A stretch of 62,664 nucleotides of DNA, filler included, from Asterionella formosa (taxonomy: Eukaryota): the NCBI GenBank assembly GCA_002256025.1. It is 6 parts of 6 records of this genome, joined end to end, with 100 filler letters (N's around TTAATTAATTAA, not from the genome) between each part and the next. Parts side by side here need not be neighbours in the genome. Positions count along the whole stretch, not along the records: positions 1 to 27,692 come from NKIB01001430.1; 5 more parts are not named here. One strand, 5' to 3'. The notes under the pieces were generated by a model, which was given only the letters and a program-made list of their open reading frames with translations, had not been told where the DNA came from and searched no databases. Shown here piece by piece: positions 1-62,664 of the stretch. Position 1 is the stretch's first letter; every line of letters begins with the position of its first letter. The position numbers and the translations under genes were made by a program.

Positions 1-431
1 ACACCAAGGAGTATTATGGTGCCATTCGTTGTACGACAAACTATTGCTGATATCCTGTATTGTAGAGACCTTGATGCTTATTCGTTGCAATAATGCATGA
101 AATGGGAGAATACCAATACAACTGTATATTACTGTACTCCATGTAGTACGGAGTTCAGTACGGTATGATGCATTCATCTATCCGCCCTCTCTTTTTCCGT
201 TCTTCTCATCGCCCCCCAACACTATCTGTCTCCTCTCCAGCAAATTTGCTGTCGCGAGTCCCAAACGTGGCCGACGAGCTCAATCGTTTCAAGCAGCAAT
301 AGCAATAGCAACAGCAACAGCCATTTGCCATCATTCTGCACTATAGTCCCATTTGAAAGACCACACTCCATCCAATTTACAAAACCAAAACCAACGAGAG
401 AGTCGGCATTTTCATTTCATTTCGTTTCATC

Positions 432-3320
432 ATGGGAAAGAATCAAGCGGCCAAGGGGACGAAAATGTCCATTGGAGAATTCATGCAAGGAACTCCATCC
501 ACAGAACGAGACCATTTACCCAGTGCGCCTAGAGAAAGAGCGTAAGTGTCTACTCGTTTATCTTCTTTGTTTGTTTGTGTGTGTCTACAGTGCAAATAGA
601 AAGTCATTCGATGCAAACTGAAAACTGTACTTGGAACTTTTGTCAACCCAACACATGACAGCAGTCACCCCTGTATGTTGTGCTTTTCCACATGCTCTCA
701 CATGCCGTATTTATATTTATACATATACACATCCCATTCACAAACAGTGCGGACGACGATGGAAGTTTCAAGCGGAAGCCACGTCGCGAAGATGATACGA
801 ATTATGAACCTAGTCGAAGTGAGAATGATTCTGCTTGGCGACGAGGTGGGGCTACTCCAGGAGACTCATCATTAGGAACTAGCAATCGAGGAGGTGACGA
901 TCGTCGAGGATTTGATCGTGGTGGCAGTGGCAGTGGCAGTGGCGGTGATAGAGGTGGCTTTGGAGGAGGAAGCAGTCGAGGTGGATTCGACCGTGATTCC
1001 AGAAGTGGCGGTGGATACGATCGTGGTGGTGATAGAGGAAGTGGATTTGATCGTCCTTCGGGAAGTGACAGGGGTGGATATGATCGTCCATCTGGAAGTG
1101 ACAGGGGTGGATTTGATCGTCCATCTGGAAGTGACAGGGGTGGATTTGATCGTCCTTCGGGAGGTGACAGGGGTGGATATGATCGTCCTTCTGGAAGTGA
1201 CAGGAGTGGATTTGATCGTCCTTCGGGAAGTGACAGGGGTGGATATGATCGTCCTTCTGGAAGTGACAGGGGTGGATTTGATCGACCTTCTGGAGGTGAA
1301 CGAGGAGGAGGCGGCGCTGCACCACCCGCTGCCGAGCGACCCAAGCTCCAGCTTCGAGGCCGTACCGGTCCTCCAGTTCCTTCAAACAAGCCAGAACTGG
1401 AAGCCATTAAGCCGAAGTCTAATCCATTTGGCGATGCCTCTGCCGTGGATACTGCATCTAAATTGGCCGAATTGGAGATTACCAAAGGACCCAAAGAAGA
1501 ATCTATTGAACCGCCACCACCACCAGCAGCTAAAAAAGTCAATGAACCTAATGAACCTGCCAACGAAGAAACGAAGGATGTACAAGCCTCACCTCCCGAA
1601 GATTTAGAATCCAAGGAAGAATTGAAGGAATCCAAGGAAGAATCAAAGGAATCCAAAGAAGAATCAAAGGAATCCAAAGAACGGCGTGAACGGAAGCGAC
1701 GTGAACCAGAAGTGATCAATTCCAGAGCCGCAGCCTTTGAAAGTGCGCCGGGTGTCAAGCGTGATGTAAGTGCGACTATTTTGGGTTTAGATATAACAAA
1801 TGGCTTTTGCATATAGTATTTCTTCAAGAACTAACTATGTATGTCAAAAGTCTAACAACCGCAGAGATGGAGGAAACAATAGCAACGTCAATCGGGGTCC
1901 ACCCCCAGTTGTCAACAAGCGGTTCGAAGCACTCGCGGACGAAGAAAAGGAGCGCAGTGATCGCCGTCGTGAGGATAGAGGCCCACCTCAACCTACCAAT
2001 TCTCGATTCGCTCAAGCGGCAGAAGCGGATCGCTCGTTTACTCGCAACAACAACGATGGTCCTCCTCCACTGACGACCAATTCTCGTTTTGCTTTAGCAG
2101 CTGACGCGGAACGTTCTGATTCGTTTCGTGATCGACGTGGACCACCTCCAGTGCAGAACTCAAGATTCGCAGCAGCAGCTGCTGCAGCAGATGCGGAGCG
2201 GAACGAGGACGGTGGTGGTCGTCGACATGATGACCGAGGAGGACCACCCCCAGTGCAAAACTCAAGATTCTCTGCTGCTGCCGATCGGGATCGAAGTGAA
2301 AATAACTTTGGTAGAAATGACGATCGTGGTCCGCCACTGGTACAAAATTCTAGGTTCGCAGCAGCTGTGGCAGCAGATGAGGACTATGTTCCAGAAGAGC
2401 GTCGTAGAGAACAAGGTCGAGGGGGTGGTGGCGAAGAACGTGACGGTGGTAGATTCAGTGGAGACGATCGACGAGGACGATTTGATGATGACCGACGCGG
2501 CGGCTTTGATGATCGCAGAGGCAACAACAGTGACCGTTACGAAAACCCCAAGGACAACAATAACGAGCAAGAACTTGCCCCTCGTCGTAATGTTGACGAT
2601 TTGCTCAAGCCCAAGGCTCCTCCTGCCATGGACAACATGTTTGTCCCTCCACCATCTGTCAAGGCACACGCAGATAATATGTTTATTCCGCCAACGAAAA
2701 CAAAGGCCGAAAAGGATCCGGAAGCGGAGAAAAAAGCTAAGAAAGAAATGGCGGCGATGAAGGCAGCAGAAGAAGAAGCGAAGGCGGCCAGACTTGCCAA
2801 GATTGCTTCAGCCGAGAGCGAGTTACTGCATGAGTTTGCTTCAGGCGGTAAGTTGGGAGACGACCTGACGCAATGGTGCGCAAATCAAGGTGTCGCTTTA
2901 CCATCCGTGGAGAAACTGCTCTTTCATTTGCTTTCTGAGAAGGAAATGAAGAATCCAGATCCTTCCTGTACTTGGGGGAGCCCACAAAAGTATGGTGCCG
3001 CTCTCTTGTCGTTGGTTGAGGATGATGTTCATGGTCAGATGCAAGTCCTTTGGGGTATTCAAAAGTACTGTGATACATTAGGATTCCCCAAACTGAATGA
3101 TGAGTATTTGGTCCAATCCATGTTTCGATCAATGTACCAGTATGATCTTGCCAGTGGTGATGCCTTTGCAGAATGGAAGGAGGACGAAAGCGATGACCAC
3201 ATGAATGGCAAGCTGAAGGCTGTGATTCAGACTGTGGATTGGTTCTTATGGCTCGAAGAAGATGACGAAGATGAGGACGATGAAGAAGGCGATGAAGAAG
3301 TCGATGAAGAGGAAGAGTAG
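432..3320 (+). CDS. eIF4B-like translation factor fused to a C-terminal W2 (eIF4G/DAP5-type) domain; exons 432-541, 748-1765, 1851-3320
   Basis: ATG at 432 reads MGKNQAAKGTKMSIGEF...LPSAPRER, resembling the eIF4B N-terminus. Donors GTAAGT at 542 and 1766 and acceptors CAG at 747 and AAG at 1850 (CTAAC at 1831) join ORFs 680..1816 and 1800..3320 in frame. The product has D/R/Y/G-rich repeats and the eIF4B motif ERPKLQL..RT...SNPFG.A..VDT. The C-terminus FPKL...F..MY..D....AF.EWKED...GK.KAV.Q...W..WLEE plus an acidic tail is W2-like. Confidence 0.8.
1043..1306 (+). repeat. Coding tandem repeat, 8 x 33 bp (G[F/Y]DRPSG[S/G]DRG), DRYG-like region
   Basis: Unit ggatttgatcgtccttcgggaagtgacaggggt repeats with period 33, visible directly in DNA and protein. 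Confidence 0.95.
1607..1681 (+). repeat. Coding tandem repeat, ~3.5 x 21 bp (ESKEE[L/S]K)
   Basis: gaatccaa(g/a)gaagaat... repeats with period 21. Confidence 0.9.
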
Positions 3321-4912
3321 TCTATCAGAGGGGGCTATCATTTGTCGAGTTGGTATAAGCATATTAATGAATGAATTCTTGTGATGTTAGTGTGTATTTT
3401 GAATTGAAACCTGCAGAAACAAAATTTGCAAAGTAGCTAACTACGCTTGCAGCAAAACATTCATACCTTCATTTTGCAGGTAACACCTTCAGGCTCTATA
3501 CTTCTGGTAGCCTAGCCTAGGCTACCTTACACTCTGATCAGAGTCAACTCAAGCATAATGGCAACACTGATGGTGCTGACAAAAAATAAACATTTAACAT
3601 TTTAAGTTATTTCCAGAAATATCAATTTCTCAGAGGTCAGAAATCGCATGAGATACTGGTGGCCAGTATGTGGAAATTGCTATTGACAAAAACCAGCATC
3701 ACTGACCACATGCTATACAACAAGCTTACAGTTTAGAATGTAGTGATATGTAATAGCCACACTTAACTTTTGAATTTGCTACTGTGCAAGGTTTTTCTTT
3801 GTAGATTGTACATTGTTGTGGTACACGAGGAAATCATGAATGTGCCATGATTTTTGACCATCAGAGCTCATAAAAGCAACTTTCAAAGCAGTGAAAATTG
3901 TGTTTCAACATGGGGAAACCCTTCTTAGAGCATCCTCATGTCAGATGATTTCAGCTGTCTTGCATATTATCAAATCCTGTGTCAATTTTTTTCATCAACT
4001 CACACATTATTCTTTGCAACAAACAAAGGTGCAATGATGCAAGCATGAGGTCCGCAATGGATACATTTCTGGTAGAATTAATTTGCTATTTTTGTTTGCA
4101 CATCAAGCAAAAACTCACACTGATCTGCTATTATTATCTACATTCACTTGAAATTTCATCATGCCTTTTGTGAACAGGAGCATTCTTATATAAACAGTAG
4201 TGATTTTTATTGCTGCTAAAATAAAGAGCTCCGTGAAACAGTTGAATGGTGCGTGAGTTTGTGTTGTTGTCTGTAATGGCTTTGTACTTTTATTTTATTT
4301 GTTTGAGGCTGCTCCTTGCTGAAATCTACTCATATTACTCACGTAATTTGCAGATGGGTACTACCAGTAGGTACCTATTCTTATTAATACGTGGGAGTTT
4401 GGAACAAAAGGTACACCATACAATTCTGGATCAAAATAGCAAATACCGACAAATGATCTAAGTCTGAGACATAATTCAATCGTCAGCCACACTGTGGCGC
4501 TGACCATGTCCTGATTTGAATCATTCTTTATATAGAAGAAAACAAGCCTACCGGGTGAGGAGTATCATGGGTGTATGGATATAATCATAGTGGAGGCTTA
4601 CGAGATGTACAGTTCGTACGATACTGCTTGAAAGCCCTTGAATATCTTATGTAGGTGGTGTATCACATGCAGCTAGACTCCATACCTGTATCTGGTATGC
4701 CGGTAATTGATTTGATATACCGGTATATGTATGTACCGCGGGTACTATGTATTCCACGTGCGTGCATTTACCGGTACACATCACGACACCATGAGAGCAC
4801 AAATCATCATCGCCTTAGCTTAAATTCTTCCCTTGAATCCTGTTTGTTCAGATATTCGCAACATCTGCGTTGCTTGTTCTTATAGTGTACAGAGACCCAT
4901 AACCCCACACGC

Positions 4913-4936
4913 CACTCACTCACTCACTCACTCACT
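4913..4936 (+). repeat. (CACT)6 microsatellite immediately upstream of the VPS13 ATG
   Basis: cactcactcactcactcactcact ends 12 nt before ATG 4949. Confidence 0.9.
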
Positions 4937-4948
4937 CTGCATCGCACC

Positions 4949-7900
4949 ATGGTGACTTCCTCGCTGCTGAACCCGTCAAAAAAGATCGCCGAGCTGCTCA
5001 GCAACTTTCTAGAATTCGACCCAAATCAGCTTCAAATTGGAATCTGGTCCGGCGATTTTTCACTCAATGAAGTTGGCCTTCGTTGCGATGCCATCAACCC
5101 CTTGCTCAACAAGAACAATAGCGCGGGAGACCGTCAGCTTCATCTCAAGCTGGTCTCAGGAAACGTCGGGACCTTGCGATTGAGAATCCCGTGGAAGCGA
5201 CTGGTGTGGGGACAGGGGGACGTCAGAGTCGACGTCTCTGATGTGCACGTTGTGCTGGCATACGAATCTAGACAAGAAACGGCGGCGCGCATGGCGGCCA
5301 AAGGAGAGACTATACCCGAAGAGGATGTGGTGGCGACAAGGGTCGAAGAAATCCCTCGCGAAACAAAACAGGAATGGCTACGAAATGCCGAGCGCCTCAA
5401 CCTGCAGGGCCAGCCCATTCCGTCCTCCTTTGCACTGCCCAAGACGCAAGGTGCTTCGGAGCATGCCGAAAAGGAGGAAGAGCAACCCGTTGAATCACGC
5501 ATGGAGGCTTGGATTAAACAGACAACTAATAATTTTGCATGGCGGTTCTTTGCAGGACTGCAAGCGTCCATTCGGAACATCAGAATTGTTCTGATTCAAG
5601 ACGGTGTCGAAATTGGAGTCATCAATCACTCAATTGATGTGCGTCCAAAAATTGTAAACCTGCCAGACACTGTCAAGGAAGCAAAGGATTTGAGTAATCC
5701 AAGCGCCGGATCGTCATCGACTCCACCCTTTTCTGATACCACCATGCCGGTGAAGTATTTAGGGGACTGCGATGAAGGGGAGCAAGTTGAGAAGACCATT
5801 CAAATTAATGGCCTGGGGTTTTTCATTCGACAGCATGAACGGCTACTACGTGCTACCAATGTATCAATGAAATTCAGTAGCAGCGTGGCCCCTGACGACT
5901 ATTTACTTCGCCCTGCTGATTTGCAGGTCGACTTCTCCTTTTTCTATCCTTACCCCCCCGAAAATGTCAAAAAGAATTTTAACGAAGATACGAAAGAACC
6001 AACGAAATCATCTGGTATGTCAGTAGAATCCACAGCATCTTCAAAGCTACGTCGTGGAAAGCGAGATAAGCGGGCAATGAAATCGAGCCAGACTTCAGTA
6101 ACGACGGAATCCAGTGGTGGTGTCAATGATCGCCCCATTAAAAAGGGGCGGACGTCTCTATTACGGAATAATGATGACGATAATCTTGATAATGATGGAC
6201 ATCAATCGTTCATGGTAAGTAGTGACTCAAGGATTCTTTCCAGGTCTAGCATGAGGTCGTCGTCGCTCAACGAAAAGCACCGAATTGACGAAGAGGCCTT
6301 CATGGCGGTGCCGAATGTCAGTGGAGTCACTGATTCTGACGCAGAAATGAGCGACTTTATAACTCCATTACCCCCGAGAAGTATGCCAGAGACTGGAGAT
6401 ATCTTTTCGGTCCCGCGACGACAATCTAGTATTTCCCGAGTGCGAACTGTAGGAAACTCACCACAAGAGATATTGCATGCAGCCCGACAGCATCGTCGAA
6501 GCTCCCGTTATCAAAGGCCGGCCAGCTTTGAAGAAAACTCAGAAAATCATCAAAAAAATCATCAGAGAGTGCTTTCCGACTATTCTTCTGTCAGTTCTGC
6601 TTTTAATTACGAGCACGATCAACAAATGAATAGAACACCACATGTGAACTTGCACGTTTTGTTTGGTGATATCAAGACGGTGTGCTCAACAAAACACTTT
6701 GATTTGGCCCAGCTCTTCGTTGCCAACTTCATTCGACTGCGAAACGGTCGACCGGATAGGACCATTCAGAGCTGTTTGGTCGATATCGGGCCCGAATTTA
6801 CGAGAAGAGTGTTCATTGACATTGATCCTACACATCCAGTCATTGCCCAACTACCGAACGGCGAGCAAGTAGAAATGCCGTCATCAGGAAATAGGTTGCA
6901 ACTCACGCTTCAGCTTCCACAAAGGCAGTCGGAAAAAAAAGACATCGTTCGATTGTGGTGGATATATGCATACGACAACGTTATTGTTGAAGTTCGCCAA
7001 CGACGCAAAGAGCGTGACGCATTTGTTGATAAGGACACTCCCTTTGATTGGGAGTCACAAAAATACCGTCGCAAGGAATACATTGATTTATACATAGCGA
7101 ATCGATTGGAAAAGTCCGCCTACTTACATTCAGTAGAAGTGAAGGCTTTGACAAGTGCGAAGAAAGCAGACGAGTTGCTTCTTAGCATAGAAGATGAGCT
7201 TCCAATTGAGCAACTTCTGCTATATCGGGCGATTGCAAGGGCGCTGCGAGTTCGTGGGATGAATAAGATGCCTGAGTCTGTAAAGGATGTTCGATTAGGT
7301 GAAGCCCATCCAGAGCGAATCGCTCGCAAGACAAGCAGGCAGCGGATACGGAGAGGATCGTTGCTTCGTAAGGGTGCTAGTGCAAGTAATTTTGATGTTA
7401 GCAGAAGTTCTCTCGAAATAGGGACAAGCACGGAAGTAACATCTTCTCTCGATACCTTGAGAAATATGTGTGATGCAGTGCGAAGTGGTGCCGGACCAGG
7501 AACGCCTTCAGTGGATGCTTCCACCAAGTTAGGTCAAAAGCGAGATTTTTCACCAAAAAAGGAAGACAAAAGCTTTGCATTGCGAGATAGGAAATCGAAT
7601 CTTCAATTCACCGACACGCCCATTACCCCAGCTTCTTTAGAAGAAGACTCGTCTCAGAAAGCTGTTAATACCGATCGAGTAAGCGAGGATGATATCTTTT
7701 TAGAATCTCGAACTGTTCGTTCTTTCAAAACAGCGAAGAGTTCAAGCACGCCATTCAAACAAGCAGAGTCAATGAACAATCTTACTGGAACTGATAAAAA
7801 AAATCTGAAGCTTTATCTCACCGTGAATGTTGTGAGCTATGAACTACTTCTGTGCGAGGACGAAATGTACAGATCCGTTGGTGCTCAAAACCCATTAAGC

Positions 7901-10900
7901 GGTGACTCCAATTTATCAGTATCCGATCGAAGGGCCGCATCGCAAATTGATACTCACTTAATAAATTTATTCACTGACGATCAAGCCAGCGACGATGACA
8001 TATCCGAGTTGACGTTTCTTTCAACTGGGTCAGGCCTTGATAACAACGTCGAAGTAGGTGTCTCCATGGAGGAGCAGGAGGCAGATGGTAACGAACCTAT
8101 TTTGTCTTCAAATGATTTCCTCCTTTTCAGTATGCCAAACAAAGTTATTCTCCTCGTCAAAGTTTCATCAGTGACTGCTTCCTTTCGAGGCAACACAGGT
8201 GGGGATAGGCAAAGTTCCCTTTCCGTCGGAAATATTCTGGTATCTGGGATAAAGAATGGAACATTGCTTTCTGTTGGATCGGCTGAGCATACATTGGATG
8301 AATCGGCTTCGAATCCAATGAAAGAAATTAGATTTGATAAACGAAGGAAAAGTGCAAACCCGGGGACTAGATCATCCATGAATCAATCTGGTGTCTTGAA
8401 CCTGCACAATCGAGCATTGCACATGAGTCTTACAAAGTGGGAGAATGAAAAAGTCATGGAACTGGATATAGCAAAGGTAAATGTGACGGTTGAACTGGAG
8501 GCTGTAATGAAATTGAAAGGGTTCATATCAAGTTCGTCTGTAATACAACCAAGGTCAGTTATGCCCAAATCAGCATATGATGATGTTCGGCGATTCATGC
8601 GTTTGCATGCAAAGAGCATGGAAAAGGCTGCGAAATTGTTGCAAACGGATCTCAGTATTGCATGTCGTATACATGGCGTAGAATTGAATGTTCCTTGTTC
8701 AGAGCTTGCCGAAGACTGCTCTACCTCATTTTCTCCTAGACCTGACATCATACCAAGCATAGACGAAAGGTCTAAGGTGATGATTACCACTACACTTGTC
8801 GAATATTACGACGGAACACGAATTTTGGACGTGTCGCCCTCACTCATTCCACTTTTTGACGAAAAGTCGATCTATTCTGATGCCAAATCAATTCCCCGCT
8901 CTTCACTGTTCGGTGGTGTACCCTTTTTCATTGAAGAACGCCGCTCCATTGACAGGAAGTTATGCTTGTTGGATGTTGAGCGCATTCTTGATTTGCATCG
9001 TTCCCCTTCGTCACATCACGCGGTAAGGCCTAATTTCGGAATTCTTTCAATACTCGGCAGGTGCTCTTCTGACACAATGTTTCGTTTCACTTTCAGGTCG
9101 TAACCCTTTCTGCCATCAATTTTTGTGTTCGTTCACCTCTCGAAAAGTATTCAGATAATCAGCGGGTAACAAGCTTACTCCGAAACCCTTTTGATATTGA
9201 ACTACTGCTTACGACGCATCTCACGCCAGAGAGAATTCCCGGTCATCCACGTCACCAATTATCACTTGCTGGATCGAATTTACAGTTTATTTTTTCTGAC
9301 TCTCGACTTGAAGTCATTTCCCAGCTGCTCAACCTCTGGTCGACGAATCGGCCAAAACTTAAAGCTGCAAATACCCAGACCACTAACGATGATGTCGCGA
9401 TAAACTTTACCCCACGTCTTGATGTTCTTGCTCACCAAGTTCAACTCTCGCTGGATTTATCCGTAATTTGTTTGGAACTAAGCTTTGTTGCTGACTCCAA
9501 CCAAATGCATCGGAACCCGTCGTATTCCGAGAAAGAGATAATTCTTGAAGAATGCATTTCTGATTTTCTCTCAATTATTGCCTGTTTCGATTTGAATTAT
9601 CCCGTGAAGGATGCTGTGAGCATCGCGGAAAATTTTTGTGTCGACCGACTAATCGCACTTGGCATGACAGAATCAAATGCATTCGCTTGTATAGATACCG
9701 CTCGGTTCAAGTTTCTCGGAGATATTCAAGTCATGAAAAATACTCAGTCGCACGTCTTGCAAGAATTGTCAGAATCAGTGGGATTTCGTGATGGCGAAGT
9801 GAATGGTTGCACTGAAAATTTGGTCGAGACTCTACAAGAGGAAATTATGAGTTCGGACTTTAATTGCGATGATGATTCAAGGGAGACTGGATCAGAAGAG
9901 TCTATTGAACTCATTGAAACTGCACTGCGCAATGCTGTAGAAAGGACGCTGTTATCGTTCTTAAAGGTTCTGAATTACGACGAAAATGAGTGGGAAGATC
10001 ATAGCGACATGGTAGTCTTGAAATTTCCTGATGGGTTATTCCTATCAATTACCAAATCGTTCTACGACTCCTATCTCAAGCTGAACGTACCGACCGCTAC
10101 TTTTAAGAATTCATCTGGTATTAATTTTTTGAAACTGGGTTTCAGCTCATTAATAAGTGAGTCGGAAACGAAGGAAGATCTCATGGAGGGAAATAGCGCA
10201 GCTGTAGCTGATCATTCCGAGTCTCGGCACGGCCTGAGTTTATCAATCTTTGGAGTTGATGACGGGTTCATATTCGGAGGTGGTGGCCTGCCCCTATCAG
10301 TTTTAGGTTCTGAAAATGCAGAGCTTAAGCGATCGACGAGGCAGACTTTTATCAACATTCTTGGGGGAAACATCGACATCTTCTTCGCGCAAAAAGTAGC
10401 AAGCGAAATTATCGACACAATGACCAATGCCTTTTCAGCACTCAACCGCCACTTACCTTCTTCGAATGCATCACCTCCCTATTGTAACGCGACGACAAAA
10501 GAGGAATCTACATCAGAGTCAGTAACGAGCATGAATTTCACTAGTTTGTCTTTGATTCTTGTGTCAGACGAACTGCAGCCATTCTGTGGATTTTTGGTTA
10601 GTGATTGTGAAGTTAAAAATGCACTCAGCGGTATAGCGGGCGATGATAATCGTGAGCAACGAATTTCACTTGAGTCTCCCATGGTGAAGCTACTCAGTTT
10701 AGGACCTGAATGCCAGTATTTCCCTGAAGTCATCGCTCCATTACAGTCATCCCGGCTTCCTGAACAAGTTAATGAAAAAATGATTTTTCGACTGTACTTT
10801 TCGCCATCAAGTAACCCTGGGAACCGTGGCTCATTCCTTAATATTGAGGTGGAAAACGTCCGCGTTACCCTGCTGCGGCAATTCATCAATGAGATAATAC

Positions 10901-13900
10901 AATTCGTTTCTTCTGAGTTTCATGGAGTTGGACTACTACTCAGTAAGTACAAAAGCAAAGCTCAAACGGATAGAGATGGAAACCCACCTCGTCCGTTTCA
11001 TTATGAAATCGCCTTGAAAAATGCGTCGGTCCTTTTGCCTAGGTCGAGTGTGTGTGTCGACATGGTTGCTATTGAGGTAGAGAAGCTAGTCGTCGCCAAT
11101 TCTTTTCACCGAAAATCATTTGAAATGCCGTCGGCGTCGTCTCCACTACGAAAGAATGCAGCTGAAGTCAGTGGGAAATTTCCCGAGCAATCCAATTCTC
11201 ATGGAATAAGTTGTTCTGTAGATGGAGAATTTTTTGATTGCGAGGATGTACAACTTGAGCTACCCATCATTGACGCTCCCATATCTTCCTTAAAAACTGA
11301 CATTCCAAGGATTAGTATCACAATAAAAAAAGCGAGACTTTTCACTTCCTTAAATAAAACCAAATCAGAACTGATAACCAGTAATGGGACACTTCTTCGA
11401 CATTTCTACAGAATCAACGGAAGAGCTTCGAATTATGAACGTGTATATACTCGCCGTTCGTTCTCATCGAATTTCGACACGAGTTTACTGAATGATATCA
11501 TTGATCGATGCTGGGAAGAAATCAGCATTAACCCAGTTGACATCGAAATTCTGATCGACTACGCCCCTCACCTCCGTGTTCTGATATCAGACAGACTTGA
11601 TGACTCGCAAAGTGGATCGTCAGTCAGTCTTGACCTCCGAATGTCTCAATTCTACTTGCTCTTGTCGATTTGGTACGCAAATATGCAAGAAATGCCAGTC
11701 ATGTTCCCGTTTTCCGTGGCTGAAATAGAAGGGAACGCAAAGGCTTTGGAGCCGCCGCTGAATTTCCCTGAGTATGGGTCAATTGAATTCTTAGACTTGC
11801 TAAAGGATCTCTCTCAAGTACGAAGCGAGATTGCATGCTCATTTGAGGAAATCGTGTTCCTTTGTTCCTTTGACAAGCATGGATATTTTGAGTCGGACCC
11901 TCGATGCCTTGAGATGCTATCGAGCCTAAAACAAAATGGCATTAGTGGTGACAAAGGTATTGTGATGAACGTGAAGCTGGGTTGTCCAACGGTTCATGTC
12001 ACCAGTGACTCAAGTGGTATCATGCGTATAGGAATTGGGGCTTTGGCACTTCGATTGGTAGATGAGCGTAGGGACGGCCACTTCAAGACTGTTCTCGACA
12101 TCAGTAGTTTTTCACAATCAAACAAGACTCAATTTCTTGACAGTCATGATAGCTTTCCGATCGATGCTGCATCCTGGGCCGACTTACTGTGGGGTCTTGA
12201 CTGTGATGGAACCACTTTAAGCAGCGAACTTCCTCTTTCAGTTCAAGTCAGTGTTTTCATGACTCCCGGTTGGGTTTTGACCAATTTTGGTATTGAATCA
12301 GCATTTGCCACCATCTTCGATTTTACTCCAATTTGGATAACTCTCGACTTCTTCAGCCTTTACTTTTCGAAAAGCGGGTATGGAAACCCTGTTTTTGAAG
12401 CAGCAACGCGGAAAGAGCAGCTCAAAGCGTTGCTTCAGAAAAAGCAAAGGTCCCTAAAGCAAATAGGGCAACCCGGCCTGAATATCGACTTCCGGTTGTG
12501 GCTGACTCGCCCATATCTCTGCATCCCTAGTAGCACCAAGACTATAAATGCGCCATCGCTTCGAATAGACGGCGCAACTGGCTTGTGGTATCACTTTAAG
12601 TCACTGGGAACCTATTCCTCACAAGAAGTATGTTCAACGAACCTAAGTTTAGCCATTGCTCAAGAGTTTGAAATCCCGGGGAAATGTAGAGTTGGCCATT
12701 CTGCATATAGCACCACGAAAACGCTGATCGACGGCCTTTCGTTCGGCTTTCGAATGGATTCGAATACTTCCAATGGTCATTCAGACTATTGTCTAAAGAT
12801 GCCTTTTCTGACCGGTCCTATGCAAGAAGCGTCATCAGTATGCAGGATTAGTTCTAGCGAGATCGAAGCTGACAGTGTCGTCTTAAACCCTCCAACTGTA
12901 TGCACACCTGTCGAAGAGCAAACTAGAAGCTTAGGGCCTTCAATCTGTGAACTCACATTGATTATCGATGCGTTGCCTGTGGCTTCTGACCTGCTGATTA
13001 CGCTGTTAACAGGATCAGTTGACATCAATGAGACGAAACTTTTCCAAGGAGCCGCTGATTCTACGGTGAACAGTGACACAAAAACTATTAGTGCCTCGTC
13101 GTTTTCCGCTAATGCTTGCATATGTGGTCTTCGGTTGTTCGTTATTGATCCTGTTCTCGGCAAGCACCTTCCAATTGCAGTGTGCTGCATATCTTCGGTG
13201 AAACTGGCAGCGTCGCAAATGTCTGGAAATGAAAAAGCTGACAGGTCTGCCTTACGGAGTGAGGCCCCTCCTGGGGACCTTCAACTTGCTGTGGACTTAA
13301 ACTTTTGGGCCGACTATTTCAAGCTTGGCATCACTCGAAGTTGGGAGCCTTTATTGGAACCGTTCTCGTGCCTTCTGCTTCTTGAAAAATCAATTAGGCG
13401 CGGACAGGGGATGTCACTAAACTCAGAATGTCAGTTCCACATCAACGTGACAGGAGCTTTGCTTCTTATCATGGACGAGGCCATCACTTCTTTCTCCCGG
13501 GCATTGGTCGATTCCTTTGGGTCGAAGAATGCACCTTCGTCCGTAATTGAAACTTCGTTTTCCGATCATGCAAATGAAGAATCTATTGTCTCCCAATATG
13601 CAGGAACTTTTATAGACCAGCATCTAGATTCAAGCTCTTGTGGAACTCGAAATGTACGACACCATGTCCCCAAACCCCTGCGATCTGACGACCGTGTTGC
13701 TTTCTCGATGTTGAATTTGACTGGACAACGCATTAGAGTTCACCAACAGAGTAAAGAGTCGGATTCTACGGTTCCAGAAAGGACAGCTGTTGTGACATAT
13801 CTTGAGCATTCCGAGTCAACAAGGCTTGAATTTGAGGCCACTGTGTCAGTCATCCATAATTTACATATTGTAGATGTTCCTTTCCCAGGCCTTCCTCGTT

Positions 13901-16900
13901 CACTGCGAGACAGTCGTGGACAGGGGGCCAATGATCCTTCAATTAATATCCAACTTCCTGGTTTCAAGTGGATCCAAGGAATGTCTGTAGATACTTCAGG
14001 TAGAAAGTTTGGGGGACTAGAACCTCGATCCTCTGCGGTTCTTCAAAAGTTAAACAGGGATTGGAGGCTGAAAAACGCCGTAAAATTGCTCTCTGAAGTG
14101 GGTATCGAGAATGGGGGGAGGCTTATCACTGTCAGGAGCCTATTTGAGATTCGAAATCACACTGCACACACTATTTGCCTTTCTCTTCACCCCGATCCAA
14201 CTCATATACCAATCTCCGGCCATAAACAGGGATTTGCTAAAGTGCCCAGTGGCAATACACAACCGGATGTCTTTGAGGCAATCCGACCCGGCGCATATTA
14301 TCAAGTTCCCACTCTCTTACTGGAGTCTGCTCTTCGTTTGAAGGGGAGCCATCTTGGATCATTCTGGATCCACCCTGCCGATGGCGATATCAATGACGAT
14401 CTCTTTGAACTCGTTCGAGCTCGACTTGAAACTAACGTTACTGATATTGCCATTGGTTATTGCTCGCGACCTGTCCAACTCGCTAAAGTAGTGCATGAAA
14501 CATCGCAGATATTCCAATCAGTTGGAGGCGATGATGTTGCTCCCGATAAGGGGCAAAGCGGGATTCAAGTGTCGTGTCCGATTTCGGATGGAAGCGATGG
14601 TGTACCGTTGGCCCCATTCTGTTACACTGTCGAGATAAAACGCAGTCCGATCGTGAAATCATTTGAGAATGAGCCCGATGAGCAGGATCGACCCCGAGTG
14701 CACTTTCAACGGCCAAGAATGCACCCAATGAAAGATGGTTCATCACCGGAATACAGCGATGCTGGAACTGGGAAAAAGACACGGCGTAATGATACACGGG
14801 ATTCGTCCCGTTTCGAGCATGGCCCAGTTTCGTATTCGTTGTCTATTCATCCACCTTTGGTGATTGAGAATCTTCTTCCCACTCGCGGTAGATTTGAATT
14901 GATGCATGCTACTCGACGAACAGTTCTGTGGTTTAGTGACTTATTGCCAGGGGAAAGGGTTCCTATACACACGGTGGGATTGGATGCCCCTCTCCTCTTG
15001 CTAGTCAACCTTGGTTTCTGTCGAACACCAATTGGAGAAGGGGCTCTGGTTCATCATGGCAATGACGCAGGTACGTTTGCAGGAAGAATGTTAATAGCTC
15101 CAAGTGATTGTAAACTCACATCATAAAAAGGAAGTATCGGCCCCCAAAGTGGCTTGAAGTCGTTAGGTAAAGCTGTCAGTAAGGGCACCAAACAAATCGG
15201 TAAAACTTTGACAGCAATTTCCGATTCCCCAGTGAAGCGTGGAAAAGTAGTTGTTCTTGGGTTGCAGAACCCTGCGGTCCACAAGAAAAAGACAGGAAAA
15301 TTGTTCAACAAGAAGAATGTTAGTTTTGCTTCAATGGGTGGGAGCACTTTGGGGTTAGACACAGGAAACCTTGGCGAAAATGGTGGCAAAGTGCATTCCG
15401 TTGAAAGCATCAGCTATTCTATGGACGATATTGCGACTGAAACTGCTGTGGTGGACAGTATCGGGCAGCGTCTCACATTAGGCATTGATAACAGCCGAGG
15501 GGGAGGAGGGCAACGGCGTATTTCATTGTTTTGTCCATTTTGGATATTGAACACAACAGAACATGCACTGCGTTACAAGCAAGATAAAACGTCATCATAC
15601 GTGTCTGGCACGGTAATCAGTCCAAGTATGGATGGATCGAAATCAGTGGATAGCAGCAATAGAATTGCTTCCAGTTCTCCAACCTTTTTCTCGTCAAACA
15701 GGCATTTCGGTCCCAAGAAGAAGGCGACAGTTGGTAAAGTGATGCCGACAGACGAAACAACAATTTTCGCTGGAAAACCAGGTGCGCTTGCGACTTTGAC
15801 AGGACGACAAAAAATGTCAGCAATGAGATTGGCGCCGCTATTAGAGAAAGAGATACCACTTGACAAACTTTCATTGTTGGCTTTTATGTTTAGTTTCTAT
15901 GAGGACGTTTTGGCTATTGGTCACTCGAAGATGGCAGTCCAGCTGGCCGATGGAACTCAATATTCAGATTATACGTCGGATTGGTCGAAAGGTTTCAGTT
16001 TAGATTCTATTGGAGTGCCGCAAGTAATTGGGTAAGCATACCTTGTTCAAGTTGCTCCGCGTCATTGTCATCAAAACTAACAAGAGTGGAATCCTTGCTT
16101 TAGAATGCACTGCAAGGATGGACGCGTGCTAGAAGTTTCGGTGACGATCAGCATTGCTCCAGGATTATTGAGTGCATATACCAAAATTGTTCGATTCGCT
16201 CCTAGATTTGTTCTTGTCAACCAAATGGAGAGACCTTTGCGATTGTGGCAGGATAGCTCAGTTCTACATTCAGTGTACGATTCTGAGTTGACGGAGTCGT
16301 CAACAAACCAGAACTGGCACTTTAGAGTGGTTGACGAGGATGACAGTGATGAAAGTAGTCCATACAAGGCACTTTTTGGACGATCATCTATTTTGGACGA
16401 CTGTGATGGAATGTTGGCGGAGACAACGGCGCATCACTCAGCATTGTACATTACAACAGCAAGCGGTAGATCGTTAGTCCCTTTTCATTTGCCAGACACC
16501 CGTGGCGATCGACAATTACGAATTGATCTGGGAGGAAATTGTAACCTGACAGCAAGTTTCAATGCCGATGTCACTGGAGAGCATACTCTAAAGGTTAACA
16601 AAGCAGTGGATTTGAGACTCATTCAGCACGTTAATACCCGGGCCTCTCCGCATTACAAGGTTGTATTGCCTCCGCCGGACTGTGACTTAGACTGGGACGG
16701 GGAGTTGGGTGTATGGTTCGAAACCGACTGGGGCAGGGATACTAAAGTCATAGTTAAAGGAACAAAGCGTGGGCGGTACTCTTTCAATCATACAGATATT
16801 CACGTTGGCGACGAACTCCTTCGAATTGATAATGTGGAAGTTTCACACATGACTTTTTTGGAGACAATGAAGATTCTCAAGGAGCGAGTGGCGTTCGTAT

Positions 16901-19900
16901 CTTTCGCACGGCAAGTAGCTGTGAGAGACAGCAATCGGCGTGAACGAGCGATGTCGTTCAGACAGAAGCGCATGCTTCATCGTGTCGCAACCCCAGAGGA
17001 GTTCGCTGTGACAGGAGAGGAACAACTTGTCTTAACCTTTCGAACTTTTGAAGAGAGGCTTCGTCGATTAAGAGCCAACGCGTCCAGGACACGTAATCAT
17101 TCGACTACAACTGACCGTTCGTCACATGCGATAAGGCATTTATCTTCCTTGCCGCTTCCCTCTGGTGCCGATACACATGGCCAACTTTTAAAGAGAAAGC
17201 AGGAGCATGACAATGTTATTGGAGAATTGAAGGTTGAAATGCGGAATATACACAGCTCACTGTTTGTGATTATCAGCGAACAAGATCCAGACACGCTCCC
17301 TTACAGGATTGAGAATCGGGCGATGAATCACAATATCTTCTTTAGACAGCATGGTTGCACCGGTCACCCTTGGAACATCCTAAAGCCTGGTGAGACCAAG
17401 ATCTATACTTGGGAAGAGCCCACGAAACCAAGAAGACTTTGCGTAAAAGTTGGCTTAAACAACATTTCTTTTCTGGAGGACGAGGGGACGAACGACAGTG
17501 GCAATGGTGAGTTTCAAGAAGATTCTGACTCCGAAACAGATATTAATGGTGGCAGGCCAGCTCGCTTCAAACAGATTCTATCTGCTCAATATGTTGACAG
17601 TGAAGACCGCGCTGGCTTCGGTGCAGTAAGAATTGTTAAGTTAGAAGAGATAGGGTTCAACGACATGCTGCCTTGTCCTGGCGTACATGAAGCTACGCGG
17701 TCGAGTTCTATACTTGACCCTAGTTGTCTTCTGAATTGCCAAGTTGATACCGATGGTGCTACCCGCGTTTTGGTAATCTCAGATAACAAAGGAATTGACG
17801 AAAGGAGAATCCTGCAACGTCACTTAGCTACGATCGAACGTCAAATTCGAGGTGAAGCAAATAGGCAAGCGGACTTGCTGAGTTTAAAAAAATTCATGGA
17901 AACTAATAGATTTTCCGGCGAAGAGGAAAAACACGAAGAGTCACAGGAGGTAGAGCTTATATCGCAATCATTGAATCCAAAGGAAATGCAGTCCCCTGCA
18001 TCCATTCCAGGTATGGTTGGGCACCTGCACGATATCAACCCTAACATGTCAACGATTGAAAATAAAGCCAAGACTCTTGCTGCAGACTTTCCCGAAACGA
18101 GCACAATTTCTGGGATAAACCAAGTAATCGTGGAAGTTCTTGAAGCAACTGGGTTAAAGCCATATGATGTTACAGGGTTCTGCAATCCGTATTGCGAGAT
18201 TGTGGTTAAGGGGCGGTCTAAAACAAAGCGATCCTTCTTATCAAGAAGCAATGTTCGAAAGAGGACATACTATGTCGAGAAGACGCTTGCTCCGAAGTGG
18301 TCTGATCAAGTTTTCATTTTTGATGTGCCCCATGACGCAGTCAGTGTTACCCGGGGACACTTGGTGCAGATTCGTCTTCGAGACTTCAAGTTTGTGGGCT
18401 CGCATTCATATCTGGGCCAGACAAACGTCCACCTCAGAAGCATTCGCAACCAGCAAGAGCTAGTAGGATGGTATCCTCTTGTTGGCAGGACGGGTCGCAG
18501 AGAACTTGAAGACTCACAGGCGAACTGGGGACGCGGCTCTGTGAAACTACGAGTTCAATGGATCTACACTATCCCTGCTTTGCTGGATTACTTCCTACTG
18601 TTATCAGAAAGACGACTGCTTGATTTACGACACAGTGTTGCCGGGATGACAACGCAGCTTGAGCATCTACTTGATTCAGAAACTGGCAGCAAAAGTAAAG
18701 TCGTTCCTTTTACAACAGGAAGGATTCCAAATTTGTTGGCTATGAAGGCTCCGAAACAGCTCTTACATCAAGGAACAAACCGAGCAGCAATTCCTGATGC
18801 ACCTAACTCCATGGATGGTGGTATCAACCGAACGACACTGAATCCCTCAGCGATAAACGGACCGCTGCGTCAATCACGAGGAAGGCTAAAATGGTTGCTG
18901 TACTCCCAAACTGCAGAGAGCAAGCGAAACCGAAAATTTGGAAATAATGGTGAAAACAAAGAAGAAATCGCTCGTTTTGAGGCCAAGCAAATGGCACAAA
19001 ATCCAATCTTAAGTATCGCAGAAATTAGAAGCCTTGATCCTTTGAGGGGTACTGGCGAAGTGGCCAACGCGGATGATACATGTCTCCCTACTGTTGGCCC
19101 TTCGCTGGACCAACTAAACTCTGCGAGTATGGAAGAATTGGATGATCGCTCATTAGAACGGTGCAGCGGAATAACTCTTGATGCCAATTTACGACAAAGA
19201 AGGAGAGCATACAGTTTGGAAGACACCCAGTTCAACCAATTGATTAACCAAGAAGTTCTAGATTTCGCTTTGAGGACGCGATCCTGCACGTTCGATGGAC
19301 CTTTCGAAAGCCACGACGAGATGACACAGAATCGAGGTGTGCTCCTTGCGGCTATTTCAGAAGCTGATGCTGAACGCGCCAACACTGTGAATAGGCTAGT
19401 CCAGGAAGGTATACTTTATCACAGGAGCAATGATTATTTTCACAACCGCCATCTTTTCTACGAATTTCGAGCTGCTTTATTTGAAACACACCGGACGACC
19501 GAGACATTTTTCCAACCGAAATCACTCCTTAGAGTAGCTCCTTCGATCAAGTTTTTTCGTTCATGGACTGCGGCAAAAACCATCCTGGACGATTCTGGTT
19601 TATTGACGGAAGCCACAGATTCTGAATTCCATGTGTCACTTGTGCAAAATCTTGACCCTGACATTGACATCCAGGATGATGCATCTTTCAATTGCCGATC
19701 TTTTCTGGTAGGGAAGCTGAGACTTCCTCATTTCGCTCCTGAAGCCATGGGACGACGAGCAGTCTCTCGAGCTGAAGATATTTATGTCGCGAGAAACAGC
19801 TTCGAGAGGGCATGTAAGCGTTCACTTCGTGCCGTTCTCAATCCAGGAGGGTGGTTAACCATTCGTCCCATTACAGCGCTGAATCTTACAGATTCATTCA

Positions 19901-22900
19901 CTGGAATGCACATCAAGTTGCGATATGGTTCAGAGGTGGTCAACAGTCAAACTGTAGATGCTCGAGCCAGTCCTTCATGGACATCTGAAGAGTATTCCAC
20001 TGATGATGATAATGACCCCCCGGATAGTCTTCTCTTCTCGAGGACTGCGACTTCAAAACGTGGCCGTCCTCTTGAATTTCAATTCAGCACCAATGACCTA
20101 CAAGCTTACGTTGAGCCCCAGAAAACAAGTGGTTCTCTTCGTCTTTCTGTGGTAGGAGAACGATTGAATCTTAGAACAGAGATTGGTGTTTTGAATATTC
20201 CTCTTGGCTCAGCAATAAGTTGCTGTGTGGAATGTATCGAAAATGCCTTGGAGGCTCAACCAGACGCCATAACCTCCATGCCAATGTATGTCCGATGGTT
20301 TCCTCTAATGAGCCCCAAAGATTCAGTGTCTGTTGATGGCGATATGGGCAATAGTATCAAACCCAAGGAAACGGAACAACTAAGGGATAGTTTTTTCCAC
20401 AACTATTTTACCCCATGTATAAAATTGGCCTTCATTTGGCAGCCTAACCAGCAAGAGTCTCTTAGGACTGAATTTCAGTCGGTCCGAACAGGTGTAGGCA
20501 GCCTGACAATTAACGAGGATGATGATTGGTATAGGCAACTAAAATCTCCGTTGACAGATCGTTATTTCAATTCAGATGTTACAAGAGTGTCAATGGCTTT
20601 AATTGATTCCCAGCGGGCGCTCGATTTACTTTCGCTCAGTCTAAGTGACATTGATATTCGATACTCCGAGACCAAGGCGAAGACAAGAGTGGGCTTAGTT
20701 ATTGGGTGGATTCAAGTAGACCAGCAAGACGCAAAGGCACGGGAACCAGTTGTTTTGGCACCTACACCAGTTGAGCATCCTCAGCCAACTTTTCAATTCT
20801 TGGCGGTGAAGGATAATCTGAGATCCAAAGGAAATATTGCTTCGTATGAATACATTGGAGTTTCATTGCAGGAACTCGATCTCACAGTGGAGGAGGAGTG
20901 GATGTTCGGAGTCTGGGATTTTTTCATCAGTGTGGTGCGTCGGCGCGAGGGTAAGCGAAAAGTAGTTGGAAGGACCAGCGTAAACGAAAAAAAGTCACGA
21001 GAAAATGCCACCTTATTGTCGACGACTCAGTTTCGACCCGTCATCAGTAGTCAATTGACTTCGGAAGGTCTCCCGATGTCGTCCTTATATTCGCTTCTTT
21101 TCAGCACAAATGCAAGCGGCGAACCACATCAGGACCACAAGGTTTATGTCGAACAGCTCCTTCTAGGATTCGTGAAGGTCAATTTGTCGTATCTCAAGGG
21201 AACTCGAGGAAATTGGGAATTAACAGATGGTGGGGAATTCATTGCGAAAAATATTGATGGGCTCACTCAGGGGCTTCCCGAGAAAATGGCTATGACCGCT
21301 GGCGGACTTCGAGTAGTAACTGGGAAAATCTATGAGTCTCGATCCGATGTCATGGAGAAGTGGGCATCATACACCTACGATGAAGATCTCTGGACAGATT
21401 CTGGAGCCGGTAAGTTTCGATTTCATTTCGCAAAATTATGTCTGGAACATATTATTCTAACCGTTATTATTTTTAAAAGCAAAAAGCACATACAACTTAC
21501 CCAACATTATTGCCGGGCTTGTACCTTCCATTTCGGATGCACCTATTCGGCTGCAGGGCAAAGCAATCGACCATATATTTGAAAGTTCAACCGAAATTTT
21601 CGATAGCATCAAGAATTACTACGTGAACGAAACATTGAAGCAAATTTACAAAATTGTCGGCTCACTAGACTTTGTAGGAAATCCAACAATGGTCCTCAAC
21701 TCCTTTGCAACAGGAGTGAGAGACTTCTTTATAACACCTTCACAAGCTTTCTTGAGAACTCCAAAAAACCCTTCAAAAGTTGGTATTGGCATTGCGAAAG
21801 GAACTCTATCTTTGGTCTCTCATAGCGCCAGTGGAGTATTTGGTTTTACTGCTAAGATGGCCGCAACAGCCGGACAAGCAGCAGCAACACTATCCTTTGA
21901 CACTGAATATGTAAGGTGGCACAGAGAGATGATTCTCGTTGAAGCGAAAAGTCTTGATCGTCAATACAGGAAACGTGGACTTCAAAGTGTCCAGGGCATG
22001 TTGACTCGGCCAGTTTGGGACATTATCCGTGGTACAGCTCTAGGAGTATCGGGTCTGATTATATCCCCTTACAGGGGCGCTCAGAAAAACGGCAGCCGGG
22101 GTTTATTGAATGGTGTGGCGTTAGGTGTTGTTGGTGTGATTGCTAAGCCTACAGTTGGAGTTCTGGATGCATTCACCCACTTTGTTGGTTCCATTCATGA
22201 TCTTGCGAAAAGCGTCAATGTACTTGAGAAGAGGCACCAGCCTGCAAGAAAACTTCGCTTGCCCTCGTATTTTAGTCTCGAAGATGTGTTGGAGCCTTTT
22301 GATATGACTACTGCTCGCAGCGTCACATTGCTGCGACTGTATCCACTGAAAGCAAAGCTTGCCTCCCGAAGCCAGTCACGAAAGAATGTCTTGATGACAG
22401 AAACTCATGTGGCATCAGAAGTACTAAATATGGAACCTGGTGTTGAAATATACATAATAGTTTCTACTCTGAGAGTCATCCTTTGCAAAGTCAAAAAGGA
22501 AAGCGTTGGCACACTTGTTCCCTTTCTATGCTGGGAGGTGTATCTCAGCACTGATTCGATAGTCACTCCAAAGGTCCATGAGCATGGCCACAATGGAGTC
22601 GCCTTGACAATAACAACTCGAGAGGCTTCTAAGGAAGGCTTCATTCTTTCGCCTCCACCAACAACCATGCACAGTGATGATAAACCAGAATTAGCTATTG
22701 CAACGCCAAGCCACAATGCTGAACTTTTGGACTGCTCAACACATCCATTGGAAAAAGAGGAACCTTCGCCTGCTCTAGATATTCCATCACGCCATAAATT
22801 TCAAGAGTTAAAACCCATGCTCTCAGCGAGAAACTTGTTCAATGGCTCCACTGGTGAGATGTCCCATATGGGGACTCGGCCTAGTCAGGATGCTTTATGG

Positions 22901-24772
22901 ACAGAGGGAAGTGAACACTCAAATAATGTCCAGGAGGGTGAACTGCAACTTGAAAATCATTTTCATGGGTTTCGCCAGAGTCAACAGGGCGATATTCTGG
23001 AGTGGTACACTGTCTTGGCTGAGTTCCAGCATCGGCGGCAACTGAGTAGGATTCACAATGCTATTTGCTGCATCACAGGAACTCTTGATGCCATTATTCT
23101 GGATAGGGGGTTGGGTACCGAAGGGAGCACAGAAGGATACACTTCCTTTGGTGACCTAATTTTTACCCCTGAAAATTTAGATGTGGGTAAAATGGACTGT
23201 ATTGATGATGAAGTGAATTGCCTCAAACAATTGGAAAAAGTACCTTGGGTTCATGAAAGTACATTCAAGGAATATCGGTTTGTAGGTTCTGACAAGACAA
23301 CTTCAAATTTTGTCCAATTAAGACATATGTGGACATTGAAACGCGAATTCGAGGCATCCCAAAGTCGAGGAGGCCCCCTATGGCTCATTAAGGCAAGATC
23401 TGATGCAATGTTCATCCCAGAGGAGCCCCCAAGTCTTCCAAAAACACCAGTTGCAAAAAGTGCAGCCGTTAAAACAGTACTTGTCAGACTGGAGAAAGGT
23501 GCTATATGCTACAATGAGGCAACAGAGATAATTGCAGCTCTGAATCACAGTTATCTATCCACCATACTTGAAGCTTCGCATGAGATTTGTGAAAGTGACC
23601 TGACCAATTTATATTCTTCAACCAGAATAGAATCATCTGATTCAATGGTAGACAGGGGGCATTCCCCGTTGAGGCAATTGTCGCATTCAGAAACATTTTG
23701 GTCTACCCCATCACATATCTCTAGCTATGTGGAAAATTGGGGAAATTCATTGAATAGCAATGTGGACAGTCGTGGACCTTTATTCGACATGGATTCTTTA
23801 TCCCAGAGTAGTGACACTGAAAGTGTTGGTCCAGCACCAAATGATGCCAAGCAAAGCATTGGCAATCTATCACAAAGTCTCAGCCTTGGAACTGTGGCAA
23901 GTTTGTCAATGTCTCAACACATAGGAGACAAAATATCATCACAATCTGTGGATGAAAGGTCATTTGTGGAGAGATCAATGGAAGAACAGACTGATGAACA
24001 AGTTCCAGATAGGGTGGACAAAATTGAAGGAATGTTGGAGCAGCTTGTTGAAATCACTTTGCTGCAGGCTAAGATTGGGCTAGGTTTTGCTTCAGCCCAG
24101 CCACCACCAGTGGCATCTGAGAACAGTGATGTAGCTATGCTGCGACAGGAAATCGAACAACTTCGGCTAGAAGTCAAAGCAAAGAAAGAAATTTCAAATA
24201 ATGTGGAAGCAATGCAAGCCGAGTTACAAGAGCTAAGAAGTGCCCTCAATGGCGGGGGCGTGGCCTCATTGGCGGCTCTCAAAGCAAATGTCACAGCAGA
24301 GGACCACACGGCTCCTCCCCACACCTTTCGGCGAAATAAGCTTGAGCGACCCTTTCGGAAGGGCGCTGAAAAGGTCACGACCCTCGGTAAGGCAATAATG
24401 AAAGGTGAAATTGATACCAGTAAGCGAATTCGTCGTTCGAACCCGAGAGGACGAGTAACCAATGATGGACTGGCAGCCCGTTCTGAGATATCTAGTCTAA
24501 GCGATGATGTCAGCTTATCACATTCTGTATCTTCGATGCCGATTACAAGTTTCAATATGCACCCTTACATTGCACCCTTGTCTAGCACTTCGGCAGCTGG
24601 GCGAATAGAGAGAATTGAAGAACTAAATGACCAAAGTAGTGAAGGGTCGCTCGAAATACATTCTGTTGGTGAGCACGTGAGCAAGAAGGGTGAGGAGTTT
24701 TATGAGTCGAGCGCTGATGAATCTGGTGGAGTGCTGTCCATAGCAGGGGCAAATCGGACTGAGACGTTGTAG
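4949..24772 (+). CDS. VPS13: VPS13-family bridge-like lipid transfer protein, ~6515 aa; exons 4949-9022, 9097-15070, 15131-16031, 16104-21409, 21480-24772
   Basis: Chorein_N-like start (LLSNFLEFDPNQLQIGIWSGDFSLNEV...GNVGTLRLRIPWK). Family motifs include SWEPLLEPF, VAB/SHR-BD-type repeats (PPLVIENLLP, FCPFWILNTT, RFAPRFVLVNQ, PYRIENR..YTWEEP) and a VPS13_C/ATG2_C region (ISDAPIRL, KIVGSLDFVGNP, GVVGVIAKPTVGVLD). All four introns are GT..AG, 60-74 nt, and join the five long ORFs in frame (19548 nt total). Confidence 0.92.
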
Positions 24773-25049
24773 GGGCATCACTTACATGGATATACCACAA
24801 TCAAGTGTGATGAATAATTTGCCAACAAGTCAAACTCATCATTTCAAACTTCAACAAGCAAGGTTGCAGCTTGTTTGACTCGTTTTCCAAATCAGAAGTT
24901 TGTTGAATGGCCCTCCTAGTGTTTTGATCTCATACTCATTAAACATATAATATATTGCCATGGTTTTGTAAGTTTGTTCTTGCCTCAAATTGTTGTGCAT
25001 TCTCCACAATTATCATGTGTAGGTATAGAGTAGTATACTATTCTAGAGC

Positions 25050-25544
25050 CTACGAAGTCCAGGCAATTAGTACTGACAATAGCATTGCAAGGCAGGATAC
25101 CTCCTTTATTCTGGCCACATTCGGTTGATTCTTCTCCATGATATTATGTCCAATACCAACTTGAGCGGCCCATGCCACTGTCCAGGAAGTGACTGCAATG
25201 GCAAACATTATGGGTCTGGTGCAACTCCTTGACATTGCCCTGACAGTGACTGGCGTTAGGATATGAAAGGAAGCTGCCAACAGTCCCATTCTGACTCCCA
25301 TGACTGAGTTGTTCTTATTTTTCGTCGTCGTCCCTACCATCAATGACAAGATTGCCAAACATGCGCTCACAATGACAGTTCCCAAGTCACCAAACACAAT
25401 AAAACACAACAGCATCAAGGACCAGCATTCGATTGGTATCATTATGTAATGGATCCATCGATTTCGCCATTCTTGATGATTTCGTCGATACAAGGCAAGA
25501 TCTTGACGATGTTGTTGTTGAAGCACACGAAGAAAGGAATTCAT
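25050..25544 (-). CDS. Mpo1-like / DUF962 membrane protein (~164 aa)
   Basis: Y..NHQ..RNR.IHYIMIP and W.AQ..IGH..EKNQP His motifs typical of DUF962, with hydrophobic helices between them. Start placed at MNSFLR (ATG 25544); the upstream ORF extension looks non-coding. Confidence 0.78.
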   Translation of the reverse strand: MNSFLRVLQQQHRQDLALYRRNHQEWRNRWIHYIMIPIECWSLMLLCFIVFGDLGTVIVSACLAILSLMVGTTTKNKNNSVMGVRMGLLAASFHILTPVTVRAMSRSCTRPIMFAIAVTSWTVAWAAQVGIGHNIMEKNQPNVARIKEVSCLAMLLSVLIAWTS

Positions 25545-26329
25545 TCTTAAACTATGTATAGATAGATACCTATTTACATGTACACACTCTGGAGCACGTA
25601 CAAGATTATCAAGAAACACTATCGGCATCATTATTAGGCATACCGGTACCGGTAGGATGATGGGCAAAATAATTTGGCATCGAACAGATCAGCCTTGCAA
25701 CAGCTATCTAGCTCACCGGTGGGTCTATGGCATGTGTAACATGGAGCATTGTTATTTGTTATCATCATGCATGCTATGGGTGGATGATCCCTACATAGGA
25801 ACTCCAGATGTTGGTAGCGGGCGGGGCCTCATCATACATAGGTAAACAGCATGCTGATACCATATTGTACCTGGTACCTGGTACCGTATATACTGAATGA
25901 GGATTGATGCCAGACTGGATCAATAGTACCGGTATTAAATTAGGTACGTCACCATTCAGTAATTTACAGACATGGGGCAGGATGGCTGAACCGGAATTGC
26001 GGTTGAGAGGAAGCAGTCGCTCGCAACGACAGCCTCTGCCTGTGAGCGATCAACAAAATCATCATCCTACGGACGAATGTGTACACATACTGAACCACTG
26101 GTGCATAACTACCAGGGGTACTGGTATGTCACAGGTACTGCCAGTACTGGTTGGTATATATCACGAGTAAATACTATTGTTGTCGTATACTTGACACAAC
26201 AATTTTACCCTTGGGTGCCTCTTTCTTCCTCTCTATAATAGCTACTCCTATTACTTATACTAGTTAGTACCGGTGGTCCATTAGTCTCAATTGCCTCTAC
26301 GGTCCGCAGTATCTACCTCTATTTACCGA

Positions 26330-27037
26330 ATGAACCAACAACCGAAACTGCGGCCCATCGTCAGCATTATCATGGTCATGATTTTTCTTCGTCTTCAATC
26401 CTTCCGAACGAACACTTCAGCATCTTTCCTTGTTGCAGCACTCGCTTCGTCCTCCCCATCGTCTCGATCCATGGCATCCATTCAAACACCAACATCCTCC
26501 ACTTCTGTGCCTCGCGCTGCTGTATCATGTGTAGTACGGTGTTGTTCACCTCAAGACAAGTCTCTGTATTGGTATTTGCTGGTACAACGAGGGAAGGAAC
26601 CCAACAAGGGACTGTGGTCATTACCAGGGGGCAAATTGGAATGGGGAGAAACTATATTAAATGGAGCGAAACGAGAATTATGGGAAGAAACAAGATTATG
26701 CGCTTGCTGTTGGCACAACGAACCAATTGGTATTGTTGATTCAATTCACAAGTCAACAACAGCTAGCAGTACTGGCAACAGTAGTAGTAGTGGTATTGAA
26801 AACAATAGTACTACTACTATTGTTGACTTTCATTATGTCATCTCACAATGCTTTGCACAACTCATGGGCACACCACATCCACCCACTGTGATAGCAGCTG
26901 ATGATGCAGCCAAGGCTGAATGGCATACCATGGAACAAGTCAAACTACGATTTGAACAACAAGAAACTACTATTGGTATTTTACAAGTACTGGAACGAGC
27001 AGAACGGATGTATCAAACTGGTATGTTTCCGCTCTAA
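26330..27037 (+). CDS. Nudix hydrolase (ADP-ribose pyrophosphatase/MutT-like) with N-terminal hydrophobic extension
   Basis: LLVQRGKEPNKGLWSLPGGKLEWGETILNGAKRELWEET contains the Nudix box; FHYVI and AADDA..A.W follow downstream. The start codon is uncertain (26330 or a later ATG). Confidence 0.88.
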   Translation: MNQQPKLRPIVSIIMVMIFLRLQSFRTNTSASFLVAALASSSPSSRSMASIQTPTSSTSVPRAAVSCVVRCCSPQDKSLYWYLLVQRGKEPNKGLWSLPGGKLEWGETILNGAKRELWEETRLCACCWHNEPIGIVDSIHKSTTASSTGNSSSSGIENNSTTTIVDFHYVISQCFAQLMGTPHPPTVIAADDAAKAEWHTMEQVKLRFEQQETTIGILQVLERAERMYQTGMFPL

Positions 27038-27692
27038 TGCTGTGTGGTTTTTGGGTGTTTCCTATCTTGGCAGATGGCAGAAAAGTGCAGAGTCCCTTAC
27101 CTGTGTCATGGTCAATGTTGCACCATAGTGGCTATTCCTATTACTTCCCTACTACTTCTCTCTCTCTCTTTGTATCCAAATGTCTCTTGACACTCCCAAC
27201 CAAATATCCAGTCGGTGGTTCCAAACTTTTGACATAAGTATAGGATACTCTACTAAGAAACTAGTGCCCTTGTTGTTTGTAGGAATAGTTCCACCACAAC
27301 CTCGGCTTGAAGTATACAATCCCTCCTTGCAGTTGCTGTTTGTACTTGCTATAACAATGCATTGATTTGTATCTTGTCCACAAACAATACAATCTATTAC
27401 CAGTAGCTAATTTTTCGATAAATTGTCCCACTTATCATGTCCCTTGCATGAACAAAGACTGAAGAAATTTCATGAAAAGTATCTATATTATATACATTTA
27501 TATTTGAATGGGATTATTATATAGACTACTTTGTATTATGCCTGCAACCTTCAAAATTATGCAAGTTCTATTCTTTATTGCTTTTTGTGAATCCAACAAA
27601 CAAACGAACAATGTGCGAGCGAGCAATGCCGGTTGATTCCCAGATTCGGTCCATTCGTTCCCATAGACTGCTTGGATCGAGTCGTGTTCAAC

Positions 27693-27792
27693 NNNNNNNN
27701 NNNNNNNNNNNNNNNNNNNNNNNNNNNNNNNNNNNNTTAATTAATTAANNNNNNNNNNNNNNNNNNNNNNNNNNNNNNNNNNNNNNNNNNNN
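27693..27792. other. Artificial contig linker 1 (44 N + TTAATTAATTAA + 44 N)
   Basis: Identical 100-bp structure occurs five times; the 12-mer gives stops in all six frames. Confidence 0.97.
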
Positions 27793-28126
27793 GTTGAAGG
27801 TGGTGGGTCGATCTTGACATACAGTGGTCTCCACATCAACAGTTGCTGTTTGCGTTTGTGTGACTGGTTCCATACTATGCGGTTCCATTTGCCTTGCTTG
27901 TAGTATCTTCAGGGAGATTCCAATGACTGATCTGTAGTAACAAATACACAAAAACACTTGGGAGTTATAAGATCGCCAAGTATAACTTTCTGTCTGGTGC
28001 TGTATAATTGTATCAATGGTGTTGCTTGGACGATGTACGCAGCCAGCATAAAATTGAAGGAATAGTATATGCCATTTATATTATCACTGGTGCCTTGCCT
28101 TGCAGGCTTATTTTCGGTTATTTTAT

Positions 28127-28330
28127 TAGTGACAACGGAAATGATACCCGCGTGAAAACGTCAGTATCACTGATACCGTTTTTGGAGGGGGCAAAAAAAG
28201 GTATCAATTTTGTATCAATGATACAAAATTGATACCATCAAGTTACCGTTGCTGATACCGTGTTTTGATACCAACCGTCACTTTTTGCCCGCAACCCGGA
28301 AATGATACAGCAAATTCGGAATGATAAGAA
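28127..28330 (+). mobile_element. Putative DNA-transposon end (hAT-like) with GATAC(C) subterminal repeats and a perfect hairpin
   Basis: Begins TAGTGACAACGGAAATGATACC and carries many GATAC/GTATC motifs in both orientations. Perfect 18-bp inverted repeat ggtatcaattttgtatca-a-tgatacaaaattgatacc at 28200-28236. Confidence 0.4.
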
Positions 28331-28344
28331 CGACCCTTAAAGAG

Positions 28345-29025
28345 TGATTAGATTAGTTTAACCGGACTAGAATAACGAGTCACACGAGTACACAATACTT
28401 CATGCGTCAGACAAAAAGATAGATCAGAAGGACAGACTTGCGATTTATAACATCCCCCCGTCTCTCGAAGAATAAAAAGTAAGAGAAAGAAAATGAAAGC
28501 AATAGTTGTCAGAGGACGGAAGAAAAAGGATGAGCAAGAGCCCAATGACCAGCATCAAGGAAAGAATATCCCATCATGGTCATGCAGTGAGCACTGAGAG
28601 TAGCAAATGGTAAAGCTTTGGTGAAGTGGTCCGCATAATTGTGAGCAGATGACACACGGTGAAAAGAGACTCGACCATGGCGAACATGTTCCTGGAGAGC
28701 CTGTGTCTTAGTGGCTATATGACGAACATTGCGAGTGAGTTTGCCAGCGTGAGCAATAATTTGTGCAGCTGAGTTATCTTCACCGATAGCAATAGGAGTG
28801 TGGTAAGGGAGAGACATGTCTTCCATATAAATTCGTAGCCAGAGCACATGTTTAGATAATGTAGTAGCAGCATCTAGTTCAGCTTCTGTTGTATTGTAAG
28901 CAGTGGTACTTTGTTTGCGACACAATGTAATAACAGCTGTACCATTGATCATGACTACTCCGCCAGAATAGGCAAGACGGTCAAAAACCGCCCCTCCAAA
29001 ATTTGCATCGGCAAATCCCGTGGTG
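28345..29025 (-). mobile_element. Ty1/Copia 3' fragment: RNase H, polypurine tract and start of the 3' LTR
   Basis: GFADANFGG...RKQSTTAYNTTEAEL...IGEDNSAA...RHIATK...NYADHFTKAL is Copia RNase H. The minus-strand PPT GAGAGACGGGGGGA is followed directly by TGTTA at 28452. The LTR end near 28345 (..TAATCA) is tentative. Confidence 0.85.
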
Positions 29026-29031
29026 ATTGGG

Positions 29032-29170
29032 GCTAAACCTTGGCTAGTTTTCACACCTGAAAAATGCTTCTGTTCCTGCAGAAGGTGAGGCAAGGTGATT
29101 GCTAAACCTTGGCTAGTTTTCACACCTGAAAAATGCTTCTGTTACTGCAGAAGGCGAGGCAAGGTGATTG
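29032..29170. repeat. Tandem duplication, 2 x 69 bp, abutting the truncated Copia RNase H
   Basis: gctaaaccttggctagttttcacacctgaaaaatgcttctgtt.ctgcagaagg.gaggcaaggtgatt occurs at 29032 and 29101. Confidence 0.9.
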
Positions 29171-29198
29171 CATTACATCTAAGACGCGAAATACGCCA

Positions 29199-29498
29199 CT
29201 TTTCGAAATTTCGTCTACGTATGAGTGTTAATTATGTGGTACTTCACATGCATTAATGCCACTCTTCACGTAAAAAAGATTACTTTTAACGGTTTCATGT
29301 GAAGTTTTAACTGCTTCATGTGATGTTTTCACAATGAATTTTGAACGCGAGACTGAATTAGTTGATGTTTCAAATAATTCATTTAACTTTTCGAAATTTC
29401 GTTTACGTACGAGTGTTAATTATGTGGTACTTCACATGCATTAATGCCACTCTTCACGTAAAAAGGTTACTTTTAACGGTTTCATGTGAAGTTTTAAC
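29199..29498. repeat. Direct repeat with ~190-bp period, running into the contig end
   Basis: cttttcgaaatttcgt.tacgta.gagtgttaattatgtggtacttcacatgcattaatgccactcttcacg...gtgaagttttaac at ~29199 and ~29388. Confidence 0.88.
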
Positions 29499-29598
29499 NN
29501 NNNNNNNNNNNNNNNNNNNNNNNNNNNNNNNNNNNNNNNNNNTTAATTAATTAANNNNNNNNNNNNNNNNNNNNNNNNNNNNNNNNNNNNNNNNNNNN
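29499..29598. other. Artificial contig linker 2
   Basis: N-run + TTAATTAATTAA + N-run, 100 bp. Confidence 0.97.
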
Positions 29599-30191
29599 GA
29601 AATGAGAAAAATTAACCCTAACTCGCCTGGTATCAACCCAATTGCCACGTCTGCAAATAGAAAACATCTTATTTGTGTGATGCATCTTATAATAACGATT
29701 ACATGATCATATAAATTCGATTTATCATCTATGCTATAACACGATCTCATACATTCTGTTGTTCTTTCAACAAAGACAACAATATCAAGTAATGAAAAGA
29801 TTCTAGACAAAAATAATTTGTCAAGGATTTGCCATGAAGAGGAACATCCCAATGACAATAAAGGAATCTGTTCATCCTACTGAAGATCAACCTGTTTTCG
29901 AAAATCAAACTTCTGTTCAGGATATTGTGGAAGAGATCAAGTTGTTGAAGAACAAAAATGCCATAATCAGCCAGACTTTGTTCGACCTTTCCAAATTCGT
30001 TATGCCATTGACCGGGATGATCGAAATGGTATTTTTATTGAATCAAATGAAGCTGAAAAAGATTCTGTCAATAATACCATCATGGAGAATCCCAAGGGCA
30101 GTTCATGTATAGAGTAAAATGCATGACAATTATGTCAACTCATGCCTCCCATTGTCACCCGATGTATATCGAGTGTACATATGTGATTTAA

Positions 30192-30878
30192 GTGTACGGT
30201 AAGAGATCATCTTGTGGAAATAATCATTTTGTTCATTACATATTTGGTCTCAAGGAAGGGATATGTCAAATCCGCAATCCAGCAGAAGCAGCCACAGTCC
30301 AAGAACATCTCGATCAAGTGTTTCACCTTGCCATCATCCCTGGATGTAAAAGGGGGAAAATAGCATCATGGGATGCCTACCTTCTGATCCATGCTTTTAA
30401 ACCATAACAGGTCATTCAGAGTGAGAGTTTCTTCTATCATTCCACAAAAGCTCCATTGCAATTTTTTATGGCAACTACACATGACTCACTATTATTTCAG
30501 CCAGAAGGTGATACTGGATGGTCCTGTGGACCATTTGCTGTTGTGAAATTTTTAGAAAGAAAACAATTTTGTTGGATGTCAGGCTCAATTTCGTCTAGAG
30601 AACTGCAATTGGAAGCAGTTGGACGTCATGTTAGTATCATCAGATCATGTGGGCAATCCGTCGAAAGTAACTCATGTAAAGAAGATGGAAACTTTTTTGG
30701 CCTTGGAACCGTTTGGTCTAAACAGTCATTGAAGGTTCTTACCAAGTTGGAGAAGGTGCAAATGGAAAAAGCTGTAATTGCCTTCTTCATAAAGAAAGTT
30801 GTTCAGAATAGTTTTATGGACTTGAAAATGTTGAATGAAACATTTGGAAAGCCCCCTTGCAACTTCTTGCTTGAATGA
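30192..30878 (+). pseudogene. Possible decayed Ulp1/C48-like cysteine protease (transposon cargo type)
   Basis: Same-frame fragments separated by a stop: CGNNHFVHYIF (His box) and FQPEGDTGWSCGPFAV (Q..G.SCG.F Cys box). Weak, motif-only evidence. Confidence 0.3.
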
Positions 30879-31303
30879 CCAGGAAGTTGATGCCTAGCTA
30901 CCTCTACCATGGTGATGTCACATCTGAAATTTCCCCTTTCAATTGCGAGTCAGTATCATCTGGACTCTCAAGTGACGTTGCTATCAATGAGAAATTTGCT
31001 CTTTGTCAACGCGTTGAAAACGCATTGCAGATTAGAGATAAGCTAAAATTTTTAAGATCAGTTTGCACAATAGGATTGCAGTGCTTTGTACTATTTGCTA
31101 CATGACGCATTATTGAATATACATGTATCTACCAGTATTCGGTATTTATTGACGAAAAAGCAATACGTGGACATCATGTTATATTCATTTCTATTCATAC
31201 CGCTGCCCACAAATCGATCCCTCTAATCTATTTTGATTTTTCGCCCAAACGATGTCATTATGAACCTTTCACTGGTGCTCGTTATGCAACTATGAATTTG
31301 GGA

Positions 31304-31403
31304 NNNNNNNNNNNNNNNNNNNNNNNNNNNNNNNNNNNNNNNNNNNNTTAATTAATTAANNNNNNNNNNNNNNNNNNNNNNNNNNNNNNNNNNNNNNNNN
31401 NNN
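31304..31403. other. Artificial contig linker 3
   Basis: N-run + TTAATTAATTAA + N-run, 100 bp. Confidence 0.97.
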
Positions 31404-32752
31404 CTAGTATTGATTGAGAGGAAGCAATGGTAGAATGGCTGCCAAACGGGCGGGGGCAAACACAGAGAATCCTACTAATTTTTCTTCCCAATGATCCCAG
31501 TCCCTTCTTGAATGTCACTTGCTACAGAAAATGTAGAACAGCCGCCATGATCTGTTGATTGTTGCTTTATGGTGCCACTGACCGAGACCTCCAGAAATCT
31601 CAATGAGTTGCTTGTTTCTTGACTTGAATGCAAAAGGGATCGAAACCAGTGGAAAAATCAAAACAAGGGAACTAAAAATGCTCTGCAAACATCATCAGGA
31701 CAATTGTGAAAGAGAAATGAAGGTTCTTGGGAGGAGAAGTAAAGGGATAATTGCTTCTGCTGGTCTTGCGGGAACAAGAATAGATTGACCCAAACAATGT
31801 TGACAAATAGGTACCTACGGGAAAAAGAAGCAATGATTTCAGCATCATCAATCTATACACAAGCCTGCACCACCTGATGTCGTCAGTATATCTACCTCAA
31901 CTTCATCAATGAAGAAGTCAATGGGTGGAGCATGTGAGGAAAATCGGGGTTGAGGTTTTCTTGACGCCAACGTGGGCCTGCTTGGCTGAACTCCTTGCAG
32001 ATGAAGGCATTGAGTAACCTGGGCCTGTGAAGCCAAAGGATAAAGAAAAATCTATAAAGAAAAATCTATGACAAGGGTGCATTGTGAGACAGTGTTTAGG
32101 AAAGGGAGCAAAAGTTATCATAGCTGAACGCATTCGAAACTTGTATAGACAATAAATGGTGGCATGCCATGGCTGCTCTTGGCTGACAGCTGCCAAGTCA
32201 AGTACAAACACAACGAGCCAGGGTGCACAAAAGACAGTCCAGATTTAATCGACTGCTGGCTGATACTTAGTTGTGAGACTCACCATTCTGCAATGGGGTG
32301 GACTTTGATCATTGCTTTGTTCAAAGCACAATCAATTCAAATGCTGTCCAGTGAAACAGCCAATGAAAACAATTGTGGCGAAAAAGCGCAGAACAGATCA
32401 AGAGCAAGATTTCATAGGAATTAAAATAACAGGGCATATATTGCTGATGCACTGCTCCTTGTGTAGACTAGCTATGTTTGATCATTTCCATATTTCATAC
32501 TATACAGGTGCAGCATGGATGACTCCTCCCGCCCTTTCATTAGATATGCAGCCATATTTTAGGATTGGTAGTCTGGTGGTCATCCTTTCCGCATTGTATA
32601 TACCAGTAGGAGTCATGTATGCATGCATGCTGCGATAATTCTTACAAGACATAAAAATTTGGTAGCTTGGGGGTTATCACTTCCATACTGAATACACGGG
32701 GGAAGGGGCTGCATGCATGAGCAACTACTCCGGTATAAACTATGATCTTTAA
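31404..32752 (+). repeat. Dispersed repeat, copy A (~1.35 kb; homologous to 58300-59749)
   Basis: Colinear similarity from ctagtattgattgagaggaagcaatggtagaatg through tatgatctttaa, with scattered indels and substitutions. Confidence 0.93.
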
Positions 32753-32965
32753 GGTTCCTGCATTTGAACCCCTAGCTAAAGGTAGGGTTAAAAAAATAAT
32801 ATTAAGTCAGAGTAGTCAAACATAGACTTCTTACGAGCAAAACGTAAATGTATATCGCTAAACGGAGCTTTCACCAATACACACCCTTTCCACATGCTTA
32901 AATACAGTCATTTATCAAAGTAGGGGTATAGGTCAACGCTATATATCGTCAGGATATAGGATCTG

Positions 32966-33086
32966 GCGAGAAACTGCAGAAAGGAACTTCGGTTTTTTAA
33001 CTATGCTGAAAATAGTGGATTTTACCGGGCTAACTCGTTTATTTGGCCTAGTAAAAAAACCGCAGTTCCTTTCTGCAGTTTCTCGC
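32966..33086. repeat. ~38-bp inverted repeat with ~45-bp spacer at the contig end
   Basis: gcgagaaactgcagaaaggaacttcggttttttaacta (32966) pairs with tagtaaaaaaaccgcagttcctttctgcagtttctcgc (33049-33086). Confidence 0.85.
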
Positions 33087-33186
33087 NNNNNNNNNNNNNN
33101 NNNNNNNNNNNNNNNNNNNNNNNNNNNNNNTTAATTAATTAANNNNNNNNNNNNNNNNNNNNNNNNNNNNNNNNNNNNNNNNNNNN
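33087..33186. other. Artificial contig linker 4
   Basis: N-run + TTAATTAATTAA + N-run, 100 bp. Confidence 0.97.
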
Positions 33187-34891
33187 CGTACGAGTCAAGT
33201 AATATGGCAAATGTGATTGCCTTGTCAGGTCAGTGGACAAAATGCACGATTAACGAGAATGAGAACCCCGACATTTGGTTTGTGGAGTTGGATAGAATTC
33301 GAGAACGATTGAGTCATACGAGCTCCGCAATTTCGGATGGTGCCTATGTGGCCCATGTTATCAACAACCTACCGGAAGTCTACAAGAGTTTGGTGGTTGG
33401 AAAATTTGGTCTCGCGAGCTCCGAGCTCACAATCCAAGAGGTCAAGAAGGAGAATGTACGCGACTATTACGATTTGTATGTGCGTGACGAAACCAAGACG
33501 AATAAGAATGGCGAGCAGGCCTTCTTTTCAAAAAGCAAGTTTAAGGGAGACTGCAGGAAGTGTGGCAAGTATGGCCACAAGGCAGTTGATTGCCGAAACA
33601 AGGGCAATACTACAGAAAAGAGAGATTTAACTCCCGAGCAACGAAATAAGAGAAAGAATGTGAAGTGTTATAATTGCCAGAAGATGGGGCACTATGCCAG
33701 TGAGTGCAACAATCAAAAAAATGCACCAATCAAACAGAAGGGAGAAGACGCCAATACTACTACGCAAGGAATGTTCGTGGTGACGTGTATTGAGGCAAGG
33801 TACAATGAAGAGGTAAATTATACGTGCGTGCATAAGGACCGTTGGCTACTAGATAGTGGCGCTACGGTACATATATGCAATGATGAGCGCATCATGGAGG
33901 ACAAGCGCGCAGTGCGTGAAACTGTTCTTGTGGGAAACGGCGCAGCAATTGTTGCGACCGTATCAGGCACGGTGACCCTTACGACGACAGACAAAGGAAA
34001 AGTGTTGAAACTCACCAATGTGCTCTATGCACCGGAGTTCAAGCAGAACATTATCAGCATTTCGAGAATTATTGACAAGGGAAATAAAGTTATGTTTGAC
34101 GATGATAAGATGACGATCAGAAACAACAACGGATTTTTGATCTGTAAACGTGATGAAACGAGGACAATTGGTGCAATGTACCATGTGCAAGGAACGCCTA
34201 TTCTAAAGGAAACGGTGTTGGAGGTTGAACAAGAAAGCGAGAAGCCAACACAACAATCCATCGACTATGATACTAAAGAAGACGAGAATGAATGGACGAC
34301 GAAAGCGATAGATGAAACGATCGAGAAAAGAAACGCGAACGAAAATAATGATGTGATTGTGGAAATAAATGAAGCGCATGAAATGCTTGGACATGTGGGG
34401 GAAAAATGTCTTCGTGAGACATCGAAATTATTTGGGTGGAAACTTGTTGGAAATTTAAAGGTGTGCGCAGGATGCGCAGCAGCCAAGGCGAAAGCACGCG
34501 CAGTACCCAAGATGACGCAAGAGAAGGCTACGACACCAGGAGAAAGACTGTTTATTGATATTAGCGGACCCTACGCAAAATCCGCTGTGGGAAATCAGTA
34601 TTGGGTGATGGCCGTGGACGATTATACAAGGAAACGCTGGAGTTATTTTATTAAGAAGAAAAGTGACATCGGAACTGTCATTGGAGCGTTACTCACAAAA
34701 CTTGCAGGTGCAGGACATAAGACTAAATTTGTCCGATGTGATGACGCAGGTGAGAAATCCAAGCAACTAGAGAAAATTTTCAAACCAGTCACCAACCAAC
34801 AGGATACGGAGATATCAGTACGAGAAGATAATGAAGAGTTACATGACGATTTTTACGACGAGTTCGAACCTCGAGAAGTGTCCGATAATGA
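33187..34891 (+). mobile_element. Ty1/Copia gag-pol fragment (gag, 2 CCHC knuckles, aspartic protease, pre-integrase HHCC, partial integrase)
   Basis: CRKCGKYGHKAVDC and CYNCQKMGHYASEC knuckles, WLLDSGATVHIC protease, H..LGH...C..C, and ERLFIDISGP...VDDYTR...RCDDAGE integrase, in Copia order. The ORF is open across the whole contig. Confidence 0.95.
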
Positions 34892-34991
34892 NNNNNNNNN
34901 NNNNNNNNNNNNNNNNNNNNNNNNNNNNNNNNNNNTTAATTAATTAANNNNNNNNNNNNNNNNNNNNNNNNNNNNNNNNNNNNNNNNNNNN
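34892..34991. other. Artificial contig linker 5
   Basis: N-run + TTAATTAATTAA + N-run, 100 bp. Confidence 0.97.
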
Positions 34992-36456
34992 TAGTCTTCC
35001 CAATATCCTCTCATGTAGTCCTTGAAGGGCTTATTAACTCCTACATCCAACACTTGAAGTCTAGATGTGTAGCCTGGGAGGACGAAATCAATCTCAGTGC
35101 CGCAATTTTTAATTGCATCAACACAACGTCCTACCTTGTGGACAGTAAAATCATCCATAAGAAGGTGAGTAGGCTCACCGCCTTTTCCCAACGCAAATGG
35201 TTGCCAAACTTTTTCGATCCATTGTAAAAATATGTCTGTATCAACCCAAGCTTTGGGTTGACAAGCGTATTTAATACTGACCGGAAAAAGTTGTTGATTG
35301 TTGTCTAGTAATCCCAATTGCCTGGAAATACGTCCATCCCTTGTTCCTGTAAATACAATGAATGGTGGCAACTTCTCACCACTCATTGTCACCCCTAACA
35401 ACACAGTGCAACGATTCGAATTTCCTGTTGTTTGAAGCCCAATGGTCCTTTCGCCTCGGGTTGCCAAAGTCTTTGATCCAAACATGTCAAAATTGATGTT
35501 TGTCTCATCAATATTGACAATGTTTCCAGCAGGAAATTCGAACGCAGCAATTTGATTGTTGACGTAGGAAACAAAATCTTGAATTGTCTCCTGATCCAGC
35601 CTTGTATTTTGGGCGACACGAGTCACACGCCTAATGACAATGTCCTCACGGGCAAGCCAGCGCTTGATCCGTTTTTCAAGTGCCTTCAGCGACACATTTT
35701 CGTTCCCAGGTTGCCTCTTAAGCTCAACACTGAGCATCCTGGTGGTGCAGGCCCTATCTTGAAGCCGCAACTGGTCAAAAAGAGTCTTCAATCCTTCGAA
35801 ATCAGCAGCACTTTTTGGAGAGCGGCCCGGGTGAGCGATTTTTTTCATCAACACCTGCCTCTGAATCACACCTTCTTCCTGCAGAGGAATCTCCGCCACC
35901 TCCGCTGGAACCACAACCATTGCACCATCCAGCATGGACTTCCAGCTCCGGATCTGCTTTGGCTGAACCAAATATGCTCTGGCGGTTGCCTTGATATTGT
36001 TGGGCTTGCTGTATGCTTCCGCAACAATATTTTTCTTTTGCCTGATGCAGAGATATTTTTTCGTTGTCATGCTGATGATTCCGTAGAAAATGATTTGGTT
36101 GGCTAACCTTAATTTCTATCACGATTAGGTTTGTAGAACCTACACAATTTATTACATCGTAGAATCAGGTACAAATTGTATACACTCTAGAAATTTCTGT
36201 TGAAGTCATGACGAAATTTGGGCGCGCCAGTGCTCCAAAAATAGAAATTCAATTGATCCTAGAAGCCGATTGAACCTAAAACAATATATCTTTTAATGTT
36301 GCTATTTATGTTTTAGACTATGGAGAAAACGGTGGTGAAGTTGGTTTTTTCATAAAAGTTTGACAATCAAAAAAGTTCCAATGTCTTGTACTCCCCTCTA
36401 AGTAAAATCAGTCGTGGCTGTGTACATTGAGGGGTACGAGACACCAGGTTTTACGG
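34992..36456 (-). mobile_element. pogo/Tigger-like (Tc1-mariner superfamily, DDE_1) transposon: 5' terminus plus transposase ORF (36070 to contig edge)
   Basis: NIDET...KLPPFIVF.G...KAWVD...LLMDDFTVH...LPGYTSRLQVLDVGVNKPFK, preceded by an HTH-like N-terminus. The minus-strand terminus reads TA|CCGTAAAACCTGGTGTCTCGTACCCCTC, with a TA target site at 36457-36458. Confidence 0.9.
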
Positions 36457-36989
36457 TAGACATAGAGCAATCCTCCTCCAAAATCGGAATTCGTATGTGC
36501 AAAACGTTCTCGTAGACTTAGAGTCTTGCGTAGGTATGTTTTGCTGCATGATTCTCAGTCCGAAAAGACTCCAGGGTAAGTTGCCGTGTCACTACACATA
36601 TTCTGATTGGTGGAATTGAATTTACTTACCTGCTCCAGATTGGCTGAAGTATCCCGGTCTTGTAAAATCATGCCAGCCACACTTAAACCACATGTATTAG
36701 ATGTACCATACCAGCAGGTAAAATCAGTACCGAAACACCAGTAGTAGTTTCATCCTGTCTTCCATCATCATGAACCGAGAATATGTACTACCGGTACACA
36801 GGTACTCTGCTGGTACCATGCTGATCTTTATTAAACAAATATTCAGCAGCGTAGATTCAATATAACGTATAAACACGATCCATGAGCATACATGTTGGCA
36901 TACTCCTGATTTATATATGTGTTTTGGCGTTGAGCAAAATCATGTCTACATACAGCAATGTAGATATAGTATTGACAGTTTCGGTTATA

Positions 36990-39900
36990 TTATAGGTTAT
37001 ATCTGTTGGTTAGAATGGCAGCAGAGTCCGGATGATTTAGTTTGAGAGGAGTAGGATGGCTAGCAAGGGAATCGCCATAGGTGCGGCAGTCGGAGCAGCG
37101 GCATTTCCAAAATATGAAATCTTGACCCAGAGCCATGAGGGTTGGGGACCATGGGTAGCCATAGTTGGACTTAGATGTCCGTTTTTCTGCAGTGAGTAGA
37201 GCTGCAGTGATATTGCGGTCCAGAGATTCACATGCTGCAATGAGCTCTACAAGAGGGAATTTGGCAGAAACCATGTTAGTGAGATTAACTAGGCGGGGGA
37301 AGACATTATGAGATGTTAAGTATCCTTTTACCAGTAAAAAGTAGTTAGCACATTGGGAAGGGTTCCGACAATGGAGATGACGCTGGGTGGGGGCAGTGGG
37401 ATCCGTGGAGGAGTCCTGAAAGAGAGTAGCTTCATCTAGGTCAACATAAATAGCGCGATGATCACTGAATGGGCTCTGTTAGAAACTAAGTATCCTTCCT
37501 TTACGAACAGCAAAGCGGAGTAAGGAGGTCCCAAAGGTGAAGTCAATTTGGTGGCCTTTTGATGATGTGTTGGCTGCAGGTGGAAAATCATTGCTTGCAT
37601 GCAAATCAAAAAGAGAGCATTGATGCATAAAGAGGAGTATTTCAGGGTTGGAAAGAATAAAATTGGCATCCCACATTAAAAGTATTTCATGTTGTTTGCA
37701 TATAAGAGACTTGATAAAGGTAGTGAGTGAGCTTAGCATCGCCTGCTGAGGATGAGGAGAGAGATCATTGCATTGTAGAATGAGGTGTGATTGCTGCTGT
37801 TCATAGGCTGTAAGGGGTCTGGTGTGTTGATTTTGGCAAACTCAGTATGCTGTGCTGATGATGGTGATGCGGCGGTCTTCAAAAGAGCGGAGAGTTTGGT
37901 AGCTCCACCTGCCAACTGGATCACTTTCAGATTCCATCACCTGACCACTGGTGCGTCCAGTGACGAATTGTAGTGTACCGCCAGCCCCCTGTGAGACACA
38001 GCTATTAGGCACTGCATTGGTAGTGTGGGCAGTGGTGAAGCGGCGGTGGGGCCATCAGGTTTGAATAGATCGGGAAATGGAGGAACGGATTGGGTGCTGA
38101 TTGGACCAGTTTATGTTGGTCTCAGAGAGGCCAACAAATGTTGGCTGCAGTGAGGCGAGTTGATTCAAATAAGTAAATCGTTCAAAGTGATCACGGTGAA
38201 AGGTATTGCAGTTTTGGAAGACAACTCGGAGAGTCATTGGGGAAGGATCAGTGAGAGGATGGCCCCAGAACACGTTGTGAAGCACTTTGGAGTGGAGTAT
38301 GTCGAAGTCAGTAGTGATTTGGAAGTGGGAAGAGAAAATTTTTTGTCGTGTTGTGCGCTGTGGTGGCTCCATCTGACCCTGGCAAGGGGCAGAATTGCCA
38401 AGCGAACTAATTGAGCCCATTGTCTCCCCCATCAATCATTGGAGTGGGGTGAGACGACTCTTTGGGGGGAAATTGTGGGGGAGTGGATATGTTGAAGATC
38501 TAGTTGCTTCTTGATGGCGTTAGAGATGGCAGTTCCAAAATCGGGAGAAGAGAGAGTGGAGGCTACCTGGGCCGCAATAAGATGAGACAGTTGGGGGAGG
38601 AGGTCAGTGGTGAAGGCATTGTTCAGATTTGAGGTCACTTTAGCCAGAATATCTGCCTTGTTTGGAATGGAGGCAGATAGCTTGAGTGCAAATGCACTTA
38701 ATTTGGAGTCCATGAGGTCGGAGACTGTAACAGTATCCAATGGGGAGGATCATATGAAGTCAGAGCAGAGGTATTGAGCCTGGAAGATAGGTCGTCTACT
38801 GGGTTTTGAGAAGGGTGATATTGGAGGTCAATTCAAGGAGATGTGGTGCATCGGAGGAGACGTGAGTGGATAGTGTAGTCCCAGATACTGAGGGAGGACC
38901 TGAGTTCCATGGTGAGGGTGAGGATGGGAGCTGGGAATGTGTTGGGGACTGAAATGTGGTGGAACGAGATTGATTGTTGGTACCACGGCCGCCTTTGCTG
39001 GATTTGGAAGTGGGGCGAGATTGAAGAGAGTTTGTTATTGGAGCCAGGAGATCGCGCAGACTGAGTTGGCCGACAGGAGAGTAGCGAAGGAGGGAATCGA
39101 GCTCAGTGGTGGAGCTGGAGACTAATTCATCTAGAGTAACTGTGGTTGTGTGTAAACCAGGGTCGTGCCATGATACATCCGCAGAGGTAAGGGCTGGATA
39201 ATGTTGAAGTAGGGTAGGATAGAGAGTTCCAACCAATGATTCTACGTAGCGTTTGTTCGCAAAGTGTGTACAAAAGTAGACAACTGAAGGATCAAATTTG
39301 TCAGTTTCTACACTTCTGATTAGGTAGTTCTGACCGGGAGAGGGTTCTGGGAGACTGAGTAGTGCGTTTCCAAGAGTATCAAATGAGTCCGGAAGAACAT
39401 GATCGAGGGAGAGCAGGCCGCTAATGCAAACAGCGTCTTCGGCAGTCTGGAATTGTTGTTGCTCTTGGAGTTTGTGGGCATAGGCATAGTCAGTGAGGCT
39501 GATAAAGGTGGGAGACAAAAATACCATAGTGCGTTGGCATGGATAGCGGGATGGGAAACAGTTCTGTTCCTTTGAGGAGATGATTTCCTGAAGGAGGCGG
39601 TGTACTTGGGCTTGAAAAGGAGGAGAGGATGCGACAACAATGGCGGATGCTGATATAGTAGGATATTGTCCTGGGCCATGGATCTTTCGCCAAAAACATA
39701 TGATTGGGAGTTACTCTCCTAGAACCTGTAAGGAGAGAGCCTTAAGTTGAGCCTGGAGGACAGAGCGCTTCATCCTGGCTGATGAATACAAGAACCAGCC
39801 GCAATCAGTGGGGAGGTCGCCGTTGAATTGGTCTAACCATAAAATCCAAGTGGGATGAGACAGAGTGATTGAGTTGAGAAGTATGGATGCAGCATTGCAT

Positions 39901-40820
39901 GTGCGAAGGTGAATCCGGCCTTTTACTATTCGATCATCGAAGTTCCGGCCACCTCGAAGTAAGTATGTAAAGTTGTTCTGGCGAATCAGATGTTGGAGAG
40001 ATTGGGCGGGGGTGGGGTTGGGGTGATCCATGGTGTGATGCTTGGCGGGGTCTCCTGAAACTGGAAGAATCGAGGCATGACAATCATGAAAGAAAATCGT
40101 TGAGAGAAAGGGAAGAAGAGCCGCAGCTATCTCCGCAGACAAATAATTAGTGGGCAGGGGAGCGAGTGATGAGAGGCATCGGAAGTTGGAAGAAAAACCT
40201 GACTTGGTCAAAGCCCACCTCGGAGGGGCGAACGGGTTTAATGGACAGAAGATCGGAAAATACCGAGGAGCAAGAGAGCCATGAGAAAGAGAAGAAGACG
40301 GAGAGAGAGGGGTGGATCAGGAGGCTTTTTTTGGTTGCTGGAGTGTCGAAGGGGATTATTGGAGTGTCTACGGAGGTTGCGGGGTTGGAGGGACGCTTCT
40401 TGGTGTTGTGTTGGGATTCGGGAATGGATGGAGAGTGGGGAATGGGAGGCAAGTGGATGGGAGACGGTGCGGAAGGCGGTAATGGGAAGGATATGGCGTA
40501 TCGCTTAAAATGGGCGCCTAGGTGCGGTTGTCTGGCGCCAACCGATTTGTCGAGCTTTGACTGCGACGCTTTGGGTTTGGGAACAGGAGTGAAGGGGAGA
40601 TCGGCATCCATGGGATCGTCAATAGGGGTGGTGGTGGTCGGCATTGCAGCTGAAGCGCCATGTGGGGGGATGATTGGAGCAGCAACAGCAGCGTAGGGGT
40701 GGCCGTAGGCTGTGTACCGGAGTAAAAGAACTAATGACCGGGATGAATTCCGGAAACTTAATAGCTACGTTGGAAAAAAGTAGCGAGTGATCTATATGTT
40801 CGAGGGTGTACAGTGACACC
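36990..40820 (-). mobile_element. Decayed non-LTR retrotransposon, 5' half: ORF1 (from ATG 40644) and APE endonuclease, frameshifted
   Basis: APE motifs spread across frames: LRVVFQNCN, VGLSETNINW, AYRVCQ, ILLMWDAN, GHQIDFTFGT, SDHRAIYVD. Upstream is a Pro/Ser-rich ORF1 broken into pieces. No RT follows. Confidence 0.8.
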
Positions 40821-41545
40821 CCGGAGTACTAGCGGTACCTGGTACCTGGTACTACCTACTAACAAATACTCGTAGTCAATCTACACATATCTTTGGTGTA
40901 TACCGGTACCAGGAACCTGTATCCATATTTATATTGAAACCCTGGGCCCAACAATACGTATGTATCCACTTTGGTACCTGGTACCAGGTACCAGGTACCG
41001 ATACAAGGCATAATACATCTTCACAATATCATAAAACAAAATTAACTTCGTGTATACTCCTATATACTGTATTTATACAATGTACAGTTATATTGTTTGA
41101 TTACCGGTATATACCGTACCCGGTCTGCATCTTCGGACAGATACTCGCAATATTCGGACTTTCCCGGAACTCCCTGGTATAAACTGTGGTGGTGTAGGTG
41201 CCTGCTGGTAAGCAATATTACTATCATCATCTGTATCAGTTACCGGTATATATCCTCCGGTACCGGTACCTGGTACATCACACATCCATTCAATGTCACT
41301 ACCAGGTACCGGTATACCGGTAGTCTACGGTCGCTTTGTACACGGTCCTAGTTGAGTACTACTAGCACACTAGCTTTCACTAAGGTCATAAAAGGTTGCA
41401 CTGATGGGGATTGAATTTTTTGATGTATAATCTTGGTACCACCCTGGTACGAGGTACCACCATCTCGCCACTCCATCAAGCAACCCAACCGACATTCCAT
41501 TGTTTTTTCGTTTGGACTACCAGTACCAGGTAGTACCTGCAAAGC

Positions 41546-43444
41546 ATGACTTGTAATAAACCCTTCCTCATCCTCGGCTTGCTAGGAGCAGCAGCTATAT
41601 CACGAGCGACCTCTGCCGGAAAGCCAGACGCTGCTCCTCCAATAGACATAACTAACCAATGCCGCCTGTGGCTCGCTCCCTCGACCACGGCAACCGAAAA
41701 CGAGCCAAAGCTTGGTCTGTTCGCAGGTGTTGACTATTTGCCAAACGCCACGGTTGGGAGACCAGAAGTAGCCATTCCATTAGTGGACTTTGTCGAATCC
41801 TGGAATCGTAAGACCGAAGTCGCTGACAACGTGCTAGCCTTTCTTGAAGGCTTTCTTTGGACGGCAGAATATGCCGGCGCCAAGTGGGAAGGTAACCACA
41901 GCGTCACTCTCACAATTCCAGGGCTTGGCGTGTTGGCCAATTTTCATTCGGGAACCTCCAATGTTGATTGGAAACAATCGGCTGTCTTGTTAAGAGAGGA
42001 CTCCGTGTTTGAGGCGGGCAAGGCTCACCCATCACGTGGGGCGATCACAACCTTTTCCAACATCACCATGGTGGCGACGCAAAATATTAAAGCTGGCATG
42101 GAATTGTTTGCGAATTTCGGTGATATCTGGGATGGAAATTACACTGACGACATGTTTCAAGACAAGATCACCAGGTGGGATTATCGCGAAGCCGACAAGG
42201 TCCTAGATGCCATCTTGAGCTTTATGAGCAAGTACGACTCGGAAATGATGCCTGAACTCAAAGACGAAGTCCTTGATTTCATAATGGGCAAGGTATTGGG
42301 CACTGCGGCTGGTGCCCATTCCAAGGTCATTCGTTCCTTGATTCCAGCTCATCCAGGGAAATTACAAACTGTGAAGGATATGGGCGGCACGTTTGCTTAC
42401 CGCAATGCAGATTTGGTCAAGTCTAAAAAGTGGCTGGAAAAGCATGGCACCTGCATGGACAATCTGGAATACAAGCCGTCCACAAATCCTCTTGCAGGTC
42501 GTGGCGCTTTCGCAACTCGTCGCTTGAAGAAAGGGACTGTCATTGCACCAATGCCAATGTTGCACATTTCTGACAAGTCCGTCATGGCGAGGTATGAGTT
42601 ATTAGCAAGGGAGGGTGATAATGGAAATACATATTATGAACATGATCCAACCAAGCCATTGGGCGATCAGCTGGTGATTAATTATTGTTTCGGGCACCCT
42701 GAGTCTTCCATGTTACTTTTGCCAGTCTCTAGTATGGTATCACAAATTAACCATTCGCCCGAACCCAATGCTCGTATCACGTGGGCAAAAAGTAAGCATT
42801 GGGGTAATGACAATGAATGGCATGATGCGACAGTTGAGCGATGCTCGCTAGAACATCGCATTGGAGTGGTCATGGAAGTTTTCGCCGTAAAGGATATCAA
42901 GGAGGGTGACGAAATCACCATTGATTACGGTCCCGAATGGAGCGCGGCATGGAGCGAGCATATGAAGTCATTTGATTCTACAAAAAACTGGCTGCTGAAG
43001 GCCGAGGACTTGAAGAAACTTTACAAAGATCAGCAATACAAAACTGTAGATGAACTGGTAACGGAACCTTACCCTCAAGGTATTGGGACTGCTTGTTTTG
43101 TATTGTCTGAACCCATGACAGACGGCAATCCAAAGGTTGATGTCCAAGGCAACGAACGCAGAATTTGGAATGGGCCTACTGATGACAAGGCTATCACTGG
43201 CCTTGTATTTTCTCGATGCGATGTCATTGGGAGCACTCAGGTCAACAATGACCACTTCTTCAATTACACAGTTTCGATTAGTTCACAAGAAGATAGCTTT
43301 GAAGTGGTGGATGTTCCACACAAGGCTATTACCTTTATTGATACACCATATGCAAGTGATACGTTTTCTCCTAATGCTTTCCGGCATTGGATTGGCATTC
43401 CTGATTTGATTTTCCCTCAGGCTTGGCGTGATCTTAGGGCCTAA
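41546..43444 (+). CDS. Signal-peptide-bearing tandem SET-domain protein (diatom-type putative secretory lysine methyltransferase), 632 aa, intronless
   Basis: Hydrophobic leader FLILGLLGAAAISRATSA. First SET-like unit: CRLWLAPST..KLGLFAG ... LANFH ... ATQNIKAGMELFANFG. Second unit: AGRGAFATRRLKKG ... NYCFGH ... INHSPEPNA ... AVKDIKEGDEITIDYG. Confidence 0.88.
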   Translation: MTCNKPFLILGLLGAAAISRATSAGKPDAAPPIDITNQCRLWLAPSTTATENEPKLGLFAGVDYLPNATVGRPEVAIPLVDFVESWNRKTEVADNVLAFLEGFLWTAEYAGAKWEGNHSVTLTIPGLGVLANFHSGTSNVDWKQSAVLLREDSVFEAGKAHPSRGAITTFSNITMVATQNIKAGMELFANFGDIWDGNYTDDMFQDKITRWDYREADKVLDAILSFMSKYDSEMMPELKDEVLDFIMGKVLGTAAGAHSKVIRSLIPAHPGKLQTVKDMGGTFAYRNADLVKSKKWLEKHGTCMDNLEYKPSTNPLAGRGAFATRRLKKGTVIAPMPMLHISDKSVMARYELLAREGDNGNTYYEHDPTKPLGDQLVINYCFGHPESSMLLLPVSSMVSQINHSPEPNARITWAKSKHWGNDNEWHDATVERCSLEHRIGVVMEVFAVKDIKEGDEITIDYGPEWSAAWSEHMKSFDSTKNWLLKAEDLKKLYKDQQYKTVDELVTEPYPQGIGTACFVLSEPMTDGNPKVDVQGNERRIWNGPTDDKAITGLVFSRCDVIGSTQVNNDHFFNYTVSISSQEDSFEVVDVPHKAITFIDTPYASDTFSPNAFRHWIGIPDLIFPQAWRDLRA

Positions 43445-44499
43445 GGCATGAACTTTGTTTGTATCCCAGTGGGAGCTGTACACTATTGTTTGCGGGGATT
43501 TACAAATTGCAAGGTAGCATCAAGATGAAGCAGAAATAGGCTTGGACCTTGGATTATTGATGTCCAAATAGATATCGGCTCAATTTAAACCTGCACTTCT
43601 TTGATTCTATTCATTCGCAGCAAAGTATAGGTACTGGTACTTTATAGGGTTCTACCTGTCACAGGGCACTATCACCACTTCTACTGTATTGGTGCTGAAT
43701 GAATGCTCCTGGCGTTTGTGGGCTATTTATTTTTCGCTTGATTAGTCCAGATAAGTGGTATAGGGTACTTTTGTGATTATTGAAGGTAGGGGACAGGAGA
43801 GGCATCATTGATATAAATCACTGTACCTTTGAGATATTCTAGCCACTGCCACTCTTATTCACTCTATTTGTCTTTAATGTCCTATAACCTTTTACTCTTG
43901 TAACATACCCCCTTCCAAAATCCTATTGAGTTTGTTAGGTTTGTTAAGTGACTCCCACTACTCTCCTCCTCCTTTGTCCTCTCATCTCATGTGCTATCAT
44001 TCTTTCTTTCGCTACTGGTAATGAGCCCAAGCTATTCCCTTGAAAAAAATTCATTAATCATCAATTGAAGCATTGGCGCCAATTGAAGTCTCTGTTATTC
44101 CGTCCTCCTCTCTGTTGCGTTAATACTGATATATTAATTCTGTACCAACTTAACCACCAATACTACAACACAGTAATCAATTTTATTGTTTGGTGGTGTA
44201 TCTCTTTTAGCAAGAATTATAAGCAGGTTTGAGGCAACGGACAGTTCCAACGAGCAAATGATGATACAGATTCCAATTTTCCAGCAGCAAACCACAATGA
44301 TGAGTGACACCCGTCCATCTATTGATGATGATATGGATACCGGGTTTTCCAGCAGCAAACAACAATGATGAGGGCCACTCGTCCCTCATTTGATGGTAAC
44401 AAAGATGCAGGAAAATTCAACAGTGAATACAAAAACAACATGTCAAATGCAGAAACGAACAATGTGAAATATATTTCGTAATCAGAATCATTCTAAAAC

Positions 44500-45030
44500 T
44501 ATAACTATATGGACAGGCTCTTACATTTTCGTATCTCCTTCTATGCTGAATCTCAATTGTAGATGTAGTATGTTAGAATTAGAAATGTCAATGAGAACAA
44601 GTAGAATGTGTTTGTTTACGAGTTGATTGGCAAGATTGTAATGCTGCTTGATGGAACGGATTTACTATGTGCACTGTGTGCTGAACTATTCCGATTTCAT
44701 ATGATTTCTTCTCTGTCAACTCTTCATTGAATGATTATGATCATAAGGTTGAAGACGTTATTGCAGACAATCATTCCACTCATCATCGTGAGTATTTCGT
44801 CGTTGTTGCAAAAATTGGAGTGAGGACTGATGAAGATGAGTCAAAGTACATTACTTTAGTTGGTAAATCATCCTACCAAGAAATTTAAATACAAGAATCT
44901 AATAGAAACAATACATATAATAATTAAATATACATAGTCAAAAGGGTTACTATTTAATTTACAAGGGCATTTATCAAAATTATTAGATGATATATCGAAA
45001 AAATATGATCCGATGATCATAATCCTATGA
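44500..45030. repeat. AT-rich dispersed repeat, inverted homologue of ~57340-57930
   Basis: 44796-45030 (accaagaaatttaaat...gaaacaatacatataataattaaat...atagtcaaaagggttactattt...gggcatttatcaaaattattagatgatat) matches the reverse complement of 57341-57580. Weaker similarity links 44530-44580 to 57860-57905. Confidence 0.85.
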
Positions 45031-45039
45031 TGCATTATT

Positions 45040-45700
45040 AGATGAAATGTCAGAGTTGGATTGGGAAGTATCACCAGCCTTCTTAAGTATGAGTTCCAGA
45101 TGTAGTAAGGTGAATTCGGAGGAGGAGACATTCCCATAACCAACTACCAGCTGATGCTCATGGATCCAATCCCTAAATGCATATAGCCATGATTGTTTAC
45201 CCGCTGATATCTTGTAGCTGGTGTAAAACATGACAAAATGGTGTTGTCATCCAAGGGTCCTAGGCTTGTTGCCATATCAATGTCTTCTCCAATCAGGCGG
45301 TTTGCCTGTTGTTGTGTCAACTGTAATATGCCTGTAAGTGTAGCTTGAAAAGCTTCATGTTCAGGAGGATATCCATCCTGCTCCAGTTCTTCAAGTGCCA
45401 CCATGATGGTGAGGTCCGGTATAGGCTGAGCATCTTTTCGAGATTGATTCCTTCAACAAAGGTGCCAGGCATTCCTGGTCTGAATTCTCCTTTTGTTAAT
45501 GGCAGTAAGTGTTGGTAAGAATACCAATCGGTGCGTTCAAGCCTTGATGCAGCATATGACTCTCTTGTGACTAAAGTAAGGTTTGATGCTGTTGTTGTGA
45601 GTGCACCATTCAGGTGATTGGAAAATGGATGATGTGATTAAACAGGGTGTCAAAGGCAATGTCGAATCAAGTAAACAAGCGATTGGGTCTGATAAACGAT
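45040..45700 (-). pseudogene. Possible 5' remnant of an LTR retrotransposon (gag N-terminus), frameshifted
   Basis: ORF 45404-45144 (EAFQATLTGILQLTQQQANRLIGEDID...) continues in another frame as WLYAFRDWI, resembling diatom Copia gag starts. A PBS-like ACA-TCGTTTATCAGACCC lies on the minus strand near 45685-45703. No diagnostic catalytic motif. Confidence 0.3.
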
Positions 45701-46119
45701 GTTGTTCCCGTAACGTCCGAAATTAGGACTTGATCGAACTGTCGGATAGACAAAATAGAAAACAAGCAATCAGTAAACAGAAGTGTGCTTAAAATAGAAA
45801 TTATGAAGCAAAATTAAGCACAACCCTGTTTCATCAATATTCGTCATTATCCGTTGGATTACATTATGTACATATAGCTAATGATTGAATACATATTTTA
45901 GGTGTATACCGGTAGTCAAGACACTGCTCATAACGGCTCGTCGTATCGCTAAGATAGTCAAGAATAAAACAATAATGACATCCTTCTCGAGCTGTTTCGT
46001 CCAACGACCTGTGGCTCTGAAAAGTGACGGCCGTTTTTTTTTCATCACAGCTTCAGTCGTGTCTCTTCTGATGTATGCTTTCATAACGTCTCCTCGAACC
46101 GAGCAGCGAAAAAGCCTTC

Positions 46120-46706
46120 ATGAGTGCCGACGAATCCCCTAAGCCTCCAGTTCCACCTTTCACCTACGAAGACGCCGTTGCGAAGGTTCGCATGGCAGAG
46201 GATGCCTGGAACTCCCGTGATCCTCACAAGGTGAGTGGATCAGTGTCGTAATGTAAATACAGGCGATATTATTGCCGCGCTGGTCAGTATTCGCTTTTTC
46301 CGGGCAAGACATACTTACTCTACCTTCGTGGCAGGTTAGAATGGCATACTCTACGGACACAATCTGGAGAAACCGCTCTACTTTTCTAAGTGGTCGCGAT
46401 GAAGTTTCCGATTTTCTGAAGGACAAGTGGGCGCGAGAATTAGACTATCGTCTCATCAAAGAAATTTGGGCTCACTCGGACAAGAGGATTGCTGTTAGGT
46501 TTTGTTATGAATATCACAACGCGGATGGAGAATGGTTCCGGGCTTACGGCAACGAAAATTGGGAGTTTCATCCAGATGGTCGCATGGCAGTACGCCATGC
46601 TAGTATCAATGATATGGCCATCAACGAAAAGGACCGCAAGTTCTTCTGGGATCAGACTGGGCCACGTCCTGGAGATCATCCCGGATTGACAGAATTAGGG
46701 TTATGA
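46120..46706 (+). CDS. DUF1348 / SnoaL-like (NTF2-fold) protein, 160 aa; exons 46120-46230, 46335-46706
   Basis: [38 protein letters not shown]....[16 protein letters not shown]...RIAVRF.YE...[22 protein letters not shown]. Donor GTGAGT at 46231 and acceptor CAG at 46334, phase 0. Confidence 0.92.
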
Positions 46707-47499
46707 CCAACGACCCGAGAGAAGTGTAATTGGTAATGGATTTGCTAGAAATGGATGAGCAAACTAATAAATTTGTTGTTTGATATGTTTTCTTCGCAGA
46801 CAATCAGACTATTTGCATGCAATGAGGAGTTGATACATATGCTCCCTGACGTGGTTGAGATTTCTCCTTCCTGGTTTAACTTTGCATATTAAAAGCCTGT
46901 TCTTATTATGTCATGTCAAGGAAGCTACAAAATGCTTGGAGAAGTTAAAGCTGGGGGATGGGTTCATGTATCATATCATACAAATCAGATTACATGGTAA
47001 CTTGTACTCATGCATTCCTGGAGTAGAGTCCATGCCCTAGATGTTTGTTTTGAGATGGCGGAGTTGACAATCAAGCATCGTTGTTGTTTTGGTGCATTCT
47101 TTTGCGAAGGATCTATTATAGGTCAGGAACTAACAACCCTGAAACACTGCAAATAAAATGTTTGGAATTGCGGAATTTCGTTGGAGTCAACTGGAAGGTC
47201 TTAGGTATTGTCTCTACAACCTGGTAGGACATAAGTCAATGGAAGGAAAAATGAATTTGTTTGAAATATTTAAATCTGTATTAAGGGGCATGCAATCATG
47301 AAGATTCCCTCATAGTGTTAACATATATATTCCAACTTGTGCAGCTGACCACAGGACTCAGTATAAATAGAAACACAATTCACCTACAAAAATTTGGTCA
47401 ACATAAAAACAATTCTTTACATTTAGAAATAGCAGTACAATATATATATATATATTAATATTTCTATTCATGCAGGAAGAGAAAGAGGATGACGCCGAC

Positions 47500-50050
47500 A
47501 AATATGCTGTCTGCATTGGCTAGTGGTCTTCCTGTATGTAGACTCCACGATAAAAATCTGATTCTCGACAGGGCAGCTGCACTGTCAGTCCATATCTGTA
47601 CCTATGACTTCGTTTCTATCTCAAAATCATTTATGTAAAAATTTGGGAACTGAGGCCAGTCCAAATAATTCTGCTCTGGTCAAGCTGTTTTGAGAAGAAT
47701 CGCCATCGACCAGTCCCACACATGCCGCTGTTTGAGTAGCAATAGAGTGTCGAGAGTTCTGAGTATGCAGAGTCCATGCAAAGGAACATCGAGACTCAAA
47801 TTCCATGGACCCATCGGTAGCCGCTTTAATTTGCAGTCCTATCTGTAGATGATGTCGAAGCCTTGTTTCGGATGCAGGGCTCATGACTAGGTTCTGAAAC
47901 AATCTTTGTTTGTGTTGAGGAAGTGATCTAAGTGCATGACTCCATGTTCTTATGCCTTGTCGAGGATGCTTTTGCCTCCATGGATTAAAATCCAGTGTGC
48001 AATAAGCAACACTCCCATTTTCATTTATATCGCATGGTAAACAATCCTTTGGTAAGTCGAGCCCCCTGTTGCCCCGCTCTGTTTGATCAAATTGCATAGT
48101 CTGTAGCCCTTGCGACCGATTTGGAAACGCCTTCCAACTTTTTTGTTCTTATCCAAAACCCATAGTTTTCTCCCCACTAATTTAATGTATGAATGACCAT
48201 TCCTGTTTTGTCTGTGTTGTCCATCATCCCACTGGTTTTCGTAACCTCAGCTTTCCCTCAGAGCCATTAGTAAGGAAATATCGTCGCATTACTAACTTCC
48301 AATCCTGTTGTTGCTGGTCCCTCAATTGATCATGCCATTCCCATTTTATTGTTCTGTGTATGATTCGTTCAAAATTTAGAATTTCTGGTCTCAGTTTTTT
48401 CCCATCTGCTGTTGCAATATCAGCAACCGATGAGACTTGAAGATACGTTCTACATGTGTTGAGATGAAATAATCTGTGTTTGCTCCAGCCTCTCTCCGCA
48501 AGAATTTGCATGACTATTGAGTCTTGATGACATTGAATACCTGGACCACAAGCATCGCTAATTTCAATCTGAAAATTGTGAGTCCCCCAAAATTTTCTCA
48601 TGTTTGTGAGCCAGGTGTCCATTAAGTATGGTACTGCCACATGTCCATTCAAAAGAATGTGTTGTGCTCTCCCCGATTCCAATTGACTAATTCTGAGTGA
48701 GATATCCATAAGTTTGATAACTTCATTTCTTGCTTATTTATGATAGAGGAAATGTTCCATTGCTCAGATGCCTTGTTCAGTTGTTAAATCCACCATTTTT
48801 AGCCCTCCTGTGGTGATTGGTCCATACACTACTGCTTTTGGAAAGTTTTGACTGAAGCCCATCTTGCATAGGCTTGTTCTTCTTGCCTTTCTTTGTATTC
48901 CTTCTAACTGAGATGGAGTCATGCTTGTCACTGGTAGTGAGTACCTCATTTGGGCTGCCCAGATCATGTGATGTGCTTGACTGGCATTGCTTATCTACAT
49001 TTGATTGAACATTGTTTTGATCATGTGAGTATTGCTTTTGTCATTTAATCTCTGTGCTTCTCCTTCCAATTCGCCCTGTGGATTGGATAACATCCCCAAC
49101 AATTTTGAAATTTTTTTCCGGAGATTTACATTCTATTGTTGTTGGACTTATATCCCCTCCTGAATATATTTTTACTGCGTATTTTTGTTCCAAACCAACC
49201 TCATATTCCTGTGGTGTTGGATTTGAGGTGCTTTCTTTTAAAACTTTAAGTCTTGGATAACCTAGCTGATCCTAATGCCAATTCATCATTTGATAGTAGC
49301 ATTTCGATAGTTCCAATACTCCGCCTCAGGAGAAGTAGATTTTCCCAAAGTTTTGTACATTCCTTGAGCATTTGCAGCATTGTGATGATATCCATTAGTG
49401 TCTTTTTGTCGTCTTTGAACCCTATCCTTGCATCATCTACAAATTCATCCGCATTTCGATCTGATGTGAGCTCTCCTGTTGGATCACGGTACTTCATGTT
49501 CCTTGGCGCATTCTTTTTGCACACGATGAGTAGAACTATGCATATTGAAACCCACACCGCCAGGGATGCGCCACTCCCTTGACCTGTTCCCGCTAACTGG
49601 TCTTTATCCGTACTTTGATAGTAGCCCTGGGAGGTTCCAAACACTGTTTTGATCGTTTATTTCATTAGATGTAAGGTCTCCGAGTGAGCCAGTACAGCCT
49701 CCATGGTTACCCCTAACCTCCTTGAACAGAGCATAGCCAAATTTACCAGTATCCTATCATAGCAGCTTGCAGCGTCATTGACAGATAGCGCAAGATTCGA
49801 TCTTTGTTGTTTTGCTATGTCAAAAGTCAATGTTTTCTTAAATAGCATGTCCAACCTACTACGATGTTTACTCAATCCTTGCATTTCTCTGTGTAAGGAC
49901 CCCGATTGTTCACCTCTTGCTATCATGCGACATCCCCAAATCAGTTTCAAAAACAAGTTATAGTCCGCCTCAAACAAGTATATGAACCTAAGATGATGGA
50001 TCTTTGGATTGCCTTTCTCTTTTTAGGCGGGGTAAAATGCATGCATGTTG
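47500..50050 (-). mobile_element. Decayed non-LTR retrotransposon, 3' half: reverse transcriptase and RNase H
   Basis: RT motifs FEADYNL.LK, NDAASCYDRI, GTGQGSGAS, FVDD and VVYGP...GGL. RNase H motifs ATDGS, TRAELFG and IWTDS. Many stops and frameshifts. Confidence 0.87.
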
Positions 50051-50068
50051 GCCTTCTCACTGAGGAAA

Positions 50069-50180
50069 CTTTTAACTTAAGCAGGACACTGACATCTTAA
50101 CTTAAACTTAAGCAGCAAACATCACATCTTGCTTACACTTAAGCAGTGAATGTCAATCTTGCTTAAACTTAAGCAGCACA
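50069..50180. repeat. 4 imperfect ~30-bp units with core CTTAAACTTAAGCAG
   Basis: Cores at ~50070, 50101, 50132 and 50162, separated by partly variable ~15-nt linkers that mostly end in atctt. Confidence 0.8.
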
Positions 50181-52459
50181 AGAACTTCTAATTACATTAG
50201 GGTTAAAGGGATGCCTTCATTTTCCGCCTACTGGTACTGGTAGCAGTATGGAGGGCAGCTATCACAGAACGCAATGATGGTGATCAGAAATAATATTCTC
50301 CTGGAAAATCTTGATCACTGTCGTCAAATCGTCAGCGATTTGTTGTAGTTGTTGCTGATAAAATGACGATGAACAATGACCTATAGCGGTACCAGTATAC
50401 CTTTACTGTTTCAAGGGTCAGTGTCCAGGGTATATACCGGTACCGGTATATTAATACATGTACGCAATATACCGGTATACTGACTTGAAGATGAGCAGAA
50501 TAATTGGGTTTGTGCTTCCTACATTTCAAGTAGTCAACACAGAATCCTACGTCGTGTAGATAATGACTTTGGAAAAAAGATACTCCATGGTAATGCGATT
50601 ATTGGGATGCATATAGGCATGGAATCTCCTACCAGTAATACAAAAACGCGTTTGCGCCGGGATTTTCACTCCCGTTGCTTAGCATCGCTCGCAATTTAGG
50701 GTTACAGAAACCGAAACACTGTCTGGTTGGCGTTTTTGTCCATGGTTAGCACTGGCCTTAAGTACTACACGCTTATTTACTTACCTTAAGCACCATATGC
50801 TTATTCACTTTTAACTTAGCTAAACAGCAAGGGTCACGAGCACAAGCCAAGCCTCCACAGAAGTGTGCCAGCCCTTACACGACGCGCTCTCAATATATAT
50901 ATATATTAAGTTCTGTGTAATGAGGTAATAATATTTAACCTCCCCCCCAAAGATTACTGCCGTTAAACGGTTTTAAGCACGTTTTCCAGATGTCCCAGTA
51001 ATCGGCGTTGTAGATTTTTTTTGACAAGGACCTTACCGTCAAACTAGCAAAGAACGAAGGAAAGGTGAATTTATGGGAAATTTCTTTTGCTACAGGTGTA
51101 AAGACTGGCGACGTTGAAGGCATTCAAAATGTGTCGGGAAAACCCAATTTTGGAGGAGGCGGGAGTCTCCGGGTTAGCGAAGAATCGCCCATATCTGCAA
51201 GATGATGGCATCTGGACTGAGTTACCAAAAAATGACGTACTTTTTTCATTCTTGTAAATGTCCTTTTGTATAATGGGAGTTTTTCAGTACAAAAACCAAT
51301 TTTACATCCATGAAAAATTGGGATTTAAAACACAATACTCACAGTCATATCAAAGCCGTGCTTTCGCAAGGTAACAAAAAATACTACCAGTTGATGTTGA
51401 TTACCTCACCAAGTAAACTGATTATGAAACCTGCCCGTTGTGTTGCTGATGCCAGGGGACAGGAGTTCCTGTTACCGAAGCATAGAAGAAGTCACTCAAA
51501 CGAGAGCTAACTTGTTTACACAATAAGTTGGATGGATTAATCAATGGCCAAATCAATTTTTGGGGTGGAATCGCTTCTGTGCTTGAATATTACAAGAAGG
51601 AAGGTATTGTCAACTTCACTAGCTAAATATTCGATGTTCCTACTTGGCATAGATTGTTGGCCAGATGATGACTCTTTGGCGGCTGTGCTATCAACAGAGA
51701 ATCTGTTCCTGAATGCCACGGTTCTGGGGCAATCCAATATTCCTTGTGGCTGATGCTTCTTATAGACTAACGCAATAAGGAAACGGTCTGTTTCCGGTGA
51801 TTAAAACCAACTTTGCTCGACAAAGAAAACAATCACTTTTGGAGTGATAAGTCATGAACATGACAAGGCACAAATATTCATATTTGCATCTATTAAGTCT
51901 TCATTGGAAGAACTGGTTAGATATAGGAAAAGCAATAATGTTCCCATCTAATGTCAATTCCTATAATAAGTAACTATTCCTAGCATGATATAAGGATAAC
52001 TATACAAGTTTCCTTCAGTTTTTGCATATTTGTTCCGTCTGGAACCTTTGTTCTTAATACTAGGCTTTAGGAAATGTGGTAATTATTTCCTGTCGAATGC
52101 AAATGCACATGCATGGTGTTTGCACCATCACCATACATTTGCTAACTAAGTGTGACAATGACAAGATACAAGGCCTTCATGGCCCCAAACAACATTCCCA
52201 TGTGAAATTTCAAAACATTAAGGGACTACATCTTCGGAGAACACCAATTTCCAGTTTTTAAATAATTCAGATGGAGTAATTGTTTTTCAAAATTGCTCCT
52301 ACAAATTCCCAATTTCAATGAAATTACGCAACCCTAAACAATATTTCGATTTTTGCCTAGGGTTTCTAATGCAGCAACCTTAATTATTGTATTGGAACCT
52401 CAAAAACACCTATTTACTATTAATTGGGTATTAACTGCACACTGCGTTTGCCCAAGTTA

Positions 52460-53835
52460 TCACTCCAACATCCAACACTTCAGTGTTGTGTCTACACCAC
52501 CTGACACTAAAATAGGCAAAGTTGGGTGCATACTCAAACAGCTGACGAAATGTGGATGCGCTGCATCCAACGTTCTTAAACACCGTTGTGCTTTAATATC
52601 CATGACTCGAATCGTCCGATCATCACCAGCACTGATAATGAAGTTTCCAGACGGATGAAGAAGAACACTCCGCACCCAGTTGTCGTGTGCCATAAAGGTG
52701 GCCAAACAAGAAATGGCACTTATCTTCCACAATCGCACACTCCGATCTCTACCACCACTGACCAGTAAATCCCGACTTTCGATACCAGCCTTGACCATTT
52801 TTTTCGATCCTTCAAATGTTTCGCAAATGAAACCCACTGATTCGACAACTGATTCATGGCCTCGCAATTCGCACCTTTTACTTCGATCATTCCCATTGTA
52901 AACATATATAACGGTATCATTACCAGAGGTGCAAAATGTACCATCACTGTTTCTCACGGATATGCACCTGACCCAATCATGATGATCCGTAATGGTTTGT
53001 TCGCAGAACCCAGTTTCGACATCCCACACTTTTACTGTCTTGTCGCGACTACAGGATACGACAAACTGTGAACCTGCCAACTCTGTATCCATCCCAGTTT
53101 GTGAAGAAGATTTCTCTCCGGAAGAAATAGCCGTTGGTTGTTCAAGGAGCGGTAGAAAGGCCACAGCCGAAATAGTATGGTCGTGACCTCTGAGCGTGCG
53201 AATGCAGTTGTAGGAGGTAAAGTCCCAAAGTTTAATGGATAGGTCGGTGGAGGAAGAAGCTAAATGCGTCCCAGTGGGTGTGAATGCTAGTGAAGTGACT
53301 GTATTTGTATGCCCTTTGAGTGTTCGTATATATTCCCCAGTTTCGTGGTCCCAGACCTGAAGGTAAAATGAAAAAAGCAGTGTTAAGCATGAAAAAACCT
53401 GCCAACGATAATGAAAACACCGCCTACCTTAATAGTCCCATCTTCACTCCCACTCACAACCAGGGTAAATACTGGATGAACTTGGACAGTGGTCACGACA
53501 TTGGAATGTCCCTGCAAGGTATGTGTACACGGCAATCTCGGCAACATCCGTCGATTGGCTCCACCATCGCTAGTTGTTCCACCCGTCCGATGCGCGTGGA
53601 TTTTCTGTTGCTGCGAAGCCAGTCGTTCAAGTTCCAGTACCTTCTTCTGCAGTCGAGGAATCGCAGTCCACTTCTTTTCCAACAAGGGTGTCGGAACTGC
53701 CTTCTTGTCATTGGGCGTCTCAGAAGCGCGCTGGAACGCACTGGCAGCTGCTTCCCACAATTCTCCTTCTTGCGAGAGAAGATACTCGAAAATTCCAGAG
53801 TGCAGGTCTTTTCGTTGTCGCTCCGTCAAGACCAT
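52460..53835 (-). CDS. LIS1: LIS1 / PAFAH1B1 / NudF dynein regulator, 434 aa; exons 53835-53428 and 53356-52460
   Basis: [16 protein letters not shown] (LisH), the [18 protein letters not shown] coiled coil and seven WD40 repeats ([46 protein letters not shown]). A 71-nt GT..AG intron joins the exons in phase 0. Confidence 0.95.
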
Positions 53836-54608
53836 GACACAATAAGGAATGAGGAACGATACAGAAGCAACAGTGACGACAAGAAATGGTTGGAATTAGT
53901 TGTCCCAAGTTCTTAGTTGTACTGCCGCCATACTGTCACTAATCCTCACTGGAAGTAAGTATAGGCAGTACCTGGTACCAGGTACAGGGGAGGCGGCTAC
54001 TACCGGTATTACCAAGTACCAAGCAAGCAACAACAACGGTAAAAAGTCGAAATGCTGCCCGTGATGGTGCGAGCATCGCGCTCGTTGGCATGCGGCCCGC
54101 TTGATAGCGAGCAAATATGACAATATGTCATCGACATAGCTTTTTATTATGTAGTGGTAATTGCCGGCATTTGATTGCGAGACGACAAATTCGAACCAAC
54201 TGTTCTACAGGTGTTCTGTACGAACATACTCTACGGCTGGGTGCAATTTCTCGGTCCACAAGGTACCTGTAGGCCTAGTACTAGCAAAAACCCTGACCCT
54301 ACTGTATATACAATTTTGCGCCTTAAAATCCCTTGTTAAAAACACATTGACCATGTCTATATTATTCTGTTGGTTTACTAAACAAGAGAACAACCACACA
54401 CACCGCTTGATTTATCAATATCTCCGCCATGAGCAGCGCTACTTTTAAATGCATCAAACGGCTCAGGAGCGAGCACATGATTTGATTAATCTATGACCTA
54501 TACTCAGTGTTGAGCATGGCAAATCCATGCCTATATGACCAATGGATTCATGTGCGAAAGCTCTTGAGCTTTAAAGTGGAATATCTGGAGCTGAAACTGT
54601 ACAGAAAT

Positions 54609-54694
54609 GCCTCAAATACGGTCCTACAGCATTTACAGTGAAGCTATCTGCAGGATTGCCTCAAATATGGTCCTATAGCATTTACAGTGAAGCT
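54609..54694. repeat. Direct repeat, 2 x ~37 bp (period 49)
   Basis: gcctcaaata.ggtccta.agcatttacagtgaagct occurs twice. Confidence 0.85.
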
Positions 54695-56194
54695 GCCTAC
54701 TACAATGATTTCACAACCGTGATTGCTGTTCAATGGATGTCTTAAAAAAAGGGTTGTACTTATAGGATCAGGTATATTATATGATAACTGGCACAGAATT
54801 TTTTGCCGCATGATGATCACATCAATAGATGTATGATAAATACATGTCATACACATGAATATTTGATTGTTATTATAATGTCGACTACGTTGTTTATAAC
54901 CTTTGATCAAGAAGTTATATAACGATCATCAATCATATATAGCCTTCTAATAATGGTCATAATAATAACCGGTATTGACTAATAATTATACTAACTAGTT
55001 ATCATACAATATATAGTATTTGTGTGACAACAATTCAAGTTGAAATCGTCATCCCTCTTTGAATTTCAATCGCTCTTCTCAATATTACCTATATTACCCA
55101 TACTTAATTCGATTTTTATACAATGTTGTATGAGTTCATCATTTTCCACGACATCATATAGATTGTTTGAATTTATGTTATATAAATTTCAGTACATGAT
55201 ATCACCAATAATACCCATTCCTAATTTGAATAAATTCAATGGTGTATGAGTCCATTATTTACCAAAACCTGATACAGCGTTTAGATTTAGGTTTGTATAT
55301 AATTTGTACGTAGTGATAGTTAATGATATAATTAAGCCCTGTCATGGATGTAACATATCATACGTAAATAAAGGGTACCTTGTACCAGTAAAGAACTGCT
55401 GTGACCCACGAAATAAAATTTGGAACTGCTGTGACCCAGTGAGCAGGAGAAAACGCGGTTTGACCCTACCAAATGCCGATATGTTAATTTTGAAACTTTG
55501 ACCCAAATCTTGAGCATCTACGCTTTAAGGCTATACCATTAGATATATTAATTATAGCAATTGGTTTGTCCTAAAATATTGGTTGAAAAGTGCAATCAAT
55601 GAAAATGTTGCCAGAACACGGAATACCCCATCTTTTGAGAATTCATTGTTATAAGATATTCCCTGCATATATTCAAAAATATCGCACTCGATTTATATGG
55701 TATATTATTCATGTCGTATACCTATCTCTGTCACTCATTATTACCTAAGTAAGTTGAGCATTTGTAAATGGTATACAGTGCACATTAGCATATGTACATA
55801 TGTATACTGGTTCACTGTTACAGTAGATATTGATATCATCACTATGCATGTAAATGCTTGGCCATTCCGGTATTTTTGTGTGTTGATTATATTATCAGGT
55901 ATATGGGTTTACAGGACTCCCAGTAAAGAATCTTCCTTCAAAATATTTCGCAAAACTCAAATAGTGGTAATCTGTGATCAACATGGTATATAAAGTTATA
56001 TACAACTATACATAAAAAAGTAAGTACTCCTGTGACCAATTACCAGCAAATTATACCGACCTGAAAATGTTAGTATCTCAGGACGTCGACCTTCAATGAG
56101 AATATCGTCGCAACCACAACCTGCTGATACCTTCGGTTAACAAGACCTAGAATTGTGTTTCTCACGAAGCATTGAATGAGTTTAGTCGAACGAG

Positions 56195-57200
56195 TCAAAC
56201 GAGTAAGAGAATCAGTGGGTGGCAGAAGCTTTTTACTGGTAGAATGCGAAGAGTGAATACAATGACGCTTCGGTCGTAGACGTTTAGCAATGCAGCATAG
56301 ATTATCATAATGGGTTTCTTGTACCGTATATCCCTGTTGCACACGTTACAGACCTTTGATTTTACTCGATAGTCTAGTATCTTTCTCGTGTAGCTACCAA
56401 TGCAGAGGAAGGCATGTCCACTTATGGAGTTGTAATTATTCCAACTGAATCGATGCTGCCAGCCCATATCGTAACTAATGGTGAGTTGCGGCATGTTGAT
56501 AACTGACAAGCGTTCTGTACCAGATAGAGTGTTCCACCACTCGAAATCTCGTCCTTTGTCAGCCCAATCGCCTCGTTCATGCACATTGAGTGTTTGAAAT
56601 ATTTCTTCCCAAGAAGCCTCTTCCATAGCAAGAGCTGCGGTCGCCACCTCCGCCGCACCAACCACATCATCTACGGCAGTGAAATTACCTTGGGTGGACC
56701 AAAATCCAACTGCAATAGGTAAGTTCATTGCGGAACAAACGATGTCTGCGTCACCAGGTCCCATTCCGGCTTCGTGACAACCAAGAATAAACTGCTGGTT
56801 GATTGCAAAGTGTTTCGCTTCACTTTTCTTTATCTCACCATGATCTTCGTCATTGTCATCGTTGTTGCTTCTAGCTGATCCAAGTTTAGCGACCCGTTTC
56901 TGGCAGGTCAAACATGCTGTTTTGACGGCACTTGCCAATCCGTAGGTCTCCGATTACACAACAATCAACGGTTGATTGACCGAGGTTTCTAACAAGGCCT
57001 GTTCCAAGAAGGATTCACATTTCTCTTCCATTGTAATGTGGTAGGCACTATTGTTTTGTAGGTAAGTTACAAAGTCACAAACAGTTTGTTTACTGTATTC
57101 GTCAACAAATGTACAAACACGTTTTTGCAAAACACATTTTCCAGCAGCAATGTCGACAATGAAGGATTATCGATGACTTGATTCCTGCTTTGTTGAAAAT
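56195..57200 (-). mobile_element. Truncated DDE transposase of the DGxWQKRG type (Kolobok-Hydra / Mutator-like transposase domain)
   Basis: ETYGLAS....C..C, then INQQFILG...G.G......C..MNLP, then ISYDMGWQHR...YNSISGH..IG.YT.KILDY.VKSK.C..C. Homology appears to end after KKP. The superfamily assignment is from memory of motifs. Confidence 0.65.
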
Positions 57201-57339
57201 GTGGTTGAATGGTAGATGTGGTAGATGTGGTAGATGTGATTGTTATTGGAGGCGAATTCTTGGTTGTAAGAATCCACTAATTCTGATTTTTGTCATTGAC
57301 AACGTCTGCAAATAAAAACCATCATATTTCCATGATTCA

Positions 57340-57930
57340 TCATAGTAGGATTTTGATCATCTGATCATAGTTTTTCGTTATATCATCTAATAATTTTGAT
57401 AAATGCCCTCGTAATTTAAATAGTAACCCTTTTGACTATGGAAATTTAATTATTATATGTATTGTTTCTTTCAGGTTCCTTTATTTAAATTTCTTGGTAA
57501 GATAATGAACCAGATAGAGTAATGTGGTTTGGCTCATCATCCTTGCCAGTCCTCACTCTGATTCTTGCAACAACGACAAACCAGCCTTGTCGAGAGGAAC
57601 GAGTGTTTGTGAAAAATCTTCATTTGTTGTAAGTCATCATATGTCTTCGATGAATCATCATCTACATTGCACAGTATGTTCATATGCAATCTGTTAAGAG
57701 CTTGAAAAGAAATCCAATGAAAACGAAATGCTCATCACACAAGACGAATATTTCCGGCCAGTCTGTCACCAGAGCATCGATCAGTGTTACAACCTCAATC
57801 ATAGCTACAAAATTATAGAACAGTAAAATCTACTTCTCTGTAACTTCGTCTCTCTAACAAGAATGTAATACATTTAGAATTGAAATGCAGCATAGCAGGC
57901 GATACGCACAAAGAAGCATGAGACTGTGTA
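57340..57930. repeat. AT-rich dispersed repeat, inverted homologue of ~44500-45030
   Basis: Reverse-complement match to 44500-45030. It lies just upstream of the minus-strand transposase fragment. Confidence 0.85.
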
Positions 57931-58299
57931 TTTATAGTAACAGAGTGATTCTGGTTTCGGAGTTTTCATGTCTCATCAGATTTCCTTTGTCATCGTACTA
58001 GTAGTTCCTTACCTTTGAAGACAGGAGCGTATTCTTTGATGTATTTGGAATGGTTCAATGGATGGCAGCAGTTGGATTTAGACACAAACCTTGACAAAAG
58101 CACTAGTACCTTGTAGATGTTCATGGAAAGCGAGACACTTTGGCCTATCGAACACCGGCCAGTCTATACTGCACAAATGCAAGAAGCACAAGTTTGAATG
58201 ACCATTTATGGATTCAAGTTTCAGTAGTGCAACAATGTAAAAATATTAGGAATCGGAAGTCACTTTTCATCTTATTACGAATTTCGTTAGCTATACTAG

Positions 58300-59749
58300 C
58301 TAGTATTGATTGAGAGGAAGCAATGGTAGAATGCCAACCGGGCAGGGGCAAACAACACAGAGGAGTCTAATTTTTCTCCCCAATGATCCCAAACCCTTCT
58401 TGGATGTCACTTGCTAAAGAAAATGGAGAACAGCCGCCATGATCTGTTGATTGTTGCTTGCTGCATGTTGCCACTGACCAAAACCTCCAGAAATCTCAAT
58501 GAATTGCTTGTTTCTTGACTTGAATGCAAAAGGGATCGAAACCAGTGGAAAAATCAAAAGGGAAATAGCTAAAAATGCTCTGCAAACATCAGAACAATTG
58601 TGAAGCAGAAATGAAGGTTCTTGGGAGGAGAAGTAAAGGGATAATTGCTTCTGGTCCTGCGGGAACAAGAATTGATCGACCCAAAAAATGTTGACAAATA
58701 GGTACCTACGGGAAAAGGAAGCATTGCTTTCAGCATCATCAATCTATACACAAGCCTGCGCCACCTGATGTCGTCAATATAGCTATCTCGACTTCATCAA
58801 TGAAGAAGTCAATAGGTTGAGCATGTGAGGAAAATTGGGGTTGAGGTTTTCTTGACGCCAACAACGTGATTGAGTGACCTGGGCCTGTGAAGCCAAAGGA
58901 TAAAGAAAAATCTATGACAAGGGTGCGTTGTGAGATAGTGTTTAGGAGGGGGGAGCAAAAGTTATCATAGCTGAACGCATTCGAAACTTGTAAAGACAAT
59001 AAATGGTGGCATGCCATGGCTGCTCTTGGCTGACAGCTGCCAAGTCAAGTACAAACACAACGAGGGTGCACAAAAGACAGTCCAATTTTAATCGACTGGC
59101 TGATACTTAGTTGTGAGACTCACCATTCTGCAATGGGGTGGACTTTGATCATTTCTTCGTTCAAAACACAATCAATTCGAATGCTGTCCAGTGAAACAAC
59201 CAATGAAAACAATTGTGGCGAAAAAGCGCAGAACAGATCAAGAGCGAGATTTCATAGGATTAAAATAACAACAGCAGGGCATATATGAAGCACTGCTTCT
59301 TGTGTAGACTATATTTGATCATTTCCACATTTCATACTATACAGTTGCAGCATGGATGACTTCTCCCACCCTTTCATTAGATATGCAGCCATGTTGCGGT
59401 AATTCTACAGGACCTATAGGATTGGTAGTCTGGTGGTCATCATTTCCCCACTGCTCCTTGTGTAGACTAGCTATATTTGATCATTTCCATATTTCATACT
59501 ATACAGGTGCAGCATGGATGAATCCTCCCACCCTTTCATTAGATATGCAGCCATGTTGCGATAATTCTACAGGACCTAGTATAGGATTGGTAGTCTGGTG
59601 GTCATCACTCCCGGATTGTATATACCAGTAGGAGTCATGTATGCATGCATGCTGCGATAAGTCTTACAAGTCATAAAATTTGGTAGCTTGGGAGTTATCA
59701 CTTCTGGACTGTATACAACGACTACTTCGGTATAATCTATGATCTTTAA
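58300..59749 (+). repeat. Dispersed repeat, copy B (homologous to 31404-32752), with an internal ~158-bp tandem duplication at 59291-59607
   Basis: Colinear with copy A. The block cactgct.cttgtgtagacta...ggattggtagtctggtggtcatc occurs twice here and once in copy A. Confidence 0.93.
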
Positions 59750-61648
59750 TCGATGATTCTTGATTCGTTTATCCTATAAATGTGATCATAACCTATTGAT
59801 CATATGATGAACGGTGTCGTTGATGAGAAAATGAATGATCAACATTTATTTGCAAGAATCAGGATTAATTGATCTTAAAAATATGATCAAATGTTCCTAA
59901 ACACATGAGCATATTCAGTTTTTCGCTACACTATTGAAGTAATTACCAGCAATTATACAGTACTACCGGTAGGCCATACGAATTTTGGTCAATATGTCTA
60001 TATACATAAATGTATGATTTCGACCATTTGAAAAATTGGTGATGACTTCGTTTAGTAAGGGGCTTAATTAAATCAGCAACTGTCTTGTAGGTACAAGAAT
60101 TGACACAAAACAAATTGAAAAACTTCAACAGGTTGTAGAAAACTATGAACGCATCATGCATTGTATATATTTGAATTATGTATGATCAAAATTGATATTA
60201 GTATACACAGGATGTGCCGTATAATGAGCATGTTTAAAACTATGCAAATGTTCAACTATATATTATTTAAACTTCTTACAAATCATTATATATATGTATT
60301 TATGTCTGAAACATTTGAAATCATGTTTTCATGCATACACTTTGCTCCTGAAATGATGGATTAACACAGATGATGACGCCGAAAACTAAAGTGATAATAC
60401 AGCACAATGATGCTTGAGGCTTAGAAGAGAAGGGCGGAATCAATTGATGGTAAGTCAAGAGCAAATGCCTTTCATGTTCCTTGTCATGCATACACTTCCT
60501 GAAATGAAGGATCTCAAGCAACACATGATGCGAAAAACTGAAGTGACAATACAGCAAGATAAGAATGAGTGAATATGATGGAGAAGGGCGGAATCAACAA
60601 GCTGTGCATAGCATCACGGTTTGTCAAGAGCAAATGCCAAGATGATCAATTGCTGGGATTACAAATACGGAATGACTCGTCCCCTTTCAGTGATTCAATA
60701 ACTCCTTTTCGATTTGGTGGCTGGCCAAGAACCATCAATGCGGACAAAAGAAATCGGTAAGTGTTATCATCTTTGGATCAATCCACAACTGTTAGAAAAA
60801 CTTGACACATATGTGTTGCTTCTTTCAGGATAATGGTAGACAAACAGTATTTGTAAGTTACAAACAGCAGTGTTGGAGCCCATTTATTGATCGATACTTT
60901 GCTTCTCATTCAATCTTGAACTGACACATCCTTTTACAGAAATATGCATCAGTTACCTCCTCAATTTGTGGTAAGTGAAGGTAGAAGCGAAATGCATGTT
61001 GTTGTGTAAGCAAAACATGAACAACTAACAATGAATTGCTTCTCTTTGTTAGTATGGCTGATTGGAACGACGAAACGGATTCAATAGTGCGTGAATGCAA
61101 ACTCAGATCCGTCAGGATTAAATGGAACAAAGCAAGCAGGGGAACAACGGCAAGGCAACCAGTACAACAACCTTCAGAATTGGATCGGGGGGAAGGTGGA
61201 AGTGAAAGTAAAAGCTGAAGCACCAATCATTGCGATGAGAGCATTGTAGAACATTCTGTAGCCACTCAAGATATAGAAACATAGAACCATTCTTAAATAT
61301 AGTTCTTAATTTCGATCCATTTCATCCTATTTTAGACAGTGATATCGATGAGAATTACGATCATGCTAATATAGATGTATGACAAAAGTATACACATCAT
61401 ATGACCATGTTTAACTAATTATATGATGCAATGGTATTATAACTATGAAAGTCTCATCATACTTCAAGCTCGATAAAAGTTTACTGCATGATCATAATTA
61501 TATGATACATTGATCATATTTTTGATCGAAAAACTATCATATATTTGAAAATCCTGTGCCACTTATTTACAGACGAAAATTCCGACGTCCCTGACCACCA
61601 ACTCCTATTTCTGCTAAAAGACGGCGACCACTGGAGTGTGGCATGTTC

Positions 61649-62664
61649 ATCTAAGACGCCGTTTACGGCACTTTTTCGAATTTATGTGTAAAGTGACGTA
61701 TTTATGCTACTTTTAAAAAATATTATGTTACTTTTTTGAAATATTATGCTACTTTTTCCCTAATTTATTCGGGTTGAACAAAAATTTATTTCACTTATCG
61801 AATAATTATGTGATCACACCAATAATTATGTGTGTTCGTGACAATATATGTTGACCAACTAGCCATCGCAACAGTTTAAGCTTCACAACTTTTGCTATCT
61901 CATCAACTCACTCTGCAAATGCTGTTGCCCTCTTGTTTCTACAGCAGACAATCAATCTGAGCAATGAGAATGAGCAGCCGGCTCATTTGCTATGAATTGA
62001 TCTACCGATACTAGCAACAGGGACTCCTGCAAGTATGAGTAGCCAGGCAATCTTGTGAGTCGTTACAGCATCCAGCTGCAAGAATGAACATCCATTGCTT
62101 GTCGTATTGGTTTGAGAATCGCGTTCTATAGAAAGTATCAATATGAACTATATAGCGAAGCGATTAATTTGATTGATTTTGCGATTGTAGAATGAAATTG
62201 AAAGAGTGAATTGGTTACACATAATAATTTTTTTGACTAGCATATATATTTGTTTAACCTTGAGGTATTAATGTGATCAAAGTAAAGATAAAATGGGAGC
62301 AAACTAACAGAATTAATGGTAGTCAGAGTGAAGAATATTTGTGAACGGAAATGTTGCGAATTGTCGAGAAAAGTACCGTATTATAGAGATTATTACTGAA
62401 CAAATTTTTCTTCGTGTCGCAAGAAAATATTGTCAGTTGGCCCCAAAAATTATGTGGGTTCTAAAATAATTATGGAAGTTGTCGAAACTATTTTAGTTCA
62501 CTCCGTCCATATATATTGTATGATGCATCATATTTTTTTGTGATGTCATACCCTTAAATTATGTACGTAGCTAAATTCGTCATATTGGGCCACCCAAATA
62601 ATTAATTTGGGTGATCATATTTGACTAGCGTTTTTTTTGTGGCGGCTGTACCAGTAATCGGCGT
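61649..62664. mobile_element. Putative ~1-kb non-autonomous element (MITE-like) with imperfect terminal inverted repeats
   Basis: Left end is ATCTAAGACGCCGTTTACGGCAC. The window ends ...gtaccagtaatcggcgt, whose reverse complement is ACGCCGATTACTGGTAC. AATTATGT motifs occur near both ends and there is no ORF. Confidence 0.4.

Follow-up and report, generated by a model that had tools for sequence, protein, structure and literature searches.

In animals and fungi, the RRM is a defining domain of eIF4B, a factor that stimulates the helicase eIF4A and furthers assembly of the 48S complex. The DRYG region of this factor serves self-association and the binding of eIF3, and a stretch common to eIF4B and eIF4H has been implicated in contacting eIF4A. 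Plant eIF4B has no RRM and is built in the order K-x-S/T-L-x-E-F, LPxGPR, a Gly-rich region and an RPxLxL / NPFG module. We know of no W2 domain in plant eIF4B, nor of one in plant eIF4G. To our knowledge, eIF4B is the least conserved of the core initiation factors. The textbook ligand of W2 domains is the basic K-box segment of eIF2-beta, and the W2 protein 5MP/BZW mimics eIF5. The domain owes its name to two conserved tryptophans, and eIF4G, DAP5, eIF5, eIF2B-epsilon and BZW are the only carriers given in the review sections consulted (PMC9177959). According to excerpts of two further articles, eIF4B is unrecognised in dinoflagellates, apicomplexans and kinetoplastids, and its sequence is hard to recognise across distant eukaryotes (PMC6027434, PMC12787238).

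The window, i.e., the whole stretch of Asterionella formosa DNA analysed here (62,664 nucleotides), contains on record NKIB01001430.1 a plus-strand gene (432..3320) in which an eIF4B-type module and a W2 domain are encoded together. The protein has in common with animal and fungal eIF4B (human, PDB 6fec chain u) and with eIF4H an RPKLxL(K/R)xR(T/S)...FGxAxxVDT module beside Arg/Gly/Asp-rich repeats. It differs from animal and fungal eIF4B by the lack of an RRM, by repeats of the type DRGG[FY]DRPSGS in place of DRYG, and by additional NSRF repeats and the W2 domain. Like plant eIF4B (PF06273, 'Plant specific eukaryotic initiation factor 4B'), with its RRM-less arrangement described above, the protein is mostly disordered; no W2 domain was found on the PF06273-type matches of this analysis. 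The best sequence and fold matches of the C-terminus are the W2 domains of DAP5/eIF4G2 and eIF4G1 (PDB 3d3m, 3l6a, 1ug3), including both Trp boxes (AFxxWKED, WxxWLE), but neither MIF4G nor MA3 precedes the W2 domain in A. formosa. The W2 domains of eIF5, eIF2B-epsilon and BZW/5MP belong to the same fold class, and the C-terminal domains of eIF2B-epsilon and eIF5 were lower-ranking Foldseek and HMM matches; the GAP, NTase-like or bZIP parts of these proteins are absent from the A. formosa protein. No description of such an initiation scaffold was known to the first-pass annotation of the sequence, and none of the combination of eIF4B module and W2 domain was found in the literature searched or in the W2 list of the 2022 review, as far as the consulted sections go (PMC9177959).

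Results and discussion

Gene structure and transcript

Three exons yield a CDS of 2598 nt for 865 aa, with a single terminal stop (Table 1). Both GT..AG joints are present in the RNA contigs of four out of four runs, which came from four studies. The first-pass annotation had proposed one spliced gene, to be checked by RNA reads over 1765/1851; this joint is among those observed, and single RNA contigs from three studies, which carry both the eIF4B module and the W2 domain, connect 1255-1765 with 1851-3275/3384. The protein with eIF4B module and W2 domain is the product of one spliced mRNA. Breaks between the contigs are confined to ~1070-1255, where exon 2 carries a 33-nt tandem repeat and its ORF stays open throughout. 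These gaps in contig cover (1070-1255; upstream of 283) were not counted as evidence either way. An in-frame 6-nt insertion variant was present behind 1301 in run X7, and a search for an upstream ATG in 283-431 yielded none.

Table 1 Features of the A. formosa gene (positions count along the window)
Feature	Position	Strand	Remarks
5' UTR	283..431	+	RNA contigs start at 283 (run X3) and 294 (run X1)
Exon 1	432..541	+	ATG at 432; Lys-rich N-terminus; KMSIGEF aa 11-17, LPSAPR aa 29-34
Intron 1	542..747	+	206 nt, GTAAGT..CAG, GC 0.38; joint 541/748 in RNA contigs
Exon 2	748..1765	+	Disordered Gly/Arg/Ser/Asp-rich region, eIF4B core module, acidic Lys/Glu/Ser stretch, degenerate NSRA unit
DRGG[FY]DRPSGS-coding tandem repeat	1041..1299	+	33-nt unit, 7.8 copies, 91% matches
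eIF4B core module	1301..1513	+	ERPKLQLRGRT, 20-aa linker, NPFGDASAVDTASKLAE; profile A2
Intron 2	1766..1850	+	85 nt, GTAAGT..AAG, GC 0.31; joint 1765/1851 in RNA contigs
Exon 3	1851..3320	+	Stop codon 3318-3320 included
NSRF repeats	1890..2390	+	Six copies, ~23-aa unit [DR]RGPPPVxNSRFAAAAxADR; alignment A6
Lys/Glu/Ala-rich long helix	2718..2840	+	Exon-3 aa 290-330, leads into HEAT domain; predicted structure
W2 / HEAT-3 domain	2856..3269	+	Exon-3 aa 336-473, pLDDT mostly >90
Pfam W2 match	3036-3284	+	Exon-3 aa 396-478; PF02020
Acidic Asp/Glu tail	3270..3317	+	After second conserved Trp box (DWFLWLEEDDEDEDD...); 12-nt repeat at 3254-3310
3' UTR	3321..3384	+	Poly(A) addition site 3384: loose end of 24 A in run X2; contigs of X2 and X3 end there

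Because the RNA joints fix both introns, a hidden RRM exon has no room in this gene. Intron 1, situated where we assume canonical eIF4B to carry its RRM, has stops in all three frames and thus conceals no exon. The Pfam models for RRM, MIF4G, MA3 and eIF-4B had no match on any exon at E<=1, in agreement with the earlier statement that the protein has no recognisable RRM and neither MIF4G nor MA3. Among 23 full-length relatives scanned at E<=0.5, none contained an RRM, a MIF4G or a PF06273 match. No Pfam match to the bZIP-like region or the central HEAT part of BZW/5MP was obtained for the A. formosa protein and these 23 relatives. MA3 appeared once among the 23, below the threshold (P0120, Pfam E 0.022); a PDB sequence search gave no confirmation and the candidate was rejected. 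In the predicted structures, everything upstream of exon-3 aa 290 is of low confidence or disordered, leaving the W2 domain as the only folded part.

N-terminal half and eIF4B core module

More than half of the protein consists of low-complexity Arg/Gly/Asp/Ser sequence. Exon 2 is predicted to be disordered (mean pLDDT 47.2, no strands), and the core module, with RPKLQL at aa 234 and NPFGDASAVDT at aa 262, is its only better-predicted part (pLDDT 61-74). Profile A2 covers this RPKLxL...NPFGxAxAVDT module with 74 columns from 12 sequences, the A. formosa protein included. Searched against the PDB (177,635 sequences, E<=10), it found one match, human eIF4B, with an E-value of 9.8e-10, at a position which presumably falls just after the DRYG region. 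With hhalign, A2 reached a probability of 97.8% against P0163, an RRM-bearing eIF4B (PDB 6fec_u, E 5.4e-27). These matches bear out the initial reading of the RPKL/NPFG...VDT motif as eIF4B-type. The full-length family profile A1, run against 5.8 billion sequences, recovered three RRM-type eIF4B-like proteins (E 6.6e-6, 6e-5 and 4.8e-3) among at least seven matches, which were drawn from 8000 scored candidates crowded by low-complexity words.

Searches with individual sequences gave weaker signals. Among Pfam families, the module segments reached PF06273 (plant eIF-4B) and no other, in two of the 12 segments and below the cut-off (best E 5.1e-4); this best match, in P0096, spans profile positions 230-276 of 502 and scores 19.6 bits, the cut-off being 28. 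The A. formosa module segment and the whole exon 2 had no PF06273 match in Pfam. Pairwise BLAST of A. formosa exon 2 with the eIF4B-like proteins P0163 and P0165 gave no significant alignment; the best E, with P0163, was 1.1, and the collinear ERPKLQL...VDT alignment with P0163 had an E of 8.6. In the same comparisons, the relatives P0123 and P0008 reached 0.063 and 0.001. Exon 2 alone produced chance-level matches among the PDB sequences (best E 0.29). In the ESM Atlas its best score was 0.83 (recognition 1725), and a score of 0.82 was given to a cluster of which 13% of the members carry PF06273, a weak lead. Profile A1 against the PDB (E<=1) retrieved W2 proteins and chance matches without any eIF4B, and profile A3 of the N-terminal motifs retrieved no PDB sequence at all (E<=10). 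Because neither of them found eIF4B, the eIF4B homology rests on the module of ~70 residues. As judged from the sequence profiles, the likeness of this RPKL...VDT module to eIF4B exceeds chance.

Two further eIF4B features were named in the first-pass annotation. KMSIGEF and LPSAPR, described there as the eIF4B N-terminal signature, are present, are conserved within the family and resemble what we take to be the pattern of eIF4B N-termini (K-x-S-L-x-(D/E)-F, LP(S/T)xPR), but the blank result of A3 leaves the signature without statistical support. The repeat called 'DRYG-like' exists as an Arg/Gly/Asp/Ser repeat with seven DR[GS]G[FY]D units, but its likeness to the DRYG region is compositional only and non-significant in pairwise BLAST (E>=1.1). 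The NSRF repeats of exon 3 had no match in Pfam, and profile A6 none in the PDB. Short helices are predicted in some of the copies, whose number varies from 4 to 11 across the relatives.

W2 domain

Sequence comparison and structure prediction identify the C-terminus as a true W2/HEAT-3 domain with the W2 domain of DAP5/eIF4G2 as closest counterpart, and the original assignment to the DAP5/eIF4G type stands. PF02020 matched with 45.2 bits over a gathering cut-off of 30 (E 1e-11) along profile positions 2-79 of 79. The A. formosa W2 region found in the PDB at E<=0.01 only DAP5 (1.7e-6) and eIF4G1 (2e-3). In the search with profile A1, DAP5 (4.7e-21) and eIF4G1 (9e-13) ranked ahead of the more distant eIF2B-epsilon (1.9e-6) and eIF5 (8e-4), and BZW was absent from the PDB matches of both queries. 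The AlphaFold model has a pLDDT >90 across exon-3 aa ~320-470; its all-helical HEAT-repeat fold, as predicted, superposes on solved W2 domains. The top Foldseek match was the DAP5 W2 domain 3d3m_B (E 1.9e-5, TM-score on target 0.74, rmsd 2.9 A, 163 columns).

Both Trp boxes are present as AEW(K)ED and DWFLWLE. Of 42 aligned relatives, 37 have W and 5 have Y at the position of the first tryptophan; the second tryptophan lies in the family consensus WFxWLEE. For DAP5, residue E862 is required for eIF2-beta binding, according to an excerpt of a review (PMC9945437). If the E862 numbering is as assumed, the aligned residue is Ser in A. formosa and D/E in 25 of the 42 aligned relatives.

Relatives and distribution

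Nine long relatives (863-1023 aa) all have W2 as the only domain in precomputed Pfam and an identical order of motifs; W2 scored above the Pfam cut-off in 19 of 23 scanned relatives. The A2 module was found in 32 of 288 collected proteins. Relatives with the same architecture, for which a search across the stramenopiles had been suggested at the outset, were obtained as named full-length proteins from diatoms, Triparma, Vaucheria and Aureoumbra and as a partial record from Laminaria, with the A2 module present in the Vaucheria, Aureoumbra and Triparma proteins and in the Laminaria record. The transcript-derived relative P0123, marked 'type:complete', holds eIF4B module and W2 domain in one ORF. 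Some diatom relatives (P0001-P0004) miss the NPFG...VDT half of the module. A possible orthologue is the Phaeodactylum protein named 'eIF4F (Phatr3_J44383)', for which a diel phosphosite at Ser-9 is reported (PMC7408324). All source names seen for the relatives were 'hypothetical' or a W2 label.

By its named records, the family spans at least five ochrophyte classes. The initial term 'lineage-specific' is to be read as covering these classes, not one genome. Oomycete members are at present a lead only; similarly, for the short forms P0105, P0109, P0090, P0094 and P0119, the nearest ESM Atlas neighbours are oomycete and diatom W2 clusters. A fungal assignment of P0158, based on the taxid in its MMETSP header, was dropped as implausible.

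Proposed function and alternative explanations

The A. formosa protein is probably the diatom member of an ochrophyte, possibly stramenopile-wide, family of initiation proteins: an RRM-less eIF4B homologue with a C-terminal W2 domain of the DAP5/eIF4G type. In such a factor, the disordered Arg/Gly-rich half would bind RNA non-specifically and, together with the RPKLxL...NPFGxAxAVDT module, taken as the stretch common to eIF4B and eIF4H, may act as a cofactor of eIF4A at the 5' leader of mRNAs. Through its W2 domain, the factor would attach to a segment, basic and disordered, in some other component of the initiation apparatus. Candidate ligands are the K-boxes of eIF2-beta, with eIF1A, eIF3c or a Mnk-like kinase as alternatives. 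Docking of this kind would connect mRNA unwinding with the 43S complex. The bridge from eIF3/40S to eIF2 envisaged in the first-pass annotation stays hypothetical: its DRYG-to-eIF3 step draws on a likeness in composition, and its W2-to-eIF2-beta step is putative. A further-reaching version, which we put forward tentatively and hold to be the less likely one, takes the family as the stramenopile eIF4B that annotation has missed. On that view, the RRM would belong to certain lineages and not to eIF4B in general, in line with its absence from plant eIF4B. The W2 domain, carried by eIF4G and DAP5 in animals, would have moved onto the partner of eIF4G, and the helicase cofactor itself would grip eIF2-beta or another component of the 43S complex. 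If true, the coupling of mRNA unwinding to the ternary complex would be rewired, and the family would be a lead in the search for the eIF4B 'missing' from other SAR lineages.

A regulator could have a similar appearance. A competitor of the 5MP/BZW or DAP5 kind would use the W2 domain to sequester eIF2/eIF3c or to recruit a kinase, with the eIF4B stretch as a short linear tether to eIF4A or mRNA. Such a role agrees with the W2 domain as the only part predicted to fold, with an eIF4B similarity limited to ~70 residues, with a variation of the NSRF copy number between species (4-11) as expected of a modular adaptor, and with the existence of W2-only regulators, BZW being listed among the W2 proteins in the consulted review sections (PMC9177959). 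The W2 domain, however, is nearer to DAP5/eIF4G than to eIF5, BZW is not among the PDB matches, and bZIP-like or MIF4G/MA3-like regions are lacking. The spread over ochrophyte classes fits a core factor, as does an eIF4B that, in the available excerpts, is unrecognised in dinoflagellates, apicomplexans and kinetoplastids (PMC6027434, PMC12787238). We regard a regulator as rather unlikely. Still less likely is an RGG-type protein of RNA granules or mRNPs that acts mainly outside initiation, in storage, decay or transport, and has co-opted the W2 domain as a general protein-protein module. The large low-complexity share, predicted to be disordered, and the NSRF repeats with their lack of Pfam and PDB matches would suit it, but both recognisable parts point to initiation factors: eIF4B is the sole PDB match of A2, and the W2 region matched initiation factors only.

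A false fusion, produced by reading two adjacent genes as one or by an assembly error, is highly improbable. The RNA contigs stop within 1070-1255 and none of them covers the gene from end to end, but this gap coincides with the 33-nt tandem repeat of exon 2, in an ORF that runs on without interruption, contigs from three studies join the module to the W2 domain across intron 2, and P0123 presents both parts in one complete, transcript-derived ORF.

Conclusions

As a conserved RRM-less protein with eIF4B module and W2 domain, the family presents a concrete eIF4B candidate for diatoms, kelps and their relatives, and a combination of the A2 and W2 profiles can be used to search other protists. 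For the W2 domain, it adds a sixth protein context to eIF4G, DAP5, eIF5, eIF2B-epsilon and BZW, the carriers named in the consulted review sections (PMC9177959). The architecture, as read from sequence, may offer a testable prediction of the way in which mRNA unwinding is linked to the 43S complex in these ecologically dominant algae.

Gene structure and transcripts

A three-exon gene was identified by eye and from the ORF listing at 432-3320 on the plus strand. Scripted splicing of the exons yielded 2598 nt coding for 865 aa with one stop, at the terminus, and exon GC was 0.51 vs. 0.38 and 0.31 in the introns. No upstream ATG was present within 283-431. RNA evidence came from assembled contigs of four runs (X1, X2, X3, X7) from four studies. 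All four runs contained the joints 541/748 and 1765/1851, each with GT..AG intron ends. X1, X2 and X3 contigs covered 1255-1765 and continued from 1851 to 3275 or 3384, where a run of A terminated the X2 contig. Contig breaks were confined to about 1070-1255, within a 33-nt tandem repeat inside one open exon; thus the 1765/1851 junction and the single spliced gene of the first-pass annotation were confirmed. One X3 contig of low depth (3.9, vs. 744 for spliced transcripts) runs over intron 1 (547-749) and would fit either unspliced precursor or carried-over DNA. Downstream of the gene lie two very long ORFs.

Coordinates of the gene parts and of the downstream ORFs
Feature	Position	Strand	Remark
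Exon 1	432-541	+	ORF listing
Intron 1	542-747	+	ORF listing; GC 0.38
Exon 2	748-1765	+	ORF listing
Intron 2	1766-1850	+	ORF listing; GC 0.31
Exon 3	1851-3320	+	ORF listing
ORF, 1384 aa	4949-9103	+	no Pfam match at E<=1e-5
ORF, 1884 aa	9472-15126	+	VPS13 adaptor-binding domain match, E 6e-7

The C-terminal W2 domain

Pfam identified W2 (PF02020) at exon-3 aa 396-478 (E 1e-11, 45.2 bits, cut-off 30) and no other family on any exon at E<=1. PDB matches of the last 206 aa at E<=0.01 were confined to DAP5/eIF4G2 (E 1.7e-6 and 7.1e-6) and eIF4G1 (E 2e-3), and the broad full-length family profile A1 ranked DAP5 (4.7e-21) before eIF4G1 (9e-13), eIF2B-epsilon (1.9e-6) and eIF5 (8e-4). Modelled by AlphaFold from 43 aligned sequences, exon 3 was all helical at aa 320-470 (pLDDT mostly >90), with a long helix ahead of this region at aa 290-330 and pLDDT <60 elsewhere. 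The top Foldseek match of this model was the DAP5 W2 domain 3d3m_B (E 1.9e-5, TM-score on target 0.74, rmsd 2.9 A), followed by eIF2B-epsilon, the eIF5 C-terminal domain and eIF4GI. Domain match, PDB ranking and fold therefore justify the label 'DAP5/eIF4G-type W2'. The W2 proteins named in PMC9177959 are eIF4G, DAP5, eIF5, eIF2B-epsilon and BZW. According to a passage of the review PMC9945437, binding of eIF2-beta needs DAP5 E862, where eIF4G1 has Lys. If residue 897 is taken as the end of the 168-residue 3d3m chain, the window protein has Ser in this column, and of 42 aligned relatives 25 have an acidic residue (D 16, E 9) and 7 have S; these residues are suggestive of eIF2-beta binding for the family, and the Ser would carry no weight either way for the window protein. 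A short coding tandem repeat at 3254-3310, with a 12-nt unit in 4.8 copies, lies in the acidic tail.

The eIF4B module and the predicted disordered half

All eIF4B motifs quoted in the first-pass annotation were found in the spliced protein, and they fared differently. The assignment of RPKLQL...NPFGDASAVDT to eIF4B is strongly supported: the 74-column profile A2, aligning the module of the window with the same stretch of 11 relatives, had one match among 177,635 distinct PDB sequences at E<=10, human eIF4B (6fec_u, chain residues 342-410, E 9.8e-10). By hhalign, A2 matched P0163 with 97.8% probability, an RRM-bearing eIF4B according to its PDB match to 6fec_u (E 5.4e-27) across RRM and module, and A1 retrieved three RRM-type eIF4B-like proteins from a set of 5.8 billion. 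The plant eIF-4B model was the sole Pfam family matched by module segments (2 of 12 at E<=10); the segment of relative P0096 reached E 5.1e-4 and 19.6 bits, under the cut-off of 28, and the window's own segment gave no match at E<=10. Other results speak against eIF4B. The BLAST alignment of exon 2 and P0163 was not significant, A1 did not reach eIF4B in the PDB, profile A3 of the N-terminal motifs (KMSIGEF / LPSAPR) matched no PDB sequence, and the 'DRYG-like' repeat DRGG[FY]DRPSGS resembles eIF4B in composition only. Diatom relatives P0001-P0004 keep RPRLxLKxRT and lack NPFG...VDT, so that this half-motif may be dispensable in some diatoms.

Exon 2 was predicted by AlphaFold to be disordered (mean pLDDT 47.2, no strands), its best-predicted part being the eIF4B module (pLDDT 61-74). 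This prediction and the RNA joints exclude a cryptic RRM, MIF4G or MA3 exon. A coding tandem repeat occupies 1041-1299 (33-nt unit, 7.8 copies), and in run X7 six nucleotides (GAGGAG) are inserted in frame behind 1301. Since contigs break in this repeat and X7 has the insertion, the Gly/Arg region seems to differ in length between strains. At 1607-1681, a 21-nt unit in 3.6 copies codes for ESKEESK units. Exon 3 starts with six [DR]RGPPPVxNSRFAAAAxADR units (1890-2390), with a degenerate seventh in exon 2 and 4-11 units among relatives. Neither Pfam nor a PDB search with their alignment, A6, gave a match; short helices were predicted in some units of the exon-3 model, and one might guess at a repeated docking peptide.

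Relatives and distribution

Searched exhaustively with phmmer, 1.84 billion representatives gave 436 proteins at E<=1e-3, of which 175 reached E<=1e-10. Searching for longer proteins with exon 3 gave nine of 863-1023 aa, all with the same order of parts and W2 alone in precomputed Pfam. Shorter relatives (450-680 aa) miss most NSRF repeats and retain the Lys-rich N-terminus, LPxxP, RGG region, RPRLxL, W2 and often NPFG..VDT. Among 23 scanned relatives, W2 passed the cut-off in 19, fell just under it in three and was unmatched in one; none matched RRM, MIF4G or PF06273. The A2 HMM located the module in 32 of 288 collected proteins. Named full-length relatives belong to the diatoms Thalassiosira exigua, Cyclotella cryptica, Mayamaea, Epithemia and Nitzschia, and beyond diatoms to Triparma, Vaucheria litorea and Aureoumbra lagunensis; one record, from Laminaria digitata, is marked as partial. 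In an Atlas look-up, a short form lay next to a cluster of oomycete proteins named 'W2 domain-containing protein', a lead only towards oomycete members. The short forms P0105, P0109, P0090, P0094 and P0119 share ADKWD..F, DPRFAGKFG and a C-terminal EEIDAPxxT tail, all absent from diatom forms. In one of the 23 scanned relatives, P0120 (939 aa), a sub-threshold MA3 (aa 632-713, E 0.022) lies between the eIF4B-like half and W2; a PDB sequence search gave no confirmation.

Gene calls limited to the last exon account for many of the 350-600 aa database entries. Relatives are named 'hypothetical protein', 'unnamed protein product', 'W2 domain-containing protein' or by a Pfam label; eIF4B was absent from the source names seen. 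The open-access full-text literature yielded in the passages retrieved neither an eIF4B-like protein with W2 nor an eIF4B named in stramenopiles; supplementary annotation tables could name this family. Passages of PMC3352336 describe plant eIF4G without HEAT-3/W2 and eIF4G of Ectocarpus and T. pseudonana as like eIFiso4G in some motifs. As far as the retrieved text goes, eIF4B is unrecognised in dinoflagellates (PMC6027434, PMC12787238) and likewise in apicomplexans and kinetoplastids (PMC6027434), and PMC3359775, PMC3850090 and PMC12758896 hold nothing specific on such a protein.

Interpretation

The domain map of eIF4B includes a DRYG region in contact with eIF3, and plant eIF4B is not known to carry an RRM. 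In animal and fungal eIF4B the RRM is a defining domain, which the window protein lacks; it is therefore filed as 'eIF4B-like, W2-bearing'. Membership in eIF4G/DAP5 or BZW was ruled out because the upstream HEAT domains were absent on testing. A regulatory role through W2, in the manner of 5MP or DAP5, is unlikely. Even less probable is an RGG protein outside initiation, a reading that the Gly/Arg region allows and that both homologies speak against. An artefactual fusion has a negligible chance.

With gene, mRNA, homologies and conservation established, the protein is rather likely an RRM-less eIF4B homologue that gained an eIF4G/DAP5-type W2 and is conserved across ochrophytes. The observation of the first-pass annotation, an RRM-less eIF4B-like protein fused to this W2, stands, and its interpretation is supported in part. 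In such a homologue, the disordered half would serve as eIF4A cofactor and RNA binder, and W2 would bind a basic stretch in a 43S component or a kinase. The MA3 of P0120, if real, would point to the C-terminal half of eIF4G/DAP5 (MA3+W2) as the W2 donor.
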